Shown here in pieces: positions 1 through 64,000 of a DNA stretch of 64,000 bases. Origin of the DNA: Eledone cirrhosa. Lineage: Eukaryota. Position 1 is the stretch's first letter, and each line of letters begins with the position of its first letter. Under the pieces are notes generated by a model. That model saw nothing but the letters and a program-made list of their open reading frames with translations, made no database searches and had not been told where the DNA came from. The stretch is taken from NCBI GenBank assembly GCA_964016885.1, contig OZ024742.1, positions 280,674,001 to 280,738,000 on the forward strand, given 5' to 3'. The translations under genes were made by a program, and so were the position numbers.

Positions 1-1738
1 GTTTGTATCTATATATTCTGTTAAATATAGCCCCTATGGCTAAGTCTTTAGAATATGAAGTCAAAAGGGGCACACGAAAATACAACGAAGAAATGGAAAG
101 TCGCATCTCCCGAGTGAAACTCTGAAAATCACTATGGTTCCGGTAGTAGCAGTTGATACCGTTTATTCCACTTCACATTGGGACTTCACAAAACAGGAAG
201 AAACCAAGATAGGATTGGTAATGTTTTTCGGCGAATTACACAAATAAGCTGAAAATGTAACCCAAGTGATGCGCTTGTAATTCCAGAAAAACATTTGTTC
301 CCAAAGATCGGGAGGCCAGTATTTGCTTAGAATAAAAATAAAATGACAACGTTCGATAGGAATAAATTAGTAAATGGTAACGCTAAATATACTTCACACA
401 TTCTCTATATATACACATACATTTACATCATGCGATGATGGAAAATGATCTACACATGAATGTGTTGTAGGTGGTGGTGTTGAATTGGATAGCCAAACCA
501 CTAGCTGACAATAAATAATAGTAAATAGTGATAAAACGGAAATGGTGTTGCTATAACATGGTACGATAGGCCGTTTGTCTGTCTATATGAATGTCTGTAT
601 GTAGTAAATGACTGTGCATGTTGTAGTGGGGGTAATGAAGAAGGATGGAAATATGTTGACTACAGGCAATGTGTGTGTTCTGATAACATTTCGATGTCGT
701 CTACAAGCACAAGCAGACACAAACACACATACACACGCACACACACGCACACACACACGTATTCATAGATCACTATATAAACATTACATTCATATACACC
801 CATAACCACAACGCTATCCACAACCACCAGAAAAACCATCACCACCAACACCACCAACACCACAATTAGCATCACATACACACATCAACCATGTGATCGT
901 AATAAACAAACATGCACGAATATGAACAAATATATCGAGTAATCAATCCACCATTATCATCATCAACATTATCATAATTATCATCACTATCAATATCAAC
1001 ATCAGAAGTGCCAATATGAGCTCCACTCCAACGAAAACCATCAACTTCACCACCAACATCATTATCGTTATCATCATAATCGTCATGATCAGGATCAGGA
1101 TCATCATCATCATTATCATCTCCATAACTATCACAACCACGTTAACTTAATTAATTTCATCATTGCCATTTCAAGCATCATCATCATGGTTATTATCACC
1201 ACCACCACTGCCATTATTATTTTCGTCACCACCATCACTATCACACTCCCCGACCCGGCAACACCACCACCAAGTTCATCATACATATCACCTGTATTAC
1301 CTTTATGTATCTACATAAAAAGAGATAGACACATAATGGCTGCCGGCAAAATCACACACAACCATAGACAGCCATAAACAGGCAACAGTTGAAAGGCAAG
1401 AAAGAATATTTGTTTATAAGTCTATGCAAGAAGTCTAACAATCATTAGGGAAACGGAATAGAGAAAGGAACAGATAAATAGTATAAATGAAGGATGGCTG
1501 AAAGCTTCATAGGCTGACTATGAAGCAGTGATGCTACAACTGTAGAATCTTGCATACATTAATTTCAACTTGTTCTTATTAATAACTGCACTTATTCTTT
1601 CGAGATTAATTAATTGAGTTACAAACAACGGAAGATCACTTATATGAGTACGTTGCAGATATGTGTGTGTATAGCTCCCAATATTTATATACATACATAC
1701 CCGTATATACATACAAACACACACACATACACACACAC

Positions 1739-1966
<228 letters not shown>

Positions 1967-2068
1967 ACCTAACTCGTCCCGCGGACTGAGTGCTCTACCA
2001 CTACGGATATTACCTTCCAGTGTCCTACCACTATATATATGTATATATGGTATATCTGTCTATCAATC

Positions 2069-2145
<77 letters not shown>

Positions 2146-2589
2146 GTGTGTGTAGAGAGAGAGGGGGATTATGCAAAGGAAACAGAGAGACATGCGGTAG
2201 TAGAAAAGAAAATAACCAAACCCCTTCCGTATAATGGAATGGCAAAATAAACTATATTACTCGGCTCACATTTGAAATTTGAAGAGCGTTTCATGACGGA
2301 AACTTAGTTTTTTCTAAATTATGCCATTGATCAGTCAAAACAAGATTTTCACGTTTTCCACAAGAACTCACGAAATCATGTGACCTGAAGCGAGCTTTCG
2401 GGGTGACCTGCCTATCAAGATACTTTTAAAACGGATATTAGATAAACGTGTTCGATATTTTGTTCCACCAGATAATTCGATTTTATTTTCATTTGTTTTC
2501 GTAATATTTACGTGATATTTTCAAAAAATTATACATAAATATTATACACACACATTCATGAAAGCAGATGCGTGCTACATACAATCACT

Positions 2590-2676
<87 letters not shown>

Positions 2677-2910
2677 TATATGTGTACATATGTGTATGTT
2701 TCAGTGCGTGTGTGTATGAATGTGTGTATACGAGCTCGTGTATGTGTATATGTACATACACAAATCATGAACTGAGAATGGAAACAAATCTAAAATTATG
2801 TAGATCAATAGAATCACAGATATGAAAATATAATGATATATTTGCTATGTAAACACATACACACACAATAATGCATAGAATTACGCACACATATATATGT
2901 ATATATACAC

Positions 2911-2941
<31 letters not shown>

Positions 2942-3113
2942 CAGTATATATATGTGTGAGTGTATGTATGGGTATGTGTGTGTATGTCTGCGTATGTGTG
3001 TGTCTTAAACTATATATGTTATCAGTACAAACGTATCTACAAATTATGCAGATCAATAGAATCACAAATATGAAGCGATAATGATATATTTTCTATGTAA
3101 ATACGCATAATGT

Positions 3114-3243
<130 letters not shown>

Positions 3244-3683
3244 ATATATATGCTTGTATATAAATGAATGTATATATATATGAATGTATATATATATATA
3301 TAAATATACATACATACATATACATACATACACTTATATAGGCACGTTCCTGCACAGTTATACACGTCGCTCCTACTTACATATACAGGCACATACACGA
3401 ATTGATGAGCATATCACACATACAAGAGTACATGTGCTCAAAACTATCCTTTCTATTCTGAAGCAATAATGCATTTAATTTAGCCAAGCATAACAAGGAT
3501 CAAAGAAAAAACAAATGATGACGTAAATGTAGCTGGAGGGATTGAATATTTGATGGGAAATAGAGTATTGATAGTAAGAGACATACATATAGATATACGC
3601 ACACACACAAATACTCATATAGACACACACAGACGAAGAGTTACTCGCATACACACTCTCTTTGACACACACACATACACATA

Positions 3684-3782
<99 letters not shown>

Positions 3783-3788
3783 GTATGG

Positions 3789-3819
<31 letters not shown>

Positions 3820-3928
3820 TGTATATATATATATATATATAAATATGTATATATATATAAATATAAACATATATATATATCTGTATGTATATATACATAT
3901 ATGTATATATAGATATGTGTATAGGCAT

Positions 3929-3995
<67 letters not shown>

Positions 3996-4319
3996 TGCGG
4001 CATTGCACGATACAAATACCTTACCACTCCGTAATTTTATATATATTTAATGTCTTCGGGTGAAACAGATGTAATGAAATTATTAAATGTCGGGAAAGAT
4101 TTATTTTAATTTAATTCTAGTAACTAGTATATGGATTTACCTTCTTATACCGGTATCGTACTTAAAAGATGATCTTTAACTATCCTTATATTTCTCCTGT
4201 AGAAACGCGCGAAAGATTAATAAATATATCGTAAATTCAGAGTTAAACATCGGTTTTATTTCATAGATATGTACAAAGAAACATCCAGACTTACACTCAA
4301 TTAGACTAACCCGAAGATA

Positions 4320-4399
4320 CATGAACTTCAAGATTGTGGCTTGGTAAAACAATGCACGACCGTGCATTGTTTTACCAAGTCACAATCCTGAAGTTCATG
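4320..4399. repeat. 80 bp near-perfect palindrome
   Basis: catgaacttcaagattgtggcttggtaaaacaatgcacg / cgtgcattgttttaccaagtcacaatcctgaagttcatg. Confidence 0.85.
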
Positions 4400-4819
4400 C
4401 ATGGTCACTGTAAACTAACGGATATAATATAATAGGAATAGGGAACAAGTTTTTGTTATCATATGTAAGCCTAAAACGATCGTCATTTATATAAGTGAAG
4501 AGAAATTGGTCTGTCAAAGATTTCGAACTCACGATCTGGCAATATTCCCACAAAAAACTGATACATTTACTTCAAGCTAGCATATAACTGTATGATATGG
4601 TGTTCGCCATTATTGCTTACATTATTCGTTAAACAGCTCCAAAAAAGATCAAATGCCAAATGGATACATGATTGATGTTCGATACGCATGCGCCAAATAA
4701 CTGCAGGCTAAGGACTTTATTGCGTGCTTTCGACTCATTGTATTCCAAATTATATTTCTTCCAGAGAAATGCTTTTGTTTTTATAACTTTATTTCAGATT
4801 ATATATATATATAAATATG

Positions 4820-4917
<98 letters not shown>

Positions 4918-4930
4918 TGTGTGTGTGTGT

Positions 4931-4968
<38 letters not shown>

Positions 4969-5024
4969 TTTGACTGTCTGTGTATATCGGTGCGTGTATG
5001 TCTATGTGTGTTTGTATGTATATG

Positions 5025-5092
<68 letters not shown>

Positions 5093-5231
5093 CAAATACA
5101 TATAAAACACACATAGACATACATATATATATATACACATACATATACATGCATGCATACACAGTCACATATGTATATTTATATACATATATAAATACAT
5201 ATATATATACATATATATAAAAATATAAATA

Positions 5232-5295
<64 letters not shown>

Positions 5296-5476
5296 GCACA
5301 TATATATGGGGTGGGGTGTCTAATTATACACATATTTGTTCATCATTATTTTTTTTTTATATTTTTATTTTTACTTTAAATTTGTGATTCGTGATTTATT
5401 CGATTTCGAAAATAGTCATTGGTGGGTTTTATTTCCTGGTGTGAGGGAGAAAGGCATATCTATCCCTTTCTTTCTT

Positions 5477-5511
<35 letters not shown>

Positions 5512-5544
5512 ACCTGTCTCTCTTTCTCTCTCTCTCTCACTCTT

Positions 5545-5581
<37 letters not shown>

Positions 5582-5588
5582 GTATATA

Positions 5589-6014
5589 CTAGCAGAATGG
5601 CCCAGCGTTGCTCAGGATTCTAAACATAGATTGGCAGGTTTATCACTCCTTTCTGAAACAGTTTCGCCGTAGGTTCACTAATTATTGCAGAAGTCCTAAT
5701 AAAAAGTGAAGTCGCCTTGGGTGAATCGGCAAATAATTTTCTATTAAGTTTTTCAAAAGCATGTAATTGCGTTCCCTCTCTTTTTTGTTGTTGTTTTTGC
5801 TGCTGATGGTGTGATAGTGGCCCTGAGTCGTACTACTAACACATTCTCGTCCTTCTTCAGCCAATCGTGTATATCCCCTTCTGCCTCGTCAGCAATGAGA
5901 ACAATATTTGCTCTGGGGTTCTTTATATTTGATATATATTTATCCTTATCGAGCCTCGTGAAATAAATACTTTTGTTTATATTTTGTTATTGTGTATGCA
6001 AACATATCTGTACA

Positions 6015-6020
<6 letters not shown>
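5589..6020 (-). mobile_element. Non-autonomous Helitron 3' portion
   Basis: The minus strand ends ...cctgagcaacgctgggccattctgCTAG|t, matching the hairpin+CTAG end at 19511-19539. 5905-6020 is homologous to 19385-19508. Confidence 0.6.
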
Positions 6021-6070
<50 letters not shown>

Positions 6071-6074
<4 letters not shown>

Positions 6075-6372
6075 AATATAGACATAGAATATTCGAAAAT
6101 ATTCTGTATGTTTATAATAAACATTTTGAAGACCTAATCGCTATAGAATAGAATACGTCACGTATTACAATTAGATTCTCGATAAAAGCAAGGGAAGTAA
6201 TCTACGCGTTTCATTCTTATTAGAAATCTTCAGGACTACATATCCAGTGCTTTTATCGAGAATCTATATAGAATAGAATACGTGACGTATTCTATTCTAT
6301 AGCGATTAGGTCTTCAAAATGTTTATTATAAACATACAGAATATTTTCGAATATTCTATGTCTATATTCACA
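6071..6372. mobile_element. Foldback element in (TA)n with a hammerhead ribozyme in its loop
   Basis: ~120 bp inverted arms (tgtgaatatagacatagaatattcg...) enclose the HHR at 6197-6239. Confidence 0.8.
6197..6239 (-). ncRNA. Minimal type I hammerhead ribozyme
   Basis: Minus strand: gtagtc CTGAAGA t ttct aata agaa t GAAAC gc GTA gattac. Stems I and II pair; helix III is palindromic (acgcgt). Confidence 0.85.
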
Positions 6373-6433
6373 TATATATCGCTATTTCAGAGCATTTATT
6401 CCAATATATATATATATTAAAATAACAGATTAA

Positions 6434-6484
6434 AGTTTAAGTAAAGAATCGCTGATTTCACCCTTAACGGGATCTTCTGAAACT
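6434..6484 (-). ncRNA. Hammerhead-like motif, CAGAAGA-core family (decayed copy)
   Basis: Minus strand: agttt CAGAAGA tccc gttaa gggt GAAA tcagcgattctttac TT aaact. Homologous to 29411-29461. Confidence 0.5.
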
Positions 6485-6659
6485 AAAAAAATCAATCTGT
6501 GAACGCAAAAGTAAATATTTCGAAAAACGTTACACACTATATATATACACAGACTATATATACATACACACCCATACAGTGTCATAATGTGGTAATGCAG
6601 ATAGCCAGACATACAGACAGATATTATAAGGGCTCGACGTTATAGCTATCTCTGTATAG

Positions 6660-6775
6660 TGAGCGATTGGAGTTCCACGTACTGGCCGCCCCACAGCTCC
6701 GGCGGACAGAATGGAGAAAGCGTTTCCCCGGAGGATGGTAAGGGAAATGCGCTGGAAGAGCCTACTTTGTTTGCT
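6660..6775 (-). mobile_element. C-terminal fragment of a CRE/REL-type non-LTR retrotransposon
   Basis: Translates SKQSRLFQRISLTILRGNAFSILSAG, resembling the LFQRISxAIQRGNA C-terminus of CRE-like elements. Confidence 0.55.
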
Positions 6776-8100
6776 AGTTAGAATTAAGAGAAAAAAAACA
6801 GAAGGATGATTATTGATCCATCAGGTGCCGTTGGAGTTCAGGTGGTTCGACCTCCATTTCTGGTGGGATCTCTTTTGGGAACCTCTTTAAAACACTTCTG
6901 GTTGACTTTACGTGAGAGGATCCTATGTATTAGCTTTCTCTAATAATTAATGTGTCCTCTTATCTTAAATGGTCGTCTTTTTTTTATATCCTAAGTGAAT
7001 AATTCACCTACATTTGTAGACATGGCTGCGAATATGTTGTTGGTGTTGTTGTTTGTGATGTTGTGGTTGCAGTTGATCATGTCGCTGCTGTTTGTATTAT
7101 TGTTTAATTATTGTTGTTTATGTTATTATTGTTGTTACTGTTGTCGTCATTGTATTTGTTACTTTTGTTTTTGTGTTTTTGTTGTTATTGAAGTGGTGTT
7201 GCAGATAGTAATGTAGATGGTAGAGGAAGAGCAGTTTGTTTGGGCTCTGCTTACGATTATGGCGGTGTGGGTAGCGGCGTTCACAATTGCGGATTTAGGT
7301 AGCAGAGGAAAATGAATTTCATGTAAACTTTCTGCTGGGCACGATTAGTGGTTTTAGATTTGGTTCTTGTGCTGTTGATATTTTTGTCGTTGGTGTTGTT
7401 GGTGCTGTTGTTGGTACTGTTACGGCAATTACTGCAGATGTTGTTGTTGTTGCTGCTGCTGACAATGTTTGTAATGTTATTGGTAACAGTTGTGTCGTTA
7501 GTGGTGACGCTTTTCTTGCTTGTTTCGTGCATGACGCCGTCGGTTTTCCTAGCGGAAGAAACTTCGGTTTGTGCCATGTTCTTCTGCTAAACATTGCGGG
7601 GAGGTGAAGCATCAAAGTAAATGTATCTTTAGATCCTTGGGACAGAAGGTGGCGGACGGACAATAAATTCACTCGGAAAATGGATATGTTACCTACAGAA
7701 ATGATGAAACATTCCAAATGAGACTTTTTTTTAAAAACGGGTTAGCTTCAAAAAAAACTTACAGAGTATAAACTGTGTGGCGTACAGGCCAGAAAAACAA
7801 AAATGAAAGCAACAGCAACTACAACAATAACAACAACAATAATAATGCTTTCTTTATTAACCAAAAAGGGTTTACACACAGCAAGACATTAAGGACAATA
7901 CAGGATAATACAGGACGGTACAAATGGGCATTTCTGCGTGTAAAAGAAAAAAAAAAGGATGCAACAAAAAAAGAAACAATAACAAATTCCCCAATAGGGA
8001 GGAGATTTCCGAGGGACATTTGTGGAGAAAGCCCATTAAAAAGGCCACGGTGACTCTGACCACCAGGGCAAGTGCCCTCTCCCAGTTTTCCACCTTCAAT

Positions 8101-11100
8101 TTACAGGCATATGCTCAGAGTAGGCCCATTCACACGGGCCATTCTTGCCTCTTTCACCCATCTTTCAACAAATTGCTAGGAAGAGAGCACTTCCCTCTCT
8201 ACCCTGATTTTCCTTTTCAAATGAAATTAGAAAAAGTTAATCAGGGCATCACCGAAGAGGTAAGTGCTCGTCTTCAGCACTTTCAAACGCGTCCACCATA
8301 TTATCTCTTTCGCCATGGCTACCAGACAGATAAAAACTGCCTGCCCTTCCCGGCTAAAGGAAGAGGGTGGGGAAATCCTCACCTCCATGCCTGTAGAGTT
8401 TATCCCGAACTGGCAAAGCTCCTCGGTAGCACTGCCAGGCCAGGGATTTCTGGAAGTTGCCCATAGGCCCCGGCCCGAAACTTCTTCCGAAGAAATTGGC
8501 TAGTTGATTTTCGTCGACGCCTAGGGTGTGCCCAAGTACGTCGTTGCGCTTCCTCTCCACTGATCCTCTATAGAAAGCCAAGGTGGAGTTTCCACCAATC
8601 ACATTGCCCGATTAGTGGAGGGCTGTGAGCGCCTGAGGACATTCCAGTCTCCAAGCGCTCCCTCTCGGTCTTCGCTTGACCCAGGACTGCCGCTCCGTCA
8701 AGGAGACGAGCTGGGGAAAGACGCGTCTAGCAAACGGCGACCACACATGATCACCGTCGAGGAAGAGCTGAGGATGTCGTAGACTGAGCGCGTGGCTGCG
8801 CATCATCAGCCGCGGCATGCCCAGCCCTCCATGTAGCGGGTGTTGACAGCAGATGGACCGCCTGCCCATCGGAGCGCGTCCCTTTCACAAAAAGCGAAAG
8901 AGCAAACGCTCCAGCGCAGTCAGGCGAGACTTAGGACAAGGTAGGACGGTCAGGCGGTAGTAGATGATGGACGCGATGTACGCGTGAGCCACTTCCGCTC
9001 GACCTTTCAGGGATAGCTTCATCTCCGCCCATTTCTGGGTGAGAGAAGCCACCCTGCTCGTCACATCGTCCGAGTTTTTGTCCGTCTGGAGGTCCGAACC
9101 GAACCAGATCGCTAGCAATTTAACCGGTCCATCCGTCCGGCGCCCGACGACGGTGTTGGACGGCATGGACCTGCCTCTCCAGGTGCCGAGCTGCAGGCCC
9201 ACCGACTATTCCTGGTTGATCATTGCTCCCGTCACCGCTTTGTATTCTCTTAGTGTAGTGCCGATCGCCTCGATGTGTTTGGCGTTCGACACCACTACGG
9301 TGACATCGTCCGCATATGCTGACACGGATCTTCCGCATCCTAGTTCGCGCGGGACCCCCTTCAACGTCTCCAGTTTGTGCAGTAATGGCTCGAGAGTCAA
9401 TACATACAACATGGACGAGAGGGGACATCCTTGGCGGACTGAGCACATGATGTTGAAGGGTTCCGAAAGGTGGCCATTCACACTCACCACAGAGCAGATG
9501 TCGCTGTGCATGGCAGCGATCCAGCCTCTGAAGACGGGCTCAAAGCCAGCTGCCCTCAGGACTGCCGCCAGATAACGATGCTCGACCATATAGAAAGCAT
9601 TCGACTGATCTAAATTGATCCAGGCCCCACCCGTGCCAGGTTCCCTAGCTACCCTCTCCACCATGTATCGCATGAGGTGGAGGTTGTCGTAGGTGGATCT
9701 GTTTGGGGTGGCGCATGTTTGCGTCTCTCTCACCAGACCACCAACGACAAGCGCCAATCCCTTTGCTAGCACCTGGGCCAAAATCTTGAACTCTGTGTTT
9801 TGCAGGGTTATGGGCCTACTTTATCTATCTTATCCCCCTTGTTCGGATCCTTTCTCAGCAACGCCACCGCTCGTTGGCTCACAGAGCGGGGAATTCTCCT
9901 GTTGCGTTGCCAGTTGCATTAGACGTCCGCCAAGAGGTCTCCGAACAAGTCTGGCATGTGTACGTAAAGTTCGTAGGGCAGACCATCCAAATAGGCGATT
10001 TACCCTTTGTGCAGCCAGTCATTGCATCCAGTACTTTAGCTGATGTTATCGGCTTTTCACAACATTCCGACTCAGTGGCCGAGAGCCGCGGCAGTCCGTC
10101 GAGGTAGCCACTAAAGTCCATCCCGCGATCCGGCCCGCCGCTGCCCTGGATAGCTGGGCTAAGTGTCACTGAAAAGCTTCACACATTTCACCCGGGATCG
10201 AGTAGCATGCCCCCGTTGTGGCCCACCAAAGACCGGATTGTGGCTTTATTGACACAGCGCCCTTTGCCACGCGGGCCCATTGAATACCGTTCGTCCCCAT
10301 GTGTCTGAGAGCATGCATACTAGCTCTGACAACGCAGCCTTCGTGCTTTGCATTGAAGAATTGGTCGAGGGCCTATTTCGCCGCTAGCACGTCGGAATCA
10401 TTGCCTTTACTAAGCGGCTCGTCTAATGTTCTAACTAGTTCTCCCTCTGATCTATTTTTCTCTATTGCTAACGCCTTACTAAACCTAATGGACTTTATTC
10501 TAATCGCTCTCTTCAGAGCAAACCATCATTTGTTGTTGACGATGGCCCCCGTCAACGCCCGCTTAACTAGTTCGCTAATCCGGTCTCTCTAGGCCTTACG
10601 AGCTGTAACGACGCATTTAGCTTCCAGTAGCCGAGTCTCTGTCTATGAAGACTATCTAAGTCAACCTCACTGATCATGAATTACTGGTCCGTGTAGTCGA
10701 CTATTTTCAATTGTGGACAGCCTTTTCTAGACCTATCTATTTCCCTACGAAATATCTATCTAGATATGATCTGGATGACCCGACGCGGTTTGTCCATGTC
10801 CACATTAGCACAATCGGGAAATTCAGACGGTACCTATCAGACAGTTGAAACCGTCTGAGCAGGTTTCCGAGGCTTTACACCCTCCTCCCCTATCCGCTAA
10901 TCCCACACAGTTCAAGCGTGCATCCAAGATCCCGTTCCAGTCGTCCACTAACACTAAAGAGCGGGACATTCCAAGAAAGGTCTCCAGACGCCGGAAGAAA
11001 TCCAGCCGCCCTGCTCCTGTCGGGGCTTAGACGGCCTCTAGTCTGAACGATTGCCCGTCTACGCTGGTCACGTGCAGCACAACCAGCTTACCTTCTGGGT

Positions 11101-11360
11101 CCACTAAGATGGCCTGTATGGCGAGATCCAAACCTCTCTGAAAAAGCACAGCGACTCCTCCACCGATCTAGGACGGCTGGGAGATGCGTACACATCGTAG
11201 CCGACGAAGATCGGTGCGAAGGCTCCTGCTTCGGAGATTCTGGTCTCGCTGATGGCCACCACATCTATGTTTATTGACATGAGGTCATTGAGTAGGTGGC
11301 CCTGCTTCCATGACGACCCCAGGCCACGCACATTTTGCTGCCTATTCTGAGTAAGGTCAT
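8101..11360 (-). pseudogene. LINE ORF2 (AP endonuclease + reverse transcriptase), frameshifted
   Basis: APE: MTLLRIGS/NVRGL...INIDVVAISETR. RT: INLDQSNAF, SVRQGCPLSSMLYVL, AYADDVTV. Also LSLKGRAEV; ends ...NGPTLSICL*. Many stops and frameshifts. Confidence 0.9.
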
Positions 11361-11395
11361 GTTGAAAAGGAGTGGGAAAGATGGGAACGACCACT

Positions 11396-13743
11396 TACCT
11401 CACTTCTTGTGGAGGAAGGATGGTTTTTCCGTCCTTCTCACTGATTGTGGCCCCCTCCGGAAGGCTGTCTTTATAAATCCTCCTGGAGATGTTTGTCGGA
11501 AGTCTCCGATGTCCTCGGGGAATTTTAATTTGTGTGTCGTGTACGATTTCTGTGTGATGCGAGTGAATTGTATGTGTAGGGGTGGTGTGGATTTTTGGGA
11601 TATTGTATAGTCTTTTACTGTGATGCTGGGGTTATGTTGGATGTAGTGTAATAATTGGTTGCTGTTCAAATTTAATTGTTTCTACGTTAGGCACAAGGCC
11701 AGCAATAACCCAATGTATTACTGGTACTTTATTTTATCGACCCCGTAAGGATGAAAGGCAAAGTTAACCTCGGCGGGATTTGAACTCGGAATGGCAAGGG
11801 CCGTAACTCTATGCGTCAAATCATGGCATCCGACCCTCTACTAATACTGTCAAACCACCGGTTGTTGTTCAAAGTTAATGCTGTGTAGTGTGTATCGTTT
11901 TGGTTGCTTTGTTTTGTTTGCATTTGTTGTGGGTTTGTTTCTGTTTCGCTTGTTGATGATTTTTGTGGTGTTGGTGATGGTGGTGTTGAGGTTAATGATG
12001 GTGATGGTGTTGTTGTTTGTGATGATGGAGCTGGTAATGCTGGTGTTGGTGGTGAGCTAGCTGTCTTAACTTTTTTGTAAGTTTCTTTGTTTCGCTCACA
12101 TTTCGTTTTTGGAGGGCGAAGGAAGTGGATTTTCTTTCTTTTTGGTTTAAATTTTTTTTTGCAGATACAGTTTCCCACTGCTCCTCGTGGTCACAATCTG
12201 TCTCAAGTTGCGATAGGTCGGGGAGTGAACAATCCTCCACAGGCGTTGGTTTTGGTTGTGGCGTGGTGGATGGTGGAGGCCTTGGTGCTAATTCTGACGC
12301 GGTGGGAGGCGGTGGTGGTGGTGTTGGTTTTGCTACTGTTGCTGCTACAGATGCTGGGTTTGTTGCTGCTACAGTTGCTTCTGTTGTTGCTGCTACAGTT
12401 GTTGCTCTCATTTCTGCTGTTGGTTTTGATGGTTGAGTCACTGGGGTGGGTAGGAGAGGTGGCCTCAACTTTTTAGCCTGAGGGCAGAAAGCCTTTACGT
12501 GGGTTCCTTCGCCACAAACGACACACCTAGGCCTTCTACTTCCCTCAACGATTACGATGATGTGGTTGCCGCCATTGAGGTCTATCACCTCTGGAATTTC
12601 CTGTATGTTTTTTGGTTGTTAGGATCAGGAGCTCCATCCCAGATGCGGACATGTCTCCTGTTTTACTTGTATCACCTTAATTACTTTAGTGTCGGGCTCG
12701 ATGTCGGCGAGGACGGCAGCCATTAGCCAAGGAATTTCAATGGCCGGCTGAATGGCCTGGGTGACCCTGATCCTTACCAGACCCTGACCACAATAGCTTG
12801 TGACGAGTGTGAACTCGTCACTTTTTAATGGGGCCATGGAGTACTCTCTGGCTTCATGTGGGGTTCCAAAGAACACGTCCACGGTTCCATATTTTTGCCC
12901 ATGTTTTATGTGGGTGTTTTGAGCCCACACATGTCCCAAATCTTTTTGTATCTGGGGCTCGGATGCCTGTTCCATTCGGTGCGTATTAATATTTATCGTC
13001 CGATATGACACGGTGTATAGGCGCAGATGCTCCATGGTATTAGCTGGGGGATGAGGCTGACCCTGTAACCATATTTTTTTATCATTTGCTTGGTTTCATT
13101 CAATTCTTCCTGGCTTACCGCAACCGTTTCATTTTTGTTTGCCGCTTTAGCAAACGACACATTAGATTTTACGCTGGTGTTGATGTTGTTGTTGTTATTC
13201 TTATTGTTGCTGTTATTGTTATTTTTGTTATTATTATTTTTAGTTTTAGTTGTGGTGGTGGTGGTGGTGGTGGTGGTGGTATCAGTGGCGTCCTGCGTGG
13301 AAAAGTCGATTTCGGAGAATCCATTTCGATATCACGAGAACAAATTTATTTTTGTTTCTGTTGTTGCTGTTGTGGTGGTGGTATCAGTGCTGTTGGCTGT
13401 TCTTTTTGACATTGTGGTGGTGGGGATGGCGGCTTTAACACCTGTAAACATTGGTAATAGCGTGAAATCCATGTCTGTATGAGACAAATATAAATAAGTG
13501 CCATTGCTATTAATTATATTTTCAGTGTTGGCATTTTTTTCTGTTGTCGGTATTTTGGATGTGACTGTTATTGTTGTAGTTGGTGTGGTAATTTTTTAAA
13601 AATTAGTGTTCTCAGTATTGTTGTCTTTGTTCACGTTTTTTGTGGTGATGTTTGTGTATTAATTTCTGTAACCCTCCTCTCAACTTTTATGCCGTTGTTA
13701 CACGACAGCAGACATATTGCTGGAGAGGGCGTGGCTCAGCCAT
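11396..13743 (-). pseudogene. LINE ORF1 (gag-like) remnant with zinc knuckle
   Basis: RPRCVVCGEGTHVKAFC = CX2CX4HX4C, with Pro/Thr-rich linkers; interrupted by a SINE at 11677-11859. Confidence 0.75.
11677..11859 (-). mobile_element. tRNA-derived SINE (octopus-like family) inserted in LINE ORF1
   Basis: Core ggtactttattttatcgacccc...ggatgaaaggcaaagttaacctcggcgggatttgaactc. 20 bp TSD ggttgYtgttcaaaKttaat at 11657-11676 and 11860-11879. Confidence 0.9.
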
Positions 13744-14469
13744 GAATTTTTTTTATTTTTAAAAGTAAAATGTTCAAATATTGTTCAAATATTTGGACCA
13801 AAAGGGCCAGATATTATACTTTCCCCTTCACAGAGCAAAGACCAAGGGTTTATATCCCTTACACAACAAGAAAGGTTAGACAACAAATAATTATAACAGG
13901 TAAATAAAGCGGCTTACGGGGAGCGAGCAAAAAGACTTCCGAACAGATCAATAATAATAATAATTGTGATGATGATTATGATGATTATTCAGTCGACTGA
14001 TATCTAATTCTTATTTAGAATTTTGAAAAAAATTAAACTTTCAGAAATATAGCAGCGTATATTCATGTCGGATTTCAGAGCAGACTGCAACATATTGTAT
14101 CAATTATAGTGGAATGTTCATTTACATTTCAATAACGTACTTATTTTTAGTGGGTATATGTCTTGCATTGAAATGTTTATTTCATCATGTTGATGATAAA
14201 TAACGTGACATCATCGGCATTAATGCTTAGAAAATGTATTCCATAAATATACGACGTCTCTCTATGTATCTGTTCGTGTGTATGTATGTATATATGTATG
14301 TATGCATGGATGTATGTATGCAAGTATGTATGTATCTATGTATGCATGCATGTATGTATGTACAGACTCAGGATGAATGTATCTATGTGCATATGTATGT
14401 ATGTGTGTTAGTATGTATATATGTGTGTATATGTTTGTATTTAAGTATGTAAGGAATGCATGTAAATAC

Positions 14470-14519
<50 letters not shown>

Positions 14520-14635
14520 CGAAGGAAGTGTCGTAAGGAACCAGATGGACCATAACACACCAGAGTACTCAAAACTTAGAATCCAGAAATAGCCGTCGAA
14601 ACGGCTTGAGCTCTGCTGTCAGGGTTAAAGATTTT

Positions 14636-14675
<40 letters not shown>

Positions 14676-14676
14676 G

Positions 14677-14820
14677 ATGCTTGGCTTAGTAGTTAGAGCG
14701 TTGGGCTTTGAAACTAAGAGATTATTAGGTCAATTATTGGAACCTGTGAAGCGTTGTGTCCTTGAGCAAGAGACTTTATTTCACGTTACTCCAGTTTACT
14801 CAACTGTAAAAATGAGTTCC
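14677..14820 (+). mobile_element. tRNA-head SINE fragment (CORE/Meta-like)
   Basis: tggcttagtagttagagcg head followed by tgtgtccttgagcaagagacttta. Confidence 0.6.
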
Positions 14821-15183
14821 ATATATCTTCATATATATATCTATATTTATATATATATATAAAGAGGGGTGTGTGTGTGTGTGTGTTTATATGACGGCTT
14901 GAATAGATCCGTTTCTTCTCATTTTGTCAGTGTTGAACAAACGAGCAATGACGGTTGCTAGACACTACGGTTTAATACAAACACACCGAGCATTATAATA
15001 AATGTTCGGTGAATTCATACGTACATATATATATATATTAGTATGTATGTATATATATATACATACTACTGTACATCTGTATACATATATGTATGTACGT
15101 CTACATACATATATTTAAGTATCAGCCGTACTAAGAGTGGGAAATAAATTTCGTTTTTTTTTCCGTTTATATATATATATATA

Positions 15184-15364
15184 TATTAGAAAGTGAACAA
15201 CACAATATAACTACTCCATTACCAAAGGTTTTGGGATCACAGACGATAATAATATATACGTCTGGATCGTTCGTCAGACAGAGATGTTATATAACATTAT
15301 CGTCTGTGATCCAGGAACCTTCAGTAATGGAGTAGTTATATTTTGTGTTGTTCACTTTCTAATA
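15184..15364. mobile_element. Foldback element with a truncated hammerhead core in its loop
   Basis: ~65 bp inverted arms (tattagaaagtgaacaacacaa...gacgataat). The loop on the minus strand reads ctgt CTGACGA acgatccagacgt and stops before GAAA. Confidence 0.7.
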
Positions 15365-15480
15365 AATAACACTCTTCTATACATAGAGCACTTTTTTCCT
15401 TTGCTTTTCCTTTTGAATTTCGTAACACACACATACACACACACGAACATATATACATAAAGAAATAGAGAGAGAAAGAG

Positions 15481-15535
<55 letters not shown>

Positions 15536-15538
15536 AGA

Positions 15539-15591
<53 letters not shown>

Positions 15592-15959
15592 AAAGAAGGG
15601 AGGGAGGAATAGAAAGAAAGTTCTGAACGAGAAGGAATGAAAGGAAATATTTAAACTCTTAAGTAATTTTAATTTTAGCCGGCAATAATGTGGAAATTTG
15701 TCTGGGTAGGAAATACGATATATCGGTTATCCCCCCCCCCTCACACACGCGCATTATAAATCCTTGGCTTCTTTCCATTTAGCAAATGTTCGTTAATCCT
15801 CCCAACATAATTTGCTATTTGATGAATGCATGGGAAAAACTGAACGAAAGTTAAAATTCTTTAGGACAACAATCCCAACCTTCATCTACGACAAACCGCT
15901 ACCACCACCGTAGTGATTTTAATCGCCAACTTTCACACCAGCACAGAGTTCTCAGTTTT

Positions 15960-18065
15960 CTGAAATGAAGGCGCTGACGCTGCTAAGATAGGACCCGACA
16001 GAGGAGATTTACGTTTTAGGCCCATTATTGCTAAGAGTTAAACATGTTGTTGAATATATTTGCAAAGATGCTGGCGCTTGTCAAGCGTCTGGTGCAGAGA
16101 CGTGGACATGCGCCATCACAAAGATCTTTCCACGGCAACCTCTATATCATGTGATAAAACATAGAAGGTAAGTAAAAGCCTGTCGAGGGTGAGACCCTGA
16201 TCAACTGACATAAATTGAGAGCTTTAGATAGGGTCGACCATATATACTCACTGGCTGTCCACAAAGCGGTTAGTTCGGTCCTGATTTCAATTCATGGATC
16301 GCTGCCATGTACAGTGAAATCTGCTCGATTTTCAGAGTGTGTCGACCTAGATAGAAGATGTTGGTTAGGAACTCGTTATTGGAAGCTAAAGACGTCATTC
16401 CTGGTACGTAAAGCCTACAGGGACCGGGTTACAACCTTAGTTATGTGTAAGTTGACAGATGATGTTGTCTACAATAGGTGGTGGGGTGTTTTCAACAGAA
16501 GATTAGCGTAGTTTCAATAGGTCTTAATAAAAAAAGTAGCGATAGAAAAAAATAAAAGAAAGTTTGTTGGGGTGAGATTGGTAGCTAAATTAGACGAGGC
16601 AATTAGAAATGGCATTTCAACTGACGTTCCAGCAGCAAGGATGGCTTCAGACCATTTCTTCAATGCGAAACACGAAGGGTGCATTGTGTGATTTAAGGCT
16701 CGTCTCTGAGAAACGAGGAAACAAAAGCTTTCAATGGGCACGGGAGATGGAAGCGAAGCGTTGTAACAAAAGAAGGATTCGGTCCTTGACGTACCGAGTC
16801 GGTCGCGTGCTGAACGATTGCAGGCGGATGTATGCAGCAGTTTGCTTGACTCTTCGAGGGGAGCGGTGCGTCGGAGACGGTGGCAGACTACAATTCCTAA
16901 CTCGATGACCTTATCAATTGTTCTTCGATCTTCTCGCAGCGAGCTACTGCAACTGGCATCAGACCGGCAGTAATACTAGTTTTGTGAGTCCGGTCGTAGC
17001 AACGTAGATGAGGAAAGACGAGCAGAGGTGGGTTACCTAACTTCATTCCCATAATCTGCTAAAGACAAAGTTTAAGATAATTTCCAAGGTGTTAGCGAAG
17101 AGGCTTGTCGTCAAGGATTTGGTAGGGGAGGCGCAAAATTGTGCAATCCCGATTAGGTTCATGCACAACAATCTACACCTCATGAGGTACATCATAGAAT
17201 GGATGGAGTTAATCTGGGTACGGGGGATAGGGCTCTCATCAATGTCGATCAATCGAAAGCCTTTGATAGGATGGACCATTGATACTTGGAGGATGTCCTC
17301 AAATAATCTAGCATTGGTCTTGCCTTCAAAGATGGGATCACTGCGGCGTCGACCAAATCGAACCTATGAGTCTATTCCGTACGACCTTCGAACCGGGGAC
17401 TATGGATAACTTCCAGAGATCCCTCGATTAGCGTCTGTTCAAAATGCAGTTGTCCAGTGTATGTACATTACTGCTTGGTGGAGTTATACCGAACAGCTGT
17501 TATCGCGTGTAGGACTGATTCAGCTATCGATCGAGTCCGTAGTGAAATCGCCATGCCGCCTTCTTTTCGCCGGAAAGGGCAGGCAGTTTTCCTCTGTATG
17601 CTGTCCGTCGGGAAAAAGATTGTGTAGTCGAACATGTTGAATGGACCGACGAGTGGCACTTTATCATCGATCAATCCCTCATCAACTTCTTTAAGTTTCA
17701 ATTTGAAAGAAAGGTGAGGGTGGATAGGGGTGTGCTGACGCTAGCCAATACATTTGTTAAAAGGTGAGTGAAATTTGCAAGAATGGATCGTGAGAATGGG
17801 CCTAATCTAAGCATGCACCTTAAGTGTGGTGGATTCGAGGAAGAGAAGGGTGCCCTTTCTAGGTGCTCACGTAGCGTCAGGTGTCTCAAAATTGGTGGGT
17901 ATCTGACACATCCAATGTTGGTTATCGCCCCTATTGGGCAATTCTTTTGTTTATATTTTTGCGAATTGTTTTGTTTTATCTAAACTTTTTACTCGATTTT
18001 ATTGTAAACGCCCACTATCCCTGTCATTTTGGTACTATCTCCTATATATAGGCATGTGTATCCAA
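15960..18065 (+). mobile_element. Highly degenerate, rearranged L1/Tx1 ORF2 fragments
   Basis: YWKLKTSFL, ISKVLAKRL...AQNCAIP...HNNLHLMRYII, IDQSKAFDR. The C-terminus ...ENGPNLSMHL* matches the 8101 element end. Confidence 0.75.
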
Positions 18066-18442
18066 TAGAGAAATCATTATTGATATCTATATATCTAAAA
18101 CAGAGAATGTATGTCTGTCTGTCTGACAGACTCCCAAAAACTCGAGAACCATTCAACCGATTCTTTTCAAACTTTACACATGTAATACTTATGGTCCTGT
18201 GAGTGTTTTGGGCAAAACTTATTTCAAATTGTCCATGCCCTACGGAATTATCTTTAGATAGATACATAGATATAACGTTACGGCCTTATAATATCTGTCT
18301 GCATTATGACATTATGACTTCTCTATATGCGTGTGTGTATATATGTATATATATAGTGTGTTTATATGTATAGTGTGTGTATATATATAGTGTGTAACGT
18401 TTTTCGAAATAATTTACTTCTGCGTTCACAGATTTATTTTTT

Positions 18443-18493
18443 ATTTTCAGAAGATCCCGTTAAGAGTGAAAGCAGCCATTCTTTGCTTAAACT
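18443..18493 (+). ncRNA. Hammerhead-like motif, CAGAAGA-core family
   Basis: atttt CAGAAGA tcccgttaagagt GAAA gca gccattctt tgc TT aaact. Confidence 0.5.
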
Positions 18494-18504
18494 TTAATCT
18501 GTTA

Positions 18505-18551
<47 letters not shown>

Positions 18552-18619
18552 GTAGTCGAACAAGTTTAATGGACTGACGAGTGGCACTTTATCATCGATC
18601 AATCGATCATCAACTTCTT

Positions 18620-19341
18620 TAATTATGCTAATTAGAAGAAGAAATAGTGTATATTTTATCTGATAATTCTAAAGACATGATTTATGAGATATTGCTCTGA
18701 TTTTTTATTTTATTAATTCTTCATAGAGCTTAAAAGTGACCAGTTGCAACATGTATATATCTATAACTTTATGTATATGTTAACCTTTATATTTAATAAT
18801 CTCCCGATAGGTTGAGATTAAATTTGGCAATATTTGCCTGCGCTTTCTAGCAGCAAGCCTACCCGCCGTAAGCAACCAATCACATTCTTTCTGGCTTGAC
18901 CACAGCCACATAGCGATTCTTAGACATTTTTTAATCTATTTTTGGCGGGATCGGATTGAAAAACTAGATGTCTGATTTTGAGTGTCTCCTGATGAATCGT
19001 AACTCAGGACATTCCAATTATTTGGATGTCGAAAAATAAGGAAGAAACCATGGTATAGATATAATTACGGTATGTACGCATTTCTTCTAAGTTTAATTTT
19101 ACACCTAATTGTGTATGGTTGATGATATATTTAGTCAGTTTCTACATGCTGTCGTAATGTTGGATAAATACCCGATCGGGGCCACCGCGAAGAGGCTACG
19201 TTCGGTTATTTGTCGGAGATTTCTCCATAAGAGCCTTTCTTTTTATAGCTTGTTTCTAATTGATTTTTTATATGGTTAATTATGCTAATTAGAAGAAGAA
19301 ATAGTATATATTTTATCTGATGATTCTAAAGACATGATTTA

Positions 19342-19345
<4 letters not shown>
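18620..19345 (+). mobile_element. Non-coding ~658 bp unit with terminal direct repeat and internal HHR (pLTR/retrozyme-like)
   Basis: aattatgctaattagaagaagaaatag...gacatgatttatga occurs at ~18621 and ~19278. Homologs at 20540-21140 (-) and 45795-46790 (+). Confidence 0.7.
18982..19062 (+). ncRNA. Type I hammerhead ribozyme with extended loop II
   Basis: gtgtctc CTGATGA atcgt...gacattccaa tta tttggatgtc...aggaa GAAAC catg GTA tagatat; palindrome accatggt. Confidence 0.7.
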
Positions 19346-19384
<39 letters not shown>

Positions 19385-19594
19385 CATATATTCGTGTACA
19401 GATATTTTTGCATACACAATAACAAAATAGAAACAAACGTATTTATTTTACGAAGCTCGATAAGGATAATATATTAATATATATCAAATATATAAGAACC
19501 CTAGAGCAAATCCCGAGCAACGCCGGGCCATTCTGCTAGTTATTACTATAAGTTACTTAATATTCTGTAATAAATTCTGTTTTGAATTAATAAT

Positions 19595-19778
19595 TGTTTC
19601 TACTTTTGGCACAAGTCCAGCAATTATCCATTGCATTACTGTTACTTTATTTCATCGACCCATAAGGATGAAAGGCAAAGTTAACCTCGGCTTATTTGAA
19701 CTCAGAATGGCAAGAGCCGTAACTCTATGCATCAAAGTATGGCGTCCGACCCACTACCGATACTGCCAATCCACCACC
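19595..19778 (-). mobile_element. tRNA-derived SINE, same family as 11677
   Basis: Same core; 19 bp TSD tctgttttgaattWataat at 19576-19594 and 19779-19797. Confidence 0.9.
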
Positions 19779-20352
19779 TCTGTTTTGAATTTATAATGTG
19801 TGGAAATTTGACTCTGTATCTGCGCATATTTTACATTAGATGTGTTTTATGTATAACATTTTCTGTTACCAAGCTAATTTAGTGCAATTATACTCATGGC
19901 AAACTATCTCCTGATATTTGTTCTGGCTCTATACTTTCCGAGTTCAGATAGCTTCGATGGCATTTTTGCATTTCCCTTCCCAGCTCGATAAAATAGAGCC
20001 CACATACTTATCTAGCAATCGATAATACAAGGTATTTCAAGAATAACCGTCGCATCTTTGTATATCTAGAACAAAATTATATATTATGTAAGTTCTCGAT
20101 ACTGTGGAATATTTCGCTGCTCCTATTTCCGTATTTGTAATAAATATCACGTTTATTTCAAGTGGCATAAAAAAAAGAGGTGATTGTTAGATCGGGCCAA
20201 GGAAACTACATATTGATTGGGCTTTCCATTACTGATTCTAGTGGGCGCAACAGCTTGCGGAAGCATCACTACTTTTTCGGTAAGAGAGGATGCGGTTTGA
20301 ACTCAGTATACACTGGACCGAGATAGAAATACTAAACGATTATGTATGCAAT

Positions 20353-20385
<33 letters not shown>

Positions 20386-20471
20386 CAGATAGAGAGAGAG
20401 AGAGAGATATGTATATATATATATTTGGTATATATATTTATATATATATATTTGGTATATATATTTATATA

Positions 20472-20535
<64 letters not shown>

Positions 20536-20828
20536 AAAGCATGTCGATAGAATCACTTGATAAAATATATACAACATTTCCTCTCCCAATAAGCATAATC
20601 AACCACACAAAAAAAAAACAATTAAACAAGGCTATATGATTAAAAGGCACCTATGAAGAAATATTAGATAAATAAACGACAGCTATCTATCCGCGATCAA
20701 CAGCCATAGAATATTTACCGACCATTTATAATAGTACGTGGAAATCGATTAGATATATCGTCAACCATACACAATTAGGTACATATTCAAAGTTAGAAGA
20801 AAAAATGTATATAAGAATAGCAAAATCA

Positions 20829-20913
20829 TGCTCCTACCCCATGAGGTTCCATTCGCTTTTTGGAAATATCCGATCAAGGATAAATTCACGAGTTTCGAAA
20901 TCATCAGGAAACA
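20829..20913 (-). ncRNA. Type I hammerhead ribozyme (GAAA mutated to GGAA)
   Basis: Minus strand: tgtttc CTGATGA t ttcg...cgaa t GGAAC ctcatggg GTA ggagca, within a homolog of the 18620 unit (20540-21140). Confidence 0.65.
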
Positions 20914-22182
20914 AACTCAAATGGACGAAGATTTTTCTTAAATGATCCCCGCCAGAAACAAATTCAAAATGGCTAAGAACTGTGACGTGGCTAGTGGTCA
21001 AATCAGAAAGAATGTGATTGGTGCCTTACGGCGAGTAGCTGGTTGCTAGAAAGTGCAGCCTAATACTGCCTAAATTACATCTCAACCATATGGGAGATTA
21101 TCAAATATAAAGATTTACATATACATAAACTAGACAAAGTCATATACATATATATATATATATCTCTCTCTATATATATATATATAGAGAGAGAGATAGA
21201 GAGAGATTGATAGATATATATGTATATATACAATACATATATACAGCTTATAAATTCAACATTAAATATTGACGATTCATACTGGTAGATAATTGCAGGT
21301 AGGTTCAAATTCCACTATCGAATTACGACTGGGTCAGCTAGTTTTATTCACACCATTAATACCCGTTATACATATATAAGTAGAACATTTACATATATTT
21401 CCCTCTAAATTTCTTCTCCTCGTTAGATTTTAATTGTGTTCAAACGTGATATTTGAAAGCACTTATATTCGCCAGCTTTCGATATATCATTTAGTGCCAT
21501 TTACACAGGGTTCGGTTGCTGCACACTGGCACAAACAATGGATTTGACCAATCTAATATTATACTGGAGTCAATTCAATTGACCTAGGCAACCAACCATC
21601 AATAGACACCAACTCACTAAACCACCCAAATGTACAACACCAAGAAGAACAAGAACAACAAGCTCCACCATCATCACCATCACCTCAAACACCACAATCA
21701 ACAAAATCAACAACACAGCATAATTCCAGCCCCAACTGAAGGCATCACAACCACCAGTCTCTCCAATACCAGTAGCACCACCGCCAGTGCAACCAGCGCT
21801 GCCACCAGTTCCAGAACAACACAAATAAAACTCTGTCCAGCACCAACAGCCACCATAACCTGTATACAGAAAAACGTGTAGCTTTGTCCCTAAGTTAGAA
21901 ATCAATATATAGTAAGCTAGCTTTTGAGCATCGCTATGTTTTAAGGCCGGCTTATTATTATATTGTGACATATATTGGTTATGCTGGCGTAAGCATCATA
22001 TGTTACACTTCATGAGAGAATGCATTGCTGTTCTCCTTAAAACCACAGCTATTACATTCTAGTCAATTACTGAAAGAAGGATATGCATATTCTCCCTCTC
22101 TCGCTCTCTCACAATCTCTCTCTGTCTCTCTATATATATATATTTATATATCGATGCATGTGTGCGTGTCTCTGTGTGTGTG

Positions 22183-22255
<73 letters not shown>

Positions 22256-22257
22256 AT

Positions 22258-22468
22258 GGTTTCTGGTTTATGCAAAAGGCCAGCAATTTGGGGGAGGGGA
22301 AAGTCGATTAAATCGACCCCAGTGCGTGACTGGTACTTTATTTCATCGACCAAGTAAGGATGAAAGGCAAAGCTAACCTCGGCGGCATTTGAACTGAGAC
22401 TGTAAAGGGACGTAACTCTATGCTGGAAGCCATGCTCCCTGACCCTCTACCGATACTGCCTATCCACC
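22258..22468 (-). mobile_element. tRNA-derived SINE, same family as 11677
   Basis: gattaaatcgaccccagtgcgtgactggtactttatttcatcgac...gaaaggcaaagctaacctcggcggcatttgaact. Confidence 0.9.
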
Positions 22469-22749
22469 GAGTAATAATAATAAGCAGGAACGAAGTGTTA
22501 GGATATCATCATTACGTTTACTGACAATTAGCCACTACAACAAAGGCTATATGTGTCAGCAGAGATTAAAATTCTTGAGTTAAAATTAGTGTTGGACCTG
22601 GGAATTGACGTGCGTCACGACGCGTAGTGTCAGGCGCCTATTGTCATGATAGGCAGATGTACAAACGACTGGTGGGATGGAATTTGATGTCTATCAGGAC
22701 AAGATACGAGGAATGCACGTTGGTCATCTGGAAGATATGTTTCCACAGC

Positions 22750-23090
22750 CGAATGGACTATTTCTCCCAACTGTGATCTCATGACAGTATGAAATTAATT
22801 GCATAACTTGAAGCAATCCAGCGAACCTACAACAAGAGGATTAGCTCAGTGAAAGAGATGAGCTACTGAGAGAGGCTGAATAAACTAAATGTTTGCTTAC
22901 TGGGGCGAAGACAGGAGAGATACACGTAATTATATACATATGGCAGATCCTGGAATAGCTAGCAACAAATGTTGGCATTCAGTGTTGGATCAACCCATCA
23001 ATAGGATTTTAGTATTTAGTGCTAAATTTTACATCCTTCATCTCCAGAATAAAGGTCATCTACTGCAATAGCTTAAGGCTCAAGTGACCC
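22750..23090 (+). mobile_element. CR1/L2-type LINE 3' fragment
   Basis: Translates DYFSQL*...LEAIQRTYNKRISSVKEMSY*ERLNKLN...RRQERY, a typical CR1/L2 ORF2 tail. Confidence 0.65.
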
Positions 23091-23502
23091 AATTCTTAAT
23101 AAATTACTAGCAACAATTCCTTTCTCAATTACATTTCACTATAGATTTGCTTTTCAACCCAGATACATCTATTCAATTAACTTCGGCCTCCCTGACTTTC
23201 GCACTACTAGATTATACCCACCTCGGAAACTACGCACATTCAAACACGCACACACCTTTACATGCAACCACACAATACACACCAACAATCATATATCTCG
23301 GCCAAAAGACAAAAACCAGCAGACACACGGTCACACATATGTACGAACACACACCAGCAGCAACAAAACATGTAACGCTCACACACTCTCACGCACACCA
23401 TAATGTGCACCCCAGCTACGCACAAACACCCACTGCCCGTCGTTCTAGACCATCGCGCCACCCAGCAGGACGCAGAACCCTTCCCCTCTGTCCTCAATAA
23501 TT

Positions 23503-24744
23503 TCAGCTTATATCTGGAGTCTAAAACACAACCACACCCAATATAAGTTACACTGGGAGATCCTAGATAGGGCTAGATCGTATAACGGAAATAAAAGACC
23601 ATGTGACCTCTGCGCCGCTGAGGCCCTGGAAATACTAAACGCCACAGACCACATCTTAAACAAAAACTCTGAGGCAATTTCGGCTTGTAAACATAAATTG
23701 CACAAAACTTTCCTGTATTACAGCCCCACGTTATACCCTAACGGATAGGACGATCTATACGTGGATATTTTACGTCTTGATGTGGGAGTTAAGTATATGT
23801 TTTGTTTATACCTTTACTTATTTGCATAGGTAAGTATATTTTACCCGTATGTTTTGTGAAGGTATGTATACCTTCTCGTACGTATATTTGATTGTTATGG
23901 CGTATAATTTTATATATTCTGGTACATATGATTTGGCTAAGTGTATACGGGAGCTTTGCGTCTGTGTGAGTATGCAGGTTCGTACGTTTGGTGGGTGTGT
24001 GTATATGTGTACTTCATGTTTTGGTTGACTTACGTCTCCGAACATTCGTGTATTTATATGTAGGTATGTGTGTGCGCTTGTTATATACGTATTTATTTAT
24101 TTATATACATTTATATAATTATTTATTTATTTGTATACACGCATACACACACACACATATTTATATGTGCGGGGTTTTGTATACCTATGGTAAATTTTTG
24201 CGTATGCTTGTGTATGTACGTATTAGTTTGCGTGTATGTATTTACTTATTTCTATTACTTCTGTATTGAATTTAATTCCTTTGTTCTTAACTCTGTAGCG
24301 GAGATTCATTTGGTCTCCTAGTTAGAATTTTAGTCTACGACTTCTGCTATACTATTTACGTGGTTTTGTCTTTGCGTGCTATTGTTCTCCACGCTCCACA
24401 TATGACGTATTATCTTTGTTTTTTCGTTCATTGCCAGAGAACGTCTCTATGCACCACCTAAGGGAACATTAGTCTACGACCTCTTTTATACCATAAATGT
24501 GGTTCTGTCTTTGCGCGTAATTGTTTTTCACCGCTCCTATTAATGACGTATTATATTCGTTTTTTCAAGTTCTTTGCCAGCGAACGTTTCCACGAACCAA
24601 AGTATCGTCTACCTGTCTTCCTCCGGTTGCAACGTGTTTTGATATATCCTGTTCTGCGTTTACAGATTGACTTTGTTAGTTTCAGAAGATCCCGTTAAGT
24701 GTGAAAGCAGCGATTCTTTGCTTAAACTTTAATCTGTTATTTTA

Positions 24745-24746
<2 letters not shown>
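23503..24746 (+). mobile_element. 5'-truncated Penelope-like element: GIY-YIG C-terminus plus 3' pLTR with HHR
   Basis: 23503-23748 translates SAYIWSLKHNHTQYKLHWEILDRARSYNGNKRPCDLCAAEALEIL...LNKNSEAISACKHK, homologous to the C-terminus of the 31440 ORF. Ends with the HHR, then (TA)n. Confidence 0.8.
24678..24728 (+). ncRNA. Hammerhead-like motif, CAGAAGA-core family, at a PLE 3' end
   Basis: agttt CAGAAGA tcccgttaagtgt GAAA gca gcgattctt tgc TT aaact. Confidence 0.55.
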
Positions 24747-24792
<46 letters not shown>

Positions 24793-24887
24793 TTCGTTTT
24801 TGAATCGGATATTTTTAATGAATTGAAGTTAATTTACATTGGCAGCATGACACTCCAAAAGTATACAATATATATATATATATATAT

Positions 24888-25113
24888 ATTAGAAAGTGAG
24901 GGTTTTTTTACAAAATGAAAAATAACCGAGGTGTCCTACACGAGTGAAAGTATAAAGAAAAAGAGATGAAATCGAAAATGCAACTGGAGTCTTATTTTTT
25001 TTTAAAATATATATACTTATTTGGTTCCTTTACCGGTTTCGCAGTTCTTCTGCTTTTCAAAAGGTGAGTTAAGACTCCAGTTGCATTTTCGATTTCATCT
25101 CTTTTTCTTTATA
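24888..25113. mobile_element. Foldback element with HHR in its loop
   Basis: 44 bp perfect inverted arms at 24951-24994 and 25070-25113; a relative lacking the HHR lies at 62328-62487. Confidence 0.75.
25027..25064 (-). ncRNA. Minimal hammerhead with U3:A8 core variant
   Basis: Minus strand: cctt TTGAAAA gcag aagaa ctgc GAAAC cg GTA aagg. Confidence 0.75.
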
Positions 25114-25242
25114 TATATATATATATGCTCTCTATTTTACTCTTTTAATCTCGAACAGGTAATAGTAAAAGAGAGAGCATATATGAATAAATAAATAAGC
25201 GATTACACAGAGAAACACGCAAACACACACACACACACACAC

Positions 25243-25329
<87 letters not shown>

Positions 25330-25331
25330 TG

Positions 25332-25396
<65 letters not shown>

Positions 25397-25699
25397 CCGT
25401 ATGCATAAAACTAAGAAAGGACAGTCAGAGAATGAGAGACAGACGAGAAAGAGAGAAATAAAGATTAATATAACACGTGAGCTAGCGAGATGGAAACGAT
25501 GGAGAGGTGGACAATAATATATTAACAGAGAAGAATCGTTTCAGTTACTATTAGCTGAAACAAGACGGGTTAAAAACATTTACAATACATGCTGCCAAGC
25601 TAAAGAAATCATCAAATATCCACTGTTGCATATTATAAGAACTTAGGTGAACCTCAACCTCAATATCATACGCATTATACAAATATATATGTATGTACT

Positions 25700-25766
<67 letters not shown>

Positions 25767-25771
25767 GTATA

Positions 25772-25843
<72 letters not shown>

Positions 25844-25844
25844 C

Positions 25845-25972
<128 letters not shown>

Positions 25973-26038
25973 TTATATACAACTACATACATATTTATTT
26001 ATATATACGCATTATATAAATATATATGTATGTAGTTG

Positions 26039-26215
<177 letters not shown>

Positions 26216-26256
26216 ATACTTTGGGAGGGTCATGTTGCCAACACGATTCAGAAACG

Positions 26257-26293
<37 letters not shown>

Positions 26294-26328
26294 TAATATA
26301 AGATCAAAAGATTGTTAAAGGAGTTCCA

Positions 26329-26401
26329 TGTATTTTATTATGCGTATTTCAAAAACAAACATCATCTTGCGATAATATTTGTGTTTTCATCAGATAAAAC
26401 A
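26329..26401 (-). ncRNA. Type I hammerhead ribozyme (antisense arm copy)
   Basis: Minus strand: tgttttat CTGATGA aaacacaaatattatc gcaa gatgatgtttgttttt GAAAT acgc ATA ataaaataca. Confidence 0.75.
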
Positions 26402-26498
26402 GGAGAACATGATATGAAGGCTAAAAAACACTTGTGGATAGTGCAGTTTTAAACTGCACTATCCACAAGTGTTTTTTAGCCTTCATATCATGTTCTCC

Positions 26499-26571
26499 TG
26501 TTTTATCTGATGAAAACACAAATATTATTGCAAGATGATGTTTGTTTTTGAAATGCGCATAATAAAATACA
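26499..26571 (+). ncRNA. Type I hammerhead ribozyme, long stem II with GCAA loop
   Basis: tgttttat CTGATGA aaacacaaatattatt gcaa gatgatgtttgttttt GAAAT gcgc ATA ataaaataca. Confidence 0.8.
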
Positions 26572-26990
26572 TGGAACTCCTTTAACCATCTTTTGATCTT
26601 ATATTAAGTATACTCCAGTCCTACAAACTGTAGAGTGCTTCTTATCCGATATCTGCATTGCTTTATTGTACTACAATAAAACTCACCTCCTACATATATA
26701 TATATGTATATAGATATATTTTTTTATAAAAGGAAAACATGAAACGAAATTTCATTTCCCATTCTTAGTACTGCTGTTACTTAAATATAAGTATTATACG
26801 TACATACATACATGTATAGAGACGTACAGTAGTATGTATATATATATACATACATGCACACATATATATATGTACGTATGGATTCACCGAATATTTATTA
26901 TAACGCTCGGTGTGTTTGTAAACAAACATCCCGTATTAAGCCGTAGAGTCTAGCAACCATCGTTGCTCGTTTGTTCAACACTGACAAAGG

Positions 26991-27035
26991 TACGCTGTCC
27001 TAGTTTCAAGCTTATTAGCTATTGTCAGCAACGTA
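26991..27035 (-). ncRNA. Degenerate hammerhead, homolog of 29855
   Basis: Minus strand: tacgttg CTGACAA t agct aata agct t GAAAC ta GGA cagcgta; G8 and U16 are mutated. Confidence 0.55.
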
Positions 27036-27274
27036 TACCCTCCTGCCAGATGATTGCACGTCTGAAAGTATATACTTTCCTTATGCATATTAACGGCTGA
27101 GCAGCCTAATTTGCATATCGAGTGTGTTAATCAGCCGGGTGCACCGAAAACATATATATATATGTGTGTGTGTATACATATATACACACATATATAAATG
27201 TATATGTATATAATTTATATATGTGTGTATATATGTATATGTATATGTGTATTTATATATGTATCTATATATAA

Positions 27275-27327
<53 letters not shown>

Positions 27328-27552
27328 TATATATATTTTTATATATATATATATGAGTGTGTGTGTGTGTGTCTGTGTATGTATGTGTATGTACTTATAA
27401 TATATACAGTGATGATAGAATGCGTGTACAAAGTCGATGTTACACAACTTTCAAGTGGCATAAATGAATATAATATTGGTCATAAATTTGATTTGAGAGC
27501 ATTCTTAACACTACTAATCCTTTTTAGAATATATTTATAAATAAATATATAT

Positions 27553-27643
<91 letters not shown>

Positions 27644-27687
27644 TGTCTGTCTGTCTGTGTATTTATATTTATATATATATATGTATA

Positions 27688-27741
<54 letters not shown>

Positions 27742-27788
27742 TGTATGCACATATATATGTATATATGTATATATATATATATGTGCAT

Positions 27789-27845
<57 letters not shown>

Positions 27846-27940
27846 TATATGTACATATACATACACACACACACACACGTATATAAATATATATATATAT
27901 ATGCATATATACAGATGCACATATACATTTACATATATGC

Positions 27941-27994
<54 letters not shown>

Positions 27995-28372
27995 TTGCAT
28001 GCGTTTGTGTGTGTTTTTCCCCCTTCATCAATATTTTCCGTCATTGAGCTAAGATTGTGTTCAAACGTAATATTTAAAAGCGGTTATATCCGTCATCTTC
28101 TGACATATCATTCACAATATGTCTACTAAACCGGAAATGATAAGTAAAAAGCTTTTCATTTGACTGGAAAATTCGAAAACAAATTGACTGGCACATTTTA
28201 ATGTTTTATTGTTTCTGTCTTCCTCATTCATCTAAACATATTTCTATGTATATTTACTTTAATTTCTTCTGACACTCTCACTCTCATTTTGCTTTGTCTT
28301 TTATCCTATATCATTTCACCAACTCTCTCACTCGCCGACCTCCATTCTTTTTCTATCTCTTGTAGTTTTCTC

Positions 28373-28451
<79 letters not shown>

Positions 28452-28568
28452 CATTTTTATATATGCGTGTGTGTGTGCGTGTATGTGTGTGTGTGTCCCC
28501 GCGTCTTTGTGTCTGTGTACAACACACAAAAACACGCAGCTACCTAACTACATATATTCAATTATGTA

Positions 28569-28661
<93 letters not shown>

Positions 28662-28734
28662 TATATATGTAAATATATATATATATATATACACATATAT
28701 GTATATATGTGTGTGTGTATATGTATGTGTTTGC

Positions 28735-28766
<32 letters not shown>

Positions 28767-28782
28767 ATACGTATGTGTTAGC

Positions 28783-28847
<65 letters not shown>

Positions 28848-29036
28848 CTACCGACCCGCATCAATATATTTGTGAAAGTAACCATGCAAATACATTTCTC
28901 TGCAAAATTTCAGTTGAAATTTCTTAGTTACTACATTTCATATGTGTCTATTCTCATAGTTTTGGTCTACTTGCCTTATCGCAGTTATAAAGACAAATAT
29001 ATGTATACTCACAAACACATGTACATAAATAGAAGC

Positions 29037-29102
<66 letters not shown>

Positions 29103-29410
29103 ATAATAATAAATTTGAAAACTAAAGTCCAAAGAGGGCTCGATAAGGATAAATATATATCAAATATATAAGAACGTCTCTATGAACCACCTAACAGAAC
29201 ATTAGTCTACGACCTCTTTTATATCATAAACGTGGTTCTGTCTTTGCGCGTAATTGTTTTTCACCGCTCCTATTAATGACGTATTATATTCGTTTTTTCC
29301 CGTTCTTTGCCAGCGAACGTTTCCACGAGCCAAAGTATCGTCTTCCTGTCTTCCTCCGGTTGCAACGTTTTTTGAAATATCCACTTCCGCGTTTACCGAT
29401 TGACTTTGTT

Positions 29411-29461
29411 AGTTTCAGAAGATCCCGTTAAGGGTGAAAGCAGCGATTCTTTGCTTAAACT
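29411..29461 (+). ncRNA. Hammerhead-like motif with CAGAAGA (U4A) core, best-paired copy
   Basis: agttt CAGAAGA t ccc gttaa ggg t GAAA gca gcgattctt tgc TT aaact; all three helices pair. Confidence 0.65.
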
Positions 29462-29475
29462 TTAATCTGTTATTT

Positions 29476-30302
<827 letters not shown>

Positions 30303-30389
30303 TTAAGTAAGTGCCATAGTAAGAGTGAGAAATGAAATTTTGTTTCCATTTTTTTCAACTTATATACATATATATATATATATGTATTA

Positions 30390-30452
<63 letters not shown>

Positions 30453-30465
30453 GCACACACACACG

Positions 30466-30504
<39 letters not shown>

Positions 30505-30505
30505 T

Positions 30506-30541
<36 letters not shown>

Positions 30542-30545
30542 CATG

Positions 30546-30668
<123 letters not shown>

Positions 30669-30812
30669 TTAGGTTAATAGGAGTTAGGTATTGTATACCC
30701 GTGTCCCATTAAGGTATTGGCAGCATAATAATTAGCTCTATGCTTTGGAGCAGAGCGCCGTATATATGAAAAAGAACACAAGAGCGCCTACAACATCAAA
30801 ATATTTTTATTG

Positions 30813-30857
30813 GCTTACAATGTTTCTACCTTACGTAACCGTAGGATTCGTCAGAGC
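30813..30857 (-). ncRNA. Minimal hammerhead in the inverted pLTR
   Basis: Minus strand: gct CTGACGA atcctacg gtta cgtaaggta GAAAC att GTA agc. Confidence 0.75.
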
Positions 30858-30870
30858 TATAAAAGGGATT

Positions 30871-31428
30871 TTATACCGTGATAACGCCCTCCTCACTCTC
30901 TAGTATAAAAAGTGCAATATAGAAAGAACTAGGAAGCAATTACGTAGGTTCTTTAAAAACTTTAATCTAAGTATTACCATAGATGCAAATGATAAAACAG
31001 TAAACTTCCTAGACGCCACCCTTGACCTAGAAAGTAAAACATTTGCACCCTACCATAAACCTAACGATAGACTAACATATGTAAACGCCAGCTCTAACCA
31101 CCCCAAATCAGTCCTAAACGCTATTCCCAAGGGGGTCTCTAATAGAATTAGCAGACTGTCCTGTAATGAGAGTATCTTCAACTCCAATGCAGAGTATTAT
31201 GACAAGGCCCTAGCAGAATCTGGTTACGGGAGTAGATTATCATATATACATAAGGACTCTCAAACCATGAGTGTGAAACCTACCAACATAATCACACATA
31301 GTATGGCCACAAAGCCTAACCAACTTAGAGGCAAGAATAATAGTAAAAACCCAAATGGCGGTAACCTAGCTAAATGTAAACCACGTAAAGACAATACTAG
31401 AGGCCCCACCACAACTCTAAAACAGTAA
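30871..31428 (+). pseudogene. PLE reverse transcriptase C-terminal/thumb remnant
   Basis: LYRDNALL*...KTVNFLDATLDL...PYHKPNDRLTYVNASSNHPKSVLNAIP...NRISRLS; YRDD appears as YRDN and there is an in-frame stop. Confidence 0.85.
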
Positions 31429-31439
31429 ATGATCACGCC

Positions 31440-32357
31440 ATGAATATAAACCATCCGGGCTTAAGCAAAACAGACAACGCCACTAACGTTAATAACGGAA
31501 ACCTACAAAATAGTACGCCCAGTAGCGAGACTCACCCCACAGATAAGAAAACTAGAAGAAGGAAAAACATGTATTTTAACCCACCTTTTAACTCTGAAGT
31601 CCTCACTAACCTCCCCAGAGTATTCTTCTCATTATTGGAAAAAAACTTCCCACCAGGCAATAGATATCGCAACATAATTAACAAAAACGTAATTAAATTA
31701 TCCTATTCGACCACACCTAACCTCGCATCACACCTAGCACGCACGAACATTAGGAGAACTAAGGAAGGCTTCGAAGCAATTAAAATGGCAGTTAACCACC
31801 AGCAACCGACTACACTGGAAAATGGGCAACATAATAGCATCAATGAACCATCTAGTGATATAGAGGCACCTAGTGATAATGCTAGTAACCAAACTTCGGG
31901 AGGTAAGCTAACTAATCGAACCCGCAGTTGCAACTGTAGGCGGAGTAGTAACTGTCCCCTAAGGGGGGATTGCCTCATGAAAAACATAGTATATGCATGT
32001 GACGTAACCACACACAACTCTACCAAAACATATATAGGAGCAACGTCCAATACATTTAAAACTAGATTTAACGCGCATATATACACATTTAGACACGACA
32101 GACATAAGAATGCCACCTCACTGGCGGGATACATCTACTTCTTAAAAAATAATAGTACCCCATACAAACTTTTTTGGAGTAAGCTTACTAGATCCACGCC
32201 ATACCGACCGCAGAGTGGAAGTTGTGACCTGTGTTTACTGGAATGCCATGCCATAATACACTCTAAACTGAACCTGCTTAACGGGAAATCGGAAATTTTC
32301 TCCTCATGCCAACACAAAATCCTGAGTTCCTTCTTCTATTTTAAACCTAGCACATAG
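31440..32357 (+). CDS. PLE linker plus C-terminal GIY-YIG endonuclease (open part of a disrupted ORF)
   Basis: RRKNMYFNPPFN...SYS, CNCRRSSNCPLRGDCL, NIVYACDV...YIGATSNTFKTRFNAH, CDLCLLE. Confidence 0.85.
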   Translation: MNINHPGLSKTDNATNVNNGNLQNSTPSSETHPTDKKTRRRKNMYFNPPFNSEVLTNLPRVFFSLLEKNFPPGNRYRNIINKNVIKLSYSTTPNLASHLARTNIRRTKEGFEAIKMAVNHQQPTTLENGQHNSINEPSSDIEAPSDNASNQTSGGKLTNRTRSCNCRRSSNCPLRGDCLMKNIVYACDVTTHNSTKTYIGATSNTFKTRFNAHIYTFRHDRHKNATSLAGYIYFLKNNSTPYKLFWSKLTRSTPYRPQSGSCDLCLLECHAIIHSKLNLLNGKSEIFSSCQHKILSSFFYFKPST

Positions 32358-34580
32358 ACGTAACATATATCACGCAACCCCCATCTAGACTATAGCTTCC
32401 CCCCCTTCCCCCCCAACCTGTAACCCAGATAGATAGGTACCCTAAGGGTGGTACAGTCCCCTACAAGGTTGGTGTTTTTGCTTGTGTGTGTGTGTGTGTG
32501 TGTATTCTCCTTTTATCTCTCACACGCACACACACGCAGACATATGTGTGGGTGTGCGTGTGTGTGTGCATGCATGCACGCATGTGTGCGTGCATTGTAT
32601 GCATGTATATTGTATGTATATATATATATGTATATTGTATGCATGCGTATGATATTGTGTGTATGTGTATATGTGACATGTATTTGAATATATGTATGTA
32701 TGCGTATGAGTGTGTATGTGTAAGTGTATGATATGTGTATATCTGTGTATATGTATGTATACTTTTCTGTAGAAATTCTCTCTATATGTCGTGTGTGGCA
32801 CGAATTCCTCCTATAATACTCTTCTCTGAGAGGAGCACGATATGCAGAGTAACACATATGTATTGTCGAAGTTGAAACTGAGAACCACCACCCCTCCTGC
32901 TGACCCAAATGTTTACTGAGGACCAGAACACCATTCTCCGCAATATAAGAGCGAAATGCGCTTGCCGGACTATTGATGACCATAACATCACATTCAAAGG
33001 TAATGGCAAAACACAGTGAATGCTATGCACGACCAGAACACCACAGCATGCATATCCGAGCAACACAGATATAATATCAATAGGGGAATCAACTGAAATA
33101 CATATGGATATGTGTCTGTGTGTATCGGACACACGTACACATAAAGAAGCTGTAGACCTAAATATACCTGTCATGCCTGTCTGAATTCCTAAGGGAATTG
33201 TCGGTCAGTTACTGTCTTGACCGATTGTAGTACCACTGGGTGAATCATTTGAGTTTTTTGAGTTGAAATACATATAAATATGTGTCTGTGTGTGTCGGAC
33301 ACACGTACACATAAAGAAGCTGCCGACCTAAATGTGCCTGTCATGCCTGCCTGAATTTTCGGTCAGTTGCTGACTTGACCGATTAACCCCACAATTACTA
33401 CGTAGCGGTTCTTGCACGTGACTGCTGGACCCGGATGAAACGAAGACGAAGAATTTCCTTGCGTACCGTTTTGTACCACAGATGCGATCTCACCCAGCTT
33501 CGTTAATGTCCTATCGACACCAAAGTTCAACGCTCGGGCGAATAGATTTGAATCCAACCACCAACAACATAGCTGGATGACCGATAATCACACCAAACCG
33601 GAGTACTGTGATCCTTGTGATTTCCAGATATACAACCACTGACACTGCTACGAAGACCAGAAAACCATACTCCATATATTGAACCAATTGATTGGTTTGT
33701 GCGACCAAAATAACACCAAACACATATTGAACTAGGAATATTGGATCCTCCGTCAATGTCCGGGTGAGCAAAAATAGATTTCTATCTGCATTGGAATTTA
33801 CAAACTTGTGCATCTGCTGTGGTGTCAAAAACAAACGCGCATGACCGCACAAATAAACAATGGACCATGCCACGTGGCTTGAACCCGTAAGTGAATTGAA
33901 GGTTCTGCAACTCTGATACACAGATTATTTATTATTAAGATGTATAACCTTGACATAACTATTATATTATATTCTCTCAACTAATCACACTTGATCATAT
34001 TTCTCTGTCCCGTTTTCTCCCCCCATAATTATAATATTTTTATTATTATTTGAAAAAAATCGGTTTTTTTACATTGTGTTTTCCCCTCCAAATATTCGCT
34101 TATATTTCTTTATATATTCTCTATATATTTTTTTTATCTTTCTTATTTCCACTTTTATCTTATCCTCCTTTATATTTTACCTTATTCTTACTTTTATACA
34201 TTATTATAGTGTAATCTTCCCCCATGCCTTATTATACACTATTAATTATAGATTATTATTATTACTCTTTTTCCATTTCTAATTACCTCATGTACTTTCT
34301 CCTCCGCTATATATATATATATATTGTACGCTCTTTGTGTTTGTGTAGCCTCTGCGCACCCTCTGCACCATACTATCGACGCCGCCCCATCTATGGTTCA
34401 GCTAACCACCCGACTCCCGGGAATGAATATGACCGCAGCTAGTAAACAAGGACCCACACCCGACCCTCCCGCACCAAATTTAGACTTATCGTCCCCTACT
34501 TTTGCTCTTTACTCTCTTTACTCTTTGTTCTTGAATGTTTGGTTGGTAGAGTCCATAAAACCAATCAAACCCCTTTTATA

Positions 34581-34625
34581 GCTCTGACGAATCCTACGGT
34601 TACGTAAGGAAGAAACATTGTAAGC
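34581..34625 (+). ncRNA. Minimal hammerhead in the 3' pLTR
   Basis: gct CTGACGA a tcctacg gtta cgtaagga a GAAAC att GTA agc, followed by aataaa. Confidence 0.8.
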
Positions 34626-34670
34626 CAATAAACATCTTTTGATGTTGTAGACGCTCTTGTGTTCTTTTTC

Positions 34671-36066
<1,396 letters not shown>

Positions 36067-36155
36067 GATACATAGAGACAGATAGACACAAACAGATTAG
36101 TTGGAGTGAAATTGTAGTAAGTTAGTTAATTTCCATAATTCTCTTATTTTACGTC

Positions 36156-36190
<35 letters not shown>

Positions 36191-36196
<6 letters not shown>

Positions 36197-36300
36197 CTGT
36201 AGAAATAAAGACAGTAACTCGTGTATTTAAAATAACAATAACTTATACGTTATTGTTATTTTAAATACACGTGTTACTGTCTTTATTTCTACAGATATTA
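36191..36300. repeat. 110 bp hairpin nested in (TA)n
   Basis: taatatctgtagaaataaagacagtaac...aataac / gttatt...gttactgtctttatttctacagatatta. Confidence 0.85.
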
Positions 36301-36303
36301 TAT

Positions 36304-36345
<42 letters not shown>

Positions 36346-36393
36346 GACGTAAAATAAGAGAATTATGAAAATTAACTTACTTACTACAATTTC

Positions 36394-36474
36394 ACTCCAA
36401 CTAATTAGTTTCTGTAAGGGAATAAATATGGTCACGTAAGGTAATCATAGAGAATCCTTACGTCATCAGGGAGT
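36394..36474 (-). ncRNA. Type I hammerhead ribozyme, unit 1
   Basis: Minus strand: actcc CTGATGA c gtaagg...ccttac a GAAAC taatta GTT ggagt. Confidence 0.85.
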
Positions 36475-36921
36475 CTATCCTCAGCTAAGTTCCTAGGCAA
36501 TGCGTGGATACAGGGAACTCATATAAAAATAATTCAGTGGATGGAAAAAAGCGAGCCAGGACAAAATTCCAGGACATTGAAAAAATTCACTGCCTACTTG
36601 GTCAGTGTCAAATTCAAAAGAATCAATCACGTGACACTGAGGTTAATCAGTGAGGAGAGGGATAGTAATAAGACAGGGGCCTGACCACTACCATGATTCA
36701 TAGTAGTAATTTCGGCAAATTTTTAATCAACAAATAATTTGGAGATAATTATAAAGAATTAGTATATCTACCAACATATGTATACAGATGCATACCTATG
36801 CTAGCAAATATATAGGTTTTGTCGTAGTAACTTTGTATTTCAATGCAAGCGGATGCAGAACAATTATATGAAAGACGTAAAATAAGAGAATTATGAAAAT
36901 TAACTTACTTACTAAAATTTC

Positions 36922-37003
36922 ACTCCAACTAATTAGTTTCTGTAAGGGTATAATATATGTTTACGTAACGTAATCATAGAGAACCCTTACGTCATCAGGA
37001 AGT
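36922..37003 (-). ncRNA. Type I hammerhead ribozyme, unit 2
   Basis: Minus strand: acttc CTGATGA c gtaaggg...cccttac a GAAAC taatta GTT ggagt. Confidence 0.85.
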
Positions 37004-37450
37004 CTATTCTCAGCTAAGTTCCTAGGCAATGCGTGGACACAGGGAACTCATATAAAAATAATTCAGTGGATGGAAAAAAGTGAGCCGGGACTAAATTCCA
37101 GGACATTGAAACAATTCACTGCCTACTTGGTCAATGGCAAATTCAAAAGAATCAATCACGTGACACTGAGGTTAATCAGTGAGTAGTGGGATGATAATAA
37201 GATAGGGGCCTGACCACTACCATGAACCATAGTAGTAATTTCGGCAAATTTTTACTCAACAAATAATTTGGAGATAATTATAAAGAATTAGTATATCTAC
37301 CAACATATGTATACAGATGCATACCTTTATAATTGTGAATTTGTTCAATGTCCTAGAATTTAGTCACCGCTCGCTTTATTCCATCCACTGAATTATTTTT
37401 ATATGAGTTCCCTGTGTCCACGCATTGCCTAGGAACTTAGCTGAGAATAG

Positions 37451-37531
37451 ACTCCCTGATGACGTAAGTATTCTCTATGATTACGTTACGTAACCATATT
37501 TATTCCCTTACAGAAACTAATTAGTTGGAGT
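37451..37531 (+). ncRNA. Type I hammerhead ribozyme, inverted copy
   Basis: actcc CTGATGA c gtaag...cttac a GAAAC taatta GTT ggagt. Confidence 0.85.
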
Positions 37532-37730
37532 GAAATTTTAGTAAGTAAGTTAATTTTCATAATTCTCTTATTTTACGTATTTCATATAATTGTTCTGCAT
37601 CCCCTTGCATTGAACTACAAAGTTACTATGACAAAACCTATATATTTGCTAGCATAGGTATGCATCTGTATACATATGTATATAACGATATGTGCTTTTA
37701 GGATTCTCTAGAGAGGCCGGAGGATGGGTA

Positions 37731-37775
37731 AATATTGCTGATGAGATGTAATAACATCGAAACTAGTCCAATATT
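37731..37775 (+). ncRNA. Canonical minimal hammerhead ribozyme
   Basis: aatattg CTGATGA gatgt aata acatc GAAAC ta GTC caatatt; perfect 7 bp stem I, 5 bp stem II and GUC site. Confidence 0.92.
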
Positions 37776-37989
37776 CCTGTCTGGCTCTCTGGAGAATAGA
37801 GGAAAGGTGTTTCCTCGAAAACCAGTATGACTCTAAAAACCGGTTTGTCTGTGTGTTTACATACGGACTAGCTGAACACTCACAGTAAAGTGTCCAGTGA
37901 AAAGCTCGGTACATGTACATATGTATACGTGTGTGTATTTATATGCATACTAGTATTTCAGTATACATATGTGGATGTACACTTTTAAC

Positions 37990-38098
<109 letters not shown>

Positions 38099-38559
38099 CA
38101 TGCATATATATATATAGAGAGATAGAGAGAAAGAGAAGGGTTGTAGAAAGTTGTGGATACATAAATACACATATCCACATGTATGTGTGTCTCTGAGATC
38201 GTGTGTGTGTGTGTGAGAGAGTGTGTGTGAGCTCGGGTAATTTCTCATTTATTTTTCTTCTCTTAAATTTCTTTTTTTGTCTTCATACTTGTTACTACTT
38301 CCCCTACAAATCTTATGAAATCTTGTTTCTGCCGTCTTATATATTGTCTTCCTTCCTGCCGGGTATCTCACCCAACTTCCTTCGCTATTAGTTCATTGAA
38401 TACACACGATTCATGTTTCTCACTATCTTTCATTTTCTCTCTTCTGATGTATTGTTTTCCATCTTTACTTTATAATATATACTCCATCGTCTCTGCTAAA
38501 AAACTCCCGCCCCACCATCGTATCTCGTTGTTAATACAGACTTATACATACACGTACAC

Positions 38560-38594
<35 letters not shown>

Positions 38595-38659
38595 ACATAT
38601 AGAAATGTCTTCTAAAGAGCTAGATCTGTTCCATTCGAAGGAAATCATGAGGAAAGCCC

Positions 38660-38720
<61 letters not shown>

Positions 38721-38754
38721 CATATATATATATATACATACATACATACATACA

Positions 38755-38842
<88 letters not shown>

Positions 38843-39680
38843 TATATACGTATGTATATCTGTGTGTGTGTGTGTGAGTATGGCTTCCTCTCTTTTTCTT
38901 TAATAGTATTCTTTTATCATCGTACTTTTCCGTTGGCTGTCTCATCACGTCCCTGTTCAATTTCTCCATCTCTGAAATTTTCAATTATTGTATTTTAACT
39001 TTCATTCCATTCATAACCACCCACGCATACGCACACACGCTTTCCCCCCTCTCACTCTCACTCGCTTTCTCTCTTTCTTAACCTTTCCCTTTTTTCACTC
39101 TCTATGCCATTCTCTATTGATCACTATTCAACTCTGAACTTCTAGCTATATATTTCTCACTATCGCCGGCTTATATCCCAGACTTTTCATCTGCCGTTTT
39201 CCTGCTCCTATTTTTACTCCTCTTGACTATGTTACTTACTGAATCTATATCATTCTATTTCTACCACTATCTAGCTCCGTCTATTTCTCTAATGTTCTTC
39301 CTTTCACTACACACATATATAGAGAAAATAACTTCCCTATGTTGCTGATAGTACGTCTCGTTTAATGTCAATTGTCCCCACTATACGTTTGAATACATAT
39401 ATTCTTTTCTGTCTATTAGTATCAATAATATCGTGCTTCAGTCACCCTAATCGATGCACAAAAAAACGTTCATCGATCGCATTGTATCGGTTATTATTCT
39501 TGTTAACGAAGAATTATCAACAACGACAACACATCGATCTGGCTAACCCACATTTCCTTAAGTATTGTGTTTCATATAAATATAAGACACACACACACAC
39601 ACACACATATATTTATACACTGTCTCTCTCTCTCACATAGACACTCACTTAAATACACATACACTCCTGAAGCACACACA

Positions 39681-39770
<90 letters not shown>

Positions 39771-40219
39771 AATGTAGGCATGTATGTATGTATATATGTA
39801 TATATAAGTGTCGAATAAGCACGTGGGACGCATAAAAAACGCAAAGAATCGGGAAGGGCGGACGCAAAGACAGTTCCCTCTTATCTGCCGTCTTCTTGGT
39901 TTTATCATAAATTCGTGTGTCTTCGAAGCATTTGAATCTATTATGAAATATTGCAACCAACACAACCTAATTTTGATATCCAAATTATACATATGTTGAC
40001 GGATGGAAAAATAAATTACCCTTTACGAAACCGCAAAAACTACTGGTCACGGAAATACTTAATATTTTTTAAGATGCAAAGTTGATATATATATATTAAT
40101 ATGAATCTCTAAATCTGAGTTTGTCCATTTCGCCACCCAGTACAGTCGAGACGTCAAAGTTTTGAAAGTACACCCTTAAATTACTAGTATAGATTGCTTC
40201 GCAGCTTCAATAAATACTT

Positions 40220-40672
<453 letters not shown>

Positions 40673-41022
40673 TATATATATATATATACACATATTAGGT
40701 TATGCAAGAAATGCTTAGGATTATCCTGAATGCAGTAATGGTTAATTACTACACTAGATGGAGTCGATATACGGTGAGGGATTACTCAACGAGTTATGGA
40801 AGAATAGTTGGAAAAACTCAGTTTCTGATCCTTCTGTATTCCGGAGTGTAGATAAAGAATTAATAATAAATTAACTCTTTATGATGTATAACTGTTATTA
40901 TTCATTCTTTATATATATATATATATATATAAATGTGGTAAGGAACCAGATGGACCATGACGCACCAAAGTACTCAATACTTAGGGTCGTAGAGTGGGTA
41001 ATAGGTATAGTTCCTATATATA

Positions 41023-41089
<67 letters not shown>

Positions 41090-41092
<3 letters not shown>

Positions 41093-41563
41093 TTGCGAGT
41101 TTTTTTTTTATATGAAATCGTGAGTCGAAACAAATTATTGTTATACTTGGGAGGGTCATATTGTTGTAATAATATTGCCAGAATTAATAACAGAACACAC
41201 TCACTGTTTGATTGGTTTTCGCTTCTGCATCTTTTATATCACTTAATTTATTCGGTCCTCAATGTTTACCATTGATTGAGCAACGGTAAAAAATACAGAT
41301 ATAATATAGACACAAACACATATATATAGTCTAACAAAATTCTTTCGTTACTCATCTGCAACATCCTCAGTGGTGCTATTATGTTTCCTCCTGTTGTATA
41401 TTAGACTATATATATGTTTGTGTCTATATTATATTTGTATTTTTGACCGAAAAAATTAACTGATATAAAAGATACAGAAGCGACAAACCAACCAAACAGT
41501 GAGTGTGTTCTGTTATTAAATCTGGCAATATTATTATAACAATATGATCCTCCCCAAGTATAT

Positions 41564-41570
<7 letters not shown>
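41090..41570. mobile_element. Foldback element with partial HHR motifs
   Basis: Inverted arms ~41140-41335 and ~41400-41568. Loop (-): CTGAGGA t gttgc agatga gtaac GAAA. Left end: gtc GAAAC aaattatt GTT atac. Confidence 0.75.
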
Positions 41571-41598
<28 letters not shown>

Positions 41599-42007
41599 AA
41601 CACAAATAGTATTTACCTATATAAATGTAGATTGGTATCTTCAAATATTACTAGGTTAAATGGTTAATGTAAATGAATATGAAAATAACAATCAAGTTTA
41701 ATACATCTGAGAGTATATTGTTTTTGATTTTAGTAATAAGACGATTATTACTTTTATTAATATTATTATTCATATTATTTGCTTTTGTTTGTACCCATTA
41801 TACGGCTCGCTTGACACTATATTAATTATAATTAGATGTAATTATATTTTAAACGATCTATCAACTTTCTTTTCTCAAACTGTGTTTACCTCTATGTAAT
41901 TATATATGCACACAAAAACATACACACAAACATACACACATACATACATATATTTATATATAAATATAGATATATATATGTGGATATATACATGTGAATA
42001 TATATAT

Positions 42008-42154
<147 letters not shown>

Positions 42155-42758
42155 CATATATATATTTGTGTGTATATATATATGTTATGTGTATATATAT
42201 GTATATATATGTATATATATATATCCAGGGAGTGTAATGCGGAGTTACTGTAGGTTCACCCGGGTGAGCACTCAATGTTTTGGTTCACATCTGTATCGAG
42301 GTGTAGGGCTAGGCAGAGTGTAGTATAATCAAATAACACATATATATATATGTATATATATATATATCCAAAGTGACTGACAGAATACGCACGTGTGTTT
42401 TTTTGTTCTCAATTTTTTCTATTCGTCCTCTTCTAACTCTTTATCTTGGCTTTTGATTACTAATTCTATCTCCCGATCAAGTACTAGTGTTCGACATGTT
42501 AAGAATCTATTGCGGCTATTTCAAGTGTTGGACTAATATATTTTTTCTATTAACTGTCGTTTGCTTTGATATTCCAATAATATTTTACACACAAACATAC
42601 ACACGCGCGCGCGCGCACACGCACGCACACACACACACACACACCCATACACACACACTCACACACACACACACACACGCACACATATATATATATAACG
42701 AAGGAGGTGTGGTAAGGAACCAGATGGCTTGGCCTCTGCCGTCGGGGTCAAACATTTT

Positions 42759-42800
<42 letters not shown>

Positions 42801-43149
42801 TAATTATGTAGGAAAAAGAACGTTTATTATATCAATTTATGGGCTTTACCGATTTCACAAGTTTCAGGATATTCAAAAGATATCAGAGATGGATGCTGGG
42901 AATTTCTTTCAGTTTTATGCAAAACCTTTAGAATGCTATATGTTTGAAGAACAATTTGGTAGGTTGATGAAGTTTATGCATCAACTATTTTGGTAATTTC
43001 TTGCCAAAAATCGTGAATGTCATGTTATTCTCAGGTTTTTGTAGGAAAGGGACTCAAGTATAAAGTATCATGGGGGGGGGAGGCTGATGACCGTTTGCTG
43101 GTACTTTCAATAATTACGATAAACAAATACAACTTCAGATACTTCGAAT

Positions 43150-43720
43150 ATTCTACTATATATCTCAACACACAATCCAGGGAATACAGAGGCATATATA
43201 CACAGTACGTCCAATTATTGAGACAAAATCCCAGAATAAAAATTGCACTTGCAACACATAAAATGAATCAAAAGCAAAAGACAAACAAAAACACTTAAAA
43301 AAACTTTTCAGCAGCGCCAAATTACCACACTAACAGTGGGAAAATGTGGTCTCTCTAATTGTAGAACTTGCATTAACTTCATTGAAGAGACACTGTATGA
43401 ATTTAAATCAGAACAAACATATTTTGCAAAAATTTATTTCACCTATTCAATAGAAAGTTTACAATTTAATATGTGCGATTAAAGAAAAATATATGGGGCA
43501 AACCAAACTCTCCCTCAAAAATTGCGCGACCATATACCAACTTAGTCATGGATACCATGTATTACAAATTTACAAAAAAAAAAAAAAATGAACGAAACAA
43601 TTTTATGCGAAATAAATTTGGCGACTACGTAAAAGAAATCTCGAAGATTTACTTCGATGATAATTCATATTGTGAGGGAAGAATATTGACCAACTAAAGA
43701 CATTTAAATCTCTCACCAAT
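43150..43720 (+). pseudogene. Ancient PLE GIY-YIG endonuclease remnant
   Basis: KCGLSNCRTCINFIEE...(frameshift) VYNLICAIKEKYMGQTKLSL; not represented in the ORF track. Confidence 0.6.
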
Positions 43721-44311
43721 GATACGAAATTTTTAAATATTCTAATAACAAAAGAAACAGAGTATTAGAATTTGACTTACATTTCAAACTTACTGACACC
43801 TGACAATACATTCTTTTTGTATCTTCTCATATATACATATATGTATATATATATATCCATGCATGTATGTATATATGTTTATGCAAATCAAATTATCCAC
43901 CAGGTGTTTTATGACATACAAGTATATAAGTTATAACTTATTCTAAACGTGGTGGCGGCGAGTGACTGCATTTCACTGACTAAAAAATCACATATCCTGA
44001 TGTGATTGCTGTGGCACAATCACAGCTTACAAACATTCATAGTGAGAGGAGGGTGTGTTTATTATGCACGAATATATCGCATTTGTCTTCATGTTAGGGA
44101 CTTTCTTACAAAAAAGGTAGGAAAGTTCTGCAGACACAATTCAACCAATTTGAGAACAGGGGAACGTCTATTAAATCATACCCCAGTGTGATGGAAGACA
44201 AAGCTGAACTTGTTGGTATTTGAACTTACAATGTAAAATGTCATATCTCGATGCCAAAATCATGTTTTCCGACATTCTGCTGATACTACCAATCAATCAA
44301 TATCAAATAAT

Positions 44312-44530
44312 GGCTTCTTATATAGACACAAGGCCAGCAATTTTGGGGATGGGGAAAGTAAATTAAATCGACCCCAGTGCGTGACTGGTACTTTATTTTA
44401 TCGACACCGTAAGGGCGAAAGGCAAAGTTTACCTCAGTGGGATTTGAACTCAGACCGTAAAGGGTCGTAACTTTGTGCTGCAAAGCATGGCGTCTGACCC
44501 TCTACCAGTACTGCCAATCCACCATCCTAC
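44312..44530 (-). mobile_element. tRNA-derived SINE, same family as 11677
   Basis: Same core; TSD caatatSaaataat at 44298-44311 and 44531-44544. Confidence 0.9.
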
Positions 44531-45208
44531 CAATATGAAATAATAATACAATCTAACCTTAACGTACGAAACCGTATTTGCAGATGTTGAGTGAAGAGGA
44601 GAATAGTTGCTTGTATTCGTTTGTCATTTATATAATTTTTACCTGTACACATTTGCTATTATTTACTATACTGGTAACTGCTACTCACCCATTTGTCGAC
44701 ATGTTTTAATTATGAGTAATTTGTGCGACAACTGCCTTTTTTTTCATTTAGTTATCGCTCTCCCTCTCTTTCAGAGATGGGTTGAGGTGCATGTATATAT
44801 GAACGCGTGTGTAAAGTACTGAATATTATCCAGACATATGTCGCCATATATATTTTATCCAGCCTGATTCATCTGAGAGTATTGAATTAAAATACGACGC
44901 TGCTTCAGTCAGCAAATTTAAACAAATCCTCAACGTATTAGTTCTCTTATTATGCTACAACCACTGCGAAATCAATTAACTACTTAACCCCTTAGATTTC
45001 CCGAAGTATTATATGTAGCTATCTGTTTGCTTTTCCGGGTATTTGAGTTTGTATGACATTATGCATTTGTGTGTAATCACACACAGTGCATTTATATGAG
45101 CGGTTCCAATTGACTCTACACACATACTCTCACACACACATAAACACAAATATATATACGGATATACAATATATTAATAAATGGAAACTACATTTATAAA
45201 ACCATAAT

Positions 45209-45273
45209 TATTTTATTATATGTATTTCAAGGGCAACCAAGGCTAACTTGGTGCGCTTTCATCATATAAAATA
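45209..45273 (-). ncRNA. Hammerhead, antisense arm copy with C3A mutation
   Basis: Minus strand: tattttat ATGATGA aagcgcaccaag...cttggttgccctt GAAAT acat ATA ataaaata. Confidence 0.55.
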
Positions 45274-45570
45274 CAAAATTTGTTTCATAAATAGTGACAT
45301 AACCGTGAAAAACAACCTTGACGGTTGGAAATTCGCTGGATAGTGAAACATTTTATTAAGGGTTATTCAAAGTTCTGTGTGAATATGCAAATGAATGTCC
45401 GAAAAATTGAAAAAACAAAAAACGGTTGATTTTACAATTTTTCGGACATTCATTTGCATATTCACACAGAAATTTGAATTACCCTCAATAAAATGTTTCA
45501 CTATCCAGCGAATTTCCAACCGTCAAGGTTGTTTTCCACGGTTATGTCACTATTTATGAAACAGATTTTG

Positions 45571-45635
45571 TATTTTATCTGATGAGAGCGCACCAATTTT
45601 GCCTTGGTTGCCCTTGAAATATGTATAATAAAATA
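45571..45635 (+). ncRNA. Type I hammerhead ribozyme
   Basis: tattttat CTGATGA gagcgcaccaa ttttgcc ttggttgccctt GAAAT atgt ATA ataaaata; 8 bp stem I. Confidence 0.8.
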
Positions 45636-45894
45636 ATTATTGTTTTATAAATATAGTTTCCATTTATTAATATATTGAATATTTACACCACTACTTTGTT
45701 GAGTGCTCTGTATCAGTTATAAACTTTTAAGTTTGTTGGAATCCCAATAAATTAAATATAACTTCTGCATATACGTATACATATATATATATCCTTAATA
45801 GGATATTTCCAAAAGCGAACGAAACCCTAGGGTATAAACGTAATCGTGGTATGTGTAGATGCACTTTTTCTTCTAACTTTAATTTTATACCTAA

Positions 45895-46554
45895 CTAGCA
45901 GTAAAGCCCGGCGTTGCTCGGGGTCGCTCAGTAGCTGTGTTAAAGTTACAATGTTAAGTTTCTTTTTTGACTTAAAGTCTGTCTGCACGACTGTCTGTCT
46001 GCACGCCTAACGAAATTTACAGATACATATATTTTAAATAAACTTATATAATTTTTGCTTTTTTTTACGAAATATTTGCTTGTTTTACGTAGTCTTTAAA
46101 TAGACTTGTTTTCAAGTAAAAATATTGTTTTAAAAGGCTTTTAAATGGAAATGAAGCAAAACGGAAGCTTAGTGTTCGAACTGATGAATTTTGCAGGTCA
46201 AAATGTTGCTGGCTCGACAACTGTTCGTGTATTGTGTTAATGTCATTTTAAACGCTGAGAAAGCCAGCGTAACTTTTTTAATTTTTGCACGCAGAAAATG
46301 TAAACAGAACGTAAGACGCACAATGTAAACAGAACAAAGGGAAATAACTCGTCACTTACGCTCAAAAATCGATACATTAGATTCGATTTCGTCACATAGG
46401 TTGGGTCAATTTGAAATATTGTTTTTCCGATGTCTTCGCTAGGGCTCAATGTACAAGTATGGCAATTTCGGTGCAATTCCGTCAGAGATTCTAAGAGGAG
46501 ATGTGTGCCAAAAATCGATAGACAGACAGACAACCACAGCTTTATATATATAGA
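45895..46554 (-). mobile_element. Complete non-autonomous Helitron inserted into an HHR-family element
   Basis: Minus strand: a|TCtatatatataaag...cccgagcaacgccggg ctttactgCTAG|t, with no TSD. The empty site cctaattgtgtatgg is seen at ~19104 and ~20765. Confidence 0.85.
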
Positions 46555-46790
46555 TAGTGTATGGTTGATGGTATATTTAATCGATTTCCACGTGCTGTTG
46601 AAATGTTGGGTAAATATTCTATGGCGGCCGGTCGCGAAGAGATTGCTGTCGTTTATTTATCTACTATTTCTTCATAGGTGCCTTTTTAATCTTATAGCCT
46701 GGTCTAATTGATTTTTTTGTGGTTAATTGTGCTAATTGGGAAAGGAAATGGTGTATATATATTATCAAATGATTCTATGAACATACTTTA

Positions 46791-46896
<106 letters not shown>

Positions 46897-47179
46897 ACAT
46901 GTGTGTGTGTATATGTGTGCAGGTGTGTGCGTTTATGTATACTTGCACAAGAATAATAATAAGAAGAAGAAGGTAACAACAACTACAACAACAACAACTA
47001 CAACAGCAACAACAGCAACCGCAAGAGAAATATTACGGCTGCATATTATCGCTAAATTTACAGATATGATAGCTAAACTCTTATCAAATTGCATTCTACA
47101 GTCATGTATCGCTTAGAGCTTTCGTTTTATGCCCGATTACCGATGGTTGCACATGTTGTGCTGAGCCCGGGGCTAATAA

Positions 47180-47366
47180 CATTTCTTCAGTGTTAAGTTT
47201 GTCTGAGGTATAACATCCAAATGCTATCGCGGCACATTTTTAACTGAGTGAAATGGGAAAATATGAAATGAAATATCGTGCTTAAATACAAACTGTTACC
47301 CGATATGGCAATCGAACCCATGTCCTTATGATCGTGATCCCCATATCCTATTCACTAAGCCATGCA
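47180..47366 (-). mobile_element. Degenerate tRNA-head SINE
   Basis: Minus strand: catggcttagtgaataggat...gggttcgattgcc (A/B-box-like). Confidence 0.55.
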
Positions 47367-48252
47367 ATTTCACTTGTTTTTAATAGCTTTCTCACATTTC
47401 TGAAACAATATGATCTAAAACTTGTCTATATATCCATGTGCTTTATGTATTTTTTTTATCAGCTTCATCTCACCTTGAGTGTTTATGTAAGTGGTTCTGT
47501 TCTAATTATTTTCCTGACTTCCATATTTGTTTTTTTAATATCTAACTTTATATTTAATGTTTTAATTATTTCCTTGCGTCTTCAAATAAATTTGGGACAG
47601 TTGGTTAATCCGGTACTAATTGCAATGTCGCTACTTAATCCACGCACATCTTTTAGTTTCATATCCCCCCGGCTTATTGTTTAGAGTTTCATGTATATAG
47701 TTTTAAACTATCTACATATCGGATACTGTGTACAGTTATTTTATTATTATTATTTATATTTTCCATATTAATTTTAACCATTGCATGTTTAATGCAGAGG
47801 CAGGGTTAGACAGAATATAAGTCGAGGAGAGCACTATTCTCCCTTAGGAATATGTCTTGTAATGAAGAACAGATTCGGATTAATTTATTGCTGTACCTCT
47901 AGATTCATGTGTTCCGATTAAATACTTCAATAATATATTCCAGGAGGCGTCCAATATGCAGCCATATTGATTGTGTCAGTAAACTCCTCGGCAATTTACT
48001 CTGGGTTAAGCATATTTTTTTCTGTTATTGTGTATTCCAACATCATAACTACCTCCATCGACAAGGAATCTTTATTGTTTTGTATATCTTGGTGCCATGT
48101 GCAGAGCAATCCTGTTGTAATTGAATTTCTATTTACGAGGCCTTGAAATGCATCGGGATACGCCATATTTCTTTTCGTTTTCGTTATTTTGGTTACATGA
48201 TAGAACCAGCAAGACAGATGAATATCTATTTATCTATTTTTTACCTTCTCTT

Positions 48253-48382
<130 letters not shown>

Positions 48383-48576
48383 CGTATATATATAAATTGT
48401 GGTGTGTAATTTGTTTGTAGTTCCTGTGGTCGTTCAAGGCAAGGTAAGAGAACGAAGGGGAGAATTAAATAAGACGCATCAAACGAGGTAGAACATGTTT
48501 AAAAAAGATATGTTTTGTGTTTAATTGTTCGTTTTGGTGAAAGTAGCGGTGAAGAAATATGAGTGCGTAGGAGTTT

Positions 48577-49725
48577 TCTTCTTCTTCTTCTTCATCTTCT
48601 TCTTCTTCTTCTTCTTCTTCTTCTTCTTCTTCTTCTTCTTCTTCTTCTTCTTCTTCTTCTTCTTCTTCGCCACGTTGAGATGGTTGTGGAGGATGGTCCC
48701 CCAAATACTCCTTCCAGTGGGTTCTGTCAGAAGGAACCATTTCAAACTGACCTGGCTGGATCCTCTAGAGATGTTATCCAACCATTTTGCTCGGGATCTA
48801 CCTCTGGGTCTCCTGTCGGTGGATTTTGTCTGTAAAGTATGTCCAACGATTCTTTCCTGAGATATTCTAATCACATAGTATCGGAGTTGTGATCTCTCCT
48901 CTCAAAAAAGTAGCGGTTCTATCTGGAGTGACTCTCTGAACTCCGAGCTACCCATTTTATCGAATAACAAACTCCAATGTCCCTTGCGAGGAACCTTAAT
49001 TCTCCCGCTGGTATTTGCTATCGCATTGTTTTGTTCATTACTCAAGATTAATGATCATAGTGAAAGGTTGCAGGACTACCGAACTGAACAAGGTGTGTTT
49101 GGCTTTTACACTTACCTCCCCTCTTCAGATTAATGAATACTGAAGCAGACACATACGGCACCACCTCCGACAATTCTTTCATTTAATTCAGCTTTCAGTC
49201 TTCTATCACTCGTCAACACCGCCCCACTGCTTTAGCGGAAGTCCATTCACATGGAGTGTGCATGGTGCAGGTTTCCTTCACAGGACGAATGTCTCCGTTT
49301 TCGCAGCACTGATTTTCATTCCAGCTATGCAGCACTCGCATCCAACCTATCAAATACAAGTCGTAGATCACCTTCTGTCGACTTAGGTAATACCATGCCG
49401 TCTGCAAATTCCAGCCGACTGATTTTGCCCCTGCCATTCGTGATACCACTTCCAAACCAACTGCAGATGTCAACCAGGTTGATGAAAATAGTGAACATGA
49501 GATGTGACAATACACACCACTGGCGGAGTCCGACTCCCACATTAAATGGTTTCGATTTAACACCCTTTGTCCGAACACAAATACGCGGGCATTCGTATAG
49601 TTATATATGGGCAGCAAGAAACTGACCAATGAGCCCATACTCCTGCAGAACCTTCCACAGTAGTTCCCGAGGGACGCAATCATATGCCTTTTAGAGGCCT
49701 ACAAAACAAGTTATTTGTTGGCGTT
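48577..49725 (-). mobile_element. Degenerate RTE-clade LINE 3' part with (GAA)n tail
   Basis: VGLRQWCVLSHLMFTIF...LEFADGMVL and RRPRGRSRAKWLDNI; ~30 x GAA at 48577-48668. Confidence 0.75.
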
Positions 49726-50076
49726 TCCTGAAATTAATGTACTCGGTTCTATCCTCACAGTTCCACTCATACACGACAAGGCCATTAGGCATATTGGTTT
49801 ATATTGCTTTTCTTAATTCCTTTCGAAATTATGTCTAAAAAAATTGTTTCCATTGTGTACTATAAAGGTAACAAAGTAGAAAACTATTCTTTTTGAAGTT
49901 AACACTTTTGTTGTTGTTTAATATACACGTAATATATAGGTGCAAAAACAATTTTCTTACGTATTGATTTTGTTGCCTAGTAAACTATACACATGACATG
50001 TGTATAAAATAAAAACACATTAAGTACTTTTTTCATATCTTTATCATTTTTCATATATATATTTCTATCTATCTAT

Positions 50077-51250
50077 CTAAGGCGGGTAAAATTCCCGAGA
50101 TCCATGGACGAGCTCTCTCCAGCGGTCTATGTCCCTCATTATCGCTGCCATATCCTGCATCTCCAACAGACCAGTGTCTGTCCTTAGGGCATCAACATAT
50201 GTTAACCTTGGTCTTCCTCTTCTAGTGTGTCCATGTAGGGGCTCCCAAAGGAGCACTGAGTGCAATGTCAACTCTGGATGTCGGTGAGCATGTCCAGCCA
50301 ACCTCAGTCTCCTCTGTGTCACTTTTGAGCTGACTTTTGGGATGCTCCCATACAGCTCTGAGTTTTTCATCCTCAGTGTATACTGATTAATGTTCAGAGC
50401 CATCCTCAGCATTCTCGTATAGCACCCATCCACCATGTGAGTGAGTCTCTTGGTCAGTGTCCAAGTCTCAGACCCATACAGCAGCACAAACTCCACTACA
50501 GCAATGAAGAGGCGGATTTTCAGGTCTCTACGAAGGTCCGACTTCCACACCGATCTCAAGCTGTGACCCGCCGCCCAGGCATTGCTCTTCCTCTCAACCA
50601 CATCATCTTCCGTATTCCCAATCTTTGCTCCCAAATACAGGAAGTCCTCAACCAATTCCAGCGGCTTCCCGCCTACATTAGTGATCCCCTCTGGCTTCTC
50701 AACATTCTCTACCAGATATTTTGTTTTAGTCTCATTCATTCTCAGCCCCACACTCATCGACACAGTCTCAACCTCCCGCATCAAATCATCTGCCTCCTTC
50801 ACTATATTTGTCACCAAAACTATGTCGTCGGCAAATTCAGCATCCGATACCTTTTTTCGCCCGAACTCTCCTCCTCTGAGCCGGTGCTACAGTAAAGCCA
50901 GAGTCCTGGTGTTTCTCCAGTGCAAGGCGCATATAATAGTCCACTACGATGATAAAAAGGTAGGGAGCCAATGTATCTCCCTGGAGCACTCCAGCCAGTA
51001 TCTCAAAGAACTCTGTCATCCCATCAGGTGTAATGACTTGGGCTTTGGTGTTGGTGTAGAGCAGTGATATCAGGTCCACTATCCTCTTGGGGATTCCATA
51101 AGCCTGTAAGATCTTCATCAGGCAGTAACGGTCCACAGAATCAAAGGCCTTCCTAAAGTCAATGAAAACCATGACCGCAGGAAGGCATTTTGCTCTAGCT
51201 TCCTCTAATATCCTCCTCAGCATCAGGATGTGACTGGTGGTTGATCTACC
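50077..51250 (-). mobile_element. 5'-truncated RTE-type LINE (RT C-terminal half)
   Basis: FIDFRKAFDSV, GVLQGDTLAPYLF, EFADDIV, FLYLG, LLYGSETW; the stop codon runs into a (TAGA)n tail. Confidence 0.92.
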
Positions 51251-51287
<37 letters not shown>

Positions 51288-52040
51288 CAGTGGCGGACTG
51301 GGACTAAATATATTGGTTGCCAGGAGAGGAAGGGGGCTCACCCACATATAGAATGCTAACAATTAATTTTTATAATTAATAAATAACATTTTCAAAAAAT
51401 ACGTTAAGTGGAAACAAAACAGTGCACTCAAATGTTTGCAGAAAAAAATATTACCTTCTCCAATAAAAAAATATTACGTATTTTGCGAAATCCAGAGATT
51501 TTCAATAATGTCTTTTGGTCTTTCACACTCACTCAATATACATACATACGTATATATATGTATATATATATATATATATATGATCAACCTGTTAGCTCTA
51601 TCGTTACTTTGGTATATTATTGTGTGTTAGATTTTGCCTCCCACAATGTTCAATTTGTCAAGCTGTTTAAACGTATGTCATTACTCTAAGGTCCTAACTT
51701 ATCGAGTGCTTTGCTAATTCATCATTTCATATAAGTAGGCTGAATTTGCTTGCAAACCGCCAGAGATTCGATTTTACTAAATTTCCAATTATATATATAT
51801 ATATATAGTTTTGCGACCTTTTTGATATGAAATCGTATGTCGAAACAAATATTGTTATACTTGGGAGGGTCATATTTGTGTAAAAATATTGCCAGAATTG
51901 ATAACAGAACACACTCACTGTATAACAGAAAACAGTGTATTTCAATAACCTTTCAGCTTGGCACAAGCTAATGCCATAACGCGAGTGTTCTGTTATCAAT
52001 TCTGGCAATATTATTACACAAATATGACTCTCCCCAAGTA

Positions 52041-52127
<87 letters not shown>

Positions 52128-52310
52128 ATATTTGGGGAGGGTCATATTTGCGTAATATTGCCAGAATTAATAACAGAACACACTCACTGTTTGGTTGGTT
52201 TTCGCTTCTCGCTGTCTTTTATATATATATATCTGCGATCTAACTTACTCGGTCCTCAATGTTGCCATTGACTGACCGGCGGTCAAAAATAATACAGATA
52301 CAATACAGAT

Positions 52311-52365
<55 letters not shown>

Positions 52366-52704
52366 GCTTGTGTATATGTGTCTATATATGTATGTTTCAA
52401 TACACTAAGCTTTAGATTTAATAGAATGTACAACGCATTCCAGCTATTTGCACTATCGTATATATTTTATTTCTATTATTTGCCTGTGGAGTTGGTTCAC
52501 CAAATGATTTGCTTAATTGTTTAATTTATTATTTTTTTAGTATATTCTTTCTCTTAGACTTCAGGTATGTTTTGAAAGCTAAGCATTGGCCCCTAAAATA
52601 CTACAGCGGGCCCTGCAATGCTAATATGGGCTCCTGCAATGCTACCGAGGGTCCCCTGGTGCGCACTTGCCAGGGGGAAACATGGGAACCTGGCCAGTCC
52701 GCCA

Positions 52705-52707
<3 letters not shown>
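51288..52707. mobile_element. Non-autonomous DNA transposon (hAT/Tip100-like TIR) with nested insertions
   Basis: 14 bp TIR CAGTGGCGGACTGG / CCAGTCCGCCACTG embedded in (TA)n; a second right end lies at ~54150-54325. Confidence 0.7.
51851..52048. repeat. Foldback of the ttatacttgggagggtcat family
   Basis: ~60 bp inverted arms; family also at 24830-24870, 26208-26250, 41140 and 52122-52315. Confidence 0.75.
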
Positions 52708-52778
<71 letters not shown>

Positions 52779-52947
52779 AATTAATATCTAGTAACATATA
52801 TATATACATACAGATGCATATCAATGCTAGCAAATATATAGGTTTTGTCTTAGTAACTTTGTGGTTCAATGCATGGGGTTGCAGAACAATAATATGAGAG
52901 ACGTAAAATAAGAAAATTATAAAATTAACTTACTTACTAAAATTTTA

Positions 52948-53027
52948 CTCCTAACTAATTAGTTTCTGAAATGGAATAAATATACTTTCCGAAGAAAATA
53001 TTGAGAAGCATTTCGTCGTCAGGGAAG
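52948..53027 (-). ncRNA. Type I hammerhead ribozyme
   Basis: Minus strand: cttcc CTGACGA c gaaatg...catttc a GAAAC taatta GTT aggag. Confidence 0.8.
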
Positions 53028-53770
53028 ACTATTCTCAGCTAAGTATGCAGGCAAAGCGTGGACTCTGGAAACTTATTCAAAAATAATTCAGTGGATAGAA
53101 AATAGCAAAGCGTGGACTGAATTCCTAGCCATTGAGAAAACCACTGCCTCTGCGTCGGTGGCAAATTCAAAAAGAATCAATCACGTGACATCGAGGTCAA
53201 TCAGTGGAAAGTGGTTTGTTAATAAGACAGCGGCCTGCCTGCTACCATAGCAGCAGTCTTGGCCTATATTGCTCGACAAATAATTTGGAGATAATTATAA
53301 AGAATTAATATCTAGTAACATATATATACATACAGATGCATATCAATGCTAGCAAATATATAGGTTTTGTCTAAGTAACTTTGTGGTTCAATGCATGGGG
53401 TTGCAGAACAATATTATGAGAGACGTAAAATAAGAAAATTATAAAATTAACTTACTTACTAAAATTTTGTATATATATGTTACTAGATATTAATTGTTTA
53501 TAATTATCTCCAAATTATTTGTCGAGTAATATTGGCCAAGACTGCTGCTATGGTAGCAGGCAGGCCGCTGTCTTATTAACAGACCACTTTCCACTTATTG
53601 ACCTCGATGTCACGTGATTGATACTTTTTGAATTTGCCACCGACGCAGAGGCAGTGATTTTCTCAATGGCTAGGAATTCAGTCCACGCTTTGCTATTTTC
53701 TATCTACTGAATTATTTTTGAATAAGTTTCCAGAGTCCACGCTTTGCCTGGATACTTAGCTGAGAATAGT

Positions 53771-53850
53771 CTTCCCTGACGACGAAATGCTTCTCAATAT
53801 TTTCTTCGGAAAGTATATTTATTCCATTTCAGAAACTAATTAGTTGGGAG
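53771..53850 (+). ncRNA. Type I hammerhead ribozyme
   Basis: cttcc CTGACGA c gaaatg...ttc ttcg gaa...catttc a GAAAC taatta GTT gggag. Confidence 0.85.
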
Positions 53851-53892
53851 TGAAATTTTAGTAAGTTAATTTTATAATTTTCTTATTTTACG

Positions 53893-53923
<31 letters not shown>

Positions 53924-54325
53924 AATATAAATTATCGAGATATATATACAAATATTATTTGTTTGTTAAAAAAATCAAATTAAATTAATTCTACAGGTAA
54001 GCGCACATAGGAATAATAAGGTTTTACCAAAGATCCAGAACATTGACAAGACAACCCTAAATATGACTCACAGCTCTAGGAAAGCCATGAACGTCACCAC
54101 CACATCTTTTTAAATTTGATTTTGAATGTAGGTTTATAATTATTAATTTTCATTATACTTTTAGCTCTATTTTAGCCTTCAGGTATATTTTGAAAGCAAA
54201 GCATTGGCCCCTAAATTGCTACAGTGGGCCATGCAATGCTATTGTTGGCATCTGCAATGCTTCCGTGGGCCTCCTGGGGCCTACTTGCCATTGGGCCACC
54301 TGGCAACTTGGCCAGTTCGCCACTG

Positions 54326-54412
<87 letters not shown>

Positions 54413-55628
54413 AGGTGACTAATGGTCAGATTGGTCAGCGCATACGCGATGTGAGTTCGCTATATAGTGATGCGTCATGGTCTTGCTAAAATGCCTTCCC
54501 TTTAGATCACTCTTTTGACAAAAATGATATATACCTGCAATTCAAAGACGCACCATTTTCACCACTTCTCACGCTCAATCGTCCTGAGCAATATGAAGAT
54601 TCAATGACCGTGAATTTCTCCGCTCAGCCACTAGCACCATTTGTGAGTGAGAAAGGTGTCCGATTTTTCGCACTCTTATGTATAGCCATAACAATATCTC
54701 CTGATGTTGTTTTTGTCGTAGTTGCTAGTCTACCTCAAACTTTTGTAAGACTTGACCAAACCAGCGTACGATAAAAACTTTCTCCCCATTAACACAACAA
54801 CGTTTCTTTTTCTTTCATACAATATAATTAAGAATATAACGTTCCATTTTTTGGACACAAGATTGTGGTATGAGAAAGATTTAGCTGACATTTATATGCT
54901 GTCGTTGCTATACACCCCAGGTCGGCTCTGTTCGTGCCAACATATGAAGAAATGCTTTCTAGCCGCTGCCATAAAGTTTTATTTTCTCAAAATATATTGA
55001 ATCGAGTAATAATATATTGTCATTCCATTTCGAACAGAGTAGGTTGTGAATTAAGGGATAAATATATGTTATGTATAACATGATGTTGTTTTTGTCTCAT
55101 GTAATTTTAGTCATCATTGACCTCTGACGGCAGTATCAAAAATATCCTTCCAGCCGTGAACTCCCTGTCATTTTATTTGAATTCAGAACTACATTAGCTA
55201 ATATGTGCGGTGAATTTTTTATGAGGGTAGCATGCGATTTGACTGCAATTTCTAGCAGGCCTAATAGTGAAACAGAGACTCTTCTGCTTTTGCTTGTACG
55301 GATTCAGAAATTTAGTGCGAATATGTGGAGTATGCGAAATCCTCAGTAATAAAATATTAACGGGAAATATGGTCTTTTAACAAGGAGTGCTACATTTATA
55401 GACATATATATACATCTGTATATGTATATAAGTTATATATATACTCGCAAACATACACGCAAATACACTCACATATGCACACACACACACACACACACAT
55501 ACACACACACACACATATATATATATATGTGTATGTGTGTATAAATATGATATTTACTATGTCAATATGTAAATAGACATTCATGGATCTTTAATATATG
55601 ACATGTATTTATGTCTATGCCTATGCAC

Positions 55629-55661
<33 letters not shown>

Positions 55662-57375
55662 CAATATATTAACAAATGGAAACTATACTTATAAAACCAT
55701 ATTTATTTTATTATACATATTTCAAGGGCCACCAAGGCAAATTATATACATATATATATAGATATATATATGTTTGTATTTATGCACATAGACACTTCCA
55801 AATATTTGTGTACATACATATGTATATATTTACGAACGTGTGCTTGTACAGCTCTGTCTAATTGTGTATATATGTTTGTATGTACCTCTGTATGCTTTAA
55901 CGTTGTGTATTACAATGGCGACTAACAGTAAAAACCTCTGACAGGCCCATCTGGAATTCTAGGAAATCCATTACATAAGCTAAACTATACCCTTGGGAAA
56001 AATACGCTTTTGGTTTGTATATGCCAGCATCGTCTTTAATGCCTTCAGAAGCCAGACTAGCATGTAACTAAATGGTTTAAGGTTACAATGAAAGTGATAT
56101 AAGGCCGCGATTTTATAATTAATCTACAGATTATGAAAGTCTGCTACTGCGGTATTTCCACTTCTGATATGTGTGTCTTGAGATGAATATAGCGTTGCAG
56201 CAGATGGATAATTTTGTAACTGTGCCCATGTAGTACCGAAGAAGTTAAATGCAAATTTGGAAACAGGCTTCAAATGTCTTATAATTTACTGCTTAGGCTG
56301 AACTAAATAGAAAACCGATAAAATATTCCTGTGTCCATACTAGATGAAGACAGGCATCCGCTACTTGATTCCAAGCAGATGTGAACAAATGTCTAGGGGT
56401 ATTTCTCTGTGCTGTTTGGAAAAGATCGCGACAATAAGTCTGATCCAAAAGTTGCCTTTAATGGTAAGTCTGATGGTGAACGGCAATGATGCCTATAAAC
56501 ATATATAGATTACATCGATCAAGTAAAAGTACTTCTAAAACTGTAGAATAAGTTGCTATTGGAAGGATCGTTAAGCATCGGCCAAATGGCCTCATGGTAT
56601 TTGTTCCGGCATTCAACTCTCTGTGCTTAGATTTCATTGATTTTGAATCTGCACTTCATCATTTTTTTTATTTGGTTTGATTTTTTCCCGAGTCTTCGGG
56701 TAGCATACATAGCTCGCTGCCACTATATTGGGTGCCTCTAGCGATTTTCCTTCTGTTGCTTCCATTGGGTCCAGATCACAGAATTGATGATAGCTTTCTC
56801 TGTATCTCTTATCAGTCACGGGGTTCCTGGAAAGGCTCAATCTCACTTCCAATCCCTCACTGTTTAAAGAGTAAAACTGACAATAGATTTTAAAACACAT
56901 GATCGTTTTAGCAGATATTCTTCTATTGCAAATATTCGAGCTTGGACTCCAGATTACGAGTATCTTCCTACCTTTTGTCCACCAGTTTATGGGACCCCCA
57001 AACGAATAAAGTAATTTGGCACTACCCTTCTTGGTTGAATAAAATATTAAAAAATGTCGCTTGAGATAGATCTAGAGCTTTATCTCACACACGCTTTAAG
57101 TCAAGAAGTTAAAATTCACTCTCCACAACCTAAACATTTCTTGTCATCTCCAGAAACAATACCTAATGCAAAAACAAAAATAAAAACCTTCTTGGCAAAT
57201 GACATACCAAACCATCCCAAAAGTTCCTTTATATTTCAAAGTGTATGCTTTTATCTAAAATAAAATCCATCATAATTTTATGTAAGAACTTTTAATATGT
57301 TATTTTACAAACATCAGCTTAATATACTAACACACACGCACACTCACGCACACATACATTTACATATACATAGAC

Positions 57376-57490
57376 GAGTTGCTGAGTGGTTAGAGAATTC
57401 GATTCGCAAACATAAGGTTGCAATTTCGATTCCTAGATCGGGCGAAGCGTTATGTCCTTCAGCAAGGCACTTTATTGCACGCTGCTCCTT
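57376..57490 (+). mobile_element. tRNA-head SINE fragment (CORE/Meta-like)
   Basis: gctgagtggttagag...ttcgattcc followed by tgtccttcagcaaggcacttta. Confidence 0.6.
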
Positions 57491-57984
57491 CTGCCAGGAG
57501 TTGCGACAGACAGATAGTATTAGCAAATGGAAAAACAAATGGAAACATTGTTTTCTCGGTCCGATTTGACACCACTCGTTAAGCGAATGAGGCCTGGGAA
57601 CCTTTCGATCGACTATCGATATTTATATATATAGCGTTAGACTATGCTTGAAACACAATTGCAGAGATAATTATATTACCAATCCCTCAAGATTCTTGAA
57701 TATTGTAGACAATTTCAGGCCTTTTCATTCATTGGAAATATAGTAATAAACAGTAAAAATGTTTATATTAATCTAAAATCCTATCATCATAATTTTAAGT
57801 AAAAACACTAGTTTAATAATGAGAAATTTAGTTATATATTTAGTTATATATTCCATCTAATTTGCCATTATTTTCAAAATTATTTGAAAATTACTAGCTG
57901 TGTCATTCATTAGAAATATAGTGATGAAAAGGTCATTGAACTGGTCTATATTGGCATTGTTTGATTATATAGAAAAGAATCTGA

Positions 57985-58397
57985 TTAATTTACACAAAAT
58001 ATGGGTGTAATCAAAGAAATCTTGAAGTAATAGTTTTTATTCTCAGTAGCTTTGCTAATTGAAGATTGGATCGCTGGTTCATTAAAAAACAGCATTACAC
58101 TGTGTTCGTTTCTTCTTTTTTTTATGCTAGATGACAAGGGAAGTTTTAATGCTTCAAGATAAAAACAAATAAGCAACCAAATAAACAAAAGAGCATAAAA
58201 TAAGAGGAGGTAAAAACATTCAATATGTTGAGTCAATGAATCAGATGTCAAATGAAATTGATATTATAACGATTACCATGTGGAATTAATGTTTGTTTTG
58301 TTTTTATAGAAATACCAAAATGTTAACTGTGGTCTCTGGGAATGTAAACGAAAAATATTTTTGTAATTGAAAAATGGAATTCTTTATCATCCACCGA

Positions 58398-58456
<59 letters not shown>

Positions 58457-58516
58457 GTCTGTCTCTCTCTCACTATCCCTCTCATTCTCTCTCTTTCTCG
58501 CTCTCTCTCTCTGTCT

Positions 58517-58559
<43 letters not shown>

Positions 58560-58733
58560 CGTGCACACATGTCTCTCTCTCTCTCTCTCTTTCTATCTCT
58601 TTCTATATATATATATGTGCCTGCGTGTGTGAGTATGTGTGTCAGCACATTTCTGTGTGATTTTCCGTAAACAACTAATTGGTAATGTATAACACGCATT
58701 AAAGGAATATTTGCGTACCAGTCTGTATTTCCT

Positions 58734-58764
<31 letters not shown>

Positions 58765-58774
58765 CTCCCTCTCC

Positions 58775-58818
<44 letters not shown>

Positions 58819-60047
58819 GTATATATATATACATATATATATACCGGGTTGTCTTAATTTTGTGAGTGTCTTTAAAGTATTGTTATATACAGTTTCCTAA
58901 TGTTTACTCTAGAATATATCACCCGTGCATGATTGGAAAGCATTTTATATCACGCCCAGGTTATTTCTTTAAGCTATATTTTATACATCATCGGCTAAAA
59001 TCTTCTTAAGAACTCAGGAAATGTTGCATAAAGGAATGTGAAAACCGTTAGCATTCATATTACTCTCTATATATGATTGTATTTTCGCGGTAAAGGCTTT
59101 ATCTCACATAATTATCCCATATAATATTGAATCTATGTGATTCTGATATTATTTATTTTGAGAACAGTACCTTAATGTTGGATGAGAAGCCGGTCACAAC
59201 CAGTTTAAACAGGAAAAGGTGAGAGAATTCTGGCAGTATATGGCCAGTTTAAATGGTAAAGGATTAAAAAAATATATATATGCTACATAATGTGCATTTT
59301 CCTGCAGTATGCGTAAACTGCGTTTTCTAATAACCTGGCCTGTCTACCGGATTGCACATATGGTTAGGGTTCGAGATCTTCTTTTAATAGTTGTGTTATA
59401 CTGTGCGCTGAATTGGAATAGTGCCTGTACATTGCACATGGATCTATAAACGACCGTGGAGAAAGTACACTAAAATGACACGGAGAAACTTTGTCTCATA
59501 CGATTTGTCTCATAGAGCCGAATTTTATTCACCGTCACCAGAATAATTATTGCGGGCACATGTAATGTTATGTAATGCAAAGAGAAAACAGCGGTGCTAT
59601 TTGACATAATGTAGAGTACTTTTATTTCGAGTTATTTTCGAAAGATTTTAATTATCCCGTCTCTCTGTGACACTCTTTGATTACGTATAGAATAATCTCA
59701 TTAATTTACACGAAATATTGGTGTAACCAAAGAAAACATGAAATAGTAGTTTTTATTCCCTGTTGCTTTGCTAATTAAAAATTGGATTGCTGGCTCATTA
59801 AAAACACACGTTACACTGTTTTATTCTAGATGACAAAGTGAAGTTTTAATGCTTAAGGATAAAATAGAAACAACTAAATAACTTTCTATAATAAAAGATG
59901 AAGAATAACCTTCGCGAATCACACATCAGAGGAACCTGATACTATAACGTTTAACATGTGAAAAACTTGTTTTATTTTTTTTAGAAATACCAAAAGGATA
60001 ACTATGGACTCTGAGAATGTAAATCCAAAAATATTTTTGTAATTAAA
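57985..60047 (+). repeat. Diverged ~370 bp direct duplication (57985-58372 and 59700-60047)
   Basis: taatttacacRaaatat...gctttgctaatt...ctagatgacaa...tagaaataccaaaa...atttttgtaatt is shared by both copies. Confidence 0.75.
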
Positions 60048-60191
60048 TAAGTAAATGTACAGACACACACACACTTACATATATATATATAACTGAAAAA
60101 AAAAATATATATGTATGTGTCTGTCTGTGTATACATGTGTAGCGTACACATTTTGGCATTATATAACGCATATTAGCTGAATACTTACCTC

Positions 60192-60292
<101 letters not shown>

Positions 60293-60334
60293 TTCTGAAT
60301 ATATGTGTGTTTGTATGTATGCGTGTTTATGTAT

Positions 60335-61520
<1,186 letters not shown>

Positions 61521-61629
61521 CATATATACACATCTATTTATGTATATATATATATTTACACATATATATATATATATATACTGCATTGTTGAGGCTTCCA
61601 AAACGCCCAATTATATTTATATATTCATA

Positions 61630-61688
<59 letters not shown>

Positions 61689-62274
61689 CTTCATATGCCT
61701 ATAAAATGTGAATGGAATTTATTATCGAATTGGAAATATATACGTGGAGTAATTGACATACCAAAGATCTAGCGCTATAGTGCAAACTAACTCTAGAGAG
61801 TTTATACTTAGCTCACACATCGCTCAAAATGTTTTTATGCTCTCATCCTACACGAAAAGATACCAAAAGTTTCAAACACAGGAACAGAATTAGGTTCATA
61901 ACTCGACGAGAAAACTAATTTTAATGCGTAAAATTAGGTTGAAATCACTTCAGGGGATAGCAAAACTGCGAGTATGAAAGAGTAGAACTCCCGCAGATTC
62001 AGACACCATGCTGTGTCTGTCAGTGATCTATGGTAGTTAGGGGAAATTTCCGAATTATGTTTCTGCTCAGTCTAAGTGAAAAATTGAATTACCGGAGAGA
62101 TCAGAGAACTTTCCGCCAAGATTTAGATTATAATTTTAACTTTCTATTGGGATCGTTGAACTATAACAATATAACAATCTGAATTGTCGGCTCGAAAATA
62201 TAAGTGTACCATCGCTTCAGTGGAACATTACATTTTAGTGTGTGTGTATATATATATATATACGTGTGTGCGGG

Positions 62275-62307
<33 letters not shown>

Positions 62308-62480
62308 TGTTTGTGTGTCTATATATATATAAGGAAAATGAATAAAAAATGCAACTGGGGTCTTAAGAATATTTATTATAAATATTCTTAAAAAGACTGC
62401 AGTTACATTTTCTATTTCTTTTCCTTATACTTTCACTCGCGTAGGACATCTCGACTTTTTTATTAAAAAAACCTCATTTT

Positions 62481-62528
<48 letters not shown>

Positions 62529-62577
62529 TTGAGTAAAATGACAGGAGGCCGGACTGGTGAAATTCCTTAAAGATTTA

Positions 62578-62637
62578 TTACAAACACATTTCAATGACCG
62601 GGTTCTGTAGGTACCCGGTGACATCATCAGGTGTTAC
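62578..62637 (-). ncRNA. Degenerate hammerhead candidate
   Basis: Minus strand: aacac CTGATGA tgtc accggg tacctacagaa cccggt catt GAAAT gtgtt; stem III is defective. Confidence 0.45.
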
Positions 62638-62782
62638 CAAATTTATTTAATAGAGGAATATAGTAATGATAGACACATTCCAAGGGGCTGAAGAGTAGAG
62701 AGAAATCTTTAAGACCTGAAGCCAGTAGTTGCCAGTCTGGATGACCACCTTCAAGTGGTGAACCGACAAACATAAATGTGTG

Positions 62783-62838
<56 letters not shown>

Positions 62839-62845
62839 TATATAT

Positions 62846-63787
62846 CACATTTGAGCTGACTTTTGGGAGGCTTCCATATAGCTTTGATTTTTCATCCTCA
62901 GTGTATACTGATTAATGTTCAGAGCCATCCTCAGCATTCTCGTGTAGCACCCATCCACCATGTAAGTGAGTTTCTTGGTCAGTGTCCAAGCCCCAGACCC
63001 GTGCAGCAGCAAAGAATCCACTACTGAAATGTAGAGGCGGATTTTCAGGTCTTTACGAAGGTCCGACTTCCACACCTATCTCAAGCTGTGGCACGCCGCC
63101 CAGGCTTTGCTCTTCCTCTCAACCACATCATCTTCCGTATTCAAAATCTCTGCTCCCAAATACAGGAAGTCCTCAACCAATTCTTGCGGCTTTCCGCCTA
63201 CATTAGTGATCCCCTCTCGCTTCTCAACATTTTCTACCAGATATTTTGTTTTAGTCTCATTCATTCTCAGCCCCACACTCATCGACACAGTCTCAACTTC
63301 CTGCATCAAATCCTCTGCCTCCTTCACTGTATTTGTCACCATTACTATGTCGCCGGCAAATTCAGCATCCGATATCTTTTTCGCCTTAACTCTCCTGCTC
63401 TGAGCCGGTGCTACAGTAAAGCCAGAGTCCTGCTGTTTCTCCAGTGCAAGGTGCATAGAATAGTCCACTACGATGATAAAAAGGTAGGGAACCAATGTAT
63501 CTCCCTGGATCACTCCAGCCAGTATCTCAAAGAACTCAGTCATCCCATCAGAGTTGACTGAGGTTAGCTGGACATGCTCCCCGACATCCAGAGTTAACAT
63601 TGCACTCAGTGCTCCTGTGGGAGCCCCTACATGGATACACTGGAAGAAGAAGACCAGGGTTAACGTATGTTGATGCGCTAAGGACAGATACTAGTCTGTT
63701 GGAGACGCAGAACATTGCAGCGATAATGAAGGACAGAGACCGCTGGAGAGAACTCGTCCATGGATCTCGGGAATTTTACCCGCCCTA

Positions 63788-63788
<1 letters not shown>
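62846..63788. mobile_element. RTE-type LINE copy with 5' inversion
   Basis: 62846-63555 is the RT segment on the minus strand; 63556-63788 is the 3' end on the plus strand (...SREFYPP*); same family as 50077. Confidence 0.9.
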
Positions 63789-63827
<39 letters not shown>

Positions 63828-63858
63828 CTATGTGTGTGTGCGTGTGTGTGTATGTATT

Positions 63859-63995
63859 TAACAAATTTAATATAGAAATGGCTTCTCCATGATTAGTACT
63901 GTTTCATTCAAAGGAAATCAGGGATTTCTTGATGCTTTCCTTCGAACGAAATAATTCCAGTCCCGTAGGAGCCATTTCTATATTAAATTTGTTGT
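63859..63995. repeat. Small foldback element
   Basis: aacaaatttaatatagaaatggct / agccatttctatattaaatttgtt; related sequence at 38598-38660. Confidence 0.65.
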
Positions 63996-64000
63996 ATACA

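What the first reader, a model, noticed from the sequence alone, without database searches (positions are those of the whole stretch)
36096..37680. Non-coding ~528 nt tandem units with one HHR each: candidate circular-RNA retrozyme
Seen: about 1.9 head-to-tail units with HHRs 528 nt apart (36394, 36922), an inverted copy with a third HHR, no coding capacity, and (TA)n flanks. Inference: a read-through transcript would be cut into a unit-length monomer that could circularise and be copied by a PLE RT, giving greater-than-unit-length insertions.
Basis: partly seen in the sequence, partly recalled or inferred. Interest (0 to 1): 0.88.

Follow-up and report, generated by a model that had tools for sequence, protein, structure and literature searches.

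The report
Two-armed hammerhead retrozyme, Penelope-inserted
This is one of thousands of copies of a 528-base protein-free repeat carrying a self-cutting RNA motif, and its insertions bear the marks of a Penelope-type jumping-gene enzyme that likely copied one unit-length, probably circular, RNA from both sides of a DNA break; the class is known, but this copying step has only been proposed.

Summary
The locus has 1.9 head-to-tail 528-nt units and an inverted arm, three type I hammerhead (HHR) cores, and no coding frame. It belongs to a family with at least 2,748 exact cut-site matches, covarying HHR stems and arrays of up to 16 units. No attached ORF was found, so it is not a mere pLTR.

Copies end at two fixed sites, +62 (A) and +177 (B) from the cut, in (TA)n. 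Of 90 head-to-head insertions, 60 pair A with B, none A with A, and one B with B. Coding Hydra-type Penelope elements in this genome have the same layout and a related hairpin just 3' of each site. All laps of both arms derive from one unit sequence: 14 variants are shared by all laps, 3 are lap-specific, and one insertion is an exception.

Best reading: a non-LTR retrozyme mobilised by a Hydra-type RT, likely from a unit-length circle. Cleavage, expression and circularity are not shown; no RNA run was available. The scan already noted this architecture and the hairpin in other families of this genome.

The parts
36337..37326 (-). Direct arm, 990 nt: unit +130..+528, a full unit, then +1..+62; 3' end at site A running into (TA)n
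36399..36926 (-). Full 528-nt monomer, cut site to cut site (predicted RNA unit)
   Evidence: circular MFE -119.1 kcal/mol, z -3.6 against 60 shuffles
36376..36490 (-). HHR 1: core CUGAUGA at 36469, cut between 36399 and 36398, interrupted stem I, long stem II with C-A at its base, palindromic stem III ACUAAUUAGU
36904..37019 (-). HHR 2: core at 36998, cut between 36927 and 36926
36838..36861 (-). Bulged hairpin 1 (GUUCUG...CAUUGAAC type) just 3' of site A, shared in form with coding Hydra-type PLEs; this copy has a changed last base
36750..36865 (-). Segment between start sites A (+62) and B (+177): the 115-nt equivalent of the PLE 'tail'
37255..37274 (-). Weak second bulged hairpin just 3' of site B (UCUC-CAAA...UUUG-UUGAG)
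   Evidence: motif in 92 of 125 read-through copies
37327..37334 (.). Head-to-head junction of the two arms, 8 nt (TTATAATT)
37335..37679 (+). Inverted arm, 345 nt: unit +337..+528 then +1..+153 (ends 24 nt short of site B); HHR 3 core at 37456, first post-cut base 37527; intact hairpin 1 at 37592-37615
36096..36164 (+). Mirror copy of the arm end, part of an inverted duplication 36086-36415 made after insertion
   Evidence: self-match 90% over 340 nt; private G+12 shared
36314..36341 (.). (TA)n target at the site A end
52772..53903 (.). Second insertion of the same family (about 80% identical subfamily), also two-armed, ends at B (52772) and A (53903), both in (TA)n

Best explanation
This is one insertion of an abundant non-coding non-LTR retrozyme family whose copies end at two fixed sites in (TA)n, and it was likely written into DNA by a Hydra-type Penelope RT/endonuclease that primed from both sides of a break on one unit-length, probably circular, RNA. 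Shown from sequence: the unit, the covarying HHR, the sites +62 and +177, their A-with-B pairing, and the same layout and hairpins in coding Hydra-type elements. Inferred steps: (1) read-through transcription of tandem units; (2) HHR cleavage, probably as a dimer through the palindromic stem III, to a 528-nt monomer, then ligation to a circle; (3) binding of a PLE protein dimer at the hairpins 3' of A and B; (4) cutting of both strands of (TA)n and internal priming, one end at A and the other at B; (5) both RTs run over the cut junction for zero to several laps; (6) the two cDNA 3' ends join by short overlaps, giving a head-to-head insertion.
For: Ends: 68 of 168 arms end exactly at +62 and 58 at +177; TA follows in 70 of 73 A arms and 62 of 71 B arms. 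Genome-wide there are 2,698 A-to-TA and 1,230 B-to-TA exact junction matches, with different pattern stringency. Pairing: 44 AB, 0 AA, 0 BB of 61; 60 AB, 0 AA, 1 BB, 29 with a non-standard end, of 90 in the enlarged overlapping set; the BB lies in a local duplication. Coding elements with DKT and CxCX5C motifs and 849-850 aa frames show HHR, an end near +50, a hairpin at +58, an end near +148-155 and a second hairpin at +157; L211 and L214 have opposed A/B ends. One template: arms of one insertion differ by a median 3.0% against 10.3% between loci (47 insertions); tandem laps 2.9% against 9.9% (48). Of 3,619 informative columns, 157 had a single-copy change, 14 a change in all laps of both arms, and 3 a lap-specific shared change. 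Junctions are clean: 165 of 179 read GTTG and 2 carry an extra base; the extra-G form is a subfamily of 533 matches. In vitro, a PLE protein cuts and extends both strands and starts at two internal sites that define the tail (PMC11167929, main text read).
Against: There is no evidence of cleavage, expression or circles. The base of stem II is C-A in 132 of 137 copies, not G-C, and the MFE folds of all three window HHRs pair the core instead of leaving it free. One insertion (G000:C2:66.69 Mb, found by a junction-variant search) has GG>TT at +1/+2 and further changes shared only by the outermost laps of both arms, which fits a multimeric template or gene conversion. The 14 all-lap variants sit in 5 insertions and could be markers of unsampled subfamilies. 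In PMC11167929, HHR mutants did not affect insertion in vitro and uncut RNA was the main template. No A-to-G editing excess was seen (36/5279 against T>C 72/7269). No coding family with this very HHR was found.
Confidence: 0.62

Rival explanations
1. The same Hydra-type two-site priming, but on uncut linear multimeric transcripts from young tandem arrays. The HHR acts elsewhere (for example, trimming the 5' end), and arrays are renewed by DNA-level duplication.
For: In-register sharing in the C2:66.69 Mb insertion and at one site in L228. A 16-unit array exists, with three near-identical unit pairs (0.2-1.4%) showing DNA-level exchange. HHR cleavage was dispensable in vitro in PMC11167929.
Against: Only 3 in-register changes against 157 single-copy changes in 3,619 columns of unselected insertions, so source arrays would have to be far younger than average copies. 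Most units of the long array differ by 4-8%.
Confidence: 0.2
2. The template is the cut linear monomer, and the RT crosses the junction by end-to-end template jumps, so no circle is needed.
For: 5' ends of arms are enriched at +1..+12 (12 of 122, p 2.4e-5 against uniform). Double changes at +1/+2 were found 4 times, in 3 insertions, against 0 and 1 at control positions.
Against: Junction length is almost invariant. The 5'-end cluster coincides with the palindrome AAATTT at +7..+12, which would favour joining of two same-sense cDNAs anyway. The counts are small.
Confidence: 0.12
3. The unit is only the pLTR or 3' end of a coding PLE that was not found, or a satellite spread by DNA recombination.
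For: PLE fragments lie near some copies: 15 of 63 flanks had RT or EN hits. L126 joins a Hydra-type 3' UTR directly to the unit.
Against: After site B the sequence runs on into the next unit, up to 16 times, with no ORF. Flanks share no common breakpoint. 0 of 29 other copies of the L126 PLE continue into the unit. No unit match was found in 50 Hydra-type loci. Fixed paired ends are not expected from satellite recombination.
Confidence: 0.06

Closest known systems
Metazoan non-LTR retrozymes (Cervera and de la Pena 2020, PMC7229834, parts 2-4 of 6 read; Li, Clavereau and Pollet 2026, 10.64898/2026.07.22.740005, parts 1-3 of 5 read)
   Same: Non-coding tandem units with one type I HHR each, GC below 50%, thousands of dispersed copies, monomer to multimer, coexisting with PLEs; PLE mobilisation from a circle is proposed there.
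   Different: The unit is longer than the 170-400 nt of the first paper but within the 51-972 bp of the second. The parts read do not describe two fixed RT start sites, paired head-to-head arms, (TA)n targeting or a Hydra-type cis hairpin. Circles were shown there by northern blot, not here.
Hydra clade of C-terminal EN+ Penelope-like elements (Craig et al. 2021, PMC8557442, passages and section 11 read)
   Same: (TA)n targeting, canonical HHR, tandem plus inverted 5'-truncated arms, a tail at one end; here also the same A-hairpin-B-hairpin module as local coding copies with DKT and CxCX5C motifs.
   Different: No ORF. The tail is 115 nt against the 30-40 bp given for PLEs (about 100 nt in the local coding copies). 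The HHR has a longer stem II and a different stem III. No nucleotide-level match to any sampled coding family.
Poseidon PAc of Anolis (Frangieh et al. 2024, PMC11167929, parts 1-2 of 4 read)
   Same: Two internal RT start sites downstream of the HHR cut that define the tail; both DNA strands cut and extended; AT-rich targets; predicted protein dimer.
   Different: An autonomous element of another clade; starts in an AC-rich stem loop without target homology, whereas both sites here end in TA-like letters that could pair with (TA)n; no strand preference for either site was seen in vitro, whereas A and B are strictly paired here.

Membership tests
Non-LTR retrozyme | Tandem head-to-tail units, each with a type I HHR | tested here: met
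Non-LTR retrozyme | No protein-coding capacity; no LTR-retroelement layout | tested here: met
   longest frame 77 aa; circularly permuted units with ends inside the unit; PBS/PPT not searched separately
Non-LTR retrozyme | Dispersed high-copy family, GC below 50% | tested here: met
   2,215 + 533 exact cut-site matches; 2,293 candidates
Non-LTR retrozyme | HHR self-cleaves | not testable with these tools
   core and stems conserved and covarying, but C-A at the base of stem II and alternative MFE folds
Non-LTR retrozyme | Expressed as unit-length linear and circular RNA | not testable with these tools
   no RNA holder listed; only indirect genomic support
Non-LTR retrozyme | Target-site duplication when present | tested here: inconclusive
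   target is (TA)n, so no TSD can be read
Autonomous Hydra-clade PLE | ORF with RT and C-terminal GIY-YIG, DKT and CxCX5C motifs | tested here: not met
   none in the unit; present in local coding elements
Autonomous Hydra-clade PLE | (TA)n targeting, HHR, tandem/inverted arms and a tail | tested here: met
pLTR of a coding PLE | Unit sequence flanks an ORF in at least some copies, at a shared boundary | tested here: not met
   63 flanks, 50 GIY-YIG loci, 50 Hydra-type loci, all 8 altered-junction matches, 29 copies of the L126 PLE; a sample of a 3-Gb genome, not a census

The most novel reading that the evidence does not exclude
A single small circular RNA carries twin bulged hairpins that load a Penelope RT dimer asymmetrically. 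One subunit primes at +62 on one end of a (TA)n break and the other at +177 on the opposite end, and both roll round the same circle. This obligate two-site rolling-circle TPRT would explain both the PLE tail and retrozyme spread.
Probability: 0.4. Interest if true: 0.8.

Novelty: new variant of a known kind. Interest (0 to 1): 0.55.

Why it matters
How non-LTR retrozymes are reverse-transcribed and integrated is proposed in the papers read but not shown there, and the origin of the PLE tail and inverted arms is still open. This family offers a 528-nt substrate with two mapped start sites, candidate protein-binding hairpins, a strict A-with-B rule, and full-length 849-850 aa Hydra-type frames in the same genome. 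That makes both questions testable in vitro. The class itself is known, and the scan has met the same architecture in other families here, which limits the surprise.

Tried and rejected
Rfam at gathering score: no match.

RNA evidence: no RNA holder listed. Two contig runs of unrecorded type were laid and say nothing on expression.

Matching autonomous element: not found.
- L048 and L069 are chance neighbours of GIY-YIG loci.
- The 8 matches with an altered post-cut sequence are ordinary family copies with no linked ORF.
- The L126 junction is a one-off.

Position-specific differences between terminal and inner laps recurring across loci: none beyond edge effects.

In-register test: a first, lenient version was noisy from alignment run-on into TA (35/6817 against 76/19832, p 0.16) and was replaced. 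One search used a mis-set structure string and is void; one search is the valid count.

Fold-back self-priming (proposed in PMC3846280, passages read): only about 10 of 61 junctions have both 5' ends within 10 nt of each other (my count), so it cannot be the general route.

Literature: (octopus, hammerhead ribozyme, Penelope) listed only PMC8557442. One search gave two general reviews (listing only). One search was uninformative. Supplements were not seen (Cervera Fig. S9 model, Craig files S1-S2, the bioRxiv tables) and may hold related elements.

Host taxon not tested; earlier notes call it a cephalopod.

Full report
Observation. Read on the minus strand, 36337-37326 is 1.9 copies of a 528-nt unit (94.8% identical over 462 nt), and 37335-37679 is an inverted arm. 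Three CUGAUGA cores lie at 36469, 36998 and 37456. The two direct cut sites are exactly 528 nt apart. There is no coding frame and no Rfam match at gathering score. (TA)n lies at the left end only. The piece 36096-36164 is a mirror duplication made after insertion, because it shares a variant seen in 2 of 199 pieces, both at this locus.

The ribozyme. Across 137 distinct copies (picked by core and stem III motifs, so core conservation is partly by choice), six stem II pairs hold in 127-137 copies, with swaps such as U-A/A-U/C-G. The base of stem II is C-A in 132. On 27 diverse copies the full type I structure has 94.5% of 879 cells paired and 8 pairs changed on both sides, against 34-48% for slid controls. 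Related copies inflate such counts. Stem III is a short palindrome, the form that PMC7229834 links to dimeric cleavage in amphibian HHRs. MFE folds of the three window copies trap the core, so activity is likely but unproven.

The family. The genome is 3.0 Gb. A 35-mer across the cut site has 2,215 exact matches and an extra-G subfamily has 533. Subfamilies range from about 75% to 96% identity to the window unit. One array holds 15 full and 2 partial units. A second, 80%-identical insertion lies in this window at 52772-53903.

Two fixed ends. Numbering from the cut, 68 of 168 arms end at +62 (site A) and 58 at +177 (site B), nearly always into (TA)n. Of 61 complete head-to-head insertions, 44 pair A with B, none pair like with like, and 17 have a non-standard end (18 were best-hit loci and 43 came from the first exact matches on C1). 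An enlarged, overlapping set of 90 gave 60 AB, 0 AA, 1 BB and 29 others; the BB is inside a local duplication. Either arm can be the longer. The window locus is A plus +153. Most junctions overlap or differ by a few bases. This is the PLE tail: PMC8557442 and PMC3846280 describe an extension at one end of inverted insertions, and PMC11167929 shows that it marks two internal RT start sites.

Which enzyme. A broken coding PLE at 30669-34674 and its relatives with 849-850 aa open frames carry DKT and CxCX5C motifs, which PMC8557442 gives for the Hydra clade. The RWK motif reads RWR, the elements are about 5 kb rather than under 3 kb, and no tree was built. They show the same module: HHR, an end near +50, a bulged hairpin GCUCUG...CAUAGAGC at +58, an end near +148-155 and a second hairpin at +157. 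The retrozyme has GUUCUG...CAUUGAAC after A, a compensated form, and a weaker hairpin ending U(U/C)GAGC after B in most of the 92 motif matches among 125 copies. No coding element with this very HHR was found in 63 flanks, 50 GIY-YIG loci or 50 Hydra-type loci. One Hydra-type 3' UTR joined to the unit is a one-off: 0 of 29 other copies continue into it.

One template. The two arms of an insertion differ by a median 3.0%, against 10.3% to other loci, and the partner arm is the closest sequence in 23 of 47. Tandem laps give 2.9% against 9.9%. The window locus is older or more mixed than most, at 5.5-6.2%. 49 locus-private variants are shared by all copies of an insertion, against 594 single-copy ones. 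A linear multimer from an aged array should pass on lap-specific variants in register to both arms. Among 60 AB insertions, 3,619 informative columns gave 157 single-copy, 14 all-lap, 3 in-register and 12 other patterns. This favours a unit-length template read repeatedly.

Against the circle. The 14 all-lap variants cluster in 5 insertions. One insertion, picked by a junction-variant search, shares four changes only between its outermost laps. 5' ends cluster at +1..+12 (12 of 122), though a palindrome there may explain it. No editing excess was seen. Junction length is almost invariant, which suits a circle better than template jumps.

Verdict. It works like a non-autonomous Hydra-type PLE and meets the testable sequence criteria of a non-LTR retrozyme; cleavage and circular RNA are untested. 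The two-site, paired-arm footprint was not found for retrozymes in the papers read or in searches, supplements unseen. Earlier notes of this scan report it for 310-, 422- and 467-nt families of this genome, and the hairpin for others. No note matched this sequence. I found the pairing and the first hairpin before reading the notes on each; the second hairpin and the editing test came from them.

Noticed in passing
window 30669-34674: Broken two-armed Hydra-type coding PLE (GIY-YIG fragment 31401-32354, HHRs at 30854 minus and 34584 plus) with opposed B and A ends; relatives with 849-850 aa open frames at L207 and L208.
   Followed up: yes
window 37685-37995: A different HHR repeat abuts the right end (core at 37738, stem III ACUAGU). 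A relative lies at 29892 (minus), and two cores of that relative lie 511 nt apart in L071: probably another retrozyme family.
   Followed up: partly
window 36190-36305: A roughly 115-nt palindrome at the centre of the inverted duplication 36086-36415; its arms resemble the post-cut end of another HHR family.
   Followed up: no
L126:1820-3840 (G000:C1:66.62 Mb): A 5'-truncated Hydra-type PLE whose 3' end is replaced, about 40 nt before its own HHR, by this unit from +236: a possible RT template-switch chimera that may point to the mobilising family. L123 also abuts PLE-like sequence without a TA run.
   Followed up: partly
L231/L232 (G000:C2:66.69 Mb); L228, L229, L233, L234: Double changes exactly at +1/+2 of the cut site (GG to TT or AC) in single laps; 4 matches against 0 and 1 at control positions.
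   Followed up: partly
L165/L111 (G000:C1:94.666-94.674 Mb): Array of 15 full units plus partial ends, most 4-8% apart, with three non-adjacent near-identical pairs (0.2-1.4%), showing DNA-level exchange.
   Followed up: partly
window 36597-36640 (unit +287..+330): Conserved block with CACGTG (E-box-like; name recalled) inside a predicted hairpin; a possible promoter element.
   Followed up: no
window 18989, 20907 (minus), 15277 (minus), 1909 (minus): Further HHR-like cores of other families; the genome has 10,597 GIY-YIG and 63,259 Hydra-type endonuclease candidates at first look.
   Followed up: no
window 9209-9820, 50080-51337, 63079-63690 (all minus): RT fragments (Pfam RVT_1) of other retroelements.
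   Followed up: no

Follow-up and report, generated by a model that had tools for sequence, protein, structure and literature searches.

Organisation of the locus

The window analysed here is a single stretch of 64,000 nucleotides of the Eledone cirrhosa genome, and it contains two insertions of a low-GC, non-coding tandem repeat with a unit of about 525 bp (521-559 bp as measured, ~520-560 bp as quoted). We focus on insertion B, whose minus arm consists of a tail, a full unit and a short piece, and stands head-to-head with an inverted, 5'-truncated plus arm. Among the open reading frames of the window, none of at least 150 aa overlaps insertion B or insertion A. The two insertions are laid out as follows, where profile positions are those of the family profile.

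52708..52775: (TA)n run, the target microsatellite, adjoining the tail of insertion B
52769..53902: insertion B, subfamily g7, one insertion, defined by profile search
52890-52769, minus strand: insertion B, profile 1-118
53412-52892, minus strand: insertion B, profile 1-527
53467-53415, minus strand: insertion B, profile 473-526
53468-53902, plus strand: insertion B, profile 79-527
53899..53948: (AT)n run at the opposite end of insertion B
53776 (plus) and 53022 (minus): C3 of the hammerheads of insertion B
36087..37680: insertion A, subfamily g16, same family, about 80% identical to B
36469 (minus), 36998 (minus) and 37456 (plus): C3 of the hammerheads of insertion A

Several other elements lie in the window. 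A near-perfect palindrome of ~100 bp, flanked by TA runs, separates the two arms of insertion A (36200-36300), and a different, canonical-looking type I hammerhead directly adjoins this insertion (37692-37990, plus strand, core 37738); it has a 7-bp helix I, a 5-bp helix II and a palindromic helix III, and its repeat is both tandem and inverted in locus L087. Two similar copies of another repeat (~170 bp) stand some distance either side of insertion B, at 52540-52710 and 54160-54330, each terminating at a TA run. A hammerhead with a U3-A8 core covariation (TTGAAAA) is found at ~24870-25075 on the minus strand (core 25060), and corresponds to the 3' repeat in an RT-GIY-YIG family represented by loci L212, L213, L220 and L222. 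At 30904-32357 on the plus strand there is a Penelope-like ORF remnant in two frames with a GIY-YIG-like end, from a family with many candidates, among them copies with open frames of ~850 aa. Finally, fragments resembling ORFs of non-LTR retrotransposons occupy 9206-13095, 50077-51337 and 63076-63690, all on the minus strand.

The repeat family in the genome

In the 3.0-Gb genome, a core-anchored motif pattern has 10,388 exact matches and its reversed control has none; a 15-mer anchor placed in the flank only has 8,005 matches (control, 2). We fetched 180 partly overlapping loci, in which the profile search gives 572 matches, or 415 distinct segments. Rfam at the gathering score has no relevant match in the window, and at E-values up to 10 the nine matches within 52700-54000 include no hammerhead, so that motifs of this kind are undercounted. 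A metagenome scan for the hammerhead motif gives no match. Contigs from three runs of a single sample, whose kind is unknown, contain only variants of the family and provide no evidence on expression.

Covarying hammerhead families within one genome are already in print, and Lunse et al. reportedly described dimeric hammerhead variants of Penelope-like elements (PLEs). We found no description of the ~525-bp family itself in the literature, where supplements, Dfam or Repbase may hold similar variants.

The hammerhead motif

The motif has the features of a type I hammerhead, namely a core of CUGANGA ... GAAA ... UH, helices I, II and III, and ends in helix I. Its parts in the intact copy, and the second copy of insertion B, are listed below.

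53762..53851, plus strand: intact copy of the type I hammerhead motif, with GAGAA (53762-53766) as candidate pseudoknot strand
53770..53775, plus strand: 5' strand of helix I, partner strand 53846-53851, five pairs including one T.G
53776..53783, plus strand: core box CUGANGA (N7 = C), followed by the base left unpaired between 9 and 10.1
53784..53830, plus strand: helix II, with a 6-bp stem 53784-53789 / 53825-53830
53831..53845, plus strand: core box GAAA with the extra A before it, helix III with its palindrome AC-TAATTA-GT, and U17
52947..53036, minus strand: second hammerhead copy, with the first pair of helix I disrupted by a private G-to-A at 52952

The minimum-energy structure of 53755-53870 is the hammerhead three-way fold, at a z-score of only -0.5, and the helix II segment folds at z -3.9. 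The internal loop of helix II is pyrimidine-rich and contains TTCTC (53791-53795). In the 53 kb copies the distal hairpin (53797-53816) is closed by C(UUCG)G, which is the TTCG tetraloop that the first-pass annotation had reported. In helix I, the outer pair is mismatched in subfamily g7. By standard hammerhead numbering, cleavage is predicted after 53845, at a GUU triplet; GUU is a weaker cleavage triplet.

As read from its sequence, the motif is unusual in its 35-nt helix II insert, the extra A before GAAA, the GUU site and a candidate pseudoknot, as well as in having no Rfam match. The insert is retained, short-spacer motifs numbering only 45 genome-wide, nearly all of them sporadic deletions. 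A second abundant hammerhead family in the genome (loci L251-L270; 3,065 pattern matches) has a GUC site, inverted arms and TA ends, and an unpaired A flanks its short helix II on both sides. The profile of the ~525-bp family has no homology to the 20 loci of this second family, which suggests that the extra base before GAAA recurs in the genome.

The window itself allows a comparison of two subfamilies. The 53.8 kb copy reads CTGACGA-C-GAAATG ... CATTTC-A-GAAACTAATTAGTT-GGGAG, and the three copies at 36-37 kb have CTGATGA-C-GTAAG(G/T) ... CCTTAC-A-GAAACTAATTAGTT-GGAGT. The first-pass annotation had taken these differences as evidence that selection maintained the fold. The letters of the change at position 7 (CTGATGA to CTGACGA) are present, and stem II has indeed changed on both strands at two pairs, T-A becoming A-T and G-C becoming T-A. 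The stem I change that was put beside it, from actcc/ggagt to cttcc/gggag, has the right letters at the 53.8 kb copy only, since in the 52.95 kb copy the G directly after the cleavage position is replaced by A (52952), and it is no pair of substitutions: in the alignment one base is inserted in each strand, yielding a T.G wobble, and the outer A-T pair is lost to an A-to-T in the 5' strand. Likewise, GAAACTAATTAGTT is indeed common to both subfamilies, but an identical core is not above chance from two subfamilies alone (P = 0.19 for 11 identical core bases at the flank divergence of 54/387 sites). The window alone thus showed core conservation no better than chance, whereas the genome-wide sample does better, and both the two-family argument and the stem I example are weaker than originally stated.

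Outside the motif, the flank contains a strongly conserved block around GTCACGTGATTGATT, with a CACGTG palindrome (profile ~220-245; 53600-53625 in the window), for which an internal promoter element is possible. Pol III A and B boxes in the unit have loose one-mismatch matches only and were not accepted. When the whole unit is folded as a circle, the sense strand has z-scores of -1.1 to -7.1 and an energy below that of the antisense strand in 8 of 9 cases, a weak result obtained with 12 shuffles each, in which the antisense strand folds too.

Covariation on the subfamily tree

For the genome-wide analysis, 157 near-full units were clustered by their flanks only into 18 groups, to which 225 copies were assigned (5 were not). 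The 14 groups with at least 3 copies were tested, omitting g3, g5, g12 and g18 (7 copies). Covariation was assessed by tree simulation and a branch-coincidence calculation rather than by R-scape; the latter calculation used 16 groups, g3 and g5 being added.

On the flank-only tree, parsimony assigns no step to any of the 11 core sites, which are identical in all 14 groups, none to the 8 helix III sites, and none to U17 or the extra A; the extra A, GAAA, the helix III palindrome and U17 are the same in 14 of 14 subfamily consensuses. The free position 7 takes two steps, the flank 326 steps in 398 sites (0.82 per site), the insert 64 in 37 and helix II 11 in 12. The core of the consensuses therefore does not mutate as freely as the flanks (0 steps in 11 sites vs 0.82 per flank site). 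At the rate of invariance of flank columns (51%), the 21 invariant positions of core and helix III have P ~8e-7 if sites are assumed independent.

Although helix II changes about as fast as the flanks, none of its 84 cells is broken, compared with a mean of 14.9 in neutral simulation. None of 3000 neutral runs had no broken cell together with at least 2 extra Watson-Crick types, of which 4 are observed. Pair 2 goes from T-A to C-G, from T-A to A-T and from A-T to G-C, and so takes all four Watson-Crick forms; pair 5 goes from G-C to T-A twice, and pair 3 gains G.T. In each of the five double changes at pairs 2 and 5, both strands change on the same branch, for which the chance is ~4e-6 from branch lengths. 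The two events at pair 5 could be one event spread by recombination. Covariation across many copies is thus found, and with it the earlier proposal that the RNA structure was maintained during replication is supported.

Two further checks were made. A blind scan of the whole unit ranked helix II first. In 18 representative copies taken singly, pairing reaches 99.1% in helix II and 87.8% in the distal hairpin, against 30-48% in slid controls, and 4 of the 5 distal hairpin pairs have changed on both sides; of the five measures in this 18-copy test, three exceeded every one of 500 shuffles and two did not (175/500 and 358/500).

The constraint has limits. By an eye count, 41 of the 87 one-sided T.C matches in helix II belong to a small, dispersed subfamily with an extra T, forming a bulge or a U.C pair, and the remaining 46 are about as frequent as the 39 single-sided G.A matches, a neutral background level. 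Mismatches of the bulge or U.C kind are also seen in helix II of g12 and g18 (3 copies, outside the tree test). In helix I, a one-sided insertion is tolerated in g10 and g13, ahead of the two-sided forms in g7, g8 and g6.

Candidate pseudoknot and tail hairpin

Upstream of helix I, GAGAA is the same in 13 of 14 groups, as is TTCTC in the internal loop of helix II, and in g8 the two have changed together, to GAAAA and TTTTC; the G-C form is present in 209 of 234 copies and the A-T form in 12. The GAGAA strand can alternatively pair downstream of the cut site. Given this invariance and one compensatory event, we put the odds of a five-pair pseudoknot at about even.

The 3' tail of the unit contains a further structure, just ahead of the commonest insertion end.

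52784..52837, minus strand: long G.U-rich hairpin of the tail
53308-53359, minus strand: second copy of the tail hairpin

Across 20 pairs and 15 groups (300 cells), this hairpin has 214 Watson-Crick pairs, 75 G.U, 3 A.C and 8 others. The excess of G.U over A.C fixes the functional strand. The hairpin may be a recognition signal for the RT.

Where selection acts

Private mutations of individual copies show a different pattern from the subfamily consensuses. In 87 flank-anchored copies, the core carries 10 in 957 positions (1.04%) and the flank 341 in 27,974 (1.22%; P = 0.76), and 9 of 522 terminal cells of helix II are broken. Both insertions in the window carry stem-breaking private changes. 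Since private mutations are equally frequent in core and flank, selection acts on the replicating masters and not on inserted copies, and for the same reason the earlier wording that structure was "maintained while the element replicated" is apt.

A satellite-like array on contig C5, tens of kb long (~84.66-84.72 Mb; L051 and L058-L060), has decaying ribozyme cores. The core is intact in 10 of its 23 units, which share core changes and are not independent of one another, as compared with 92 of 104 dispersed units. The fold is therefore kept in retrotransposing lineages and lost elsewhere. The tree resolves this as a natural experiment, in which core and pairing are needed in the copying lineages and are dispensable in inserted copies and in the DNA-amplified array; that they are needed only where copying continues argues that the ribozyme serves replication and is not a mere passenger. 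We consider selection on the hammerhead fold in master copies to be very likely, and cleavage to be the likely selected function.

Insertion structure and candidate mobilisers

Insertions of the family are 5'-truncated head-to-tail runs in (TA)n with scattered starts and, usually, an inverted arm. At 96 loci, the arms are divergent in 48, convergent in 2, of a single orientation in 42 and complex in 4. Tails end at profile 108-122 in 86 of 97 cases, and the examples shown enter TA or TC/TA repeats. Among 302 unit ends at profile 520-528, 96 lead directly into TA, 188 into the next unit and 18 elsewhere. There is no spike of 5' ends at the cut site, with 5 of 136 falling within profile 465-471. 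Because insertion ends and cut site do not coincide, and 5' ends are not concentrated at the latter, the template would be a circle or an uncut multimer.

The anatomy is the one seen in Penelope-like elements: head-to-tail partial tandems, 5' truncation, an inverted arm, a one-sided tail and a microsatellite target. The missing feature of an autonomous element is an RT/GIY-YIG ORF, which neither insertion has. GIY-YIG matches are many in the genome, and frames joining RT, a CxxxxCxxC linker and GIY-YIG reach 1096 aa; judged by the linker motif, as given in the part of PMC8557442 used here, these elements appear to be of Neptune type. The family profile shows no homology to 50 GIY-YIG loci, where the two matches are separate copies of the family, and has no match in 25 loci of the PLE family represented in the window; this search for an autonomous parent sampled a small part of 10,596 candidates.

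Repeat arms adjoin truncated Neptune-type PLE copies of three families (L054, L037 and L052; also L004, L040 and L063). At L054:2200 the junction runs directly from an inverted arm into truncated PLE coding DNA, with a 2-base overlap and no TA run, and at L037:2147 and L052:2264 the arm joins a truncated PLE via a TA run. The L054 junction is a lead rather than a proof, because the repeat and PLEs both target (TA)n. Overall, the insertion anatomy points to Neptune proteins as the mobiliser.

Proposed mechanism and alternatives

In our judgement, the repeat is quite probably a retroelement of the non-autonomous Penelope-like kind, acting in the manner of a retrozyme. New subfamilies would then be founded only by copies with RNA that folds as a hammerhead, and selection would act on the element's own replication and not on the host. 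Transcription of tandems would give multimeric RNA to be cut by the ribozyme, probably as a dimer formed through the 12-nt palindrome, and a host ligase would probably close the unit-length RNA into a circle. A Neptune-type RT/GIY-YIG protein would prime reverse transcription at a nicked (TA)n site, at one of two TA-bearing points of the template ~60 and ~180 nt downstream of the cut site, and synthesis would pass the cut site to produce more-than-unit cDNA. This model is as proposed in the relevant parts of PMC4209133 and PMC7229834. For the circular form of the template, the chances fall a little short of even.

More tentative, with the balance against all its parts holding at once, is a joint reading in which a retrozyme-type circular RNA with an undescribed hammerhead architecture would be moved by Neptune-clade Penelope proteins and the mechanism would be recorded in the genome. 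This reading would include two internal TA priming points, read-through of the cut site, inverted arms and chimeras with the RNA of the mobilising RT made by template switch. The architecture would have an unpaired base on both sides of the helix II foot, the 35-nt insert, a five-pair pseudoknot between internal loop and helix I, and a GUU within the 12-nt dimer palindrome, and standard models would miss more than 10,000 copies. The subfamily series would, in addition, retain intermediates with a bulge that lie between compensated states.

It is unlikely that the hammerhead-shaped fold is selected mainly as a signal for RT binding or dimerisation, or as a very slow ribozyme, with uncleaved multimers as templates. 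The invariant GUU that lengthens the palindrome to 12 nt, the extra A beside G12, the long insert and the copies that read through the cut site all agree with such a role, as does the low in vitro cleavage of metazoan PLE hammerheads, for which the authors allow other functions in the part of PMC4209133 used here. On the other hand, 11 catalytic-core bases are invariant and the free position 7 is variable, as is expected of catalysis, and the candidate tertiary pseudoknot would favour fast cleavage, following the portion of PMC3088659 consulted. A DNA-level origin of the double changes, through template switching between quasi-palindrome arms or gene conversion, is very improbable. In three of the five double changes both sides underwent a transversion, which would require a mismatched intermediate, and a hairpin-forming single-stranded cDNA would be present during insertion; nevertheless, this origin is largely refuted by the terminal-cell counts, the kept wobbles and the invariant core. 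Besides the 9 broken cells in 522, 10 two-sided cells are states fixed in other groups, G.U wobbles are retained, the C.A base mismatch and the internal loop are never "repaired", single-sided G.A (39) and T.C (46, with the bulged subfamily removed) persist at background level, and an invariant unpaired core would be left unexplained.

The remaining two alternatives concern the copies themselves. The tandem units, the one long array on C5 and the invariance of half of the flank columns could be ascribed to satellite-like DNA amplified by unequal exchange, with conservation due to shared ancestry and chance. This is extremely doubtful, because the dispersed copies, found on many contigs, show 5' truncation, arms in inverted orientation and fixed 3' ends, chance poorly accounts for the 21 invariant positions under the independence assumption given above, and the sole DNA-amplified array has lost the core. 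Host selection on copies co-opted as RNA elements has hardly any probability left: it could appeal to the high copy number and to nothing specific, and is contradicted by private core mutations at the flank rate and by the stem-breaking private changes in both window insertions, which rule it out for the bulk of copies and not for single loci. For the preferred reading, a non-autonomous Penelope-like element working like a retrozyme, the subfamilies are natural compensatory variants ready for assay. The sections of PMC8557442 and PMC7229834 considered here leave open the role of hammerheads in Penelope-like elements and the enzyme that moves animal retrozymes.

Comparison with known systems

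The following comparisons refer to the parts of the cited papers that deal with each feature. PLE hammerhead families are described as rich in compensatory changes and low in in vitro activity (Cervera and de la Pena 2014, PMC4209133). The present motif resembles them in the unpaired base between 9 and 10.1, the G10.1-C11.1 pair, the palindromic helix III and a helix II at least as long as helix I. Unlike the consensus given there, in which GAAA directly follows C11.1, it has an invariant A between C11.1 and G12; it also differs from the hammerheads described in that source in the structured helix II insert of ~35 nt, the invariant GUU, the candidate pseudoknot and the ORF-less tandem unit. 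Beyond the analysis in those parts of the paper, covariation is here placed on a tree and set against the neutral decay of copies.

Non-LTR retrozymes are given as repeats of 150-450 bp with canonical hammerheads, for which PLEs are candidate mobilisers (Cervera and de la Pena 2020, PMC7229834). Like the metazoan ones, the present repeat is non-autonomous, ORF-less and low in GC, forms tandems, and has one type I hammerhead per folded unit. Unlike them, it has a unit above 150-450 bp and a non-canonical, PLE-type hammerhead, and shows the PLE hallmarks of inverted arms, a one-sided tail and (TA)n targets. Metazoan retrozymes are reported there as expressed in linear and circular RNA.

With Neptune-clade PLEs (Craig et al. 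2021, PMC8557442) the repeat shares partial tandems, an inverted 5'-truncated copy, a tail at one end and microsatellite targeting, and, like non-autonomous Chlamys elements such as MRC1 in the same source, it forms head-to-tail multicopy insertions. Its tail of ~116 bp is longer than the 30-40 bp stated for the elements covered there. The non-autonomous Chlamys elements generally resemble the 3' end of their partners, while the present repeat matched no sampled autonomous family. In the pseudoknotted hammerheads of Perreault et al. (2011, PMC3088659), a Watson-Crick contact joins the helix I side to loop II, as in the five-pair pseudoknot of human C10orf118; the contact in the present repeat is similar, but is a candidate and would be formed with an internal loop. 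In conclusion, the repeat lacks two of the retrozyme features and fits best among the non-autonomous Penelope-like elements, as one with a variant hammerhead.
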